DNA of 63,050 bases, the filler included, from Reticulomyxa filosa (Eukaryota > Protista > Foraminifera), in the NCBI GenBank assembly GCA_000512085.1. It is 17 parts of 17 records of this genome, joined end to end, with 100 filler letters (N's around TTAATTAATTAA, not from the genome) between each part and the next. Parts side by side here need not be neighbours in the genome. Positions count along the whole stretch, not along the records: positions 1 to 3,634 come from ASPP01007722.1; 16 more parts are not named here. One strand, written 5' to 3'. Positions within the stretch are counted from its first letter, which is position 1; each line of letters begins with the position of its first letter. Shown here in pieces: positions 1-63,050 of this stretch. Made by a program: the position numbers and the translations under genes. The notes beneath the pieces are model-generated. The model was not told the DNA's origin. It worked only from the letters and a program-made list of their open reading frames with translations, and ran no database searches.

Positions 1-105
1 GGTGGAGGACGCGGAGGTGGAGGACGCGGAGGTGGAGGACGCGGTGGTGGAGGACGCGGAGGTGGCCGAGGTCGAGGCCGAGGAGGTGGTCGAGGTGGAG
101 GTGGA
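1..105 (+). repeat. GGGR/RGG coding tandem repeat (ggaggtggaggacgc units)
   Basis: 15-nt unit repeated about 4 times, then GRG variants; in frame with Piwi exon 1. Confidence 0.9.
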
Positions 106-1525
106 CAGCAACGTGCTAAATTCCACGACAAAGCTAGTGCATCGTTAATGGACGAAGTAAACAAACTGAACGATGACGTGGAAGGTGTTCATTTAGTTCG
201 CGTATGGACTTATGAAGAAGTTTTGTATTGTGCAATTACAATTTGCAACATTTTTATTTTTTTTTATTTTTTTTTTTTATTATCAATGTCAATGCGGGAA
301 AACGGCGGGAACCTTGGAACCAATCAGAAACAAAGCATAACATTCATCATTGCTTATGTATTTGTGTAATTTTTATGTTTTTTTTTTGGGGGGGGGGGGG
401 GGCGGGGGAATAAAATAATATTACAGTCGGACTGGGAAAAAGTTGAATCGTTGTCAAAAGGCGAATGTTATTATTTCAATCGAAGCAAAAATGAGACAGT
501 GAAAACAATGCCAGACGAGCTGAAAGATAAAAAGTAAAGTGTGAGTTTTACCGTGAACAAGGTGTGAAATTTGCGGAGCGTCCATCGCAATTTCCAACCC
601 AAGGACTCCCTCCAATCGACAACGTTGTCACCAATGCCTACTTTGTCACTGGCAAACTGCTGACCACACCTATCGCCCATTACATTGTGGAGTTTGACCC
701 CCCAGTCGATCCTGAAAACTCTTTGCTGAGACAGCAAATCGTTTTGGGAAATAAGTTACACTATTTTTTTTTTTTTTTTTTATTTGGCTATTTTGACATT
801 TGATTAAAAAGTAATTTTTGACAACTTTGTTCATCGTTGGTGATAAATAACAATATATTTTGTTGATTTGTGTATGTATGTATCCTTCTCTCTCTCTCTC
901 TCTCTCGAATTGTGTTTTAATACACATTTGTAAAAAGACAGACAAAAGGCAACAACGATCGCTTGTTGCGAGAAAAATTTGGAAACTTCGTATTTGACAA
1001 CCATGCGTTGTATGCAATGGGAAAAAAGGTGCCTCGACAAATCGACAATCTTGCTTTATCCTCAACACGTTAGCTAGCTGTATATGTATACATACGTGCG
1101 CATTTTAAAAAAAAAGAATAATTTGTTTTTTTTTTTTGCAAACTTCATCTCCCCCCCTTGTAGTCTTTCAGTAAAAATGGAGTGAGTCAGTCTTTTTTTG
1201 TGGTTGTGTGACTAACATACCCCCTCCCTCCCCTTTGAATCTTCTTTCTTCTCAAATAGACAAAGTGCGATTTTATTGGTACATGGACTTGTACTTGGAC
1301 AGTCCCGAGATAACAATAGAGCAACAGCAAGCCCTGTTGAACATTTTTAATCGAAGAAAAATGATGGATTCAGGCTTTGTTAAAATCGCTCGGGGATGGT
1401 TCTACTCCAATGCCAAAAAAAGCTCCTCCGTTTAGCGAAATGGATCCAATTGATATCGACGATTGTCGCGTCCTTCAGGGCTACGAGGTTAATTAATTCT
1501 TTTTTTTAGTGTTATCTTTGTATCA

Positions 1526-1560
<35 letters not shown>

Positions 1561-1983
1561 GTCGTTGTTGTTGTGGGACATAAAAAGTGCTCCATTCAAA
1601 TGCTTGCAGCGTCGAAGAAGAGCAGAGGTGGAAATGCAGTGTTCAAGGCAGACACTGCGTCGAAGTTGGTGTCTCGCGAAACCATTCACGACTTGATCAA
1701 ACGAGAATTTGGATCGATGGATCCAAAGTCGTCCGATTTTCGTCAAGCAGTCAAGCAAAGATTGGAGAACAACTACTTTTGTCTTACATACAGTCGTCAA
1801 ACCCAAATGATTGGAGAGATTGACTTTTCTCAAAACGATCAGTCATCTTTCGAACTGCGAGTTTCGTATTTTTTTATATATATACATATATAATATATGT
1901 ATATTATGTACATATTTATATTTTTATGACGAAATGCAAGTAAAATCAATGATATTTTGTTATATGCAATACGTTTCAAAAAC

Positions 1984-2019
<36 letters not shown>

Positions 2020-3546
2020 GGGATGGCGAAAAAATAACCTATGCAAATTATTTGAAAAAAGTTTATGGAATTGACAGTCCGAAAAAAGAACTGTTTGTGA
2101 TGAAAGACAAAACGGGTAAAAAAATGTATTAAGCAGACACAACAATATATACTTATATATATGTATATATTGTGAAATAGGAAGATGCAGCTTTTTGCCG
2201 CAGCACGCTCAATTGACATTGCGATCGGACGCAATTGGCGATACGTACGCGGAGGTATTAGAGACGACGACGATGCCGATCCACGATCGTTTGCGACGTG
2301 TGGACTCATTGGTGACGCACATAAAGAAGGCGGACGAGAAGCGCAAAAACGCGAACAAGAAAGGGCCGACAAAAAAAGGGGATGAGAGCAGCGCGTCGGA
2401 AGTGGACGAAAAGAAAGTGGAAAAGAAAGACGACTTAGCGAGTTTGGATTTTGACATAAAATTAGAGCCATTAGTAATCAAAGCAGTGGAATTGAATTAT
2501 CCTGACATTGTGTACATGAGGAAAGACGGAAAAATAGTAAAGGATAATATCTTGGACTTGCAATGGGGTAAAAGTGGTGGGGGATATTTGGACAAAATGG
2601 TCCCATTGCAACGTTGGGCCATTGTAATCGATGAAAACGATCGCTATATGGAAAGCAATATCCAAAACATTACGCGAGGATGTTATTCGTTTATTGAGTC
2701 GCGCGAATTGCCGCAGAAGATGTTAGGCGAGCCGGACATTATTGGAATCAACTTTAAAGATACCGATTCTTACAGTGATGTGTTAAAAAAGAAGTACCAA
2801 TTGGTGATGTTGGCGCTGCCCGAAGGGGACCTCGGATCGCAATATAAGGCCCAGTTTACTCGCGTGCTGCAATCGAAAGAAGCCGACGAGCGAGCGTGCT
2901 TGATCCAATGTTTGCTCGGAAGAAATGCCACCAATCCAAATGTGATCAAAGGCAGTTTGGATGACGTCATGGCCAAGATCGGGAATGTGTTGTTCCAAAT
3001 CGAGCCCAACTTGCCAAATGGCGACAAGTTTATTGATTTGAAAAAGACGTGGTGTGTAGGCATTGAGTTGTCGCATCGCGCTGGAAAGCCCACGGCCGTA
3101 GTATTGGCGTTGACTACCGCTCCGCTGGAGGGAAGCTTGCGATCATGGCACTTTGCGACGCATTTAAATCCTGCCAAAAAAGACGTCATCTCGCTTGAGG
3201 CCGCGTGCAATTTGATGACCAAAGCTTTGGAAATGGCCGTGGCCGAAGTCGGCGCCAAAAACTTGCCCGCAAATATTATTGTGTTGCGTGGTGGAATGCC
3301 CGACAATCGCTTGCGCGAACTTTACTCCAAAGAGGTGGTCGGAGTGGTTCGTGCTTTGAACACTTTCAAAGAAAAACATTCAAACAACCCAGCAGTCAAA
3401 AGCTGGAAGAGCAAACTCAATTTTACGTCCGTTGCAAAAGTGTCTTGGATCGATTTGGACAGCTTGTCTCTGACGACCAAGGTCCGGATAGCGTTGGTCC
3501 TATTAATGTCCCTGCTGTCATTTATGATGGTGTCACTTCTGAAAGG
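1..3546 (+). CDS. Divergent Piwi/Argonaute protein (partial, multi-exon): RGG tail - WW-like - N - L1 - PAZ - L2 - MID - PIWI
   Basis: Exons read by eye: GGGR repeats (1-110); N domain RP..G..I.NVVTNAYFV..IAHYIVEFDP (564-750); FDNHALY (~995); L1 QALLNIFNRRKMMDSGFVKIARGWF..VLQGYE (1260-1487); PAZ LTYSRQTQMIGEIDF and GEKITYANYLKKVYGI (~2020-2110); MID LIQCLL/MAKIG; PIWI WCVGIELSH, NIIVLRGG, FTSVAKSVLDRF. One-nt homopolymer frameshifts near 530, 1420 and 3437. Both ends truncated. Confidence 0.9.
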
Positions 3547-3634
3547 TACTGTGTTGTTGTATTTTTATTTTTAAACTTATCGACAACTTTTCTCTTCCCT
3601 TTTTAAATTTTCTTGGTTGTTGTGGGGGGGGCGG

Positions 3635-3734
3635 NNNNNNNNNNNNNNNNNNNNNNNNNNNNNNNNNNNNNNNNNNNNTTAATTAATTAANNNNNNNNNN
3701 NNNNNNNNNNNNNNNNNNNNNNNNNNNNNNNNNN
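3635..3734. other. Artificial 100-bp contig spacer; identical spacers start at 6733, 8661, 15579, 32294, 33498, 36513, 38156, 39769, 43587, 44710, 50638, 52339, 57495, 58744 and 60901
   Basis: Identical N-TTAATTAATTAA-N structure 16 times; the 12-mer gives stops in all six frames. Confidence 0.98.
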
Positions 3735-3779
3735 GGTAACATTATTATTACTGTTAATAAAGAATAAAACACATACACA

Positions 3780-4204
3780 CATACAGGAATTGATCCTCAA
3801 ATCGAGTGGCCAATTTGACAGCGGACTTGGCAACGCTATGCGCTTTTCCATTGTATAGTATGGCGTTGTTCACGACTAAACGGACATCTGCTGCAAATTC
3901 ATATGGGTTCTGGTACACCCCCTGTTGCAACTTGGATTTGACAGTGGACAAGTCCATTGGGTGTTTGACCCACTTTCGATAGTCGGGAACACCGTCTTTC
4001 AATGGATCCACGGGGTTTCGAAACACTTGCGAAAAACTCAACTTCATTAGTCCGTCTATCATCTTATTACAGTCCTCCAATGTACTCTTTTCACGCTTAC
4101 TTCGCTGTGAGTGTACACCACTATGCATATGTCCTTCGTTGTCTATTTTTGCATTGCTACTGTTTTCATTGTTATTGTTATTATTGTTATTATTATTATT
4201 ATTG

Positions 4205-4239
<35 letters not shown>

Positions 4240-4430
4240 GCTATTGTTGTTATTATCATTATTATTTGACATCGCGCTTATTTTCATCTCCTCTTTGTTC
4301 ACTTCCGACAATTTTCGTTTTTTCCTTTCTTTCGTTTTGCCATCTCTTTCTCTAGAATTCGTAGCTTTTCTTGCAGTTGTGCCAACATTATTTCGTCTGT
4401 TATTACTGTAGATGTGCTTCTTCGAGGCAT
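3780..4430 (-). CDS. Bromodomain protein, N-terminal part (BET/GTE-like)
   Basis: FRNPVDP..GVPDYRKWVKHPMDLSTVKSKL..Y..FAADVRLVVNNAILYNG bromodomain motif; poly-Asn tract; probable ATG at 4430 with a homopolymer frameshift near 4320. Confidence 0.9.
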
Positions 4431-4729
4431 TTTTTTTTTATATATCTCTTTATTTTTGCACTATATCCGTCAAGTTTTCCACAGTCAACGAAAATTAAAA
4501 ATCGTGTCTTACTGCACTTTTTTCCCCCTTTTTTTTGTCTCCTTTTTTTGTTAAAAAAAATTGTTGTGAATTTTTGTGTTTCTTGGACAAGAGAAGATTC
4601 GATTTGTGAAAATACTTTGAAAAGGAACTAAAGAGCAGGAGCAGCCAAAAAAGAATAGCTTACGAATGAGTTCAATGATTACAAAAAATTTGAAGTTAAT
4701 TTTGGTTAACAAAAAAAAAAACCAAACAC

Positions 4730-5710
4730 TTATTTTGTCTCTTGTTGAAGCTTTGTCAAATTTTCAGCAATGAGTTCTTCAATCATTGCCATTTGTTCTC
4801 TAGTAATCAAAATATTTTTAAAAGAAATTTCCAGCTTTTCTTTTTCCTTCATAATTTCGATCTCGCGTTGCTGCAATTGCATTTCCAATTGTTGTATTTG
4901 ATTCACTTGGGTCTCAGTGCTGTTTAAGATAGTACTTGCGCTCTGGTGCTGTTCTTGCTTTGCAGTTGTGATGGCCAGACTTGACGTTGCCTAACAATCT
5001 CGATCTGTTGTTGTTTCAATTTGACAAGCATTACTGTCATTTGTCGTTCCATTTCCATTATTTTCATTTTACCACTGGTAAGAAAAGAAGTGGTGGATTT
5101 CTGGAATGTAGCTGATTTGACATCATCACATTAAGGAAAAGAGGGGAAAAGGGAGGGCGGAGGGGACCCCATACGTAAAAAAAAAACTTAGTCATGTTAC
5201 ATTGGAATTACGTATACAAAGGCGTGTACTTCAAAACAATTGATATATCACCTAACCTAACACACGTTGGAAATATGTCCAACAAAACAATCGCATGTCC
5301 AAGTGGCCGGCTTGAAGCTTGCATAACTTTTTTATTGCGTGCTCTAACTTCTTAAGGCCCTCGATCGTCTGTGCTGTCCCGGGATCCTTGATCCTCTCTA
5401 TACTCTCGCTTTTACTTTGGTTACTCGGACAAAACAATATCTTGCATATATGCGCAAATATACATATGTCTGATGGACTTTCGTCCAACACTTGTTTCAG
5501 TGTTTTCAATAAGTTGTCTTCGCTTGACAATACGTTTACACTCTTTTCTTCTTCAAGAAATCTCTTTACTAACCAACTTCGGTTGCTTTGATCGAACACA
5601 AATTTATTTTGGAACTTACTCACTAGTGACGTTACACAGACAACTTCATAACATGTCATATATTCTGCTATACATTGCCAATATGTTGTGTTTTGCAGAA
5701 TGTTATCCAT
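4730..5710 (-). CDS. F-box-like protein with C-terminal coiled coil (probable intron)
   Basis: N-terminus ILQNTTYWQCIAEYMTCYEVVCVTSLVSK resembles an F-box; 3' part is a Q/E/K-rich coiled coil containing one in-frame TAG and a homopolymer slip. Confidence 0.5.
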
Positions 5711-6098
5711 TTTTTTTTTTGGCAGCCACGACTTTTAAGGTACGGGAGTGTCGGTTTGTTGTTCTTGTAGTTGTATTATTGCGTTTTTATTTTAGTAAAA
5801 CTTTTGCTTTACAAGTACTTCAACGTAATGTTGATATCGGATCTTGTCAAAACTACTGATTAGAGCAAACAGAGAATAAAATAAAACAGTAATACTTAGA
5901 GATTCATCTTAATAATTCCTGAAAAATTTAAACTTGTCCAAATAATTTCTTGTGTGAAGATTCTGAAATAAGCAATAGAAAAACAAAATTTCAGTTCAAA
6001 TTAAAAAAGAAAATGTCAAACTTTTGAATTATTCCGTGAATTTAGTAATCTCTTACCTTGATTCCACTGAAATAATCGAATCTTCTTTAGTTTCGGAG

Positions 6099-6652
6099 AT
6101 GAATCTATTTCGAAAACGTCAAGGTTCGCTTGAGATGGAGTATAAATTTTGCCTAACGTTTGAAAAGTTGGTGCTGGCAAGTGAGAAGCAGCACTTGTAC
6201 GCCCGAATCCGACTAAAGGACAAGAGTAAGAAGCAAAAGCGAGCAAAAGACTCAGAAATGAAGCTAATGACACAGTGGCGTCGAGGAAAAGATGTATTTT
6301 CGATTCACGAGACGCTCGTGCTAAGGACTAGTTTATCGTATGATATGACAGACACAGCTACAACAGCAGCGGCAGTGACAACAGCAGCAGCAAAGGAAAC
6401 GACAACAACAAAAACAACAACGAATGGAGAAAAGCAAACGACAGAAGAAATTGTGGCCAACTCGTTCCAACCGAAAAACGTAAAGTTAGTTGTGGAAACA
6501 CGGGACAACATGACCACCAAGCCAACAGTACATAGCAGCCACGCTATGAATTTGGCCGCGTACGTCGACGTCAACAAGCCCAACAAAACATTTGAGGTCA
6601 ATCTCCCATTGAAAAATGGGAAAAAATCGAACAAGCAAGTTTCACTCCAAGT
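6099..6652 (+). CDS. NT-C2 (EEIG1/EHBP1-type N-terminal C2) domain protein, partial
   Basis: YKFCLTFEKL..QWRRG..ETLVLRTSL..FQPKNVKLVV..MNLAAYV..VNLPLK pattern. Confidence 0.7.
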
Positions 6653-6842
6653 TTGAGCAATGTGTTTTCAATTTCATAAAATTAAATAAATGAATATATA
6701 AATATATATATATATATATTTATATATTCATTNNNNNNNNNNNNNNNNNNNNNNNNNNNNNNNNNNNNNNNNNNNNTTAATTAATTAANNNNNNNNNNNN
6801 NNNNNNNNNNNNNNNNNNNNNNNNNNNNNNNNCCTGATAAGC

Positions 6843-7037
6843 TTATTTGTCAAACTTCAAGCTCTTATAAATCATTAAGCCAATTAGCAATGGCGACAAT
6901 ATAAAGAACCAAACAACACAACCAGATAACAATATTACCGCAAACATGAACCAAATATAGAAAACAATTTTGAAGTAATAATAATCAGAAGCACTTAATT
7001 TAAAAGGCCATATAGGCGACATTTCACTCCAACACAT
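6843..7037 (-). pseudogene. 3' part of a small bacterial membrane-protein gene truncated by the IS
   Basis: Hydrophobic ORF beginning exactly at the IS left boundary. Confidence 0.35.
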
Positions 7038-8176
7038 GGCTTTGTTGCATGAATCAAGGTACAGACGTAGAACTGCCTTTCGTCAGAAAGTAGGCGAATT
7101 TTTTAGAGCAAGGCATACCGAGTCCTACCATTTTATTTAGAATATTTACTGCAATTTTACTTTCTGTTTTTTGACTTGAGAATGATCTCGACCTTAATTT
7201 ATTCCCTATAATTGTTTTGTACCTATACATTCCGTTTTCCGCTCTTGCACGTCTGCCGTAATCAGCATGCTTTTGCCATCGCTGCCTGCTTTTTTCAAAA
7301 ACTCTAATGTTATCGACCCTTAACTTAGAATCCGTAGGCATTTCTGGCCTAAACCCGAGATTCGGAGGTATAGCGGCCTTTATTTCAAGACCATTGCCAT
7401 ACTTCTCTTGGTGCGCAATCATCGCATCATATACAGATGGTTGGTCATACGCGCCATCTCCTAACACTGTATCTATCGGACTACTAATTTGGTTGAGTAG
7501 GTTAGGTGCCGTTGCAGAGTCGCTTATATCGTGAAATGTCAATTCCGATCCCAATATTATGCCATGGTCATCTACCGCAATATACAGCTTTCTCCAGGAT
7601 TTTCTGGTCTTAGTGAGTTTATATTTTTCTTTTTGCCACTCTTGCTCTCCATATATTTTCAAGCCGGTACTATCAATAAAAACTACTATCCCTTCATCTC
7701 TACGTATCGCTGGCGCAGTAACGTTTATACTTTTGGATCTTCTTGAAATAGTAGTGAAATCTGGAACTTCTAACTCCAGCCCTAATAACTTAACAATAGA
7801 TTCTACCAATCTTTCTGTTTGACGAAGTCTCTGCCTAAATACAAAGCTCAAGGTTATGCATGTTTCGATAGAAAAATCGGAGTATAAGAGCTGCCCGCCA
7901 CGCTTCCTTATTTTAAAAAAATCTACTTTCCATTTACTTATCACGTCGCTGGAAACCCAGATTGTTAGGCTGCCTCGATTTTTCAAACCTTCGTCATATA
8001 GCCTTGAATTGCTTGGCTTATATAATGGCTTTTTGAATTTATCACGATAAGGCTCTTTAAGCTTGTATGGCATGATGTTCCACATTAATGATTGCTCTCA
8101 AAAATACATCCTTCAATCAAATGTTCAATATCTCAATTGGATACAATACTCAAAATCCGATTCATGCAACAAAGCC
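7038..8176 (-). mobile_element. IS5-family (IS903 group) insertion sequence, 1139 bp
   Basis: Perfect 18-bp TIRs GGCTTTGTTGCATGAATC (7038-7055 and 8159-8176) resembling IS903 ends; encloses a transposase. Confidence 0.95.
7054..8085 (-). CDS. IS5/IS903-type DDE transposase, apparently intact
   Basis: RGSLTIW, PDFTTISRR, IDSTGLK, WRKLYI, GDGAYD, RARAENGMYRYK motifs; no introns. Confidence 0.95.
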   Translation of the reverse strand: MWNIMPYKLKEPYRDKFKKPLYKPSNSRLYDEGLKNRGSLTIWVSSDVISKWKVDFFKIRKRGGQLLYSDFSIETCITLSFVFRQRLRQTERLVESIVKLLGLELEVPDFTTISRRSKSINVTAPAIRRDEGIVVFIDSTGLKIYGEQEWQKEKYKLTKTRKSWRKLYIAVDDHGIILGSELTFHDISDSATAPNLLNQISSPIDTVLGDGAYDQPSVYDAMIAHQEKYGNGLEIKAAIPPNLGFRPEMPTDSKLRVDNIRVFEKSRQRWQKHADYGRRARAENGMYRYKTIIGNKLRSRSFSSQKTESKIAVNILNKMVGLGMPCSKKFAYFLTKGSSTSVP

Positions 8177-8183
8177 GATAAAT

Positions 8184-8246
8184 ATGAGCAGGAAAATCCA
8201 CAATAGCGAGCAGATCATTAGGATGTTGCGGCAAGGAGAAGTGTTG
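8184..8246 (+). pseudogene. IS3-family OrfA N-terminal fragment
   Basis: MSRKIHNSEQIIRMLRQGEVL resembles IS3/IS407-type OrfA starts. Confidence 0.6.
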
Positions 8247-8361
8247 CCATTAATATTACCTCTTTAGGAAAATGGGCTTCTTTAAATTCTATCATATCTT
8301 TACTGCTTTTTGGTCTCTATTACTCTATCTTAACATAAATCTTTAATTTTGCGACAGAGCC
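8247..8361 (-). mobile_element. IS6-family left end with truncated transposase start
   Basis: Terminus GGCTCTGTCGCAAA (IS26/IS6-like) at 8361; ATG at 8295 gives MIEFKEAHFPKEVILM, like IS6 FKGRHF..IIL. Confidence 0.75.
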
Positions 8362-8537
8362 CTTAGTGATAAACTCCTCTCCTATGGTATTAAGTTGCCT
8401 CCCACATAACTGTAATGAGTTACTCGCTTCTGAATGCCTGCAAGAGCGATGGAGCTAGTAGTTCGTATTACCTGCTATTAATTTATGGTAGATATGGTAC
8501 CATATGAAAACATAAAATTAGATTGAATAGGAAAGAG

Positions 8538-8660
8538 ATGAGCAGATATTTAGATGCAACAAACGACCTGGCATTTAAGAAGGTATTTTCAGATAAGGGA
8601 ATAATGAAAGACTTTTTAAATAGTATCCTGGGAGAATCATGGGGAAGTATAATAGAGGAA
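8538..8660 (+). CDS. Rpn / PD-(D/E)XK nuclease-family putative transposase, N-terminal fragment
   Basis: MSRYLDATNDLAFKKVFS..MKDFLNSIL, the typical LDP.ND.AFKK.F start; cut by contig end. Confidence 0.85.
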
Positions 8661-10067
8661 NNNNNNNNNNNNNNNNNNNNNNNNNNNNNNNNNNNNNNNN
8701 NNNNTTAATTAATTAANNNNNNNNNNNNNNNNNNNNNNNNNNNNNNNNNNNNNNNNNNNNCTCCAGGTTCTCTACACGCGCTAAAAAACCAAAACAAAAA
8801 GAATCAAATTAATGTTAAGATAAACAATAATTAATTGGACAAAAACTTAAAAAAAATTCAATATATAAGATTAAAAAGTGAAATTGGTCTAATCATTGTG
8901 AGTACCACATATGTGCTAGTATATGATGTGGTCTAACCTTGCATCCTTTTGCCTTCATAAGTCATGAAAAATTTAAAAATAATTTGAAAAATAACAATTT
9001 TTAAATTAAACCAAAAAAAAGGATTCTAAAATATGTGTAAATTGTTTTGTTTTTTGTAAGTTAATAATAATCATTGTGCACTTGGTTGCTTCTTGGTTCG
9101 GCGACAAATCCGGAAAATGCGCTTCTCATGAATAGAATGTTCTTTTTTCGAATTTGGTCTTCAATGTCTTTTCTTTGACATTTGAGATCATGGCTAACTC
9201 TGGTCACATGCCAGATGAATGTTTTTATTTATTTTTTTTTGATCAATCTAATAAAACGTTATTATAAAACTTTTTTATATTAAAACTACAAGTTTTTAAA
9301 AATTAGTGTTAAATGTTTATTTTTCATGAAGAAAATAGGTTCTCTTCATATGGATGCCATTTACACAGTCAGTTTTTTTTCAATATACTGTAATGCATAA
9401 GTCAAATTTGGGAAAGGATTGAAAACGTCAACAACGAAAAACTTGATAATTTTCACCACTACAAAGCTAGTCCAAACGTCTAAAAGTTCGTCACCTTGGA
9501 ACAGTACCAGATACAAACAGCAATATGCATGAGCTAGAGAAAATTTGCATTGCAAAACAATACTGTGGTTTTTGTTAAAAAAGTAATCAAACAAAGAAGA
9601 ATGCATGTTGTACAATGTACAGTGACAAGTAATCATAATTAACCCCATTAAGAGTTGTTCTTACGTTTTCAAATCTAGTCATCAGATTCTATTCGTAACC
9701 TAGTTTTACTACATCAATGAGTGCAAGTACTAAGTGTAATACAAGCTTTGCTTATTTTGAGTAAATTCAATAGCTTAAAAAACATATCATACATAATCAC
9801 CGTTCTCAGTCAAATCGACAATTGAATAAGGCTATGTTTCGCCTCACACAATTTTTGTTCGATTTCTGGAAACAATAATTGAATTAAGAATGTGGCGCTT
9901 GGGATAAAATTTTTTAAATTAGTAATGGGGATATAGTATTACAAATAAAATTTGGCATTAACATATTAGATTGTTCAAAATGAGCCAATCAGTTAACTTA
10001 TGAAAAAAAAGAAAAGTAAACACCATTGAAATCTCCAATCAAACCACTTTTTGCCAAAAAAAAAAGT

Positions 10068-12623
10068 TTATGGCTTCCACCAAATAGGTTGCATTTGGCG
10101 AAATAGTTGCATAATTTCTCCAACGAACATTTGCTTTTCAGAAGTGTCTGCAACGATATTGCTTGTCAGACTTTGAAGAATTTTTTCTTCTCTGGAAATC
10201 GAAGTGCATTCTTGAGAGCCATTTTTGATGTCATTTGTTATAGGTTCACCAGAGGAATTTGGGACCCATGGCGAAGCCAAATTGGTCCTAACTTCGTCAT
10301 ATCCTTCATTACTGTATCGTTCCACCAGAGCCCTCTATTTTAAATTTTATACAAGCTTAATATATTATATCTCTTGGCGCACTTGACAAAAAAAAAAGAT
10401 ATTATATAAATGTATATATTTATAAATATAATAACAATTTGTTGGAATAGCCACGAGTTAGAAGTCAAGGAGGAAAGAGGTGCAGGAGAAGGAGTATTGA
10501 ATTGGACGGGAAGGAAAGAGCCATCATCGTCTTTGAGTACATCGAACCAGCGATACTCTGCGCTGCTGGTGGCAGAGCTCCAACTACCAATGATCAGTCC
10601 AATGTAGGGTTGGGGTGTAAACGTATCATTGGCTTGCGAATGATGTTTATTTGCAATAGAATGCGAGTCGCGCCGATGTGTAACTTTGACACTCATGTGT
10701 TGATCCAAGTCGCGATTGGAAGGGTAGTTTTGGAACGTAGGATGCGAGTGATACCATCCAACAACTTGTAATCCATTGTCGACAATTTCTTGCGTGATTT
10801 TAATTTGATCACAAGGATCGGCATTCACTTCACGAGCCGCATGTTGCTCTTCAAGCAACGGGTAACACCGAACGACGCGACAAGTGTGTTGATAACTTTC
10901 GACTCCGTCCACGCATACTTTCGTCTGTGTCACACTCCCCGCCAGCAGTCCTACTATCTCGTTCTCTTGACACAAGTGTGCATGCAGTTCGGCCACTATC
11001 AATGCGTTGGGACAATATTCTATCTATACAATTGTCCAAACTGCTCTTTCATACAATTATCTTTTTTAACACAGTTGTATCAATGGAGATACTCTTCAGA
11101 ACCTGAAAAGGTTGGGTTCGTTCTTTTTTGGAAGGATTCATTTGATAAGGAGCGTACAATTCAATATCACTTCGTAAGCAAAATTCATTGTCATCAAGAT
11201 GCGGCACCCATCGAGTGCATTTGCGCTCTCGCGTCGACCGTCGGAGTACCAAAGGCTCACTGCCTTCAATCTATTCATCAATCCGCATAAACACATATAT
11301 TATATTGTTTGAAAGATTAAACCGATCTTTGAGACGAATACCTGGCCATCGTCATCTGTTGTTACATCACTCGAGTCATCACACTTCGGACGTCTTTTTT
11401 TGTGTGTCTTTTTTTTGGCAGCAGCGGTTGCATCGGTTGTGGTTTGCTCCTTTTCTTTACCATCTTCCACCGCTGCTTCTTTTTTCTTATCAATGTCTTC
11501 GTCATTTTTTGTCGCTTGGCGTCTCATTTTCGCCGCACCTTCCTCATCAGATATCACTCCATCAATCATGGGCACATTTTCCAACTTACCAAACATGCGC
11601 TTGACAATACTTGAGTGCTTGTTCAATTTGTTCCCAGACAACGTATACCCATTCCCACTTTCCAACACCTTACTTGGCAAAGCCTCGCCTTTTTTTAGCA
11701 ACTTTATGAAATGGACTTGTGCATGTGAGCGGATGGATGCTTCATCTCGAGTTCCCATGAACGTACTTATCTTTTTTATTATTCCCCCTCAGGCTACATT
11801 ATTTAACTTCCCAGCGTAAAAAAAAAAAGGTAAGAAAAACTTGCTTCCAATCCCTTCCAAACAATTCCAAAGCCTGTGTAAATTTGCTGTGTTCACAGTC
11901 GGTCCAAGGTGCCACTTTTTTACGTTTTTTTAAAGGGGGTCCCTCTTCCTCTTCCTCTTCTTGCTTCTTCTCTTTTTCAACATTGCTTACTGTATCACCT
12001 TCGGGGTGTGGCATAAAGTCCGCTAATTTATTTTATTAGTTTGTTTTTTAAATAAATTTAGTTTTGATGACTGTGCAAAAAAAAAAAAAAATTATTTAAA
12101 TACTGAGTTTTCTTTTGACGGCCTTTTTTTTGTTGGAAGTAGGATGGTTGTCCTGCAATTGGTTAGATAGTGAATCAGAGCTTTGAATTGATGGACCAAC
12201 GACATTGACGCTCTCATTTTCTTTGTTTTGATTTTCTTTGTTGTCATTATCGGTGTTTTTATCAGCCGAAGCAGCGTCATCCTTCTTTGGAATCGTTTGC
12301 CTTGTTTGTAGCTGTGGCGCGGGTGAGGAAGGTGGGTCTCTCTTGCTCCTCCCCCTTCCTCGTCCTTTTTGCTTTGCACTTCGCTTTTCCTCTTTCGTTG
12401 GAACATAGTCTTCGTCACTGCTGTCCTTCTCTCTCTTTTTTTTTTCGCTTTCCCTTTTTTTCGTCTTCACGTCCTAAGCTTGCGAGGACTGCCTCTATGT
12501 CTTCATCTTTTTTTTTAAACATTATCTCGTTGGACGGTTTTCTGCAAACAAAGTTTTGTCTTTTTTTTGGTGTATGTCTTTGCTCTTTTTCTTGTCACCA
12601 GCAACAAAGTCGTCGTGATCCAT
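10068..12623 (-). CDS. MYSM1-like Myb/SANT + MPN+/JAMM deubiquitinase (multi-exon)
   Basis: PWTDCEHSKFTQALELFGRDWKQ..GTRDEASIRSHAQ (SHAQKYF-class Myb); HAHL..EIVGLLAG and VVGWYHSHP...PSNRD (JAMM). Confidence 0.85.
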
Positions 12624-14777
12624 GGTTTTCAAACAGAAATTCAGTCAAAAAAATAGCAAGTTGAACAGGTATCTCAACAGAGAAAACGCATAAAGATTTA
12701 CTTCCAACCAATTTAACAAAAAAATGTCGCCACTAACACCCCTCAAAAGAACTGGTCGTCTTACACTTCCGACTGCAAAGTTACCCGCTTTCAGGAACTA
12801 AAATTTGTGAAATAAATAATACTTACAATTTTTTCGCTTTCAAACTGCATGCCTCATTAAGGAATTGTGGGAGACGTTTATCAGCTATTTCACTTGAAAT
12901 TAAATAGTAAGCCAAGATATAAATATTTATTATTGATTACTTCATATCGAATAAATAAGTGTTCAGTATCACTTCATAGTGAATGTAATTCAAATATTTT
13001 ATCTCTTTGCCTGATCATACATACCATATTCAAATTGTTTTATCACATGACGTTGAAGCAACTTTTATTCTATCTTTAGAAAAATTTACACTGTTCACAA
13101 AATCAGAATGTCATCGTAAAATTTTTGATAGCTTGAAGTATTTTACCTATTTGTATATTATTTAGATTTTTTTAAAAAAAGAAAATTGAATGTAAAACAT
13201 AATATATATTGAAATAATGTTATTGAAATCATTAATCAATCAAGCATTGATTAATAATGATCTTATCTAATTTTGAATTAATAAGTTAATTTACTATTTT
13301 TTCTTTTTGTTTAGCATATTCACACATACATATGTATACATATATGCATATTCATAAATTTAACTTTCTATTTAGTAATTAAACATTGACAAAAACAAAT
13401 GAATTAACTTTCAATTATTTTGTCAGTAATTTTACATTGAAAATCTTTTTTATTTTATTGCACTTTTTTCTTACCTTGAAAAAACATTTGTTGTTCTTCA
13501 TATGTTTTTTCTTTTATTCATCAGTCTTTAAATGTGTTGTTAAAAGTCGATATAGACGATGTCATCTAATAATATGCAAATATTTGCTATCACTACTTAA
13601 TATTTTCTGATAACTTGAAGTAATTGTAACTTACGCTAATTTCTACAATATGCAAACAATATTCGTTCATTTTAAACCAAATGTTTACATTACGCTTACT
13701 AAGAAAATGAATCCATTTATTAAAAATGAAACTATTTTCATCTCGCAATACATAATTACATTCTCTTTCATTTTCACATATTTATGCCTATCAACAGAAA
13801 ATACTGTGATATAATTCAAAATATTTATACAAACATATATGATCGTATTCATTTTTGATTATATCATGAATAGCATTCGCCTTGAGACAGCTTCCAAAAA
13901 TGAGTAAAAATTTTCACTTTGAACCTTGATTAAAGTTGAATTATTTGTAACAAGTTTGTATTGTTTGTATGACTGTTGAGTTAATAAATTACTCAAAAAA
14001 TATTTGCACAACTGCGCTAATTCCTTCGTGAAACTAAATGACAACTTATAATCTACGTTATTTTTTTATGCAATTCGAGATAATTCATATCTTTCACAAC
14101 TGATCTCATTTGCGAAAAGGAGAAAATTTCTTTACCATCTTGTGAACACATACCACTGTTACTTAGTACATCCTTCCAATTTGCATCTCAATTGCAAATA
14201 ATCGAATCGTACCACTGTGAACACAACACGATAAGTTGACTATCATAGAAAAGTTTATGTGAGACGCCAGCCAGAAAAGAGTTCGCACTAAATGTAATAC
14301 GAAAGGGCTTTTTTGCTCAAAGAGCCTGATTTTCAACAAACAAGTAAATTAAAACAAATTAAAGAGAAATGACACGAAAAAGAGGAAAAAACAAACAAGG
14401 CAAAGCGAAGAAGGTTGTAAAAGAAGTTTAACCCACTGGGGATTCCTCGGGTCCTCCCGAGTTCAAGCCTTTAGAATAGGGACTTGTACTACAAGTTGCA
14501 TGCCAATATGCACTATCTGATTCAGTTTACTGTAAAAGTAAAAATTAGACAAACTTTCGGATTTTATAAGGCTTACTTCAATGACGGACGCTATTTTTAT
14601 TTTACGCGTTTTATTCTGCTTGGATTCTCGACATGCATCGACTTGCAATGCCTTTGTTTCATTTCTTGTTAACCCCTTGTTGTAGACTTCAACAACAAGT
14701 TTAATGACGGGAAAGGAAAAAGTAAAAATTAATAGATAGTAATCATTAGCAATACTAATATATAGATCCATATTAAA

Positions 14778-15553
14778 ATGTTTAAGATTGCTTTTGTTGG
14801 AGCAGGACAAGTTAATTTTGGGGGTGGTGAAGGACCTTGGGATCACGCCACCCGTTTGGAGCGTTTGTACCAAGACAAAGTCTTTGACTTGTCGGTAGTG
14901 GCAATTGTGGACGTGGACGTGAAACGTGCAGAAGAGATGCTAAAGGAGCGTTCTCAAAAGTACCCTGACCTTTACAAAAATTGTGCAATATACGAAAAGT
15001 GGAAAGAAATGCTCGAGACGGTGTCGGATTTGACCACTGGTCTTTTAACTCTTTGTTTTACCCAAAAAAAAAAAGGCTCCTGTCCCTCCTAAAAAAAAAA
15101 AAAAAAGGGAAATGAAAAGGAGAGGTATCATAAAATCGAGCAATTATCACTTTATATTATATATATAATATAAAGTGATAATTGGTACCCCTCCGCATGT
15201 CCGGGGCTCATTGTCCGGGAGCAAAGACATAGAATTGCAGTGCATGACGAAAGGCATCGACGTGTTTGTGGAGAAGCCAGTGTCGGCAGACGAGCCGGAG
15301 CAATTCAATAAATACGTGTCTCGTGTGTGTTTATGTCAAGAGAAAGCGCGATGTCGGTACAATCGTCTGAAACGCCGTCCGATTATCAGCGTCGGCTACA
15401 TGTTCCGTTATCATAGTGCTTTGCGTCGCATGAAAGACATCATCGCCAGCAAACCACACTTTCAACGTGTTCTGCACGTCAATTTGCGCTACCAATGCGC
15501 TTATGAATATCTCGATTTTAAAAAAGCCTTTTGGTGGGATCAAAGACTGTCTG
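14778..15553 (+). CDS. Gfo/Idh/MocA family NAD(P)-dependent oxidoreductase, partial
   Basis: IAFVGAG Rossmann motif, IIGTPP, VFVEKPVS, SVGYMFRY; intron about 15021-15174. Confidence 0.85.
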
Positions 15554-16615
15554 GTGTGTTTTTTTGTTGCAAGCTGTTNNNNNNNNNNNNNNNNNNNNNN
15601 NNNNNNNNNNNNNNNNNNNNNNTTAATTAATTAANNNNNNNNNNNNNNNNNNNNNNNNNNNNNNNNNNNNNNNNNNNNTAATAATAATAATAATAATAAT
15701 AATAATGATAATAACAATAATATAAATGATGATATTCATTCAATTAATAATAATTCTTCTCAAGTTTAATCAAATATTTATTTATTTATTTTATTTTTAT
15801 ATATTTTTTTTTTTTTAATTTTTGTTTGTTAATAATAAATAGTCATCCAATAATTTAGATATTATTTTAGAACCATTCATTACGTTTAGTCAAACAAATA
15901 TTATATATATTTTATATATTTTATATATATATTTTTTTTTTTTGTCAAAATATAGAGATAATCAATATTCAAGTGCAACAATAAATAATTATACAATTGA
16001 TAATTATTATGATGATTCCAAAAAATATTTTAATTATAAATTTATTCAATCCAAACCAACACTTAAATCACAAATTAAAGGTAAACAAAAATTTAAATTT
16101 ATTTTTTTATTTATTTATTTTTTTTTTTTTAATTTGAATAGAATTACGTGAATTAGAAAAATTAAAATTAACTGATTTACAACGAACAATTCAAACTCAA
16201 CAACACACAACTCAATCCAAACTTTCTTTTGTACATTTACCAGGACAATTATAGTCATTTCCCTTTCTTTGTCATCATATTATTCTTGTTTTTCAATTGT
16301 AACATTTTAAGATATTATATCACAATTCTTACTTTTAAAATTTTCTCTTTCTGACTGTATGCTTTATAGTTTTCCCAATTGTTCTAATTTAAAAAAAAAT
16401 TAAAAGCGCATTCGGATTTTGCTGAAGAATGCATTAAGGACGTGTTCATCTTTGGAGAAAAGAATGAATTTTTGAGAATTTGAACTTATCCAATTTTAGT
16501 TGTAAAAAATTGATATGAATTTTTGTTTGGAGAGGCTGCGAATAGACCGAGTTCTCGCTTTTGAATAAAATTGCAAAAACAGTAAAAATGAAAGAAGCAA
16601 TGGATTATCTCTCCC

Positions 16616-18252
16616 TCACAAAGGACGCATTTCGGTGTCACACATTGATTCTACACTTTTGGTGGCTTCATTATGCTCCTCCATTATCTTGTCATTGTTT
16701 GTCTCTTCTTTTTTTCTAGACGAGCATGAGCTTCGATCAAATTTCCTTCTTGATTTGTGACGACTTTCTCGACTTCGATTACTGTCAGTGTCGCTTATTC
16801 TATTACTTTCCGTTTCGCTGGTGCTGTCATTCTTGTCACTATTTTTGAAAATCAGAAAACTCAAGACAATTATAAAAAAAAAGCTACGAATACGCGATTC
16901 GAAAAGTAACTCAAAGTTGCCTGTCAAGACCTGGGAGCCTTCAAGTTGTCTAATAAAAAACCTTGCGCATTTCTTTCTGTCGAATGTTTTTGTTCAATCG
17001 TGGATAAAATGTTGCCAATAATGGGAGGAGCTTCAGTGGTGAGTGGTGCAACGGAAGTGTTGTTTGCGTCAAAGTGACTTTGGCCAGTGTTGTTCACGCG
17101 AATTGATGTATCTGCCATTTCGACATCGACATTCGAAATAATCTTGTCTTCATCTTTTATAAGTGGAGTATTGTGCAATGGAAATGAAGGCATTAGCTGT
17201 GGATTGGACAGTGAACGCGTACGATACGCTGGAAGTGAAGGTGGATGTGGATGTGGATGTGGATGAAGAGAGAGGGAAAGAGAAAGAGGCAGAGATGGAA
17301 GCGGATGTGAAAGTGGATGAGGATGCAAATGTGAATTTTCGATTCGAATGTTTTTGGTTAATGTCTGTTCCATCCATTGCACATTATCTTTCAACACTAG
17401 GCAATGATCCGGAATATCGCCTTCAGCGCGCATCTGCTTCCATGCTTGAAATCTTTCACTGATTGGCGGACGATCCATCATAAAACTGCTTAATGCTCCC
17501 ACACAATACAAACCACTGTCGTGCTTGGGGCCTATTGCACACGTTCCAACATTTATTTTTGTTGACAAAGAAATTAGTGACAAAATTTTGACTTTGGGCC
17601 ATACCTTCCACAAATTGTTCCCAGTTGGTCACACTACGATGAAATCGAAATGGATTCAACGGAGCATTCATATTCATGCCTTCATTCATATTGTTGCTAC
17701 CTCGAGGATTGCTGCTGTTTCCATTCAAAGCCCCATTTATATTTGTGTTCATACTCATACCTCCATTTGCGTTTGTGTTCGTATTGGAGTTGGCGTTGAT
17801 ATAACTCTGTCCAGAAGTCATACTTTGAGACTGTGACAACATCTGATGGGGCATATTTCTATGTATATGCGAAAAATTTGGCGACAAGTTCATTGCCAAA
17901 GGATCAATACTTTGTCCTTGTGGAAACCGCGGTGCTGTTGACAGATGTCCAGAATTCAAGTTATGCGAGTGAGGCTGTGATACCAATAATCCCTCTTTTG
18001 TTACATGCGCAAAACCGCATCGCTCACCATACGTACATTGTCCTGTCTTTTATTATTTCGAATGATTGACACTTTTTCCCTTTCATCCCCTCCCCAAATA
18101 CTGTTTGTTGGCTGTATTGCTAAATTTTGGTTTACGAACCCGAAGAAAGTTGTGACAAGACTTTTGGCGCGGAGGTCGATTGTCTGTGTTAGTGGCGTTT
18201 GTTCTTTGCAGTCGTTTTGTAAAAAGAAAGACAGTGGCTTACTTTCAGTCAT
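16616..18252 (-). CDS. Low-complexity protein with a CCHC-like knuckle (split by frameshifts)
   Basis: Four overlapping ORFs join at 1-nt slips; corrected frame gives CWNVCNRPKHDSGLYC; N/M- and H/P-rich regions; RS-rich tail. Confidence 0.5.
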
Positions 18253-18781
18253 TTAAGGAATCGATTTGATGAGGATAAATAACTCAAGCAATGACAAGCA
18301 ATTAAACACAAATATTCAATGAATTAAATAATTTGATTTTTTGATATAAGGTCATGAAGTTTAAAGGTTTTCCTCCCAGGGCCAAACGTTTTAGTGTTCT
18401 ACAGTTACAGCTTTTGTTTTGCAATATATGTGATCACTGCCTTGGAGATTATCAATTTCTAATGAAAATTATCATTGCTCTGATTTCTTTTGAAAAATGT
18501 TACAATGTGAATATTTAACCAAGCCGATAAATTTTGTTTTATTTGATTATTTTCATCAAGTAGTATTTTGGCTATGTACATTTTTTTTTTGCAACTTGCG
18601 ATGTAAGTTGATCGATTTACTAAATTACGTGTCAGAAAAACATGTTAATTTTGTATGGAAAGGTGAAGAAGTTCTTATCATTTGCATAATTAGATTTTTC
18701 ATCTCTGAAATATCATATTATTCGATACAATGAAACACATTTCTATTTTCCCTTTTCAAAAAAAGCCAAGTCACAATATAT

Positions 18782-20643
18782 CTAACAACAAGCACATCCG
18801 GCACCATATGCAATGGAGTAACCAATTCCAACACAGATTGGTGAGCATATTAAAAGTCCCCAACACGTCATCCCGGTAATAAATGTATAAAGAATGGCTT
18901 TTTTGTTTGACCCTCCAATTTCCAACTGGTCGGCATTGCTCCAACACGCTCCCCAAAACGGAGCAAATATGATTAGACAAGAGATCACTCCACAAAGTAA
19001 GGCCGCAAAGAAATAGAGTAATGTCTTGACCCACGGGTATTCACACAATTTTTGTGTGTCAAAGCCAAATATACGAACAAGTAATGCTCCAGAGATAAAC
19101 ACATGCGCAAACGCAAATCCGAGAAATAAAGCCACGTTAGGATATTGTGACACTATGTCCAAAATGGTGTGTCCATGTGTATTGACAGGGGGATACAACA
19201 GATTGCCAAAATCGTCTTTGGACCAAGAAATCAAGCAATCGCAATCACCTTGTTTGTAGACGGTAAAGACAATCGCGACAATTGATTGAGGGACATCGCC
19301 CAGCACGTGCAATGCGACAACAGCATACACAAACATTCCAAAGCCATCTCTGGTCAGCAATAAGCGCGGGCGTGCCTTGTACAGCGTTTCGGAATCGAAG
19401 ATATTCTGTTTGACTCGCTGCCAAGCCATTGTGATATCGGATGTGCGCACTATTGCAGTGCAAATGATCAACAGTTATATCTAGCGTATGCACGCAACAA
19501 TCAAACTGCAAGAGAAAAAAGATAATACAAAGACAGGATACCTCTGAAACCCACACAAGAAGTCAACAAGATGACGAGACCCGATATAACGAGGAATGCA
19601 AATGAACTGTTGTAACAATTGTTAAACACTGCTATAATGGTATCTTTGGAAGCTTTTGTTTCGATTCGTTTGGTCATTTTGCTTAAAGAACAATAAGAAG
19701 ACGCCGTTGCATTATTCACACTTTGTTCATTTTGTAACGCAAATTGGTATTGCACGCTTTGGGAATTGTATGAACTCGAATTTCCACACGTGCAGTCCTT
19801 ACATGCAATGCTTGCCTCGGCATTGCTCAAACACGTCTGTTGGACGTTGGTGGTGGTGTATGACAAGTACGTGTCGTACGATTTGGAGCAATTCACTTTC
19901 ATTTGATGACAAGTGCAATCCTCAAATCCTTCAGCAAACTATTGTTTCCGAGACAATATGCACACGCAACATTGTTTTGTGTATACTTCCCATGATGGTC
20001 ATGCCCCCCACCCCTCTTTAAGTCGAATAACAATAGACAAGATAAATAACAAAAGCTTTAAAAAAAAAATTGCTGAAACACTAATTTAGGTTTTCACTTT
20101 GGCAAATGTCAGGTCAGTGTCACTTGCTCCACTTGCGTTACAAATCAACACTTGATTGACAATCGTTTCCTTGGACATCGATCGAAGGACCTTTTTGGCT
20201 TGATGATAGTCACCTCGACTGCTATCAATAAATCGCATCAATTGCACTGATGCTACATAGTCCATCAATGTCACCAATGCTGGAATTAACAGTATCAACC
20301 ATGAACAAATCAAAACACACTTCAGTTTTCGCTTTTTGGAACTGTTTTCATCTTTCACTGGTGGCAATACGTTGAGCTCCGGTAGACGAATGTTCGGCTC
20401 TCTTTCTTCCTCTGGTGGCACATTATCTCCTTTCCCATCGTCAGCAGGAACCAGTGTTATTTGTGCATTTATTGTTATTGGGGCGGCGTAAGGAACTGCT
20501 TGAGCGGGAGGCATTATCACATCCGATGGAATACGGTTCACCATATCACTCATATCACTTCCTCCTGCGGCTGCTTCCATTGTTTCTCCAATCGACCTTT
20601 CCGTTTCTAAAGGGAGGCTTGGAAGAGGTGGAAAATCGGTCAT
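18782..20643 (-). CDS. Multi-pass membrane protein with Cys-rich extracellular segment, function unknown
   Basis: Three co-oriented ORFs with TM stretches and Cys clusters, separated by an AT-rich intron and a frameshift. Confidence 0.65.
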
Positions 20644-21081
20644 TGGGTTCTTTATCCAAATCTAAATCGCGTAATGCAAGCTAAGTTCTTTACAAAGTTA
20701 CACACTGTCCAATCACCCCAATGTTGGGGAAGAATTTTCATTCAAAAGTCTTTGAACAACAATTTTGTCGTAGCAATTTGATTTACACGTGCGAATTTGG
20801 ATAATTATTTACTATTCAGTTAATGAGCATCAAATCCTTCAAAATATCGATATTTGTAAATAATTGGTATATTTTAAATAATATTTCTAGTTTATTTTTA
20901 CGTTAACCTTTAACTAGTTGTGCGACTTTCTTTTTAGTTGTTGAATTCTAGTTTTTGGGTTGTTTCTAAGTTCGGTTCTGCGAACAGCATAAGTAGGCCA
21001 CCCACAGAAAACAAAAAAATAATAATTTCTTGTGTTAGATTGAGGCTGTATTAATATCGGCCTTGTGTTGGAATAATTTTG

Positions 21082-22277
21082 ATGGAAAAGACTGTCCCTC
21101 TGAATGGGAACAAATCTTCCCGAGCAAAGAACGTTTCAATTGACTTCATAAGTGGTGCTATCTCGGGGGCTTTAGTAAAGACTGTAAGTGCACCAGCCGA
21201 TCGTATGAAATTACTCTATCAAACAAGAACAAATGAATTTGGAAATCTGTCCATTCCCCAAATGTTCACTCACATTATCCGAGAACAAGGAGTTCCCTCA
21301 TTTTGGAGAGGTAGAAAATCTATCCTCCTGCCATGACCCTTTCTTTTTGTAGAACAAACAAACATAAACACTGTTGCAAACGTACACGTGAGTAACATAA
21401 ATGGATGATTTGAAAAGGAAATTTTCCTGCAATTGTGCGTTATTTCCCTCAGCAAGCATTTATGTTGACATTTCGAGAGCAGTTTCGAGCGCCTTTCGCA
21501 AAGCGAATCCCCCAAACGTCACATTTTATGCGATTATTATCGAACATAATTTCTGGAGGAGTGGCCGGCTGTTGTGCTTTAACTCTCGTATATCCATTGG
21601 ATGTGGCTCGGTAATCAACAAAAAAAAAAGGGAGTGTTGTGTTGTAAAAGGTATATTTGATCTATGACCCATTTATAGAACACGAATGGCAGCAGACATT
21701 GGGTTATCAGTTGAGTTGACTTTTTTGGCAGTTGAAAATGTTTTTTTCCACTAAAAATTAAAATAAAAAGGGGCCAAATAGTACCCGTGAATTTAAAGGT
21801 ATGTTCGACTGTCTCAATAAAATGCGTCGTGCATATGGCTTCTCTTCTTGGTACGGCGGGCTTCTTAGCGGCTGGGTGGCGTACTTTTTTTATCGTGGCA
21901 TTCAAATTGGTGGCTACGACACGATGAAAGTACATTTTGGATTGGAACTTCAGGAAACTCCAGACATTCAAACATTTAATGAATCCGTGTTCAAATTTGT
22001 TCAATATTTTGCCTTGTCGTTTGCTTTTACTTGTACGGCGAGTGCTCTTGTGTATCCCTTGGACACTGTGCGCCGTAAATGTATGATGGTTAGCCCAGAA
22101 CACAAACGAATCCGATTACTTGAATGTGCTAGGAATATCTATTTTCAATATGGTATTTTTGGTTTTTATCGAGGACTAATGATAAATTTTGTTCGCGGTT
22201 TTGGAAGCAGTATGGTGTTAGTGGGATTTGATTACATTAAACCCAATGTTGAACTTGTGGTCCTCAGGTATTGGTGA
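21082..22277 (+). CDS. Mitochondrial ADP/ATP carrier-like protein (SLC25), divergent
   Basis: KTVSAPADRMKLLYQ, FWRG, RYFPQQA, YPLDVAR, YRG..GGYDT, YPLDTVRRKCMM, FYRG..NFVRG; introns. Confidence 0.85.
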
Positions 22278-22687
22278 TTTAAAACAGAGCAAAAGGTTGT
22301 TTCTTATAACAAATTATGTGTCTTTGGCAGTTCTTGTCAATAGTAAGATTTTTTATCATGTTTGTGTTCGCATTTTCAGCCTAAGCAATCATTGGACTTT
22401 TATGTATTAAAACTATCATTATCCTTTGATTTAAAGCGCACTTATCCCCAATATTTTCTCACAGAGTACTTTTCAAAATTCTTTGTAGTAGATTTACTTT
22501 TACTTTTCTGTAAAAATATAGCCAAACTCTGTTTCCTTTTTGCACAAAAATTGACTGAACGAAAACTTTAGGGATCCTTTTTTTTGTGCTAGAAATTGCG
22601 TTGGTGTTTGGGACGTTGACTATACAAAAAAGCATATTTTATTTTTAACTGACAGGGCAAATAAGCCAAAATCAAAAGATTTGTAGG

Positions 22688-25600
22688 ATGACAGCACGTT
22701 TACTATTGTTGGTTGCACTGTCGCGTGTTGTTGATATTTGCAAAAGCCAAGCATGCAAATTTGCACATCACCCACAAGAAAATCTTGTATTTTCGTTGGG
22801 AGAGTGTAATTACGTAAAACAAAGCAAACCTTCCCCTTTTGGTGGCGTAATTGTAATTCGTGAGGAATGGTTCCGTGCTCTTTGTGATAGCACCGGAACT
22901 GCACGATTTGATTATTATTCAGGTGCGCTTAAATATTTTGTTTTTAGCTTTTGTATTCAATCTCATGTGCAAAGTTTTTTTTTGCGTCGAGCAAAACACA
23001 AAATTTTTGAAGCCGTATTTCTTGCAAAAACAAAATAGGCCCAGAGTGCAATCAGAGTGTATACACTCAGACAGTCACGACAACACATTACAATTGCGAC
23101 GGATATTACGACTGCAAGTACCTGCTAAACGTGAGCGCTTCAGAGGGAGAAAGTTGTGACGGAAATGGGGCAATTACGTACAGATACAATTTGGCAACGG
23201 AAGAAACGTTGTGCATCAATCGCTATTCCTATTCCTACGGTGCAAAGAATTTTTCTCGAAATTTCTACGCAAATATTGAGTGTACAGGAACGCCACTGTC
23301 GCAGGAAGTGATAATCTCTGGTTGTGCGTTTTCCAGCTTTGTGCGGAGCTATGCGTATTCATTGATTACTGATAAAAGTGGTACTGATATTTTTTTTGTT
23401 TTCTTTGCCCTTTGCAAACGATCACATTGTCAAAATTCCTGAAAACACAAATAGAGCCCGTTTTATGGAAAGCGATGAACGTGCCAATGTTGTTAACTGC
23501 CGCCGATATTTATGTGAATGAAATCAAATTGCGACAATCGACAATGGAAATGGTGTTGACGTATACTGGAAGACTTGCCACGAATGTGTGGTTTGGAATA
23601 GGTTTTGGCCAACAGATCATGTCCGGGACCTATGCAATCATTTATCAATCCATCAACACACCTCTCTCAAAGAGATTTGAAGAACAGCAATTGGGAAATC
23701 GCGATGCAGGTTCGAATTTGACCAGTTCGTTATTATTCCGAAAAGTGGTTGTGTCTGGAACCTCCACAACAATTACCGTCGTTCGTCCATTGCAAATTAC
23801 TGGTGACGCCAGATACTTTTCGTTTGTGTTTAATCCTAGCACCGCATCGCGGGTACAAATTCCGATCATTTTTGCGCGAGGTGTTACACAAACGCTGCAA
23901 AACCATCAATCCTCAAATCGCGGGGTCTCTGCTATTACCCTACAATTTGTGGGTATGTACATCTAATGCACTTGACGTATACAAACATTGAATTGAAAAC
24001 GTTACACATTTTCAAAATCCAACAAACACACAAAACAAAGGCACAGCATCGCCAAGCATGCAACCCACAGTGAGACCTACAATGAAACCAACGAATCAAC
24101 CATCGTTGAGGCCAACCAAAAAACCAACTTCAAAGCCTACACAAAATCCGACAAAGAAGCCAACTAAGAAACCCACATTGAATCCAACGAAAAGGCCGAC
24201 ATCAAACCCAACAACCAGGCCAACAACGAAGCCAACATCCCATCCAACAGAAAGACCAACATTAAATCCAACCAAAAAGCCTACTTCAAAACCAACAAAA
24301 AGTCCTACCTTACGTCCAACACAAAGACCTACTTCTAGACCCACTTGGACTCCGACAGCCAAACCAAGCCAACATCCTACTTCAGGACCAAGTCAAAAGC
24401 CAACTGCAAACCCTACAGGACATCCAACAACAATCCCGACCAAAAGACCAACAATCACAAGGCCTACTGTCCAACCAACAAACAGACCAAGTGTTGAGCC
24501 AACTTCTCAACCGACAATTCATCCAACTGACTTGCCTACACTTTTGTCGACTGCAAATCCAACCCAACATCCATCGTTGCAACTAAGTACAGGTTCGTTT
24601 GTTTTGATAACTGTTGAAAAGATCTTTTAAAAAAAATCAATCAATATGTGTGTGGTTTTGAATTAAAAAAATATATTTATTATGACATATCGATATATTT
24701 GTATTTACTATTGTATGTGAACAAAACAGAAGCTTCCCTTCCAACCATCAGGCCTTCGGCCAGACCAATAGCAACGACGGGTGTCCCGACGAAACAGCCC
24801 ACCTACCAGCCTACAAAGAGGCCCACTAAGCAACCAATTCAAACAGCGATCCGGTCAGCGTCATGTAAAGTTGTTTGTTTGTGTACTTGTGTTATTCTTT
24901 GTGCGATAATGGAAATATATATATACATATATACTTATATGTATATACAAGTTGAATGTTTTCGGCCGAAAAAAGTCCCACGTCCGTCATATCGAACACA
25001 ATGCGAAGAAGCTGAAGCAGAGTGGACGATAAATTTTGTTGATTCAGCCTACGAAACGAACATTGCTCAAACTACCATAACTTATGAAGTGTGTACACAC
25101 GGTAAGTACTTATACGCTGTAATAAAAGACAGACAAAACATGTATTGTGTTTAAAACAACAGCTAATCCTTCGCCTTCTTGTAATCCCAACAACACTCCA
25201 CCAAAATTGACGCAGCTTTGGATACAAGCTCCATGTGAATGTGGATCAGAAACATTCCTTGGACAATTTACGCATACCATGACTCCAGAGGGTTATATTG
25301 GCGATTTGTATGAGGTGTGGTTGTGGCAGTTGGCACTGGACCGTGGTTTGTGTACAAATGTATCATTAGGTATTAGTGGTCCGGTGTCGTTAAGGGAAGG
25401 TCAATACCGTCTCTTTGGAGAGCATCAATACGGAGAAGGGTCCATTTTATCGCCTGATATTTGTCAGTTAAACCAATTAGCTCATGAGGCTAGTAGTAGT
25501 AGCAGCAATAAGAGGTATTCGACTGAAGACAGCACAGACAGCAGTGATAGTAACTCTGACAGCTTTGATTTTTGGAGTAGAGGTTATCATGACGACAGCG

Positions 25601-26451
25601 AAAGTAGTAGTGAAGAACTTTGGAGCCAGCGTCGTTGGAGAAACGTAGGCAGAAAATGGAGCGGATACACGATCAATCAATGGAAAAACAATCTCTGGAG
25701 ATACGATCCCGTTCCTTGGGATAATTGTTTGACAAAGAGTGCAGTATATCCTGATTCAATTTGTCACCATAAATGTGATGATGTTTTCAATGTAGAATGG
25801 ACCATTAATTTTCTAAATCGAAGTTATGATGCAGTTAACAATCTTACAAGTTTTTATTATCACGTTTCGGTACTGGACACGCCCCCACCAATATTTTGCA
25901 CAAGATTAGGTAACCCAGTGACATTGACAACTATATTAATTAGTGTTGGATGTGACTGTCCGTTCTCAGTGCTACAAAATAATAATTTGCACAAGATCAC
26001 AGACAGTTTGCAACCAATCGGCCAAACTCGTGACACATACTGGCAATGGAGTGTTCAAGTTAGGCCAGGACATTCCAAAGTCATCCAAATTACTGTTCAC
26101 GGAAACATGGCAAGCACATTTAATGGACAAGCCACGCTGGGTGGATGGGATCGATGCGCTACACGGCGATATTTAGATGTTCCCGATCCTTGTGCAAATA
26201 TTTGCTCCAAGGGAATGTTTACTCCTTGGAAAAATTATGGAAGCTGCAGTAAAAAATGGTAAAAATATATTATACAAATCAATAAAAAATGCGTTTGCTT
26301 AGACCACAAATTATACCATGTTAATAGCAACGGAGGACTTCAAGAACAGCGTCGTGATTGTGTGTCGGTCTGTGATCCTACTGTTCCTGCTGATGATTGT
26401 GTTGGTGCGTCGCAGGGCTTTGTTCCGTGCAATGATTTTCCTTGCGTTTGA
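22688..26451 (+). CDS. Secreted protein: signal peptide - Cys-rich domain - DOMON - PT stalk - two copies of an unknown domain - TSP1
   Basis: Hydrophobic N-terminus; WFGIGFG..M..YAII / TVVRPL / IIFARG..NH..RG (DOMON); PTxx repeats; FTPWKNYGSCSKKCNGGLQEQRRDC..CNDFPC (TSP1, spliced). Confidence 0.8.
24058..24580 (+). repeat. PT(xx) mucin-like coding repeat
   Basis: About 40 four-residue PTKK/PTSK/PTLN-type units. Confidence 0.9.
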
Positions 26452-27143
26452 TCATATAAAGAGCAGTTTTTTGACGATATTTTACAATTTTTCCTGGCTT
26501 GATTCATGTATAAGCACTTTCACTCTATTCCTCTCTGTTTTTCTTTTTTTGGTGATTACTTATTATTGATCCTATTATTCTGCTGTTCTTTCTTTTCATA
26601 ACTTTTTTCATTTCGACTTTCTATTTTATTAGTGTTGTTTTTGGTAAAGATTCCTTACCTGGAACAGCTTTTTACTTTTATTTCAATTCTTTTTTTGCCT
26701 TTTTTTGGTTTCTTTTTGTTTTTCCATTTTCTCTTTTTGGAGTTTCTGTTTGTTTTACACTTTATGTTCTAATTTATTAAAATTTAACTATAATTTCATT
26801 ATTTTACATCGGAAAAAAATCAACAATGTACTGTTATATACAATAATCATCATTCCTTGTGTAAAATTACATCTCTACAAAGAAATTTTTATTTAATTTG
26901 CTGTTATGGCAAATTCGTTATTGCAATGTTAGATTTCATTGGATTTGAGTTCAAGTTTAAGAGAATAATTTGACGAATGGAAAGAGTTTTTGTTTTTTGC
27001 CAATGGCATAATTGAAAACTTGTACAAATATTATATTGAACAAAAATCAATTTTCTTCAACGCCCCAGATAATCCATTTAAAGACAATCACGAATTTGTT
27101 CTTTATCTCTTTTTTTTTGGAGTAAGAAGCACAAATAACAATT

Positions 27144-29115
27144 TTACCCAAGATAATGCGATTGATGCAACTGTTGGTAATGAGGCTCCAATGCATCTTG
27201 CATCAATCGTAATTTGGAAGCGATGGGGCCATTGGCTTGCTTTATTTTGCGATGCAAATATAAATGTTGTAATTGCTTTGTTTCTGGCCATTCATAATAA
27301 TTTAAAATTTGAAGATAGCTGAACATTGACTCTAAACAGTTTTTACGTAATAAACTACGTCCTAACAAAAATTTTCCAGAGTTCATATTATCAAGTTGTG
27401 CAAAATCCATTTTGCGAAAAGGTTCTAGGATGACAGGAAAGGACATGGATTCCCATCGACTGAAAGGCAATTGAAAACCTGTGCATATGTACAAAAAAAA
27501 GAAAAAAAATTACGCACTAGTTGTTGAATTGAGATTACAAAAACAGAGACAAGCCTTCGACGTTTTTGCAATAGTATTGGCCCCCAAACAATAGCTCTTG
27601 TAAACTATCATAAATTTGCTGCAAGAAGGGATCATAGAAGGGGGGCACAAGTCGCGGCAAATTTTCAATGAAATTGTTGTCAATCAATTTCTGCAAATCT
27701 CCAGTGATTCGCAGTTTCCAACCTTGATTGATATATCTCATGATGACATCGTAATGCAAAATGTTTAATTTTTCATGGAATGTCCAAGGGACATGGGCAC
27801 CCAATAAATTAAGATGTCGATTTAAACCCCAGCTGATTTCATATTGTTGAAAAGCGGGATCCATCATTGCATACCCGACTGCCAAATTCGATAAATCCTT
27901 GGGTAAGAATTGATCTAGCAGTCGGTTGTTTTTGCTGAAGTGTTCATCAACAATTTTGTACAACATTTTAATAACGGCGCCACTCTGCACACGCAACTGA
28001 CCGTAGGCAAAAACAATATCCGCAAATTCATTAGGGCGTACTGGCAGTTCCACAATGCGGCTTTTATCGTTATTTTCACCCGAGTTATCTTCGTCCATTT
28101 GTCTCCATACAACCAATCGTTGCAATATGTCTTGGTCTGGAGACTTGTTTTCGGGTAGAATTGGCTCATTAAATTCATTCACATTCTCATAGCGCATGTA
28201 ATATCTGCGAAAACAACGATCCACAAATGATACTAACGATTGCACTAGCTGAAAAGGTCGATAGCCCAGAGTTGCCAGCGTCCATAACAAGTCACACACT
28301 TCTTCTGTTGTCAATCCACCTGCATTCTTTTTTTTGTATCGTATTGATTATTGAGAGAAAGTTTGGTTATTTCTCCAATGTCCAAAGTCAGTGGTATGTG
28401 ATTTTAACAATGCGTTAGTATAAATACATGTTTTTAGTGGAAATAAACTTTGTGCAAAAAATCGAATAGATTTTCCATTGTGGCTAATGTGTGATCACTC
28501 GTCACCAAATTATGCCAATTCTCGTCGTTCAAATATTTTTGACATAACCACACATATCTGCGCAATACTTCCGCTCCTGTTGTTGTATTGTTTGTTTCTT
28601 TAGTTTTATTTATCTTTTCTCTTTTCGAGTTTTTTGAAACTGTGTGAAGCAGTCGATTTTATTGGATCAAAGCTATATATTTCTGATTTTATTTTGGACA
28701 TAATTGCCACACTGTTATTGCGATTGCTTTCAATAAATGCTTTAATATTTTTCAATTCATTTAATATCTCTTGTTGTCGAATCCATTGCTTTTCTTGTTT
28801 TTTGTGAATCAAATCATCAAACTCTTGTGCTTTCTTTTTCTGATCATCGCTTACTGTACGAAGTTTTAGCAGTGGATTCGCTTTCATTTGATTGTCTTCG
28901 ACATTATCATTTTCTTTCTTGTTCTCGTCTTCCGAATTTTCCTGTTGCTTTTTTGCCGAGCCGCCAAATGCACGTACATATATATTACGAAGAGAACTCA
29001 AATTCTGTGCTACACGAAGTATGGAAGGTTTGCCAGACAAATAATGCACAGGATTATAGCAACGAAGCCACATGCTTGCCCAAATTTTATTGTAGTGGTA
29101 TTCCTTGCAGTTCAA
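27144..29115 (-). CDS. OPR/HPR helical-repeat + RAP domain protein (FASTK-like), probably mitochondrial
   Basis: Repeats EVCDLLWTLATLGYRP, NEFADIVFAYGQL, KDLSNLAVGYA; C-terminal VILE..LLGRSLLRKNCLE..ILNYYEW (RAP); Arg-rich presequence-like N-terminus. Confidence 0.7.
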
Positions 29116-29749
29116 ATCTTTTTGCCAAAAGCGAAATCATTAAGACTCGAATATAGACAAACTAGAATTCAGTTCCAACACTTAATAGCATTATCAAAAA
29201 CTGAAACTAGTATCGGTATAGCAAAAATTACAGCAAATGATGCATGTCTGAATAGCAGTCAACAAAACAAAGAAATTTAAATTAAAATCTAGAACAAATT
29301 TGAAAAAGTCTCATTTAAAACTTAAAACAAAAGCAATTATTCTGTTACAACATCTGACTAATTCTATGATGATATCAACTATTGTACGTTTGAAATCAAT
29401 CTTTACGTTTGGTTGAGATCATTAGATCTAACGTTTTTCTTGATTTATCGTTTTACTTCTGTCTGTTGTTTTAAATTTAACTTTTAATTTGTAAGATGGA
29501 AATTAGTTTACACTGTTCAAAGGCTTAGTAAAATAAAAAAGTTAGTAATATATGAAGAGTGGTTGCAACTTAGATGTAATACGAAAGAACTTATCTGAAA
29601 TGGATGTTCGATAAAACAAAGTAAATCAAATAAGAAAATGAAGAAACAAGAAAACTTTTTGGTGGAAATGAAAAAGGAAAAAGTTTTAGTAGTATTTTTT
29701 TTTAAGCTTTTGCACCAGGAGGGCGTGAAAGTGTCAGACTAATACTTGC

Positions 29750-32030
29750 TTCGTCATTCACTAGACAGAAATCTCTAATTCATTGACGATGTGAACATTC
29801 GCTCAGGAAATGTTCCAATGTTTCTTCTCATCTTCACACTATTTGCAATCTGGCGAATTCGCTCTTTTAATCTTGAACATGAAAGAATTCATAAATTTTT
29901 CGAATGATTGAGCTTCATTCAAATTGAGTAAGTATTGCTTGTGATGCTTATGATGTTCCATTTCATTGCATTCAAAAATCCAATGCTGATTTCATTATTC
30001 ACTGAAAAATAGATTCAATACATGGAAGTTCAGGAAAGTTGATGTTCGATATGGTCTTCTGAACAATTCAGGTTGATCACTCTGCATGTCAAAGCATATG
30101 ATAGTTCGTTTCCAGGAATTAAAAATCTCAAGAACATCATTTTCTTCAAGTTGTTTCATTAATTGTTGGCATTAGGTCACAAGGAAATTTGTAAATTTCT
30201 GAATTGAATTTGTTGTGGATAGCATTCAAAGCAAATTTACAATTAGAAAGAATTACAATTCGCTTATCTGTGCCACTTTAGTTTAGTGGCGGATTGCCTC
30301 AATATCAATTATAATAGTAATTACTTGGATATTAAATTCCAATTTAATCAATTTTGATGATGATGGATCTTGGATGATAAATCCTGCTACTACAAGTCCT
30401 GGATTGGTTTATCACAATTGTTCTTTCATCAAATGTATTTGAAATTTCTTATTGTGTTGGTTCAACAAATTTCCCAAATGAGACTTTGTTGAATGTAGCA
30501 ATTTTGCAATATGGCTTGCAGTTGGTCCTGATGTGGATATTGATCATGATGTAAATCTGTAACAGATACATTAATGTATGCTATGGACAAGTTGATAATT
30601 TTCATATCAAACTTATATTTACATCACATTCAATATCATAATTATCTCCACAATGATATGCAACTGTCAGATTGTGATTCGGGAATTTTTTACTATATCG
30701 AATACACTTGTGATATAATTTCAATTTTTCAGTTATCTTCTTAATTCCAATGGCAGCATCTGTGAGATTACATTCAATGTGTTGTATAATTGTGATCATT
30801 TGGATGTTTAAATTTTTCTTGTGTGATTCTGCTAATCAATTTCAGAATGCAAAGGCATACTCCAAGGATAGCCGATAATTGCTGTGTACAACAAGTTATG
30901 CGCAGATAAACTTGGACGAATTATTTTACACGAGCACATGAATGTTAAATATCCAAGTTTCATTGATGATATGCAGTAAATATAGTTAATATGTTGTTGG
31001 AATGTCATTTGCTGATCAACAATCAGTCACAATATTTCAAGTGTCCTGCTTATTTAATATAATCACTATTTAATTCAAATTTCATCTTTGGGTATTTTAT
31101 TTTGTTTTTCATCTTGAACGTGATCGACTGTATTTTATTAGGAGCAAATAACATTTTCCATTTTGATGACAATAGTGATACAATATCCAAGTTTATTTGC
31201 ATCAATGACAATTGTCTTTATATTTCCTTTTCGTCACTGGTGTAATAGATGTCTACATCATATGCGAACATCCAATATTGGATTGTACATTGGACTGATT
31301 CAACAATATCATTTATATACAATAGAAACAACAATGGGGACAATACCGATCATTGTGGTACAACAACTTCGAATTTTCTTTCACTAGAACTGAATCTGTC
31401 AATACCACTTAACCGATTCGATCTCTGAAAAAGCTATCAACCACCAATACATTCTTCATTTTAACCCAAATTCATATATCATATTATGTCTTAATCTATC
31501 TATCCACACACTATCATGTGCCGAAGAGATGTCCGACAATACAGCATATGATACAATATTGTTATCAAATGATGGATAAATTGATTCTGTCAGTTGTAAT
31601 AACAATTCTAATGTATTGTGCCAAGATTGGAATCCTGCTTAGCATTGTAATAGCTGGTTCTAATTTAAATACCACATTAATCTCATTGTGCTAATTCTTT
31701 CTAATAATTTCCCAACTCCAGATAACAATGAGATTGGTATGTAATTCTGTACAATATTTGCTCTTTTCAATAATCTTGGAGCATATACAACTTGAAAATC
31801 CAATTAAATAATAACACTTAATGAATCAATAAAAGCTTGACCACAATTTTTGATCATTTGGTTATGGATATTGTTAAATCATTTTGGCTTGAAATATATA
31901 TCAAAGCTTCAATAACTTTTTCTTCAGTGATGTCCACTTGATGATATAACAGTTGATTTCTTCATCTCTTTTCAGTAGTTGCTGTAATTTCGTCTTCAAC
32001 AAATTGATAATGTTCTTTCATTTATTCAAT
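29750..32030 (-). mobile_element. Degenerate non-LTR retrotransposon (RT + RNase H remnants)
   Basis: AGFQSWHNTLELLLQLTESI..AVLSDISSAHDSVW, VPQ*SVLSPLFLLYINDI..MFAYDV (RT); NPG..AGFII and RIVILSNCKFALNAI (RNase H-like); many stops; boundaries approximate. Confidence 0.8.
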
Positions 32031-32136
32031 ACATTAGTTTGCAAAAAACAGTACATCCAAAAAAAAAGCTTTTTTAGTACTTGACCCATATCTTTATTAA
32101 AAAGAGCTAAAGTAAAAATATTTTTGTAGATATATA

Positions 32137-32293
32137 CAGTAGGATAAAAAGAAAGTTGAAGCCTAAATGCCACCTTATAGATTATTATGTTTCTCCATGA
32201 AAAAACAACATTTAATCAAAATTTTTTTAAAAAAAATCTACGAATCGTGCAGTTTTTAAATATCATTTTTGGTTTTTTAATTAAAAAATTTAA
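32137..32293 (+). mobile_element. Terminal inverted repeat of the Tc1-like family seen at 56199-57260
   Basis: TA|CAGTAGGATAAAAAGAAAGTTGA..TTTCTCCATGAAAAAACAACATTTAATCAAAA matches those TIRs. Confidence 0.85.
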
Positions 32294-32393
32294 NNNNNNN
32301 NNNNNNNNNNNNNNNNNNNNNNNNNNNNNNNNNNNNNTTAATTAATTAANNNNNNNNNNNNNNNNNNNNNNNNNNNNNNNNNNNNNNNNNNNN

Positions 32394-33497
32394 TAATAAT
32401 AATAATAATAATAATGGCCAATCGACAACGAAACATAAAAAGAAAAAGAAACGAAAGGCAAACGCAATAAAAGCAATAAGAGCAAGAGCAAAGATGTGAA
32501 AGCGCAATTGGACTATGGCAGCAAATGGACTGCAGAAGAGTACATTATGCAGTGCCAGACGATGACCACCCCGCAGCTGCAAAGAGAAAAGGACAGACTA
32601 TTGGAATGCAGTCGCGAATGGACAAAGCGCACCGACGCCGACACTGATGACAACGACGAATACGATAAAGAGAGGAAGATGAAGATATAGATGGAAACAT
32701 GGAAGATGCTTTGCATGACGATAATGGAAACAATGAAAAAGAAGAAGAAAGCAATCGAAGACGATATGCAAATGGAAGCAAAGACAAAGACAAGGGCCAC
32801 GGAGAGGAAGACCCTTCCAAGGTGTATTGCTTATGTCGAAGGCCATATGACGCCAACAAGTCAACGATCTGCTGCGACTACTGCGAGGAGTGGTATCACT
32901 TGGTGTGCGTGGGCATGAACGACGCAGAGCTGAATTCGATGCAGGACGACAAGTACAAATGTCCGGCCTGTCTGGAACTGGAAACTGGTCGTCGAAGGGA
33001 TGTATCAGACGTTTGGGAAAGAGTGTCAAAACATTATCGCCCCAACTCGGGACCAGCGATGTCGTAAAGACTTGAACTCCGTCGTCAAAGTTGGAGCAGC
33101 AGCAACAACTGCTGCTCTACCAAAACGCATTGCAGTCCATCGAGCAGATCCGCAAACACTGTCTCAACAAAGAGTTGTGGTATTCCTACTGCGCCCAATT
33201 GGGCCGACTCGAACCGGGATGCATCGTCGACGTCAACATGGACAAACTCGACTCGCAATGGGACTTGGCCGACGTCCACGAGGACATCGCCTCCATCAAA
33301 TACTCGACTCGTGCCAAAGTCTTGTCCATTGCAAATACGGACAAACACGGCGCTCATTCGAGAGAAGCCCAAGTTCAGTTTGACAACTACGGGTTCATCC
33401 GTCCCAAGTCCAAGGCCAATCACACTCCAGTGATGTCAAAAACGCAAAGCTTATCACATCGTCCTCTGTCCATTTCGAGGCAAACGACGCGCGCTAT
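32394..33497 (+). CDS. PHD finger protein with downstream Tudor/Agenet-like segment, partial
   Basis: VYCLCRRPYD..ICCDYCEEWYHLVCVG..YKCPAC; LEPGCIVDV..RAKVLSI..AQVQFDNYG; frameshifts between ORFs. Confidence 0.8.
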
Positions 33498-35129
33498 NNN
33501 NNNNNNNNNNNNNNNNNNNNNNNNNNNNNNNNNNNNNNNNNTTAATTAATTAANNNNNNNNNNNNNNNNNNNNNNNNNNNNNNNNNNNNNNNNNNNNTGA
33601 TGTCATTTTATATCAAAAATCTTGATATTCGATCAAAAATTTTTGCAAGGGGACGTCGCAATTCCTCAAAAAAAAACTTTGGATCGCTTTTTTTGCGTCC
33701 TGGCTGATCGCGCCTTAATCTCCAAGTGATTGGCCTTTCACTGGCCTTATAAATAATCAAAATTCTTAATAACAATAACAAAATTTCAATTAATATTCAA
33801 ATTATTATTCAAATGATGATTCCAATGAAAATTCCAAATTTTAATTAAAATCCAATTAAAAATTCTTCCCAAATAACAAATTATCAATATCCTTTTGATA
33901 TTCCAATGACCCTCTTCAAGGGTTTCCAATAAATATTCAAATTAATTTATCCAAAAAAAAAAATTCACAAATAAAATAACTTTTCTTCAGGAAAATTCCT
34001 AAAAAATTTACTTTCAAAATTAACTTCAAAACTTGAAAGATATTTGAGTATCTTGACTTGTCCAACTTCAATTCCCTTCCAAAAACAACTTTTCAGCAAG
34101 TTGAAAATGATGATGATTAATGGGTCTATATATATATATTTTTTTTTTTTTTCCGAAAATGAATTGCAACAAAAACTTTGCCAAACGGTGAAAAAGGTTA
34201 AAAACCACACAATACTAACAATATCACAAAAGTTCAACTGCTATAAAAAGTTTTAATCAATATAAAAATTAATTTTACTAGTAAAAAAAAATTTCGGACT
34301 TTGACTTGAGGATTCTTGTTGAAACGACTTGACTTTTTCGACTATTTTGATATATATTGATATATCTACTTGTTCTAAGTTTACTTGAAGTGACCTCGAG
34401 ATAATCTTGACGATTTTTTCACGACGATCGTTAATGATGATATATAGATTTATATTTTTTTTTTTTTCTCGCTCGGAAGCCTTCTTCATCGCGCTTACTG
34501 CCTTCGGCCTCCGCGCATTTTCCGTTACTTTTCGTAGAAATTCTTGCTTTCAACGCTTTAATGCTTTTGCTCTCATTTTGCATTTCATCATAGGGGCATG
34601 TATTTGGACATGTCGTCCTTCCCCTTAAGCGATGGCATTTTATGTCAATTAATTTTTTTTTAATCAAGACCAAAGACCCATTTGGATTTTATATCATTGA
34701 TTGGTAAATTCTCGACATTATCTCGTTGATGTGTCCATGAAGCTGATGCTGGAGTGCCGCTCCAATCTCAAATATTCCACCGATGCAAATTGCCAAATAA
34801 GGTTTTGTTATCGTTGGACTTTGATTGTGTTGTGATATTTTGTGATGGAAGCACATTCCCAAATCCTAGAATTGGAGGTGCAACATAAAAAAAAATAATA
34901 TATTGGCTAACTAAAGCCACAAAGAATAAAGCCAGCGTAAAAGGGAAACCAAATGCACAAATACATTCCCCCTGAAGCACCCTAGCAAAAAAAATATCTC
35001 AATATCACAAGCGGAACGACAAGACCCCGAAGGCTAAACAAAGACCAAAAATGCAGCAATTTGTTTTTGTATAGTTTTGTTTAATTTTGTGATAGTGCTA
35101 AATTTATATTTTGCAATTTGATTGATATT

Positions 35130-36340
35130 TGACTGCAGAGATGTCCAATAACACTGAATTGCGATTGAATAACTGGTGGATAGTCTCAACCAATCTCAAT
35201 AACAATTTATCTGTGTTATGCTACGATTGGAATCCTGCTTCTCATCCACATCTCTTGGAGGCTGAGGAATAGATATACTTTATTAGCATCTGATCTTGCC
35301 ACTGAATTTGTCTCTTTGTTCATCAATGCTGGAGTAATACATATCTTATTGGTATTCAATGCCTTGAGCTTCAACAACACATTGATCCAGATTCGACTGC
35401 TTTGTCCAAAGGATCTTGATCTCTTGATACAATTGAATCAATAGATTGCTTCCAATTGTCAATATTTCTTTTCAATCTCAATCTAAATTATTCCCATTTG
35501 TTACTTCCAAGATTCCTTGGACCACGTGGTTTTGATATTGAACGTGATTGTGAGATGGTCTGAGTGCATATCCAATTGACATCAATTACTAATCAATAGA
35601 AGAATAAACATAAACAACATAATACTTGATGTAGCATTGTATTTCATGAATGTGCAGTCAAATGGCAATGTATTGATAATATGTAGCCCATTGGATACAA
35701 TGAAATCAAGGGTAAACTCACTCACATCGTCGATGTTATGACGATGTGCACTCCAATCAATATTTTCATAGCAGGTTGTAATTCTTGCTCAAATACTTGA
35801 ATATTGAAATGATTACACTGTAAATTTCGATTCATAACTAAATACATGCATGTTATTAAATCGTCGTGTTGATAAATGCAAATCTCTTCGACATAATACT
35901 CCAGATCTTACTGTCTCAATCCAGTGATGAACATAAAGATACTGGAAATTATAATCGATGTCCTTTGATCTGAATCCTTCTTGAATGGGGCTTTGCCTAA
36001 GTCTTAGCGATGAGATTTCATCAGATTTCCTATTGTACATTTGGTCATTGTTATTTTTTATTTTATTCTTTCTATTAGTCCTCTTCTTTGATTTCCATTC
36101 TTATTTTCATTTCCATTTAATCTTTATCGTTTGGCAGTATCAGTATAAGAATAATCCTTTGCTTGCTGCGCATTTAATTTAATTGGAATTGTTTAAGATT
36201 CCTTATTCATCTCTTGCTTAATCTAAATATCATTGTCTTTCAATATCTTGACAACATCTTCAGTCTTTGATAGTAGCACTTTAACTATTGACATTTTATG
36301 GGATCGTTTAATTTGATATCTATAATTTCCAATGTCTCCT
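35130..36340 (-). mobile_element. Second degenerate LINE RT remnant, related to 29750-32030
   Basis: AGFQS*HNTDKLLLRLVETI..LLDISA; shares GATTGGAATCCTGCTT and AGAGATGTCC with the first copy; boundaries approximate. Confidence 0.7.
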
Positions 36341-36959
36341 TGATTTCGCCTTCGTTTTCACTAGTTGATACTACTCCTCGAGGCATCTATTCACTTCAGG
36401 ATTAGTCACCGCTTCTTTATGATAAATTTTTTTTTTAGCAAGAAAGTTAAAATTAGCACCTCATCCCAAATGGAACACAGTGCTCTAATAAAAACAAACA
36501 AAAACTGGAAAANNNNNNNNNNNNNNNNNNNNNNNNNNNNNNNNNNNNNNNNNNNNTTAATTAATTAANNNNNNNNNNNNNNNNNNNNNNNNNNNNNNNN
36601 NNNNNNNNNNNNATTAACACACATACTTTCACATTATTGCATAAAAAAAGCCAAAAAAAAGAATTTTTAAATATATTCATACATATATGTATGTATACAT
36701 ATACATATATGTATAAATATAGTTGTTATTTGTTTTGTGTGTGGAAAGGTGTTTATATTGCATTGCATGACTTGCGCAAAAACGAGTAAAAGTTCGATAG
36801 ACATTCAAATGGAAAAAGCCGCAGGAAAAACGAAGATGATTGAAATGCTACAGTTTTTGGTGAAAGACTTTGTATTTGAAAGGGCTTGAGCTGTACGGAT
36901 CAGTGAGGGAAAATGAAAGGGCCATCGAGTGGGCAAAGACAATTTGCGAAAGAGTAGTA

Positions 36960-37556
36960 CTATGATTTGATCGGCCAAGACATTGGAAAACTCGTCATTG
37001 GGTCGGAAATGTACTCTTCTTTCGCAAACGAAGTTCAACCCAGTGAGTACTTGCTCACGAATCATGTCAATGCCTTGCATCTGTTGATCACGGTCTTGAA
37101 CAATTATGAAAGAGAGGTGTCGTCCAATTCCAATTTGAAGACTTGGTTAAATATGATCTCAATGTCGTCGATGCTGGAAATCAAACATTGAAAACAAAGC
37201 CAAATGAACCGATCGCCACTCAGGTGACTCCCAAATATATCCCTGATTATTTGGTTCGATCTTTTGCAAATAGCCAGAATGAAGAAGATTTGAAGGGAGA
37301 AAAGGAGGAGGACATGAAACGACAAAGTGAAAATGACACTGTTGAAAATGATTAAATGGTAAGTAATCAATGGTACTTCTCTTGTGTCAATGACAACGGA
37401 GTGATTTCAAGAAAAACCATCGCCACTTCCAATGATATTGAAAATAATATATTGAATATTGGCATAAAAGTACAACTCGCACTCGTGTCTCCTTCTCTTA
37501 CACCCACAATGCACAATTTTGATTTCATTATTGCTATCAGAAATAATGTTAGTTGA
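36960..37556 (+). CDS. C-terminal part of a hypothetical protein (frameshifted)
   Basis: Consecutive + ORFs with coding-like composition. Confidence 0.35.
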
Positions 37557-38299
37557 TGTCTGGAATCTTGAAGGTAGATCTCCTGGACATTAACCTTCCT
37601 TCTCCTTTTCAACTTCATACAATAGGCAGTTTTCTTTTTTGTATGCTGCTTCTTTTATGTAATTGTTATTTAGAATTCAAATATTTGTTTAACTTGCCTA
37701 AAAAACTTGTTCATTAATTGGACTTTTTTTTTGCAAATTTCAAGTATTGCCGTCAATTCTGCTTTTTCATTCAAAAAACTTTTATAAAACTGTGTTGCCA
37801 TGTTTATCGTAAAAAAAGTTTACATAAAGGAAAATAGAAAAGCTGTGGAATATGCAAAATAAGCAAAAAGTAACATAACAAGTTTATCTTTCAATAAACT
37901 CAAGTTACTAAATCGTAATAATTCAAGCATTATCACTAATGAATACATCAAAAAGTAATTAATGTTTAATCAACATAAAACAAGTCAAAAAACAAAATTA
38001 ATTCCTTAAAGTTATATACGTCTTAATTTGAACAACATTTGTGTCAACGTAATCACACATACTTTGAAAATGGTAAATATTAGGGATAGGGTGTCATTTG
38101 GAGCGTAAGCTAGTGTCCAATTATTTTTTTTGGCATAATTAATAAATGAAAATGTNNNNNNNNNNNNNNNNNNNNNNNNNNNNNNNNNNNNNNNNNNNNT
38201 TAATTAATTAANNNNNNNNNNNNNNNNNNNNNNNNNNNNNNNNNNNNNNNNNNNNATTATCATTTTTTTTTTTTTTTTTTTTTAAGCAAAAACAGAAAA

Positions 38300-39742
38300 T
38301 AAATAAATAAACTGAGGAAAGTGAGCAATGAAATAGCATTGGTTGCATTATAGACGACAGATAAAATGTTCAAGAAAAAGCACATTGCAAAGACGACAAT
38401 TGGGAATAATAAGCCAGTGAGGATCATTGTCAGTTTCCAACCGGTGTTTTCTTTGGTGCTATACTCCAAAAAAGTTTGGGCTGAGGTATAGCCTGCCACC
38501 AAGGACGTGACAGCATATGTCAGCACTGAAGCCGTTGCTATTGTGCCTCGAGTGTCATACAAACGTCCTGTGATCGCCAACAATATTACCAACAGACAAC
38601 TCGTGTACAGTTGGTAGCCAGTTCCAATCAAAGCGGAAAACAGTGGCAAATGATCAGGTGCTCGAAAAACATCTCCATGCAACTTGAGTCATTTTTTTTT
38701 TAATATGTGGTGAAGGTAATAATAAATACATACATATTATTTACATATATATATATATATATGTATATATTATGTATGTATATATATATATATATGTATA
38801 TATACAAAATAAACAAAAGTATATTCAAAACTTTTTTCCATCCGGTTTCTTCCACAACTTTTTCGTACTCTTCGTCTTGCAGAGCGATTTTCTCGTAATC
38901 TTTCTTCAGTGCTCTCAACAGCAGTAACGACACCATTCCGACAAGGAATATCACCAACATGAATGAATTTCCTAATGCAAACCTTTGTTGCCATTGTTTT
39001 ATTTTAGTGTTTCACATTGTTCTGATCTTTATTTTGCTTTGAAATGACACATATGTGTGGAGTTGCTTTTCGCAAGTTGCACTTAACCAGTGTATTTGAT
39101 GCTCAAAGAAATTGAAATCGAGATAGCGATCAAACCTTCGATTGAAGGGAATATCTGTTCTGATCCAATTGACACTATAGGTCATTTTGATGCTTTGAGG
39201 GGCATCTCCACTCTTTTGCTGAACGATCAAGACTGGACTCTCGGAGGTCAAATTCACTTCAATGATTCGATTACCTTTGTATCAATTCAGTCCAACATTT
39301 ATTCAACAAAAAAAAAAAAAGGGGGAGGAGTGCTGCTGTTATAAAAGTGAAAGGGGGCACGAGGGACAAAAAAAAAAAAAAAAAACAACAAAAAAAAAAA
39401 CTCTATACCATTGAAAGAAATGGAAAAAGCCTTATGAGTAAAGATGTGCGGAAAAACTTTGACTTTTTCTCCTGTCATCATATCTACGGCAAAGTTTTCG
39501 TGCAAAACATTGTCCAAATTTGCGTGGTGGTGTTGTGCCGTTTGTTTGGTAAGGGGCAAATACTCTCCTATCATTCCCCAAACGGGCAAATCGTCAACGT
39601 ACATTTGATACCAATACTTGTTTTTTATTGCTCGGATTAAGTTCCTTGACTTGCTCTTGTCTAACGACATTGTGCACTCCACAGATTGTGTTTGATTGTC
39701 ATTGAATCTTATTTCTATGCCACTGTGGACTAAATCATTTCC
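38300..39742 (-). CDS. TM9SF/EMP70 nonaspanin (TM9SF3-like), partial, multi-exon
   Basis: YWYQMYVDDLPVWG, RFDRYLD..FFEHQIHW, FMLVIFLVGMV, EETGWK, HGDVFRAP. Confidence 0.93.
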
Positions 39743-39922
39743 CTTTTTTTTTTTTTTTTTTTTTTTAANNNNNNNNNNNNNNNNNNNNNNNNNNNNNNNN
39801 NNNNNNNNNNNNTTAATTAATTAANNNNNNNNNNNNNNNNNNNNNNNNNNNNNNNNNNNNNNNNNNNNTTTTTTTTTTTTTTTTAAAATCAAATTTATTT
39901 AAAAAAAAAATTGTACTTTCAG

Positions 39923-41365
39923 GACCCGAGTTCCAAGCAGGTGAGTTTGGACACAACGACTATTACCCAGTGATAGTAGCAGCCTGCCAAATGAAAGAAT
40001 TGAGTGGGACCAAGGCATTGCGGAGCAATGGTATTGCACGACGAAATCCGCGGTCGATTGGCGGAAGTGTTTTCATTGAAGTCGTATAAAATCGACCACG
40101 TGGTGCACGGCGCAATTGCGACAGCAGTAGTGTACGGGACATTGCTCGGCGCGAGCGTGGAAGAAATTGAAAGTGCAGTAGGAATGACAGTCGCGCACTA
40201 CATTCCATTCCGCGCCATCCGCGCAGGACATCAATTGTCGGACAGCAAAGGAGCATCAGCAGCCATATCCTCGGAAGTGGCGGCATTATCGGTGCATCGC
40301 GCAATGCGAGGATTCATCGGTCCTCAGGACATTTTCCGCAATCCGCAGTCGATCTTCCGCTTGTTCAAGCCCACGCAAGGCGATAACGAGTCGCCCTTTG
40401 ACTTGGTGCTGAGTCACAGCGGAGAGGACTTTAGTGTGATGGGAATGCACTTCAAATTGGGACTGTACGAACACCAGTCGGCAGGTGCCATCCAGGCGTT
40501 GCTGGACGCTTTGCAACAGGCGCCCGAAATTGCCAAAAATGTCGGCGATTTGAAGGAAATATCCATTCGCATTTACGAACCCGCCTTTGGAATCATTGGC
40601 GACCCGCACAAACGAACGCCGACGACCAGACAGTCGGCTGATCACTCCATGGTTTATATCATCGCTTCCATTTTGAGAAAGGCGTATGCTTTGGGAGTCG
40701 ACCACTTGAAGAGCATCCAACGTGATAATAACAAAATGTGGAAAGACTTGATGTTGTTGCCTTTCGATTATAGCGATGAGGCTTTGTATGATCCCACCAC
40801 CAGAGCCATTATGGACAAAATCGTATTTGAACATGGTGGCAAAGAATACGATGGTGTGTGTGTGTGTACATCTTCTTTTTATTCACATTACTAAATATTT
40901 CATACATCTTTTACATATATACACACAAAATATATATTATATGTATACGTATGTATATTACATGTAAATAACTTTATGCTTTTGTTTGAAAAAAAGGGGG
41001 ACGGCTTTTTCAATGAATAATCTAAACAAATGTAAGTCATCCAAAAAAAAAAAAAAAAAAACAACACCTTTTTAGAAAAATATCCAGAAGGCATCCCCAC
41101 ACGCTTGAGCATCAAAACCATCAAAGAAAGTTACAGCAGTGATCTGGTAATGTTCCCTGGAGGACATGCACGCAATACCACGGCCGATTTGAAGGGCATC
41201 TTGGAATGGAAATGGAAACAAATGGCCAAAATCGCTTTCGGTGATGTTCCCGACAAACAAATCCAAATCCACTTAAATAAATTGAACAATTTAGCCCAAA
41301 AAACTTCCACTGACATTGCTTCTATCTATGACTTGCCTTACAAAACTAGAAACTGGACGCAATGA
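39923..41365 (+). CDS. prpD: 2-methylcitrate dehydratase (MmgE/PrpD family), C-terminal part
   Basis: RAIRAGHQLSDSKGASAA, FKLGLYEHQSAGA, TRQSADHS, YPEGIPT, FPGGHARN; intron about 40854-41075. Confidence 0.9.
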
Positions 41366-41749
41366 TTTTTTTTGTCTTATTTGTTTAAACTTGCTTATTA
41401 GTCAATCTTCATACGCTTTCTTGACAACAATTTCTCATTACACACTTTTTTTTTTTTTTTTTTTGCTGTATTATTCAATTTCTTTATTAGCTGTCACAAG
41501 CTACCAACCTGCAACTTAAAATATAATCTAGAGAATATTGTTGAACTTTCCTTCCGCAGCATTTTTGTTTTGACATGACAACATGTTAAACAAGCTTACT
41601 GATGTGAAACATCTTGAAAAGACCGAATTAATCCCAGTTTTGCAATTAGTTTGCTCTTAAAGTAAAAGAACGGGGTCAGCTTGTTGTAGAAATTGAAATA
41701 TTTGTATTGATCCTTCTTTCTCTCGTCTGCAATTTTCAAAAGAGCAAAA

Positions 41750-42259
41750 ATGTCATCCATCCCACAACGTCTTTCCGAAGTGAAATCCAAAGTATCGGGC
41801 TATATGGGTGTGGAGGAACAAGAACCGTCGTTGGCACAAGAAGTTGAGGGAATGTGCCCTTCTTTGAGTTACACTCAAAGACTTTACGGATTTGGCATAT
41901 GTTTTGTCTGTGGCTGGGTAATTTCGTTTTTATCAATATTAACTGTTCCTGACTTAGCCACCAATCCAGGGCGCTTTGCTATTCTCTATAGTATTGGAAG
42001 CATACTTGGCTTGTGCAGTACATTATTTTTGTGGGGACCTATGAGACAATTCAAGCGAATGTTTGAAAAAACGCGTTTAATTGCAACCATAATATATCTA
42101 TTGGCCATTATCTTAACTATTACTTTGGCAGCTATCCGTGCAAGTCCTATCGCAATTTTGGCTTCCATTTTTTTGCAATTTTTGGCAATGTGCTGGTACT
42201 GTTTATCGTACATACCATTTGCGCGCAGGGTTGTTAAAAGTTTGTTTTGCAATTGGTAA
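41750..42259 (+). CDS. SFT2: SFT2/Got1-family vesicle transport protein (SFT2D-like)
   Basis: LSYTQRLYGFGIC, FAILYSIGS, FLWGPMRQFKRMF..TRL, WYCLSYIPFAR. Confidence 0.93.
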   Translation: MSSIPQRLSEVKSKVSGYMGVEEQEPSLAQEVEGMCPSLSYTQRLYGFGICFVCGWVISFLSILTVPDLATNPGRFAILYSIGSILGLCSTLFLWGPMRQFKRMFEKTRLIATIIYLLAIILTITLAAIRASPIAILASIFLQFLAMCWYCLSYIPFARRVVKSLFCNW

Positions 42260-42727
42260 AGCAATATTTTTTTAATTGTGCCATGTTCGACAGCGTGTTG
42301 AGATGTTTTATCTTCTGTGCTAATATTCTCAAATTAGTTGTGCACATTCGAATACAATAAACAAACGTGACAGTTTTTTAAATTTTTTTCTTTTAATTTT
42401 TACAAATCTATTCAAATTATCGTTTTGGGATAAATAACTGAGAAAAAAAAAAACATAATCCTTGGAATCTTAGACTGTTTTTGGCTGGATCACTCGAATG
42501 AAAAACATAATTTAAAAATATATTTTAAGAATTGCTCGTTTAATTTTATTTTTTCAAATAATTTTTAAAATATAACAAGGCACGAAATAAACAAAAATCT
42601 GCCTTGTTGTTTAAGAAACTTATTTAGTTCAACTTTAGTGCAATTTTTTACTGTAAGAACTTTGGGTTCCCCTTTGTCGCTTTTTCTTGAAAAATATTCG
42701 TTATTATACAAAATCAAACGGAAAAAA

Positions 42728-43503
42728 ATGACTCGTGGATTAGATTCAATGCAAGATTTGGATGCTGCATTGAGCAAATCTCTTGATGAGATCATACATG
42801 ACCGTTAGTTTGTTTAAAAAAGTGGAGAGCGATTAGTTTTTTGACACACTGTGAGAATTGTTGTCTCTATTGGACATAATCGATACAAAAGAAAATGTGT
42901 GTATGATGGGGGGGGGGGGGGGGAAAAAAAAAATAGAAAAAAAAGAAAAGACAAGACAAAGACAAAATACGCAACGCAGAGGCAATCGAACAGCCGGGCG
43001 TAAGGAATCCGGAACGAACTTTGTGAATCGCAATCGTTACAGTGCCGAGAAGAAATCGCTGACGAATAAAAATAGCAACACGAAAAAAAGTCAGGGCAAG
43101 CCCAGAAGGGACCACCCCCCTCGTTCGAATGGACGCTCTAACATAAAACAGCAAGCGATGAAACGCTCTTCCAACCGAACAAATAATACAATCGCCTCGA
43201 CATTGTCCCGGCAATTTGGGGTGCATTTAGAACAAAGAAAACCAAGAAATTCACCTTTACAGGCATGGTTGTTTGTCTTTATACAAACATGCGAAATTGC
43301 GTGACTTTTTTTGGAGAGAAGGATAATTTTAAAATAAAACCTTGCTTTTTTTTTTTTAAAAATTATTATTACTATTTATTTGTATTTGTAATTCCCTCCC
43401 TTATTACAACAAAAAGGCAAGAAGAGAACGGCAAAGTCCTTCAACAACAGGCACTGTTAACGTCTCGGATTTATTACCACACGTCACATCGGACGATATT
43501 AAA
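42728..43503 (+). CDS. ALY/REF (THOC4)-like mRNA export adaptor, N-terminal part
   Basis: LSKSLDEII (UAP56-binding motif), R/G/N-rich linker, RRM start GTVNVSDLLPHVTSDDIK. Confidence 0.7.
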
Positions 43504-43835
43504 GTTTAATCAAAATTGTGGATCTTGCCTAAAACAATAATAATAACACTAACAAAACAAAATTGAAACTTTAAAAAAAAAAAAAANNNNNNNNNNNNNN
43601 NNNNNNNNNNNNNNNNNNNNNNNNNNNNNNTTAATTAATTAANNNNNNNNNNNNNNNNNNNNNNNNNNNNNNNNNNNNNNNNNNNNAATGCAAATTTAAC
43701 AGTGAAAAAGCTTATGTCTAATAAATATCTTTTTCTCAAATAAAATTGGTTCTTTTATTCTTCAATTATACAACAAAACCTCAATGAAAAAAAGTCCTAT
43801 ATGTTTTTTTAATTTGTCCCTATTAACGTTGAATA

Positions 43836-44709
43836 GTAAGGAGGTACATCTTGTGAAAGGAATGGATTTGAAGACATTTTGCAATACCTATCAAGTCCAA
43901 GGATTCTATGAATTCCTGCAGAATAAAAAGCTATCTGTGGATAAACTGCAGCAACACTACCAAAGGGGCCCACAGGATCTGATGTGCGGAAAGATATCTC
44001 CGTTGATTCGTGTATGAAATTATATAATCCCTTGTATTTTTTTTACCAATGGGAGATTGCCAGCGACAACAGCAGGCGGAGGATAATAATAATAATAATG
44101 AGGATGATGATGACGAAGGTATGAGGATGACGATGAAAATGACGACGACGCGCAAAGTGGGGAATTGATGAAAAATAAAACAACAAAAAAAAAAAGCAAA
44201 GTCATGTCTGTATTGCCCATGGAACGCGTGAAAAAAAGAAGTCATTCTTTGCGAGATATGGACAACCAACAATGGTCGGAAATGATCGAAAGACTCCTTT
44301 TTCAAAACAAAGAGCCTGAAAATTTATCGATATGTATATTTGTATACGTATGACATATTGCAAATGGTAACATCCTGGCCGATTTATGCTTATCAAAAAC
44401 AAAACAAAAAAAATAAATCGTTGAAATGGGAAATCTTGAGTAGTTTTTGGGGACAATATTCGTGATATGAAAGCGGAGGTTTGATCGAGTGAGAAAAAGA
44501 GAAAAACAAGGATGAGTGAGTTGGAAGGTAGCAAGTTTGATACCAAAGACAAGGAGGAAGAACACCAGAAATGGATGACCGTATCGGACCCTTCGCAAGT
44601 GAAAAAGTGTGTGTGAAGGAAAAACCGGAAAGCTGCTTGACCACAATTCTATGTTCACACAGCCTACTTCATGTACAAAAAGGAGTGTATTACGAGTTTC
44701 GTATTGCTA
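43836..44709 (+). CDS. Hypothetical protein fragment (multi-exon)
   Basis: Coding-like exons with acidic/Asn tracts between AT-rich introns. Confidence 0.35.
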
Positions 44710-44809
44710 NNNNNNNNNNNNNNNNNNNNNNNNNNNNNNNNNNNNNNNNNNNNTTAATTAATTAANNNNNNNNNNNNNNNNNNNNNNNNNNNNNNNNNNN
44801 NNNNNNNNN

Positions 44810-46713
44810 TCAATCGAGATCGAGATCGAGATCGTGATCGTGATCGTGATCGTGATCGTAGCAATCGCCATTATCACAACTCCATGCCTAAACATAGCCG
44901 CACTCGTAGTCCTGTTCCCAGTGAGGATCGCAGTCGCAATCGTCATCACTACTACCAATCTGACAAGCAGAAAAAGGAGAGAGCATCAAGCAGGGATAAG
45001 GAGAGGAGCAGGGACAAGACCAGAAGTAAGGACAGACATGGGAAACGTGACTCACGTCACGTCGGTAAGAACGACAGTGAAGAGAGAGACAAAAAAGAAC
45101 TGAAGGAACGATCAAGTGGCCTTTGCTCCAAAATTGCACAGAAATTTCGTTTGTCCTTTGCTCCACCGTTGACTGATGTACACAGTCTGTTTCCAACTCT
45201 ATTATATATGTATATATTCTTTGATTACACCATTGCTACGTGAGTAACAATTTTCATTTGTTAATGTGTTTTTTTCTATCTTCTGGTGTGAAGGAAGAGT
45301 TTAAAAAAGTTGACGAAAAGTCTTCTAGAGTAGAGTCTTTGCGACACCAAGAACTGCCCGAGTTGACGACGTTTGAAAAATCTGAACTTCGATTGTTGCA
45401 TACATGTTTCAAGTACTCCTTAGGCCAGGTTACCACTTAAGCTTACGCTTCTTCTCTTCTCTTTTACTTTTAACTTAACACGTCGTGGTAACAAAGAGTT
45501 TGACTGTCGGGGCCCCTTTCATGGAGTAATGATTGCCCCTATGTAACCTTTATGAAACATGTTCCTATTGTCTGCAGTCTATAGGAAGTGGAAAGATTTA
45601 CAGTTATTTCCCTCGGATCATTAATATAAATGCAAGAGGAGATAATGGAAGATGTGGGCTTGGGCATTCGTGCAAGTTATGCGACGTTAAGTATTCTCCA
45701 AATTATCCACATTAAACCCAATATATCTTATTTGATATATGTATATGTGGGGAAACAATAACAATAGGCAAAAGTAGAGGAAGAAAAGGAACAGCAAAAC
45801 AAGGTGAAGAGCGACTCACAAATACTTACGGAATTGATAGTCAGACTGAAAAAAAAACCAGAAGACTATCACGTGACTAAAGGAGAGCTCGGTGAGGGTA
45901 GTGATTTTGTTTCCAAGGTGTATTGGGGCGACAGTTCCAAGCCATTATGTGTTGAAAAAGGTAAATCTAAAAAGCTAGCAGTGGGGAATGCCTGTTCAAG
46001 AGCATTGCAAATATTGCGAGGGCAGCCTTATAACCTGACTACTGACATTAATGGATGCAAACAAGGCATTCCTCTCAGCAAACTAAAATTTGATGGGCAG
46101 ATGATGTCAGACTTTGTCGAGTGCCACTTCCAACATTATTACAAATATGCGAAAACTTCAAAAGAAGATGAAGTACCATTGTTAAAGCCATCCAATCCGC
46201 ACAGGTTTTGTTTTTTAATGTTTATTGTTATTGCGCCCGCAAAAGCGCAACCTACTTGAACATTCAAATAATTTATTTAAAAAAAATAATAGATTGCCCC
46301 CACGTGCGTGTGAGTCGCTTTATATGAGGCGTACAAACAGTATTGATCTAAAAAGTGAACCTTCTATCACAGATATAATCAAAATTACCTCAAACTCTTT
46401 TGGAGACATGAACTCACAAAAGAAAAAATTGCCTCTTCCTTGTCATGAGTTGCTCGATGAAAATTTTAACATTATTGCGGAATATTTTTCTCGAGGTTTG
46501 TTCATTGTGGCTATTTTTATCTTTTGCTTTTCTCTCTTGTTTTCTTTTTTACCTTGCCATTACGTAAGAACAAGCAATTATTTATTTGCTTGCTTGTTCA
46601 TTATAGAGGATGTCCAATTTTGGCATAAAGCAAAAGAAGTTTACACGAAAGAAGAAAGGAACAAAAGAGAAAGGAAAAAATTCGAAAAATATTCGAAAGA
46701 CAAAAAAACGTAA
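44810..46713 (+). CDS. RD/RS-repeat protein with Cys-rich segment and a dsRNA-binding domain (partial)
   Basis: (RD)n at start; SQILTELIVRLKKKPEDYHV..FVSKVYW..EKGKSKKLAVGNACSRALQIL matches the dsRBD pattern. Confidence 0.7.
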
Positions 46714-47027
46714 TTTGATTCCTTTTTTTTAGGTGACTGATATCGGTTTCCGTCAGTAGTTCTTAAAAATTTTGAAATTTTGCTGGACTAACTTTTTTGG
46801 ATTTACATTTGTTATTTTGAAGAAGCAACCAATCCTTTTTTTTGTCGAACTCTGACAAGTGGTAAAATTTTTTTCGCATAAAATAGTAGTCGCGGAATTT
46901 GTATCAGTTTTTTATTCAAAATAATAATTTTTTCTTAGATTTGACAGAAAAAATATTTGTTTTTAGACAAACAGTTACTTTCCTCTTCGGTTCAACAGAA
47001 AACAAAGTTCAGCAAAAAATAGTTGAA

Positions 47028-47972
47028 ATGGTAGATGCAGAGCCTGCAGAGTTCAATGATGGAACTTGGTTGAAAGATACAAGCATAGGTTTTGCTTTTG
47101 TGTTAAGTGATCATGAGGAAAAGGAAGCACTGGAAAATAGACGAGTATTTTTAAGAAAAAGTTACAGGTTGACTTTGGGTTGATTGGACACAATGACAGG
47201 CATTTACAAGATGTTGAATTCAAAGATGCCAAAAAGATATTGTTCGTGAACCCATCAGTTGTTTCAATAATTAATTTTGAAGATGGTATGTAAAGATCAT
47301 TTTTTTTTGGCAAAAAATCCTGGCATACATGGTATTCTACTACATTGTAGAAGTGGAAGAGGTACGCGATGCATTGGATGGGGCTGGCGTTTACGATAAT
47401 GATTTGATATTCTTCCCAATAAATAATTTTTTTGTAACTCAAGGGTTTGTAACACAGTTCCGTGGCAGCCATTGGAGTTTGTTAGTATTTGATCGTTTGT
47501 CAATGACATTTTCTCATTACGACAGTGGTAATCAAAGCAATTACAAAGTTGCTTCTCAATTTGCGGAAAAAATTTCGCCGCATATAGTAAAGATAAAGGC
47601 CACCAGTAATGAAAAAACTGATGAAAAGATAAAACTTTGTCGTCTGATAACAAAGAAGAGAAAAGCGTTGAAGAAAAGACATCCGAAAAAGTAAAAACTG
47701 ATAATGAAAACAACACGAAAGCAGAATCCAAGGTTAAAATTACTGGTGCTTTGACACCACAACAGGCTAATGCTTATGATTGTGGCATGTACGTTATCGA
47801 AGTTGCCAGACGATTGGCTCAAATTTTTGTTGAGTCGGGAAGCATTGGCGAACATCAATTTGTGCAACGCTCCAAATCTGATGGAGATAAAAGGAAGTGG
47901 ATTTCTCCTGAGCATATCACCAGCGAAAGAAAGGCATGGAAGAAAAAGGTGGCTAGCCAAAAAAGCTTGTAA
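47028..47972 (+). CDS. SENP8: SENP8/DEN1 NEDD8-specific protease (Ulp1/C48)
   Basis: FFPINN, GSHWSLLV, HYDS, QQANAYDCGMYV catalytic H/D/C; intron and frameshift. Confidence 0.88.
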
Positions 47973-48346
47973 CATAAATCATTGACAGTCTCGTTATTTT
48001 CTGTTACAAAATTATTATACAAAAAAATAACGAAAACTATTCAAATTTAAAAGATTTTTTCAAAGTTAAAACGACGATTTTAATGGTTCAAAAATTCACA
48101 TTTTTTTGACAATAAACGGTCATATTCATTATTCTTAAAATCATTTGCAACATGAAACATCTTTCTGATGGAACATATTTTCGAGGTATGAAAAAAAAGA
48201 CAAAGATTAAAATTCGTCGGGGTTATCAGTCAATGGTAACTTTGTGCGGCTTTTTATAATAATAACTTAAAAAAAGAAAAAAACCAACGAAAGTTTTAAG
48301 AGCAAAATAAAGTTCATTGTTAAAGAGAAAAGGAGAATTTGTTGAC

Positions 48347-50570
48347 TCAATCCAATTCCAACGTATCTCTTAGATGGTCGACAACATCTTTTGAGTTTTC
48401 GTTTACATTTTGAATTTCAAGCTCTTTTGTAACTGCAGTTTCTGTTTCAGGTGCTTCTAGTCTCAATATCTCCTGATTTTTATCTTTTTCTGGCAAGGAA
48501 ATTGCCTCTGATTCTTCTTCGTCTTCATTATCGTTTTCAGTGTCACTATTGAGACCTTTTTTGAATGGATCTTCAACTGTGTGTTCTAATACTGCACGGA
48601 TTACTGGATGTTGCTTAATCACAATTTTTTCCATAGCCTCAATAGCATCAAATATGTGGGACTTATTGTTTAAGTATTCATAAGCAGACTTGAATTGTAA
48701 GGCAATATCTTTGTCCAATGCATCTAGTCCTGAAAGCGCGTCTACTAAAACACAAATTTGCTTGAAAAACTTCATGCAGCACAAAATGGCTTCTGGTAGT
48801 TTGGTAAACAATGGAAACTTGTTTCGCAAGTAGTTGAGATAGTTTAATAAATTTTTTTCTTTTCGAGTGTTATTTTGATCATTTTTGATGTTTGCCCAAT
48901 TTAAACTTCCAAAATCTCGAACGAACTCTTCGAAAACCACGCCCATGACAATCGAAGATTCTCTTGGTAACTTATTCAAGCTGCAGTTTATATTCACAGA
49001 TACAAAAAAAAAGAAAAGAAAGCCTCTAGGGAATGAGAAAAAGGGGTACAGAAGTCTGAACTTGTCCGCGACAGCATGTAAAAACTTTGGAGATTTGTCC
49101 ACGTTAGGAGAACAATAGATCCAGCACAACACGCTATCAAGCAAGTTTCGAAGTTCTCGATGGTATGAGGTTGACACTTGATTAAATGCGGATAGTTCGT
49201 GAGAGAGTTTGGATCTCCAGCTTTGATTGTGTCGAATGAAGGGATCACAAGGCAAAATAGAACATACTCTAGTGATCAAGCGCATAGCAGCTCTCTTGGT
49301 GACCAATTCTTGATCGATTTCCTTCCATCGATATTTCTTGGATGATATTGAATTTAGATTATACTCACGACCATTTTCATCAATCAGCGTCATACCCTTA
49401 TCGTTCAAGTCACCATGTCGCAGCATTTCCAGAACCACCAATGTCTGTCGCAGAACAAAATAAAGTTTTTTCCACACTATGATAAATTGAAAAAAAAAAA
49501 AATCACAACAATGATATGGAATGAACAAGATTTTCTTGCAACACACACTTCAAATCGGAATTGTTTCACATCTTTGAACACCACTGCAAAAGGTAAAAGC
49601 CCATTCACACTTATATAGCCCAACGCATTGAACAAGCTACAACACAGGCCAGTTAACAGGTGAGGCAGCGAGTCGATTTTCCAATCATCAAACTATTTAA
49701 ATCAAATCAAATTCGAGATGCCGATATATGTATATACATATATGTACATATACATTACATATTATAAATGTATATGCATATGTTTTTTTTTTTTTTTTTT
49801 CTTTCTGTTAAAGACACACCTCTTTGTGATCCGCAGCAGTGTCGTTGTGTTCAGACTTTGTTTCGGTGGGCCATTCGACTTGGGACAAGATTTCAATGGG
49901 AGTGTTGAGCAAGATCGGTTTGGTGAAATAAGATGGATCCACAGCTATACGTTGCTTTACTAGCTTCATGGACTTGAAAAAACTTGCTTCAAAGTCATCG
50001 ATAAAAGATTGATTAAAAAGCAAGTGCACATCACGATTTGAGGCAAACCAACGACGCAATACCTTAATCATTTTGATTTTCAAAAAAAAAAAAAAAAAAT
50101 TATGATTATAAACAGATGTATAAATCAAATAAATATCGATAAATAAACCAAATAAAAAAATTATATACATGTATACGTATATGCATGTATTTATGGAACA
50201 GAGAGAGAGAGAGTGTCGAAGTAACTATATCTTTATTTTTAGGAACATGAAGCGCAATTTTCAAAATATCAATAGCCTTGTTGCGAAGAGAAGTGAGTTG
50301 GTTCATGGCGTGTTCTAGTTCTTTGGAATCCAATAATGGCGTGGTATCCAGTAAATAACCGCCAATAATAGCAGAGGGTAAAAAGGTAGACACAGCCCCT
50401 ACCGCAACCAGGCAATATAGTTCATCAGGGATCTCCGATTGTCTTTTTTTTTCTTCTTTTTTTTCGTGCTCTTCTTTCGACTCTTTTTCATCACTCGAAG
50501 TTATTGCAGGCCACAATTGTGTCAACTCTTGTAAATCATTATTAAGCACACGGAGCAACAAAATTGCAGG
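48347..50570 (-). CDS. Large helical hypothetical protein, C-terminal part (multi-exon)
   Basis: Long ORFs 48347-49546, 49808-50170 and 50106-50561 separated by AT-rich introns; no motif recognised. Confidence 0.6.
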
Positions 50571-50593
50571 TAAGTGCGAAATTCCGACCAGAG

Positions 50594-50637
<44 letters not shown>

Positions 50638-51091
50638 NNNNNNNNNNNNNNNNNNNNNNNNNNNNNNNNNNNNNNNNNNNNTTAATTAATTAANNNNNNN
50701 NNNNNNNNNNNNNNNNNNNNNNNNNNNNNNNNNNNNNATAATAAATATATCACTTGTTTTCGGCGACAGATAAGAGTACAATGCAAAAATATCTCTTTTA
50801 TTTTTTTTCTACTTTATTTTTGTCTTGCTCTTCTTATTTTCCTGGTTGTTTTTTTTAATTTTTTTTATTGCACTATCAAAGGTTAATATTAAAAAGACAA
50901 GCGCAAATATTTCGCGTCAGTTATAGCTTTTTTTTTTTTGAGGAGGAAAGAGAGAAGACACATAATAGGTTACACTTACACTTGAATTTTTGCCATCAAA
51001 AATATTATCTATTCTCCACTTCCTTTCCTTTTCATAAAAAAAATGGAGTTTCACAAACACCACAAATTGGTACACCGAACAAAAACACCAG

Positions 51092-52220
51092 TTAGGCTTT
51101 TTGTCCATCATGGCTGTGGCTCAACGGCGATGTAAAAGCCTTGTTGTGTTTTTCATTCGATTCACTCGTTTGATAGTGATGTTGAGAATTTTTCCTGCTT
51201 CCAGGGAGTCTCGGACAAGAGCGCGTTGCAGTTTGTTTCCAAAGAGCAATGTTACCATTTGGAGTGTTATTATCGCTTGGAGAATTATTTGTTAACTCCT
51301 TTTTTGGATCACCAACTAAACCTAAAATATGTCTGTTATTTTTTTTTTTTTTTTTTTTTGTATTTGCAAAAAAAATTAGTAATATTTAATTTTTTTTTTT
51401 TTAAAAAAAAAAACAGAGCCACTAATTATATTTTAAACAGAAAGAAAACAGTAACTTGAACAAGGTATTGAAAATGAATGATGATCTTCGTCGCAACAAT
51501 AACTCGACAAAGGAAGAAAATGCCAGTAAAAACAACGCAATGATAATGGTAGTTTTGAGGGTGCGAAGGGCAAAAATTCTCATGTGTTTTGAGCGCAAAA
51601 AGACAAAGGAAATGCAACTGATGGAGCCAGCAAACATCAATCCCAATTGAGCGTCCGTGAAGCCAACAAAGGGTTTGCTCCAAAAGTAATGGATGATTCG
51701 CAAGGAAAGTTCTTGCGCCCTTTGTCTGCCAGCTCCGCCCATGCCATTCGCAGTGTCGCCAATGCTTCCCAACAATACGCTAATGGTGTTAAAAATTCCT
51801 TCTTTTTCACCACCTTCGCCACTGCCCTCTTGGCCCGTGGTCTCCGTATCGTTTTTGTTGCTTGACCAATACTTGGCAATTAGTTTACCAAAAAAGGATG
51901 TGGCCATTCTGTCATCCATGCCTAATTAAAAAAAAAAAACCAGAACGAAAACAAAATGTTGCAGGTACGAATACAAAACAAACAAAAAAGATTTTTTTAT
52001 TATTATTATTATTTTTTTTTTTTGATACAGTTAGATAGATACCTTTTTTTGTCGAAGCAGGTTGCTCTTCATCTTCGTTCTCATAGACTGCAGTTTGTCC
52101 CATTTTTGTGTTTTCCACGTTTGGATTGGCAGCTTCTCCACTGCTTGCCATTGTCGTCGTCGTCGTCATCGTCGTTTGGCTCTCGTGGGTATGTTCCACT
52201 TGCACTTGTACTTCAGCTAT
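51092..52220 (-). CDS. Hypothetical membrane protein, C-terminal part
   Basis: Exons with two hydrophobic helices; last exon ends ..HDGQKA*. Confidence 0.5.
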
Positions 52221-52438
52221 AATCCAAAGGCACAGCATGTGTGTGTTTATTTCAACAACAGACCATTTTTTTTTTTTATGTATTAAAAAAAAAAAAAAAA
52301 AGGGGGCCAATCCCAAACAAACGCGACAAACAAAAAAANNNNNNNNNNNNNNNNNNNNNNNNNNNNNNNNNNNNNNNNNNNNTTAATTAATTAANNNNNN
52401 NNNNNNNNNNNNNNNNNNNNNNNNNNNNNNNNNNNNNN

Positions 52439-52550
52439 GATTGACGACAACACATCCGCGTTCATCGAATAGTCACTGCTATGTTGTGCGTGCATTCTCG
52501 CCATTTCCAATTGGAATTGACCCGTTTCAAATTTGCTCAATGTCATTCGA

Positions 52551-52586
<36 letters not shown>

Positions 52587-52919
52587 GTAATATTTTTGCC
52601 ATTTGCAATGCTCATTGCATGACCATTCGAATTGACTAACTGCTTGTCACTCATACTAAACTCTAGCGCAGTCAAAGGAGTTTCTGTCCCGTGCTCATGT
52701 TGGTGACGCTCGTCCTGTCGTTCGTTGATGATTGTCAATTGGCCCATCTTTTGGCTGTCTACCTCCTGCTCTGTGCTCTCTTTGTACTGTGTCTTCATTG
52801 CCAGTTGCAATGTCAAGTTCACCGTGTCCACTGTCTGTCGTGGCGTGTTGTTTTTTGTGTTCGTGTTTGTGTTCGTGTTCGTATTGGTGGTGTTTGCGGT
52901 CATATGCTCATCACTCATT

Positions 52920-52950
<31 letters not shown>

Positions 52951-53646
52951 AACCTAAATTAAGAAAGTTTAGGTGAAATGCAGTTTGATTTATTACTTTA
53001 TTGCTATGCTCTTCTTTTTGTTCTTGCTGCTCTTGTACTTGCTGCTGCTGCTGCTGCTGTTGTTGTGAACACTGCCGCTTCAATGCAATTGAATTGGTAT
53101 CCTTGATCAAGTCATGGCTTTTCTCGTCATTTGACAAGGACATTGACAACACTTTCTCCAATCTTTCCATCGTCTTCACATCTGCAAAGTCTGGCAGTTT
53201 GCTCTTGCCAGAATGAAACGCTCGTGGAGAGTGTCGTCCTGTTGGCGTGTGTGGCGGTGAGCTGTGCTGCGACAGCTTCCTCGTCAATACACTTATTCGG
53301 TCTGAATGTCGTGATGAGTTTTGTCGGAATATTCGATACGAATGGACCCTTCGCGTGTACATCACCAACAAAATCGTGCTCACCAACCAACACAGCAATA
53401 AAATCCCCACTTTTGTCCAGAACACTCCCTCTTTTTGTTGTTTTGTTTGCTTTAGTTTGTTCACATACGCATACACACACGCACACATATACCAAAAAAA
53501 TAAAAAAAAAACAACAACAGCTCAGCAAAAACTGTAGAGTTTTCATTATTTGTGCAAGCTTGTGAATCCCGGTTTTTGTTGAAGACGCTCAAAAACGCTT
53601 GTTTCGTACCTGTGTTATGCAATTGAAAGCTACTGATATCTGACAT
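52439..53646 (-). CDS. Membrane protein N-terminus (TM1 + long low-complexity loop), possibly 7TM receptor-like
   Basis: Short N-terminus with NST sequon, TM FWTKVGILLLCWLVSTILLVMY, poly-Q/N loop. Confidence 0.5.
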
Positions 53647-56198
53647 CTATTTTTTGAGTATTCGTCAACGAACAATAAAATAATAAATAGTGGGCCTTTT
53701 ACTAACTAGATCAAGGGAAGCCTCAGTATTGATTTAAACGGAACTTTTTTGTTCGCAAGAAAAAAAATCAAACAATAGTACAATATTCACTACTTTAAAA
53801 AATGAATCAAAGGCGTAATAGTTGTTCTTCCGCGCAAACACTTTTTCCAATTTTAGTTCTTCACTACCCGGGTGTGTTAATTCGTGTCATATATCTCTAC
53901 GTATTGTTACTCACTCCAAAGTCAGTGGAATTTCAATTATCTCATTTGATATCTTGTGCTTGTTTTTTTAAACAAGACAGTGTGTGAAGAAAATATCACC
54001 AAAATGATCTGGACAGAAAAGACAATAAATTTCATCCAAGGAACACGTACACAAATGTGCCACAAACTTGTTTTGTGCTGGAAAAGGTCGATGTTGTTTT
54101 TGTTTTCTGATCCTTTTCTATTTCTGCGTTAGCTTATTACTGAAAATTTCTCAGTTCTTCAAAGCCAAAAATTACAATAAATCTTTATGTCATATTTTGC
54201 TTATCCGATAAATATTTATTGTACATTTGAAATGATTATGTTTCTCTGATGTGTTTAAGAGGTTTAGTAAGAGATTTTTGTAAAACTTTAAGTGATTTTT
54301 TAAATCTCAATTGCTTATTTTTATTGTTGTTAAATTCGTCAGTGAACTATACAATTCTATTTTTTCAACAGTGTTTCCTAAGTGCTTAAAAAAAACTAGC
54401 TAATTAAGTAACTTAGTATCATTGTAGAAGAAATAGAAAAAAAACAATCAATAAATACAGTTGAAGTAAAATAAATTACTTCAAATTTTTTTTAACTTAA
54501 CAAATCAACATTTTTTCAATTTATTATAGCAAAAATCGAAGTATTCTTCACTTATCTTGTTTGATATAGGGGTAGCCCCATCCACGTAATGGTAAAAATA
54601 ACGTATATAAGAAATTTTGAGCTTTTCTTGCCTAAAACAAAGTATATCAATACATTTGCAATTCATAAATCAAATACTAAGTAATCTTTTTGAGTTATTT
54701 CTTCGAGAATTATACAACAGTGGCGAACTTCGAACAAGTTCGTGATAGAATAGAAGAACAATACTTAATACACTAAAAATTCTGCACAAGATTTTTTGAT
54801 AGTTTGTACAAACTACACACGCGCAATTGCTGCTCGGACGTTGATAAGAAAATTTTGAATCACAAAGACTAGTTTGAGATTGTTACATTTTACAAGGAAC
54901 GTCACGTGATTTACACTATTGAATGCAAATAATCAAATAACTGATTAAAGATAATTTTAATTTAAGTTTTTCTTTGCAAAAACATTTTTATAGATACGTA
55001 TATCTAAAAAAATTCTTTTTTTTTTATATGATGAAATTCTTGATAGAATATAAAGTTTATGAAGTCATTGATAAGATATCAATGAACAAATTGAAGACCA
55101 AAAGATTGTTTCTTTGATATAATCAAGACTCTTGTGCAAGATATGCAAAAAGCTACATATCGATACAAATGAAATGTTGGAAAACTTGTCTATTTTAGCA
55201 TTAGATTTTGGAGAAAGTAAGAGCTATTCTTTGGAAAATACCATAAATAAATGCACTGTTCATTAGATGTGAGAATGCAGTCTAAGTGATCACTAAACAA
55301 GACTTTCAACACATTCAAAAAAAGGATTCATTAGTTAAAAAAGTTTTCTTTGAAAACATCAAGATAAATTGAAAGTCTTTTAATACATAAGTATATGTTA
55401 AAGTGATCACAACTAATTCAATATTAAGATCGGAAATGAAATTGATTGTGCTATTGACACATAAACAATAATATTAATTCATTTACTTTTACCAAAATTA
55501 GGCAAGTCTTGGCATGAAAAATGATAAGTGCGTTACAATGAGCAAAAGATGCTAATGACATAGCTCTTATTTGCAAATGAATGTGTTAAATACATAAAAG
55601 TTTATGTTAGACATTACGAACGGCAAGGTGGAAAAGATACACAATCAACAGCCAAAAAAGGTACAATATTCAATATTGTGTATATTTCATTGATATATCC
55701 TGCATTTTGGAAAACGTAATCAAGCAACCTTGTCGCTTCTCCTTGGGACCTTTCGGACACGAAACAAAATGAAAAAGGGTATATCACATAATTTTTATTT
55801 GAAAAGTTATTAAAGTGATAATAATTTGCTATTTTTTTACATTCCCAGATATTGTGATAGAATGCCACTGTTGCCCACTGTAATGTCAATTTTTCTACTT
55901 CTACTTTTCAACTATATTTTCACTTTTATCGAATATATAATGCTAATTGATGTTTTAACAAAGAAAGAATATTTTTCCTTTGTTTCAACAATTTTGGACT
56001 AAAATTTTTTAGTGTAAAGTTTGCATTAGCAGTGATTTTTTACAGTGACAACGTCGTCTATTAAATTTTTTTAACATATAAAATTGAAACACATTTGTAT
56101 TATTATTATAAAAATCTTTTCACCTTTTTTTATTTATTTATTTTTTTAATTGAAAGAAATGTATAGTGAAAGTAACTGGATTGCACTATAACACAATA

Positions 56199-57260
56199 CA
56201 GTAATATAAAAAAGAAAGTTGACACCATACAGAGATTATTGTATTTCTCCATGAAAAAACAACATTTAATCAAAATTTTTTTATTTAAAAAAATATCTAC
56301 GAATCGTGTAGTTTTTAAATATCATTTTGGTTTTTTATTAAGTCTTTCTAATTTTTTCAAAAATTTTAATCTTTCATATGATTTGGTTAAAAAAGTTAAC
56401 AATAGTGTTTTTCTCGTAGTCCTGAAATTTGACAATCTTTTTTTAAACAATTTTTGATATTTTCCTTTTTTTTTTAGGTTGTTCGATATTGACTTTTGTC
56501 ATTTTGATTATTTTGTTGACGAATATTAGTTGACAATCATTAGATGAACATCCATAACAAGAAGATCAAAATTTGGTATAAACATTTTAGCTGGTCATGT
56601 TTTGAAGCATTATGAACAGGTTACGCTTGCAATATTGAAGGTGGAGTAAATACTGATATATATAAAGAAATTTTATCTGACGAAATGCTAAAGAGCGTCA
56701 ATTGCTGCTTAGAAAATAAAAATAATTGGATTTTCCAACAAGATAATGCAACATGCCATAAATCGGAAAAAATTATGAAATTGTTAAAAAAAAAAAAATA
56801 ATAATGAATTTTACTCCAAATTCAACTGATTTAAATCCAATTGAAAATCTTTAGTGGGTAGTAAATACAAGTATTCACAAAAAAGGACCATTTAATACTA
56901 CTGAATAGCTTTGTAACTAATCTAAACATAATGTGAAAAATAAAAACAAACACTTGTGAAACCTTAATAAAGTCGATGTCAAAGAGAATACAGGCAGTTA
57001 AAAGAGCAAAGGAGATTTAACACGTTGGTAAACTTAAATTCAATTTTAAAAAACGAATATTATACTCATGCAACACAAAAAATTATTTTAAATAAATGAA
57101 ATTTTTGAAAAAATTATAAAGACTTAATAAAAAACCGAAATTATATTTAAAAACTACAAGATTCGTAGATATTTTTTAAAAAATTTTGATTAAATGTTGT
57201 TTTTTCATGGAGAAATACAATAATCTCTATAATGTGTCAACTTTCTTTTTTATCCTACTG
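56199..57260 (+). mobile_element. Tc1/mariner (IS630-Tc1) DNA transposon, degenerate, long TIRs
   Basis: About 170-bp imperfect TIRs starting CAGTA, flanked by TA; remnant transposase WIFQQDNATCH, PNSTDLNPIENL, SMSKRIQAVKRAKG. Confidence 0.9.
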
Positions 57261-57594
57261 TATATAGTAACAAAATTATTAATTTTTGCAAAGCTAATGA
57301 TTGTGTGCGTACGAATTTGGCATATTGCATTTATATTTGCGATTTGTGTTATTGTTGTCGATAAATAGTCGCTGTAGTGCTTGATATGCTCGTTGATATG
57401 GTAGTCGATGTCATTGTCGATTTGATAATTGATTTGATTGTTGGTACTGTCGTTACAACCGTTGGACGTTGCTTTTGTGTAATGACTTAAGAGGNNNNNN
57501 NNNNNNNNNNNNNNNNNNNNNNNNNNNNNNNNNNNNNNTTAATTAATTAANNNNNNNNNNNNNNNNNNNNNNNNNNNNNNNNNNNNNNNNNNNN

Positions 57595-58703
57595 ATTAGC
57601 ATTGGTATTAGCATTGGTATTAGCATTGGTATTAGCATTGGCATTGGCATTGGCATTGATATTAGTATTTGTATTTGTATTTATATTTATATTTGTATTT
57701 GTCTTTGTATTAATATTAGTATTGCTATTAATATCAGTATTACCATTAATATTAGTATTGGCATTGCTATTAATATTCGTATTGATGTCTACAGTGATAT
57801 GCATATTTGTACTTGCATTTGGATTTGAGGTGGCATGTTCGTGCTCGGGAGGATGGGCGTGAAGGTCGATATGATCTTCGGAATACTTGGCGAGATGGCG
57901 GATGGAGGTGGTAGTATGGGTGTGGGTGTCGTTGGCGGAGGATTCAAAGTTGCTGGACTTGCTATGGTGATGCACGTGCGACGAGGTTAGCAAAGGCACA
58001 ATGACGCCACTCAGCGACAGTTTGGGCAGCGGGTTTCTTTCCAAATACGGGAACAGTTTCCAAAACGTCATTGGTAATTCAAATCGCCACAGCACGCCTA
58101 CTGTTACCACCGCATAGATTGCCAGTACCATTATTCCTATAATACATATGTATGTACATATATATTTTATTTTTTAATAAAAAAATTTAAATTGAACGTC
58201 AAGAGGGGAGGGCCCTTTTTCTCTCCCTTCTCCCCCCCCCCCCCCCCTCCTCCAAAAATAAATAAATAACCTCCAGACAACATCAACAACGCATAAGTGA
58301 CTGACGGCGGCTGAGGGTCGGAAAGCAACGCGAAAAACAGCCAAAGAATGGCACACAACAATTGGCAAAGACAGACATATTTGATTTCCTCGCGAACGTG
58401 CCAAGTGTCATTATATGCGGGCAACTTGATCAATATGACTGTGCAATGGATCGTGGATACCAACAAAGGCACTGCCAACAGCACTCGGCTCGTTGACGAA
58501 TACTGTCCTCGGTTTTCGATAATGCTTATCGCAATGCCAAGCAACACCAACACAAACCATACTCCGTAATACATTAGTCCATACTTGGGGTTCCCCACAT
58601 CCAGTCTTCGACGTAAAAACCAATTGTTTTGATGGTCGGAGTAGTCAATGTGCAAGCGCCATTTTGTATCTTCCAATGCTTGGCACCAACCAATATCAAA
58701 CCT
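57595..58703 (-). CDS. 7TM (7TM-RGS-like) receptor fragment
   Basis: Consecutive TM helices with NDTWHVREEIKYV (D..IR.E.K motif), followed by an (NT/NA)n tract. Confidence 0.6.
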
Positions 58704-58843
58704 TTTTTTTCTCATATAAAATATATACATATACATGTATATANNNNNNNNNNNNNNNNNNNNNNNNNNNNNNNNNNNNNNNNNNNNTTAATTAATTAAN
58801 NNNNNNNNNNNNNNNNNNNNNNNNNNNNNNNNNNNNNNNNNNN

Positions 58844-58912
58844 GACACACTAGGATATCCACACTCTCTGCCATAAAACTGATTGTCATAAACCCTTAAC
58901 TTGACGCGTATG
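58844..58912 (-). mobile_element. IS4-family (IS231-like) terminus, left copy
   Basis: Reverse complement begins CATACGCGTCAAGTTAAG; 59 bp identical (inverted) to 60842-60900. Confidence 0.75.
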
Positions 58913-58950
58913 GTTCTTTAAACGCTCCCTTAAAATCAGATAGCTTTTTA

Positions 58951-60426
58951 TTAAATATATTTCCTTCTTGCTACGCGGATAGCTTTTCTTACTTGCACTG
59001 GATTTGTTCCGCCATAACTTCTTCTGCTTATAACAGCGCGTGAATTAATCAACACACTGTAAATCTCATCAGTGATTTTAGGCTCAATAGCTTTTAAATC
59101 GGTTATCTCTAATAATGATAATTTTGTATCTTTAGTTAAAGCTAATTTGATAATCTTTTGCGCGGTTTTGATAGCTTGTTTGGTGGTAGTACTTGTATTG
59201 ATTACCAACCAATTGACTAAATCTTGAGAAGTAGCAAAGCCATATTGTGCAGCTTCTTTCATTTCTTTTCGATTTACTACAAAGTCTGCAGTTAAAGCAG
59301 CCATTACATTGACATTGTTGAGTAGTGTATCGTAAGTATCAAATACAGGTTCAGTTATTTCTTGTAAATCTTGTGAGAAAGCTACTGGTAAGCCTTTCAT
59401 TATAGTGATTAAGTTGATTAATGCACCGTATATCCTTCCAGATTTACTTCTTACTAACTCGATAATTTTTGGATCACGCTTATAAGGGGTTAATGAACTT
59501 TGTACAACAAACGCATTAGAGAATGAGATAAAATTATTATTAGGATTATGCCAAAATAACATATCTTCAGCTATTCTCGATAAATGAGTTGCACAAATAG
59601 ATGCAAAAGAAGTGAATTCAATAACAAAATCTCTATCTGAAACTGAATCAATTGAGTTTGGAGAAGCTTTATCAAAACCAAGGATCCTAGCAACCATTTC
59701 ACGATTGATATGGAATGCGGAACCACCAAGTGCATTAGATCCATAAGGCGATGTGTTCATCCTTGCTCTAGCATCTTTAATTCTTCCGCGGTCTCTTCCG
59801 ATCATTTCCACATATGCCATCAATTGGTGGCCAAGTGAAATTGGTTGTTCTACTTGCATGTGAGTATAGCCAGGCATTAAAGTTTTAACATTTTCTTCTG
59901 CTTTATCTATAAGTGCTGCCTGAAAATTTTGTAATGCGCCATCAAGGCTATCATAAGCATCACGTACCCAAAGCTTTAAATCACCTGCAATTTGATCATT
60001 CTTAGATCTAGCAGTATATAAATTATCAACAGCATTTCCAATATTATCCGCAAGATAACTTTCGATATTATTGTAAATATCATTTAAAGAATTATTAAAA
60101 CTAAATTTTCCTTCAGAAATTTCTTTTTTAAGTTTATCTAAACCTTCAATAATTTTTTTACCATTTGCTTCAGCGATAATCTCTCTTTTTATATGCATCC
60201 TGATTTGAGCTTTTGTTGATTCAATAGCTACTGCATATAATCTTTTATCAACTTGAAGAGTACTTAACATTTTTTTTGTTAATTCATGAGTACTGTTGTT
60301 GAAAAACCCGCCCCAAAGAGGATTAACTCCGCCTTCAATAAGGGGTAGGGAAGAGATAAGATTATCATTGCTATTTGAGAATTCTATGTTTAAATTCTGC
60401 TTGGTATTTGATTTTTTTGCGGCCAT
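58951..60426 (-). CDS. argH: Argininosuccinate lyase-like protein (bacterial), with degenerate active-site motifs
   Basis: LWGG, RSKNDQ, MPGYTHMQ..QP, NSIDSVSDRDF, ELVRSKSGR, GGT.P..V; intronless 491 aa; signature reads QSSLTPYKRDP. Confidence 0.85.
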   Translation of the reverse strand: MAAKKSNTKQNLNIEFSNSNDNLISSLPLIEGGVNPLWGGFFNNSTHELTKKMLSTLQVDKRLYAVAIESTKAQIRMHIKREIIAEANGKKIIEGLDKLKKEISEGKFSFNNSLNDIYNNIESYLADNIGNAVDNLYTARSKNDQIAGDLKLWVRDAYDSLDGALQNFQAALIDKAEENVKTLMPGYTHMQVEQPISLGHQLMAYVEMIGRDRGRIKDARARMNTSPYGSNALGGSAFHINREMVARILGFDKASPNSIDSVSDRDFVIEFTSFASICATHLSRIAEDMLFWHNPNNNFISFSNAFVVQSSLTPYKRDPKIIELVRSKSGRIYGALINLITIMKGLPVAFSQDLQEITEPVFDTYDTLLNNVNVMAALTADFVVNRKEMKEAAQYGFATSQDLVNWLVINTSTTTKQAIKTAQKIIKLALTKDTKLSLLEITDLKAIEPKITDEIYSVLINSRAVISRRSYGGTNPVQVRKAIRVARRKYI

Positions 60427-60710
60427 AAACTCTTTTGTGATTAAGGTTTATAAAATGGATTATAAAATAGTAAAAAGTTATTTCGCTAAACCTTTAACAG
60501 ATTTTTTTTACATATCAATGCTTTTTTTGTATGTAAATTGTTTTTTAGCAAAGATTTTTTAATAAATCCGATTAGTTTTGCAAATGCATCGACGGTAGTT
60601 GTAAAAAGCAATAAAGCTAGAGAAGTTGCTGTTAAAAAAATTTTTCACAATGCACAAATAAAATCTAAAATCGAAGCCCCACGCTCAGAGTTTATTAGCT
60701 TTAAAGGAGA

Positions 60711-60821
60711 ATTATACCATTTTTGAGCTTTCCTGATTATATCAGAAAAGCCATTTATGCTACCAATTCCATTGAGGCAGTAAATCGTCAAATTAGAAAA
60801 ATCCTAAAATCCAAAGGATGA
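60711..60821 (+). pseudogene. IS256-family transposase C-terminal fragment
   Basis: [33 protein letters not shown] matches IS256 FP.EIRK.IYTTN.IE..NR.IRK. Confidence 0.8.
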
Positions 60822-60841
60822 AGCGAGGGTGTTTTCTGAAG

Positions 60842-60900
60842 CATACGCGTCAAGTTAAGGGTTTATGACAATCAGTTTTATGGCAGAGAGTGTGGATATC
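60842..60900 (+). mobile_element. IS4-family (IS231-like) terminus, right copy
   Basis: CATACGCGTCAAGTTAAG... running into the contig end. Confidence 0.75.
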
Positions 60901-61622
60901 NNNNNNNNNNNNNNNNNNNNNNNNNNNNNNNNNNNNNNNNNNNNTTAATTAATTAANNNNNNNNNNNNNNNNNNNNNNNNNNNNNNNNNNNNNNNNNNNN
61001 ACACTTTTTTCTCTTTCAATTGGTAGAATTTAAACATTCGTTTGTGATAGCTTACACATTATTGGGAAATGTTGTCACATTTATTTTTGGGACATTGGAC
61101 TCATTTCAGTGGTCATGAGATGTGATCTTGGGAAAGGTACCAGACTCGCTTGCAACTCAATCAAATTGGTGTGCAATTCTCCATCGAATCAAAAAGATGG
61201 AGTCATTAGCTATATTACTTTTGCAATCAATCAATTTATATCACTTATATCAAGTTTTTGCGATAGTGAAGATTCCTTTGGCAAATATTATAGATAGCTT
61301 CATTGTCAAATGCCAATCAAATTTTTTGTTGTTGCTCAAAAGAAAATTTTTGCTGTGTTAACTCCAAAAAAAAAAAAAATTATTTCAAATGAAATTCCAA
61401 GAAAATACAAAAAAATATATCTTTTTTGACTGAAATTTCTCGATACAATAATTGAACCTTTTAATGCAATATTTTGTCGTTGTTTATGTTGCAAAGAGAT
61501 ATGACTGATTAATCAAACAAAAAAATATCCACGTAAAATACTTTTTTATTGCCTTTTTTTTTTTAAAGAACCCTTTTTTAAAAAAGAGAAAAACTACTTC
61601 AAAAACTTCAGCAAACATTAAC

Positions 61623-62955
61623 ATGGCTAATCAAAATACAACACAAAAATCTCTTGAAAGACAGATTGAACAAATCCAGTCTCTTATTACCCCCTTTCAA
61701 ACTTTGAAGGTTTTACCCATTCCACTATCTCAACCTCAATGTGTGTCTCACAAACACGAAATCCTCATTTGTGGAAGTACAAATGAAAAAGCTTGTTATT
61801 CTTATCATACAATCAAAAACGAATACAAGTTTATCTGTGAGTATCCAAATAATGTTTCATTATTGGGATACTGTGTAGTGAAACTGGTAGATAACAACAA
61901 TAATAAAGACAGCAATCAAATCACTTTGTTGTCTTTTGGATCTAATGAGAGGGAAAAAGATAGGCATTCATTGGTTATGAAATATGTAAGTGTTTGGAGT
62001 AATGAAAATAATAATAACAATGACAATGAAAAAGGATGAATCGAAGGAATTAAACAAATCAAACAATTACAATCAATGGGTTCCTTTCACAGATAATCAC
62101 AATAATCCAATTATCATTGGAAGCGATAGCGATGTTTATAAACAAGTGTGTGCAGTGATTGGTGGAAGAAACAATAATTTGTTATTTATCACTTATCAAT
62201 ATCATAATATTAGCGTGTTTGATTTAAATATACTTCAATTTATTAAACATGATGATTTACCAATTAATATTTCACTGTCTCATCATTGCTTTGTATCAAA
62301 ATCAGAAAATGGACAAGGACAAGAAATGATGAAAACAAATAAACAAAATTGTCAAATGCTGTTGTTTTGTAGAAGCATAGGATTATCAATAGAATATGAT
62401 GAAGATAACAACACTTTTCAATTTCATGAACTACCTGTTTATGATGAGATTGCACAACTATTTGTGTGTGCATGTGTTTGTATCAATGATATCATATTGT
62501 TCTTTGGTGGATGGAGTCTTGGTTATGCTCCAAACTCAGTGCACAAATACTCAATTCGAGAAAACAAATGGATGGCATTTGAAAAGACTTTACCCAGTTC
62601 ATTGAGGGATTGTACCGCAGTACTGAGTGAAGACAATCATATACACATTATTGGAGGAAGTGATGATGAATGGAAACCATTATTTACTCATATAAATGCG
62701 AAAGTGTGTGTATGGGATGCTTCGCAGTTGGTAATGATTTGTTTATTTATTTTTTGTTGATTAAATAGAAATAAATTATATTACATAATAATAAATAATA
62801 AATAATAAATAATAAATAATAAATAATAAATAATAAATAATAAATAGTCAGCAAATGAAATGAAATTTATTATTCAATATTGGATCCGAGTTTTAAAGAT
62901 AAAATTAGGATGGATTGATGAATTTAATAAAATTGTTATAAACTATGTTAAGTAA
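61623..62955 (+). CDS. Kelch-motif protein of a Reticulomyxa-type expanded family
   Basis: PFQTLK.LP.PL..QCV.HKHEILICG..CYSYH..KNEYKFICEYP; ILFFGGW; IHIIGG; last exon IIQYWIRVLKIKLGWIDEF; frameshift near 62030; intron 62731-62847. Confidence 0.8.
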
Positions 62956-63050
62956 TTTCTTTTGTATATAAAATGGCTATTATTATATAATTTGCATCTT
63001 CAAATAGGTAAAAGGCTATCAATTATTAATGGTTTTACAAGGACATGACA

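Follow-up and report, generated by a model that had tools for sequence, protein, structure and literature searches.

To our knowledge, eukaryotic Argonautes are remarkably uniform in architecture. Their partners are normally recruited by disordered tails (RG repeats) or by adaptors (the GW182 and Tudor families), and RG/RGG N-terminal tails are present in animal PIWIs and in the Argonautes of Trypanosoma and Toxoplasma. The WW domains of Prp40, PRPF40A, TCERG1, Pin1 and PCIF1 bind proline motifs of splicing factors or the phospho-CTD. In WW domains the second Trp stacks on the ligand proline and loop 1 determines specificity; in Pin1, Arg14 and Arg17 are the phosphate-binding residues. The WW motif of DGCR8 sits in a heme-binding dimerisation region. 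In the literature searched, no Argonaute that carries a WW module is described, in agreement with an earlier reading of the same DNA (the sequence-only reading), whose author knew of no canonical Argonaute of this kind.

The window (the whole stretch of DNA that was analysed, 63,050 nucleotides) begins with a contig of the foraminifer Reticulomyxa filosa (3,634 nt, positions 1–3634) that holds the 5' three-quarters of one divergent gene of the Argonaute/Piwi superfamily. We find that the RGG - WW - Argonaute architecture is real. With considerable confidence, we suggest that the product is a divergent Argonaute/Piwi protein in which an RGG tail, a short helical linker and a WW-fold domain precede the N, PAZ, MID and Piwi domains, and that it would serve as a non-slicing scaffold that recruits partners.

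Gene structure and annotation

The features assigned to the contig, and the basis for each, are as follows.

1–105, + strand: RGG/GGGR repeat tail, from translation; cut by the 5' edge of the contig, with the start codon outside it
106–219, + strand: conserved linker (QQRAKFHDKASASLMDEVNKLN... helix, then strand HLVRVWTYEE) and end of exon 1, phase 0; aligns with the paralog and relatives
220–426, + strand: intron 1, GT...AG, 207 nt, with many T runs and a G15 run; paralog intron at the homologous codon boundary
427–513, + strand: WW-fold module SDWEKVESLSKGECYYFNRSKNETVKTMP; Pfam WW, family profile against the PDB, AF2 and Foldseek
514–548, + strand: short helix/linker after the WW module (DELKDKK-V-KCEFY), which holds the frame break; AF2 helix, P0006 residues 30–36
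529–533, + strand: A5 homopolymer with frame slip; sister contig L003 has A6 and an open frame
535–537, + strand: apparent TAA stop, an effect of the A5 length by comparison with L003
540–754, + strand: remainder of exon 2 in frame 3, which opens the Argonaute N domain and closes at a phase 2 donor (GT at 755); paralog 57% identical
938–1068, + strand: exon 3 (..NDRLLREKFGNFVFDNHALYAMGKK..), N domain continued; acceptor AG at 936–937, donor GT at 1069; from alignment
1260–1487, + strand: exon 4 (KVRFYWYMDLYLDSPEITIEQQQALLNIF...QGYE), with a second frame break in an A7 run at 1415–1421; from alignment, frame 2 to frame 3
1588–1860, + strand: exon 5, start of the PAZ domain; Pfam PAZ E = 0.0025 (paralog PAZ E = 8e-5)
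2018–2115, + strand: exon 6 (GEKITYANYLKKVYGIDSPKKELFVMKDKT); 5' boundary approximate, adjoining A29 and G6 runs; from alignment
2181–3545, + strand: large exon with L2-MID and the first half of the Piwi domain, donor at 3546; Pfam Piwi E = 1e-4 and alignments

Frame 1 of 1–219 runs from the GGGR repeats to ...HLVRVWTYEE and is followed by a GT at 220–221. RG-rich tails of the same kind open the paralog on L001 (from the ATG at 8291), the L004 ORF and the relative P0028; in an AF2 model of P0028:52–340, pLDDT is below 50 for the linker helix and about 67 for the strand. Downstream of the AG at 425–426, 427–534 translates as SDWEKVESLSKGECYYFNRSKNETVKTMPDELKDKK before the TAA at 535–537, and the frame from 540 translates as CEFYREQGVKFAERPSQF..TNAYFVTG..HYIVEFDP. 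The paralog intron (L001 8579–8670) falls at the same codon boundary as intron 1, and the intron-free ORFs of relatives continue straight over the exon 1/exon 2 junction. On the evidence of the sister contig, the paralog and homologs, the predicted splice is 219|427, with the WW module and the N domain together on one exon (427–754). The gene model of the sequence-only reading, which had this splice and, given a 1-nt homopolymer slip, this shared exon, is borne out by the exon boundaries, by L003 and by the paralog. Splicing of exon 1 directly to 540 or 579, skipping the WW module, would be in frame, but this form is absent from paralogs and relatives. A micro-exon at about 1169–1178 is needless, as 1068|1260 splices in frame in both contig and paralog. 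A third frame break lies in a T4 run (3421–3424) within the large exon, and the 3' end of the contig falls in the intron after the donor at 3546. Exons were searched one by one, with P0006, P0028 and the L004 ORF as stand-ins for the joined protein.

The contig's own annotated protein is RFI_10474 (100% match); this GenBank model begins at 1283. The R. filosa annotation also misses or fragments other WW-Argonaute genes: RFI_33569 stands as an orphan of 105 aa, and the paralog on L001 appears in two pieces.

The WW-fold module and its Argonaute family

Pfam WW (PF00397) is the sole hit of the 36-aa peptide encoded by 427–534 (E = 0.0069; 16.8 bits against a gathering score of 26.9), and the WW segment of the paralog, at 12.5 bits, is also below that score. 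Isolated segments of two relatives, P0028:85–135 (31.8 bits) and P0013:30–80 (28.0 bits), exceed it. NCBIfam yielded no useful match. In place of two Trp residues 20–22 positions apart, the module has a first Trp (codon 433–435) and, at the second position, the Lys noted in the sequence-only reading (codon 502–504). The elements of the hydrophobic buckle, YYFN (469–480) and the terminal Pro (511–513), are kept; Tyr, Asn and Pro do not vary across 10 members of the family. The second position is Trp in P0013 and P0028, Phe in P0007 and P0010, and Asp, Ser or Glu in the other R. filosa-group copies; Trp is absent there from all four R. filosa copies and from the related P0008 and P0012. The ESLSKG loop is strongly conserved, being invariant or nearly so across copies that are 30–50% identical overall.

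Searched with a profile built from 10 family segments, the PDB gave 104 distinct sequences at E ≤ 1; 60 of these were listed, and almost every one of the 60 is a WW domain. The top entries among the matches listed are the WW domains of Prp40, TCERG1, PRPF40A and Pin1, with E-values of 1e-13 for TCERG1, 1e-11 for Prp40 and 3e-5 for Pin1; the best single-domain E-values among these matches are 2.8e-5 (Prp40) and 3e-5 (Pin1). Two weak rows among the matches listed (E ~0.005) are not WW domains and belong to endo-alpha-N-acetylgalactosaminidase.

The AF2 model of P0006:1–45 has strands at residues 3–7, 14–18 and 23–25, with pLDDT of 81–85 over residues 1–30. When this model was compared with the PDB by Foldseek, the best 50 matches were all WW domains (rmsd 0.6–1.5 Å), a result to be read with the caveat that sequence similarity alone may pull an AlphaFold model toward the WW fold. 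The WW domain of Pin1 superposes at 0.6–0.9 Å over 28 residues, gap-free and with 43% identity over the 28 columns, as expected from the gap-free alignment to Pin1 proposed earlier. By sequence comparison, the similarity of the module at 427–513 to WW domains is better than chance. The WW assignment holds, given that relatives exceed the Pfam threshold and that profile and fold searches return WW domains almost exclusively. The description "Pin1-like" needs qualification: the similarity to Pin1 is real, but by profile the module is equally close to the WW domains of Prp40 and TCERG1. The suggested check with HMMER and AlphaFold likewise gave a three-stranded WW model and relatives that pass PF00397, but a score for the contig's own segment of 16.8 bits against 26.9.

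In Pfam, the Piwi domain, which is cut by the contig end, falls short of the gathering score with 22.1 bits (E = 1e-4); P0002, a paralog from R. filosa, is above threshold at 44.6 bits, and relatives reach 68–90 bits. For PAZ, contig (18.2 bits) and paralog (23 bits) are both below the gathering score of 28.8, and the relatives P0007, P0010, P0013 and P0031 score 29–39 bits. Pfam ArgoN had no hit in the contig, the paralog or the relatives scanned. An AF2 model of the P0028 region homologous to 540–754 matched the N-L1 region of hAgo2, MIWI, Siwi and MILI in Foldseek (probability 1.0, E down to 7e-5). As a lead only, a feature search points to ArgoN/ArgoL1 clusters for the N region. Searched against the PDB, phmmer with P0002 found nothing; the Argonaute matches came with the family profile, which found QDE-2, AGO1–4 and PIWI proteins (E down to 6e-16). 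The predicted Piwi domain and the modelled N-L1 fold put the gene in the Argonaute/PIWI superfamily. To this extent (Piwi in Pfam, N-L1 fold and PDB profile, with PAZ hits below threshold in contig and paralog) the original Piwi/Argonaute call stands at the level of the superfamily; the clade may be either Piwi or Ago.

Alignment to QDE-2 and AGO4 places Glu at the first catalytic Asp position (GIELSH, 3059–3076) and Gly at the second (LRGG, 3284–3295), where relatives have GLDVSH and FRDG. Both replacements are common to all R. filosa-group copies compared. We used the catalytic DEDH tetrad as a criterion of slicing, not of membership in the Argonaute family; the region of its fourth residue, His, is beyond the contig end.

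In the paralog, L001 8671–8999 is one open exon (TPWVKAESLTKESFYYYNRETN...CYEEHRAKFEERPSRF...) preceded by an intron positioned as in contig 1–3634, and its WW module is 48% identical to that of the contig (E = 5e-7). The search for WW + Piwi architectures that had been suggested was productive: phmmer with the L001 WW-N exon found nine database relatives, all nine of which cover both the WW and the N part, and L004 and P0028 are single ORFs (1,024 and 1,006 aa) with the whole RGG - WW - PAZ - Piwi order. P0028 bears a precomputed PF00397 annotation. Environmental relatives encode RGG-linker-WW-N-PAZ-Piwi in single ORFs of ~1,000 aa. These relatives are apparently marine planktonic; the source assembly of P0011 and P0012 is GCA_024449935.1. 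In R. filosa and the environmental relatives, the WW domain belongs to the Argonaute subfamily as a whole, as an ancestral trait that has been conserved. The architecture is present as first described, but it is not confined to one odd gene: at least four copies in R. filosa carry the module, and so do environmental relatives, among which some have a WW domain that is canonical throughout.

Possible roles of the module and state of the copy

The R. filosa copies have kept the first Trp, Tyr-Tyr, Asn, terminal Pro and ESLSKG, and have lost the ligand-stacking Trp and both catalytic Asp. The protein may be seen as a candidate non-slicing scaffold, loaded with guide RNA, which would dock partners through its WW domain and its RGG tail, the latter likely by contacting RNA or, once arginine-methylated, Tudor proteins. 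Relatives whose WW domain is intact probably bind a proline-containing motif; binding by the R. filosa copies may be altered (dependent on loop 1 and Tyr) or reduced to a structural role.

It is possible, if somewhat unlikely, that the R. filosa domain is a structural relic, kept for a fold that would space or pack the N-terminal lobe, with its peptide binding gone. The absence of the second Trp from the four R. filosa copies as well as from P0008 and P0012 is consistent with this, as is the further erosion of the motif in P0030–P0032. The near-invariance of the fold residues and the ESLSKG loop among copies 30–50% identical points instead to selection beyond that on a spacer, and loop 1 is the part of WW domains that generally sets specificity.

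The sequence-only reading had raised a different role, in which the domain binds proline-rich or phospho-Ser-Pro motifs (Pol II CTD, splicing factors) and so couples small-RNA targeting to transcription or splicing. Among the matches listed, the WW domains of solved structure that come closest are those of Prp40, PRPF40A, TCERG1, Pin1 and PCIF1. Loop 1 has the unusual length of that in Pin1, and a Ser and a Tyr that do not vary in the family fall at the positions of Pin1 Ser16 and Tyr23. The second Trp is present in P0013 and P0028 or replaced by Phe in P0007 and P0010, and a protein predicted to be slicer-dead would have to work by recruitment. On the other hand, the positions of Pin1 Arg14 and Arg17 are Val and Leu in the contig's module, and the second Trp is Lys here and Asp, Ser or Glu in other R. 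filosa-group copies. Its loss argues, at the level of sequence, against canonical proline-peptide binding by the contig copy, and together with the Val and Leu it weakens a phospho-CTD/Pol II role for this copy. Ligand class is, moreover, poorly predictable from WW similarity, and we regard the coupling role as improbable.

Also improbable is a Retaria-wide (foraminiferal, perhaps radiolarian) Argonaute subfamily that, guide-loaded, would dock through its WW domain onto proline-rich or phosphorylated nuclear partners (Pol II CTD, Prp40/SF1-type splicing factors). If true, it would be a one-protein link from small-RNA targeting to co-transcriptional silencing or to large-scale nuclear and genome remodelling, which foraminiferal life cycles show. 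A 2026 preprint reports up-regulation of PIWI in 'Zerfall' cells of Allogromia.

In the WW-N exon, the change of frame is confined to the A5 run at 529–533, with frame 1 closing at 535 and frame 3 opening at 531. Over contig 383–800 (~417 nt, introns included) the R. filosa contig L003 (ASPP01031731.1) is identical save for homopolymer lengths; it carries A6 where contig 1–3634 carries A5 and reads ...DKKVKCEFYREQ... in one frame. Its product, P0006 (RFI_33569), contains DKKVKCEFYREQ, with WW and N domain in a single frame. Because the otherwise identical L003 has A6 and an open frame, the stop at 535–537 is almost certainly an artefact of a one-base homopolymer miscall (A5 for A6), which matches the 1-nt slip placed near 530 by the earlier reading. 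A tiny intron from 534 to ~578 that would bridge the break has no acceptor in the right phase, and the exon is continuous in L003 and the paralog. Homopolymer frame breaks are in themselves a warning on the quality of the R. filosa assembly.

The breaks in A7 (1415–1421) and T4 (3421–3424) lie outside the L003 overlap, and the contig copy could be decaying. A decaying pseudogene, in which the stop at 535 and the two other frameshifts are real and only other copies (e.g., those of L003 and the L001 paralog) are functional, would fit three intra-exon frame breaks within 3.6 kb, a Piwi domain and a WW domain that have lost their catalytic Asp residues and second Trp, respectively, and a GenBank model that could start only at 1283. 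Yet all three breaks fall within homopolymers, there are no in-frame stops outside them, and the restriction of differences from L003 to homopolymer lengths over ~417 nt is the mark that miscalled bases leave and that diverging copies do not. All R. filosa-group copies share the Asp and Trp replacements, and because the intact P0002 and P0004 are among them, these replacements are traits of the lineage and no sign of decay. We consider a pseudogene a poor prospect.

It is highly improbable that the WW resemblance is chance, or that 427–534 is a separate, alternative or poison exon outside the Argonaute protein: the contig segment alone is below the Pfam threshold and, as assembled, ends in a stop, but it is in frame and contiguous with the N domain in L003, the paralog and 9/9 relatives, relatives pass the threshold, and profile and fold searches give WW domains almost exclusively.

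Comparison with known systems

A conserved globular peptide-binding domain inside an Argonaute would be a different route to effector recruitment, and these WW-Argonautes occur in a major eukaryotic group that is molecularly almost unexplored. The family is a natural series from canonical WW through the Phe variant to Trp-less forms, in parallel with retention or loss of the slicer residues, which makes the role of the WW domain directly testable.

With the WW domains of Pin1, Prp40/PRPF40A (FBP11) and TCERG1 (CA150), the module shares a length of ~30 residues, a three-stranded sheet, the first Trp, the Tyr-Tyr-aromatic-Asn strand and the terminal Pro. Loop 1 length is common to Pin1, and a P-x-E-L motif after the WW domain is common to Prp40 and TCERG1. 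Unlike these domains, the contig copy has Lys for the second Trp (Trp or Phe in some relatives), and Pin1 Arg14 and Arg17 are not conserved. The host protein also differs, being an Argonaute here and an isomerase or a splicing/elongation factor in Pin1, Prp40 and TCERG1. DGCR8/Pasha, a cofactor of the Microprocessor, is likewise a small-RNA-pathway protein with a WW motif, but it is a dsRNA-binding cofactor and not an Argonaute, and homology is limited to the WW fold.

Human AGO4, which is naturally slicer-inactive, shares replacement of the second catalytic Asp by Gly in the motif R-G-G, a likeness that points to recruitment and not cleavage; in R. filosa the first catalytic Asp is also replaced (Glu), and there is no close sequence relationship. 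RG-tailed eukaryotic Argonaute/PIWI proteins share the RGG-rich N-terminal tail followed by N, PAZ, MID and Piwi. The R. filosa sequence is very divergent from these, with a Piwi domain barely at the Pfam threshold, and the foraminiferal family differs from them in its additional globular WW domain between the tail and the N domain.

Gene structure and reading frame of the window Argonaute

Window positions 1-3634 are one whole contig (ASPP01007722.1) of the draft genome GCA_000512085.1 of the freshwater foraminiferan Reticulomyxa filosa. They carry a divergent Argonaute/Piwi gene.

Features of the window gene discussed in this section
1-219, + strand: exon 1
220-426, + strand: intron 1
427-754, + strand: exon 2, WW module and start of the N domain
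529-533: A5 run with frame break
1415-1421: A7 run with frame break
3421-3424: T4 run with frame break
257-278, 378-402, 764-781, 887-906, 1988-2016 and 3624-3631: homopolymer/microsatellite sites

Frame 1 of exon 1 encodes GGGR repeats followed by QQRAKFHDKASASLMDEVNKLNDDVEGVHLVRVWTYEE, with a GT at 220. After the AG at 425-426, positions 427-534 translate as SDWEKVESLSKGECYYFNRSKNETVKTMPDELKDKK, then TAA, and the frame opening at 540 reads CEFYREQGVKFAERPSQF...TNAYFVTG...HYIVEFDP. Since frame 1 runs into its stop at 535 and frame 3 has no open stretch before 531, any change of frame must sit in the A5 run. The sequence-only reading was correct in all of its sequence statements: the GGGR exon, the GT at 220, the AG before 427, a 1-nt slip near 530 and the N-domain reading. 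The slip is corroborated by L003, a second contig of the same assembly (ASPP01031731.1, 417 nt), which shows zero substitutions relative to window 383-800 in either exon or intron. The differences are in homopolymer lengths only (the T/G runs of intron 1, A6 vs A5 in the window for the 529-533 run, and where the T-run after 755 begins), as expected from homopolymer miscalls. We take the assembly to have been built from 454 reads. P0006, the partial R. filosa protein RFI_33569 from L003, was recovered by exhaustive protein search and reads SDWEKVESL...DKKVKCEFYREQGVKFAERPSQF... uninterrupted, with WW and N in one frame.

Comparison with a paralog and more distant relatives revealed two more intra-exon frame changes, inside the A7 and T4 runs. 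At the former, ...RGWFYSNAKK resumes in another frame as APPFSEMDPIDID; at the latter, ...KSKLNF resumes as YVRCKSVLDRFGQ. A decaying gene copy may lie behind these two breaks; from their sequence context they are probably miscalls like that at 529-533, and we read all three as assembly errors.

The large exon is a 100% match (word search) to "hypothetical protein RFI_10474 [Reticulomyxa filosa]", and downstream exons give weak PAZ and Piwi signals (Pfam). Nothing of the previously described RGG tail, WW or N-domain start is present in the RFI_10474 model. This GenBank model (1283-3574) starts at an internal Met at about 1283, skipping exons 1-3; it also turns the (ATT)n/(GTT)n microsatellite at 1526-1572, which is intron sequence, into a poly-Ile/Val stretch. 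A separate annotation, the 105-aa orphan RFI_33569 on the redundant 417-nt contig, covers the WW-N exon. Window introns are rich in long homopolymers and microsatellites (T12, T10+G15, T18, (TC)n, A29). Both contig ends lie in low-complexity sequence, which is probably why the assembly broke there.

The WW module in paralogs and relatives

The WW-like piece belongs to the Argonaute protein. In a paralog on R. filosa contig L001 (RFI_27655 plus the gene call upstream), an ATG at 8291 opens an RG-rich exon ending ...CWIFDN, followed by a GT at the same codon boundary as window intron 1. Positions 8671-8999 are then a single open exon, TPWVKAESLTKESFYYYNRETNTRNDTIPSELNGKTGQLCYEEHRAKFEERPSRF...IAHYLVTFDP. 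The ATG at 8291 appears to be the true start; the one gene in the region 7548-11964 currently stands as two separate calls, 7548-9277 and 10001-11964. When this exon was used as a query, all nine proteins found (9/9) aligned over both the WW-like and N-domain parts. They include the R. filosa paralogs RFI_09739 and RFI_12797, two proteins of a different NCBI assembly (GCA_024449935.1) and several JGI/IMG environmental proteins. On contigs L004 and L005 the relatives are single unbroken ORFs, 1,024 and 1,006 aa long, in which an RGG tail and linker precede the WW, PAZ and Piwi domains. One relative also occurs in the "merc" source, presumably the Tara Oceans eukaryotic metatranscriptome catalogue, and the environmental sequences are most likely transcript assemblies. 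Their ORFs pass straight across the junction homologous to window 219|427. The shared intron site, the open WW-N exon and these continuous ORFs support the 219/427 gene model and the RGG-WW-N architecture proposed earlier.

The region after the WW is Argonaute N-L1 by fold: the AF2 model of residues 52-340 of the relative P0028 matches hAgo2, MIWI, Siwi and MILI (probability 1.0, E down to 7e-5). In this model the segment just before the WW (KRVRFYCY; HLVRVWTYEE in the window, 187-219) is a predicted beta strand, possibly adding to the sheet of the WW domain or packing against the N domain.

Full-text literature searches (Argonaute + WW; Reticulomyxa/foraminifera + Argonaute/Piwi) found no description of an Argonaute-WW fusion; the only foraminiferal mention found was PIWI up-regulation in Allogromia "Zerfall" cells. 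An automatic WW+PAZ+Piwi annotation already exists in a database for one environmental protein. Thus, these sequences are in public databases, though apparently undescribed.

Identity of the WW module

Pfam WW was the sole match of the window peptide, at a sub-threshold score (16.8 bits, E=0.0069). Isolated WW segments of the relatives P0013 (28.0 bits) and P0028 (31.8 bits), which have the full signature W-x21-W-x2-P, score above the Pfam gathering score. Across the family alignment the loop 1 Ser, first Tyr, Asn and terminal Pro are invariant and the first Trp nearly so. Searched against 177,635 PDB sequences, a ten-segment profile gave matches to 104 distinct ones (best single-domain E-values about 3e-5), and nearly all of the best 60 are WW domains (TCERG1, Prp40, PRPF40A, Pin1, PCIF1 and others). 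AlphaFold predicts three strands then a helix for P0006:1-45, identical to the window (pLDDT 81-85 across residues 1-30), and every one of the best 50 PDB structures matched by Foldseek is a WW domain. The model superposes on the Pin1 WW at 0.6-0.9 Å over 28 residues (43% identity); this and every other structural statement, on the N-L1 region too, is a prediction from shallow alignments (10-12 sequences). From descent and predicted fold, we assign the module to the WW domains, as first proposed.

Judged by the alignment, the window copy is atypical at the ligand-binding Trp. The second-Trp position is Phe in P0007 and P0010, and Lys, Asp, Ser or Glu in R. filosa-group copies; the Lys noted earlier in the window copy is confirmed. 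Degeneration of the module may have happened more than once in the family. The motif is eroded further in the more distant environmental relatives P0030, P0031 and P0032. In P0030 it has an insertion and has lost the Asn. The P0031 and P0032 predictions begin inside the module, and their 5' ends are possibly incomplete.

Putative ligand binding, catalytic residues and proposed mode of action

The data show the order of parts, how it is conserved and which residues are kept or replaced; the mode of action is inferred. Relatives with the canonical aromatic pair (Tyr + Trp/Phe) would be expected by default, like other WW domains, to bind a proline-containing motif. In the window WW, the proline-stacking Trp is replaced by Lys, and Pin1 phosphate-binding Arg14/Arg17 by Val/Leu, making canonical PPxY or pSer-Pro binding doubtful. 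The loop ESLSKG is strikingly conserved, and its invariant Ser aligns with Pin1 Ser16. This loop and the invariant Tyr suggest continuing selection on the domain, whether for binding a changed ligand or for some structural part in the N lobe. A link to Pol II or splicing, as raised in the sequence-only reading, may exist; the closest solved WW domains come from proteins of the Prp40/TCERG1/Pin1/PCIF1 type.

The WW-Argonaute family is very divergent. P0028 alone has its best structure matches in the PIWI clade, and a Piwi-domain profile places QDE-2 and AGO1-4 slightly ahead of PIWIs. In alignments, the apparently marine relatives retain G-L-D-V-S-H and F-R-D-G; the window protein, the paralog P0002, P0003 and P0004 have (I/M)-E-L-S-H and L-R-G-G instead, with both catalytic Asp positions changed.

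Replaced catalytic Asp positions in the window Piwi domain
3059-3076: GIELSH
3284-3301: LRGGMP

Therefore, the R. filosa-group proteins are predicted to be slicer-inactive. A non-slicing Argonaute would act via partner recruitment, with the RGG tail and WW domain as putative docking surfaces. The L-R-G-G substitution of the R. filosa-group Argonautes is the same as that in human AGO4.
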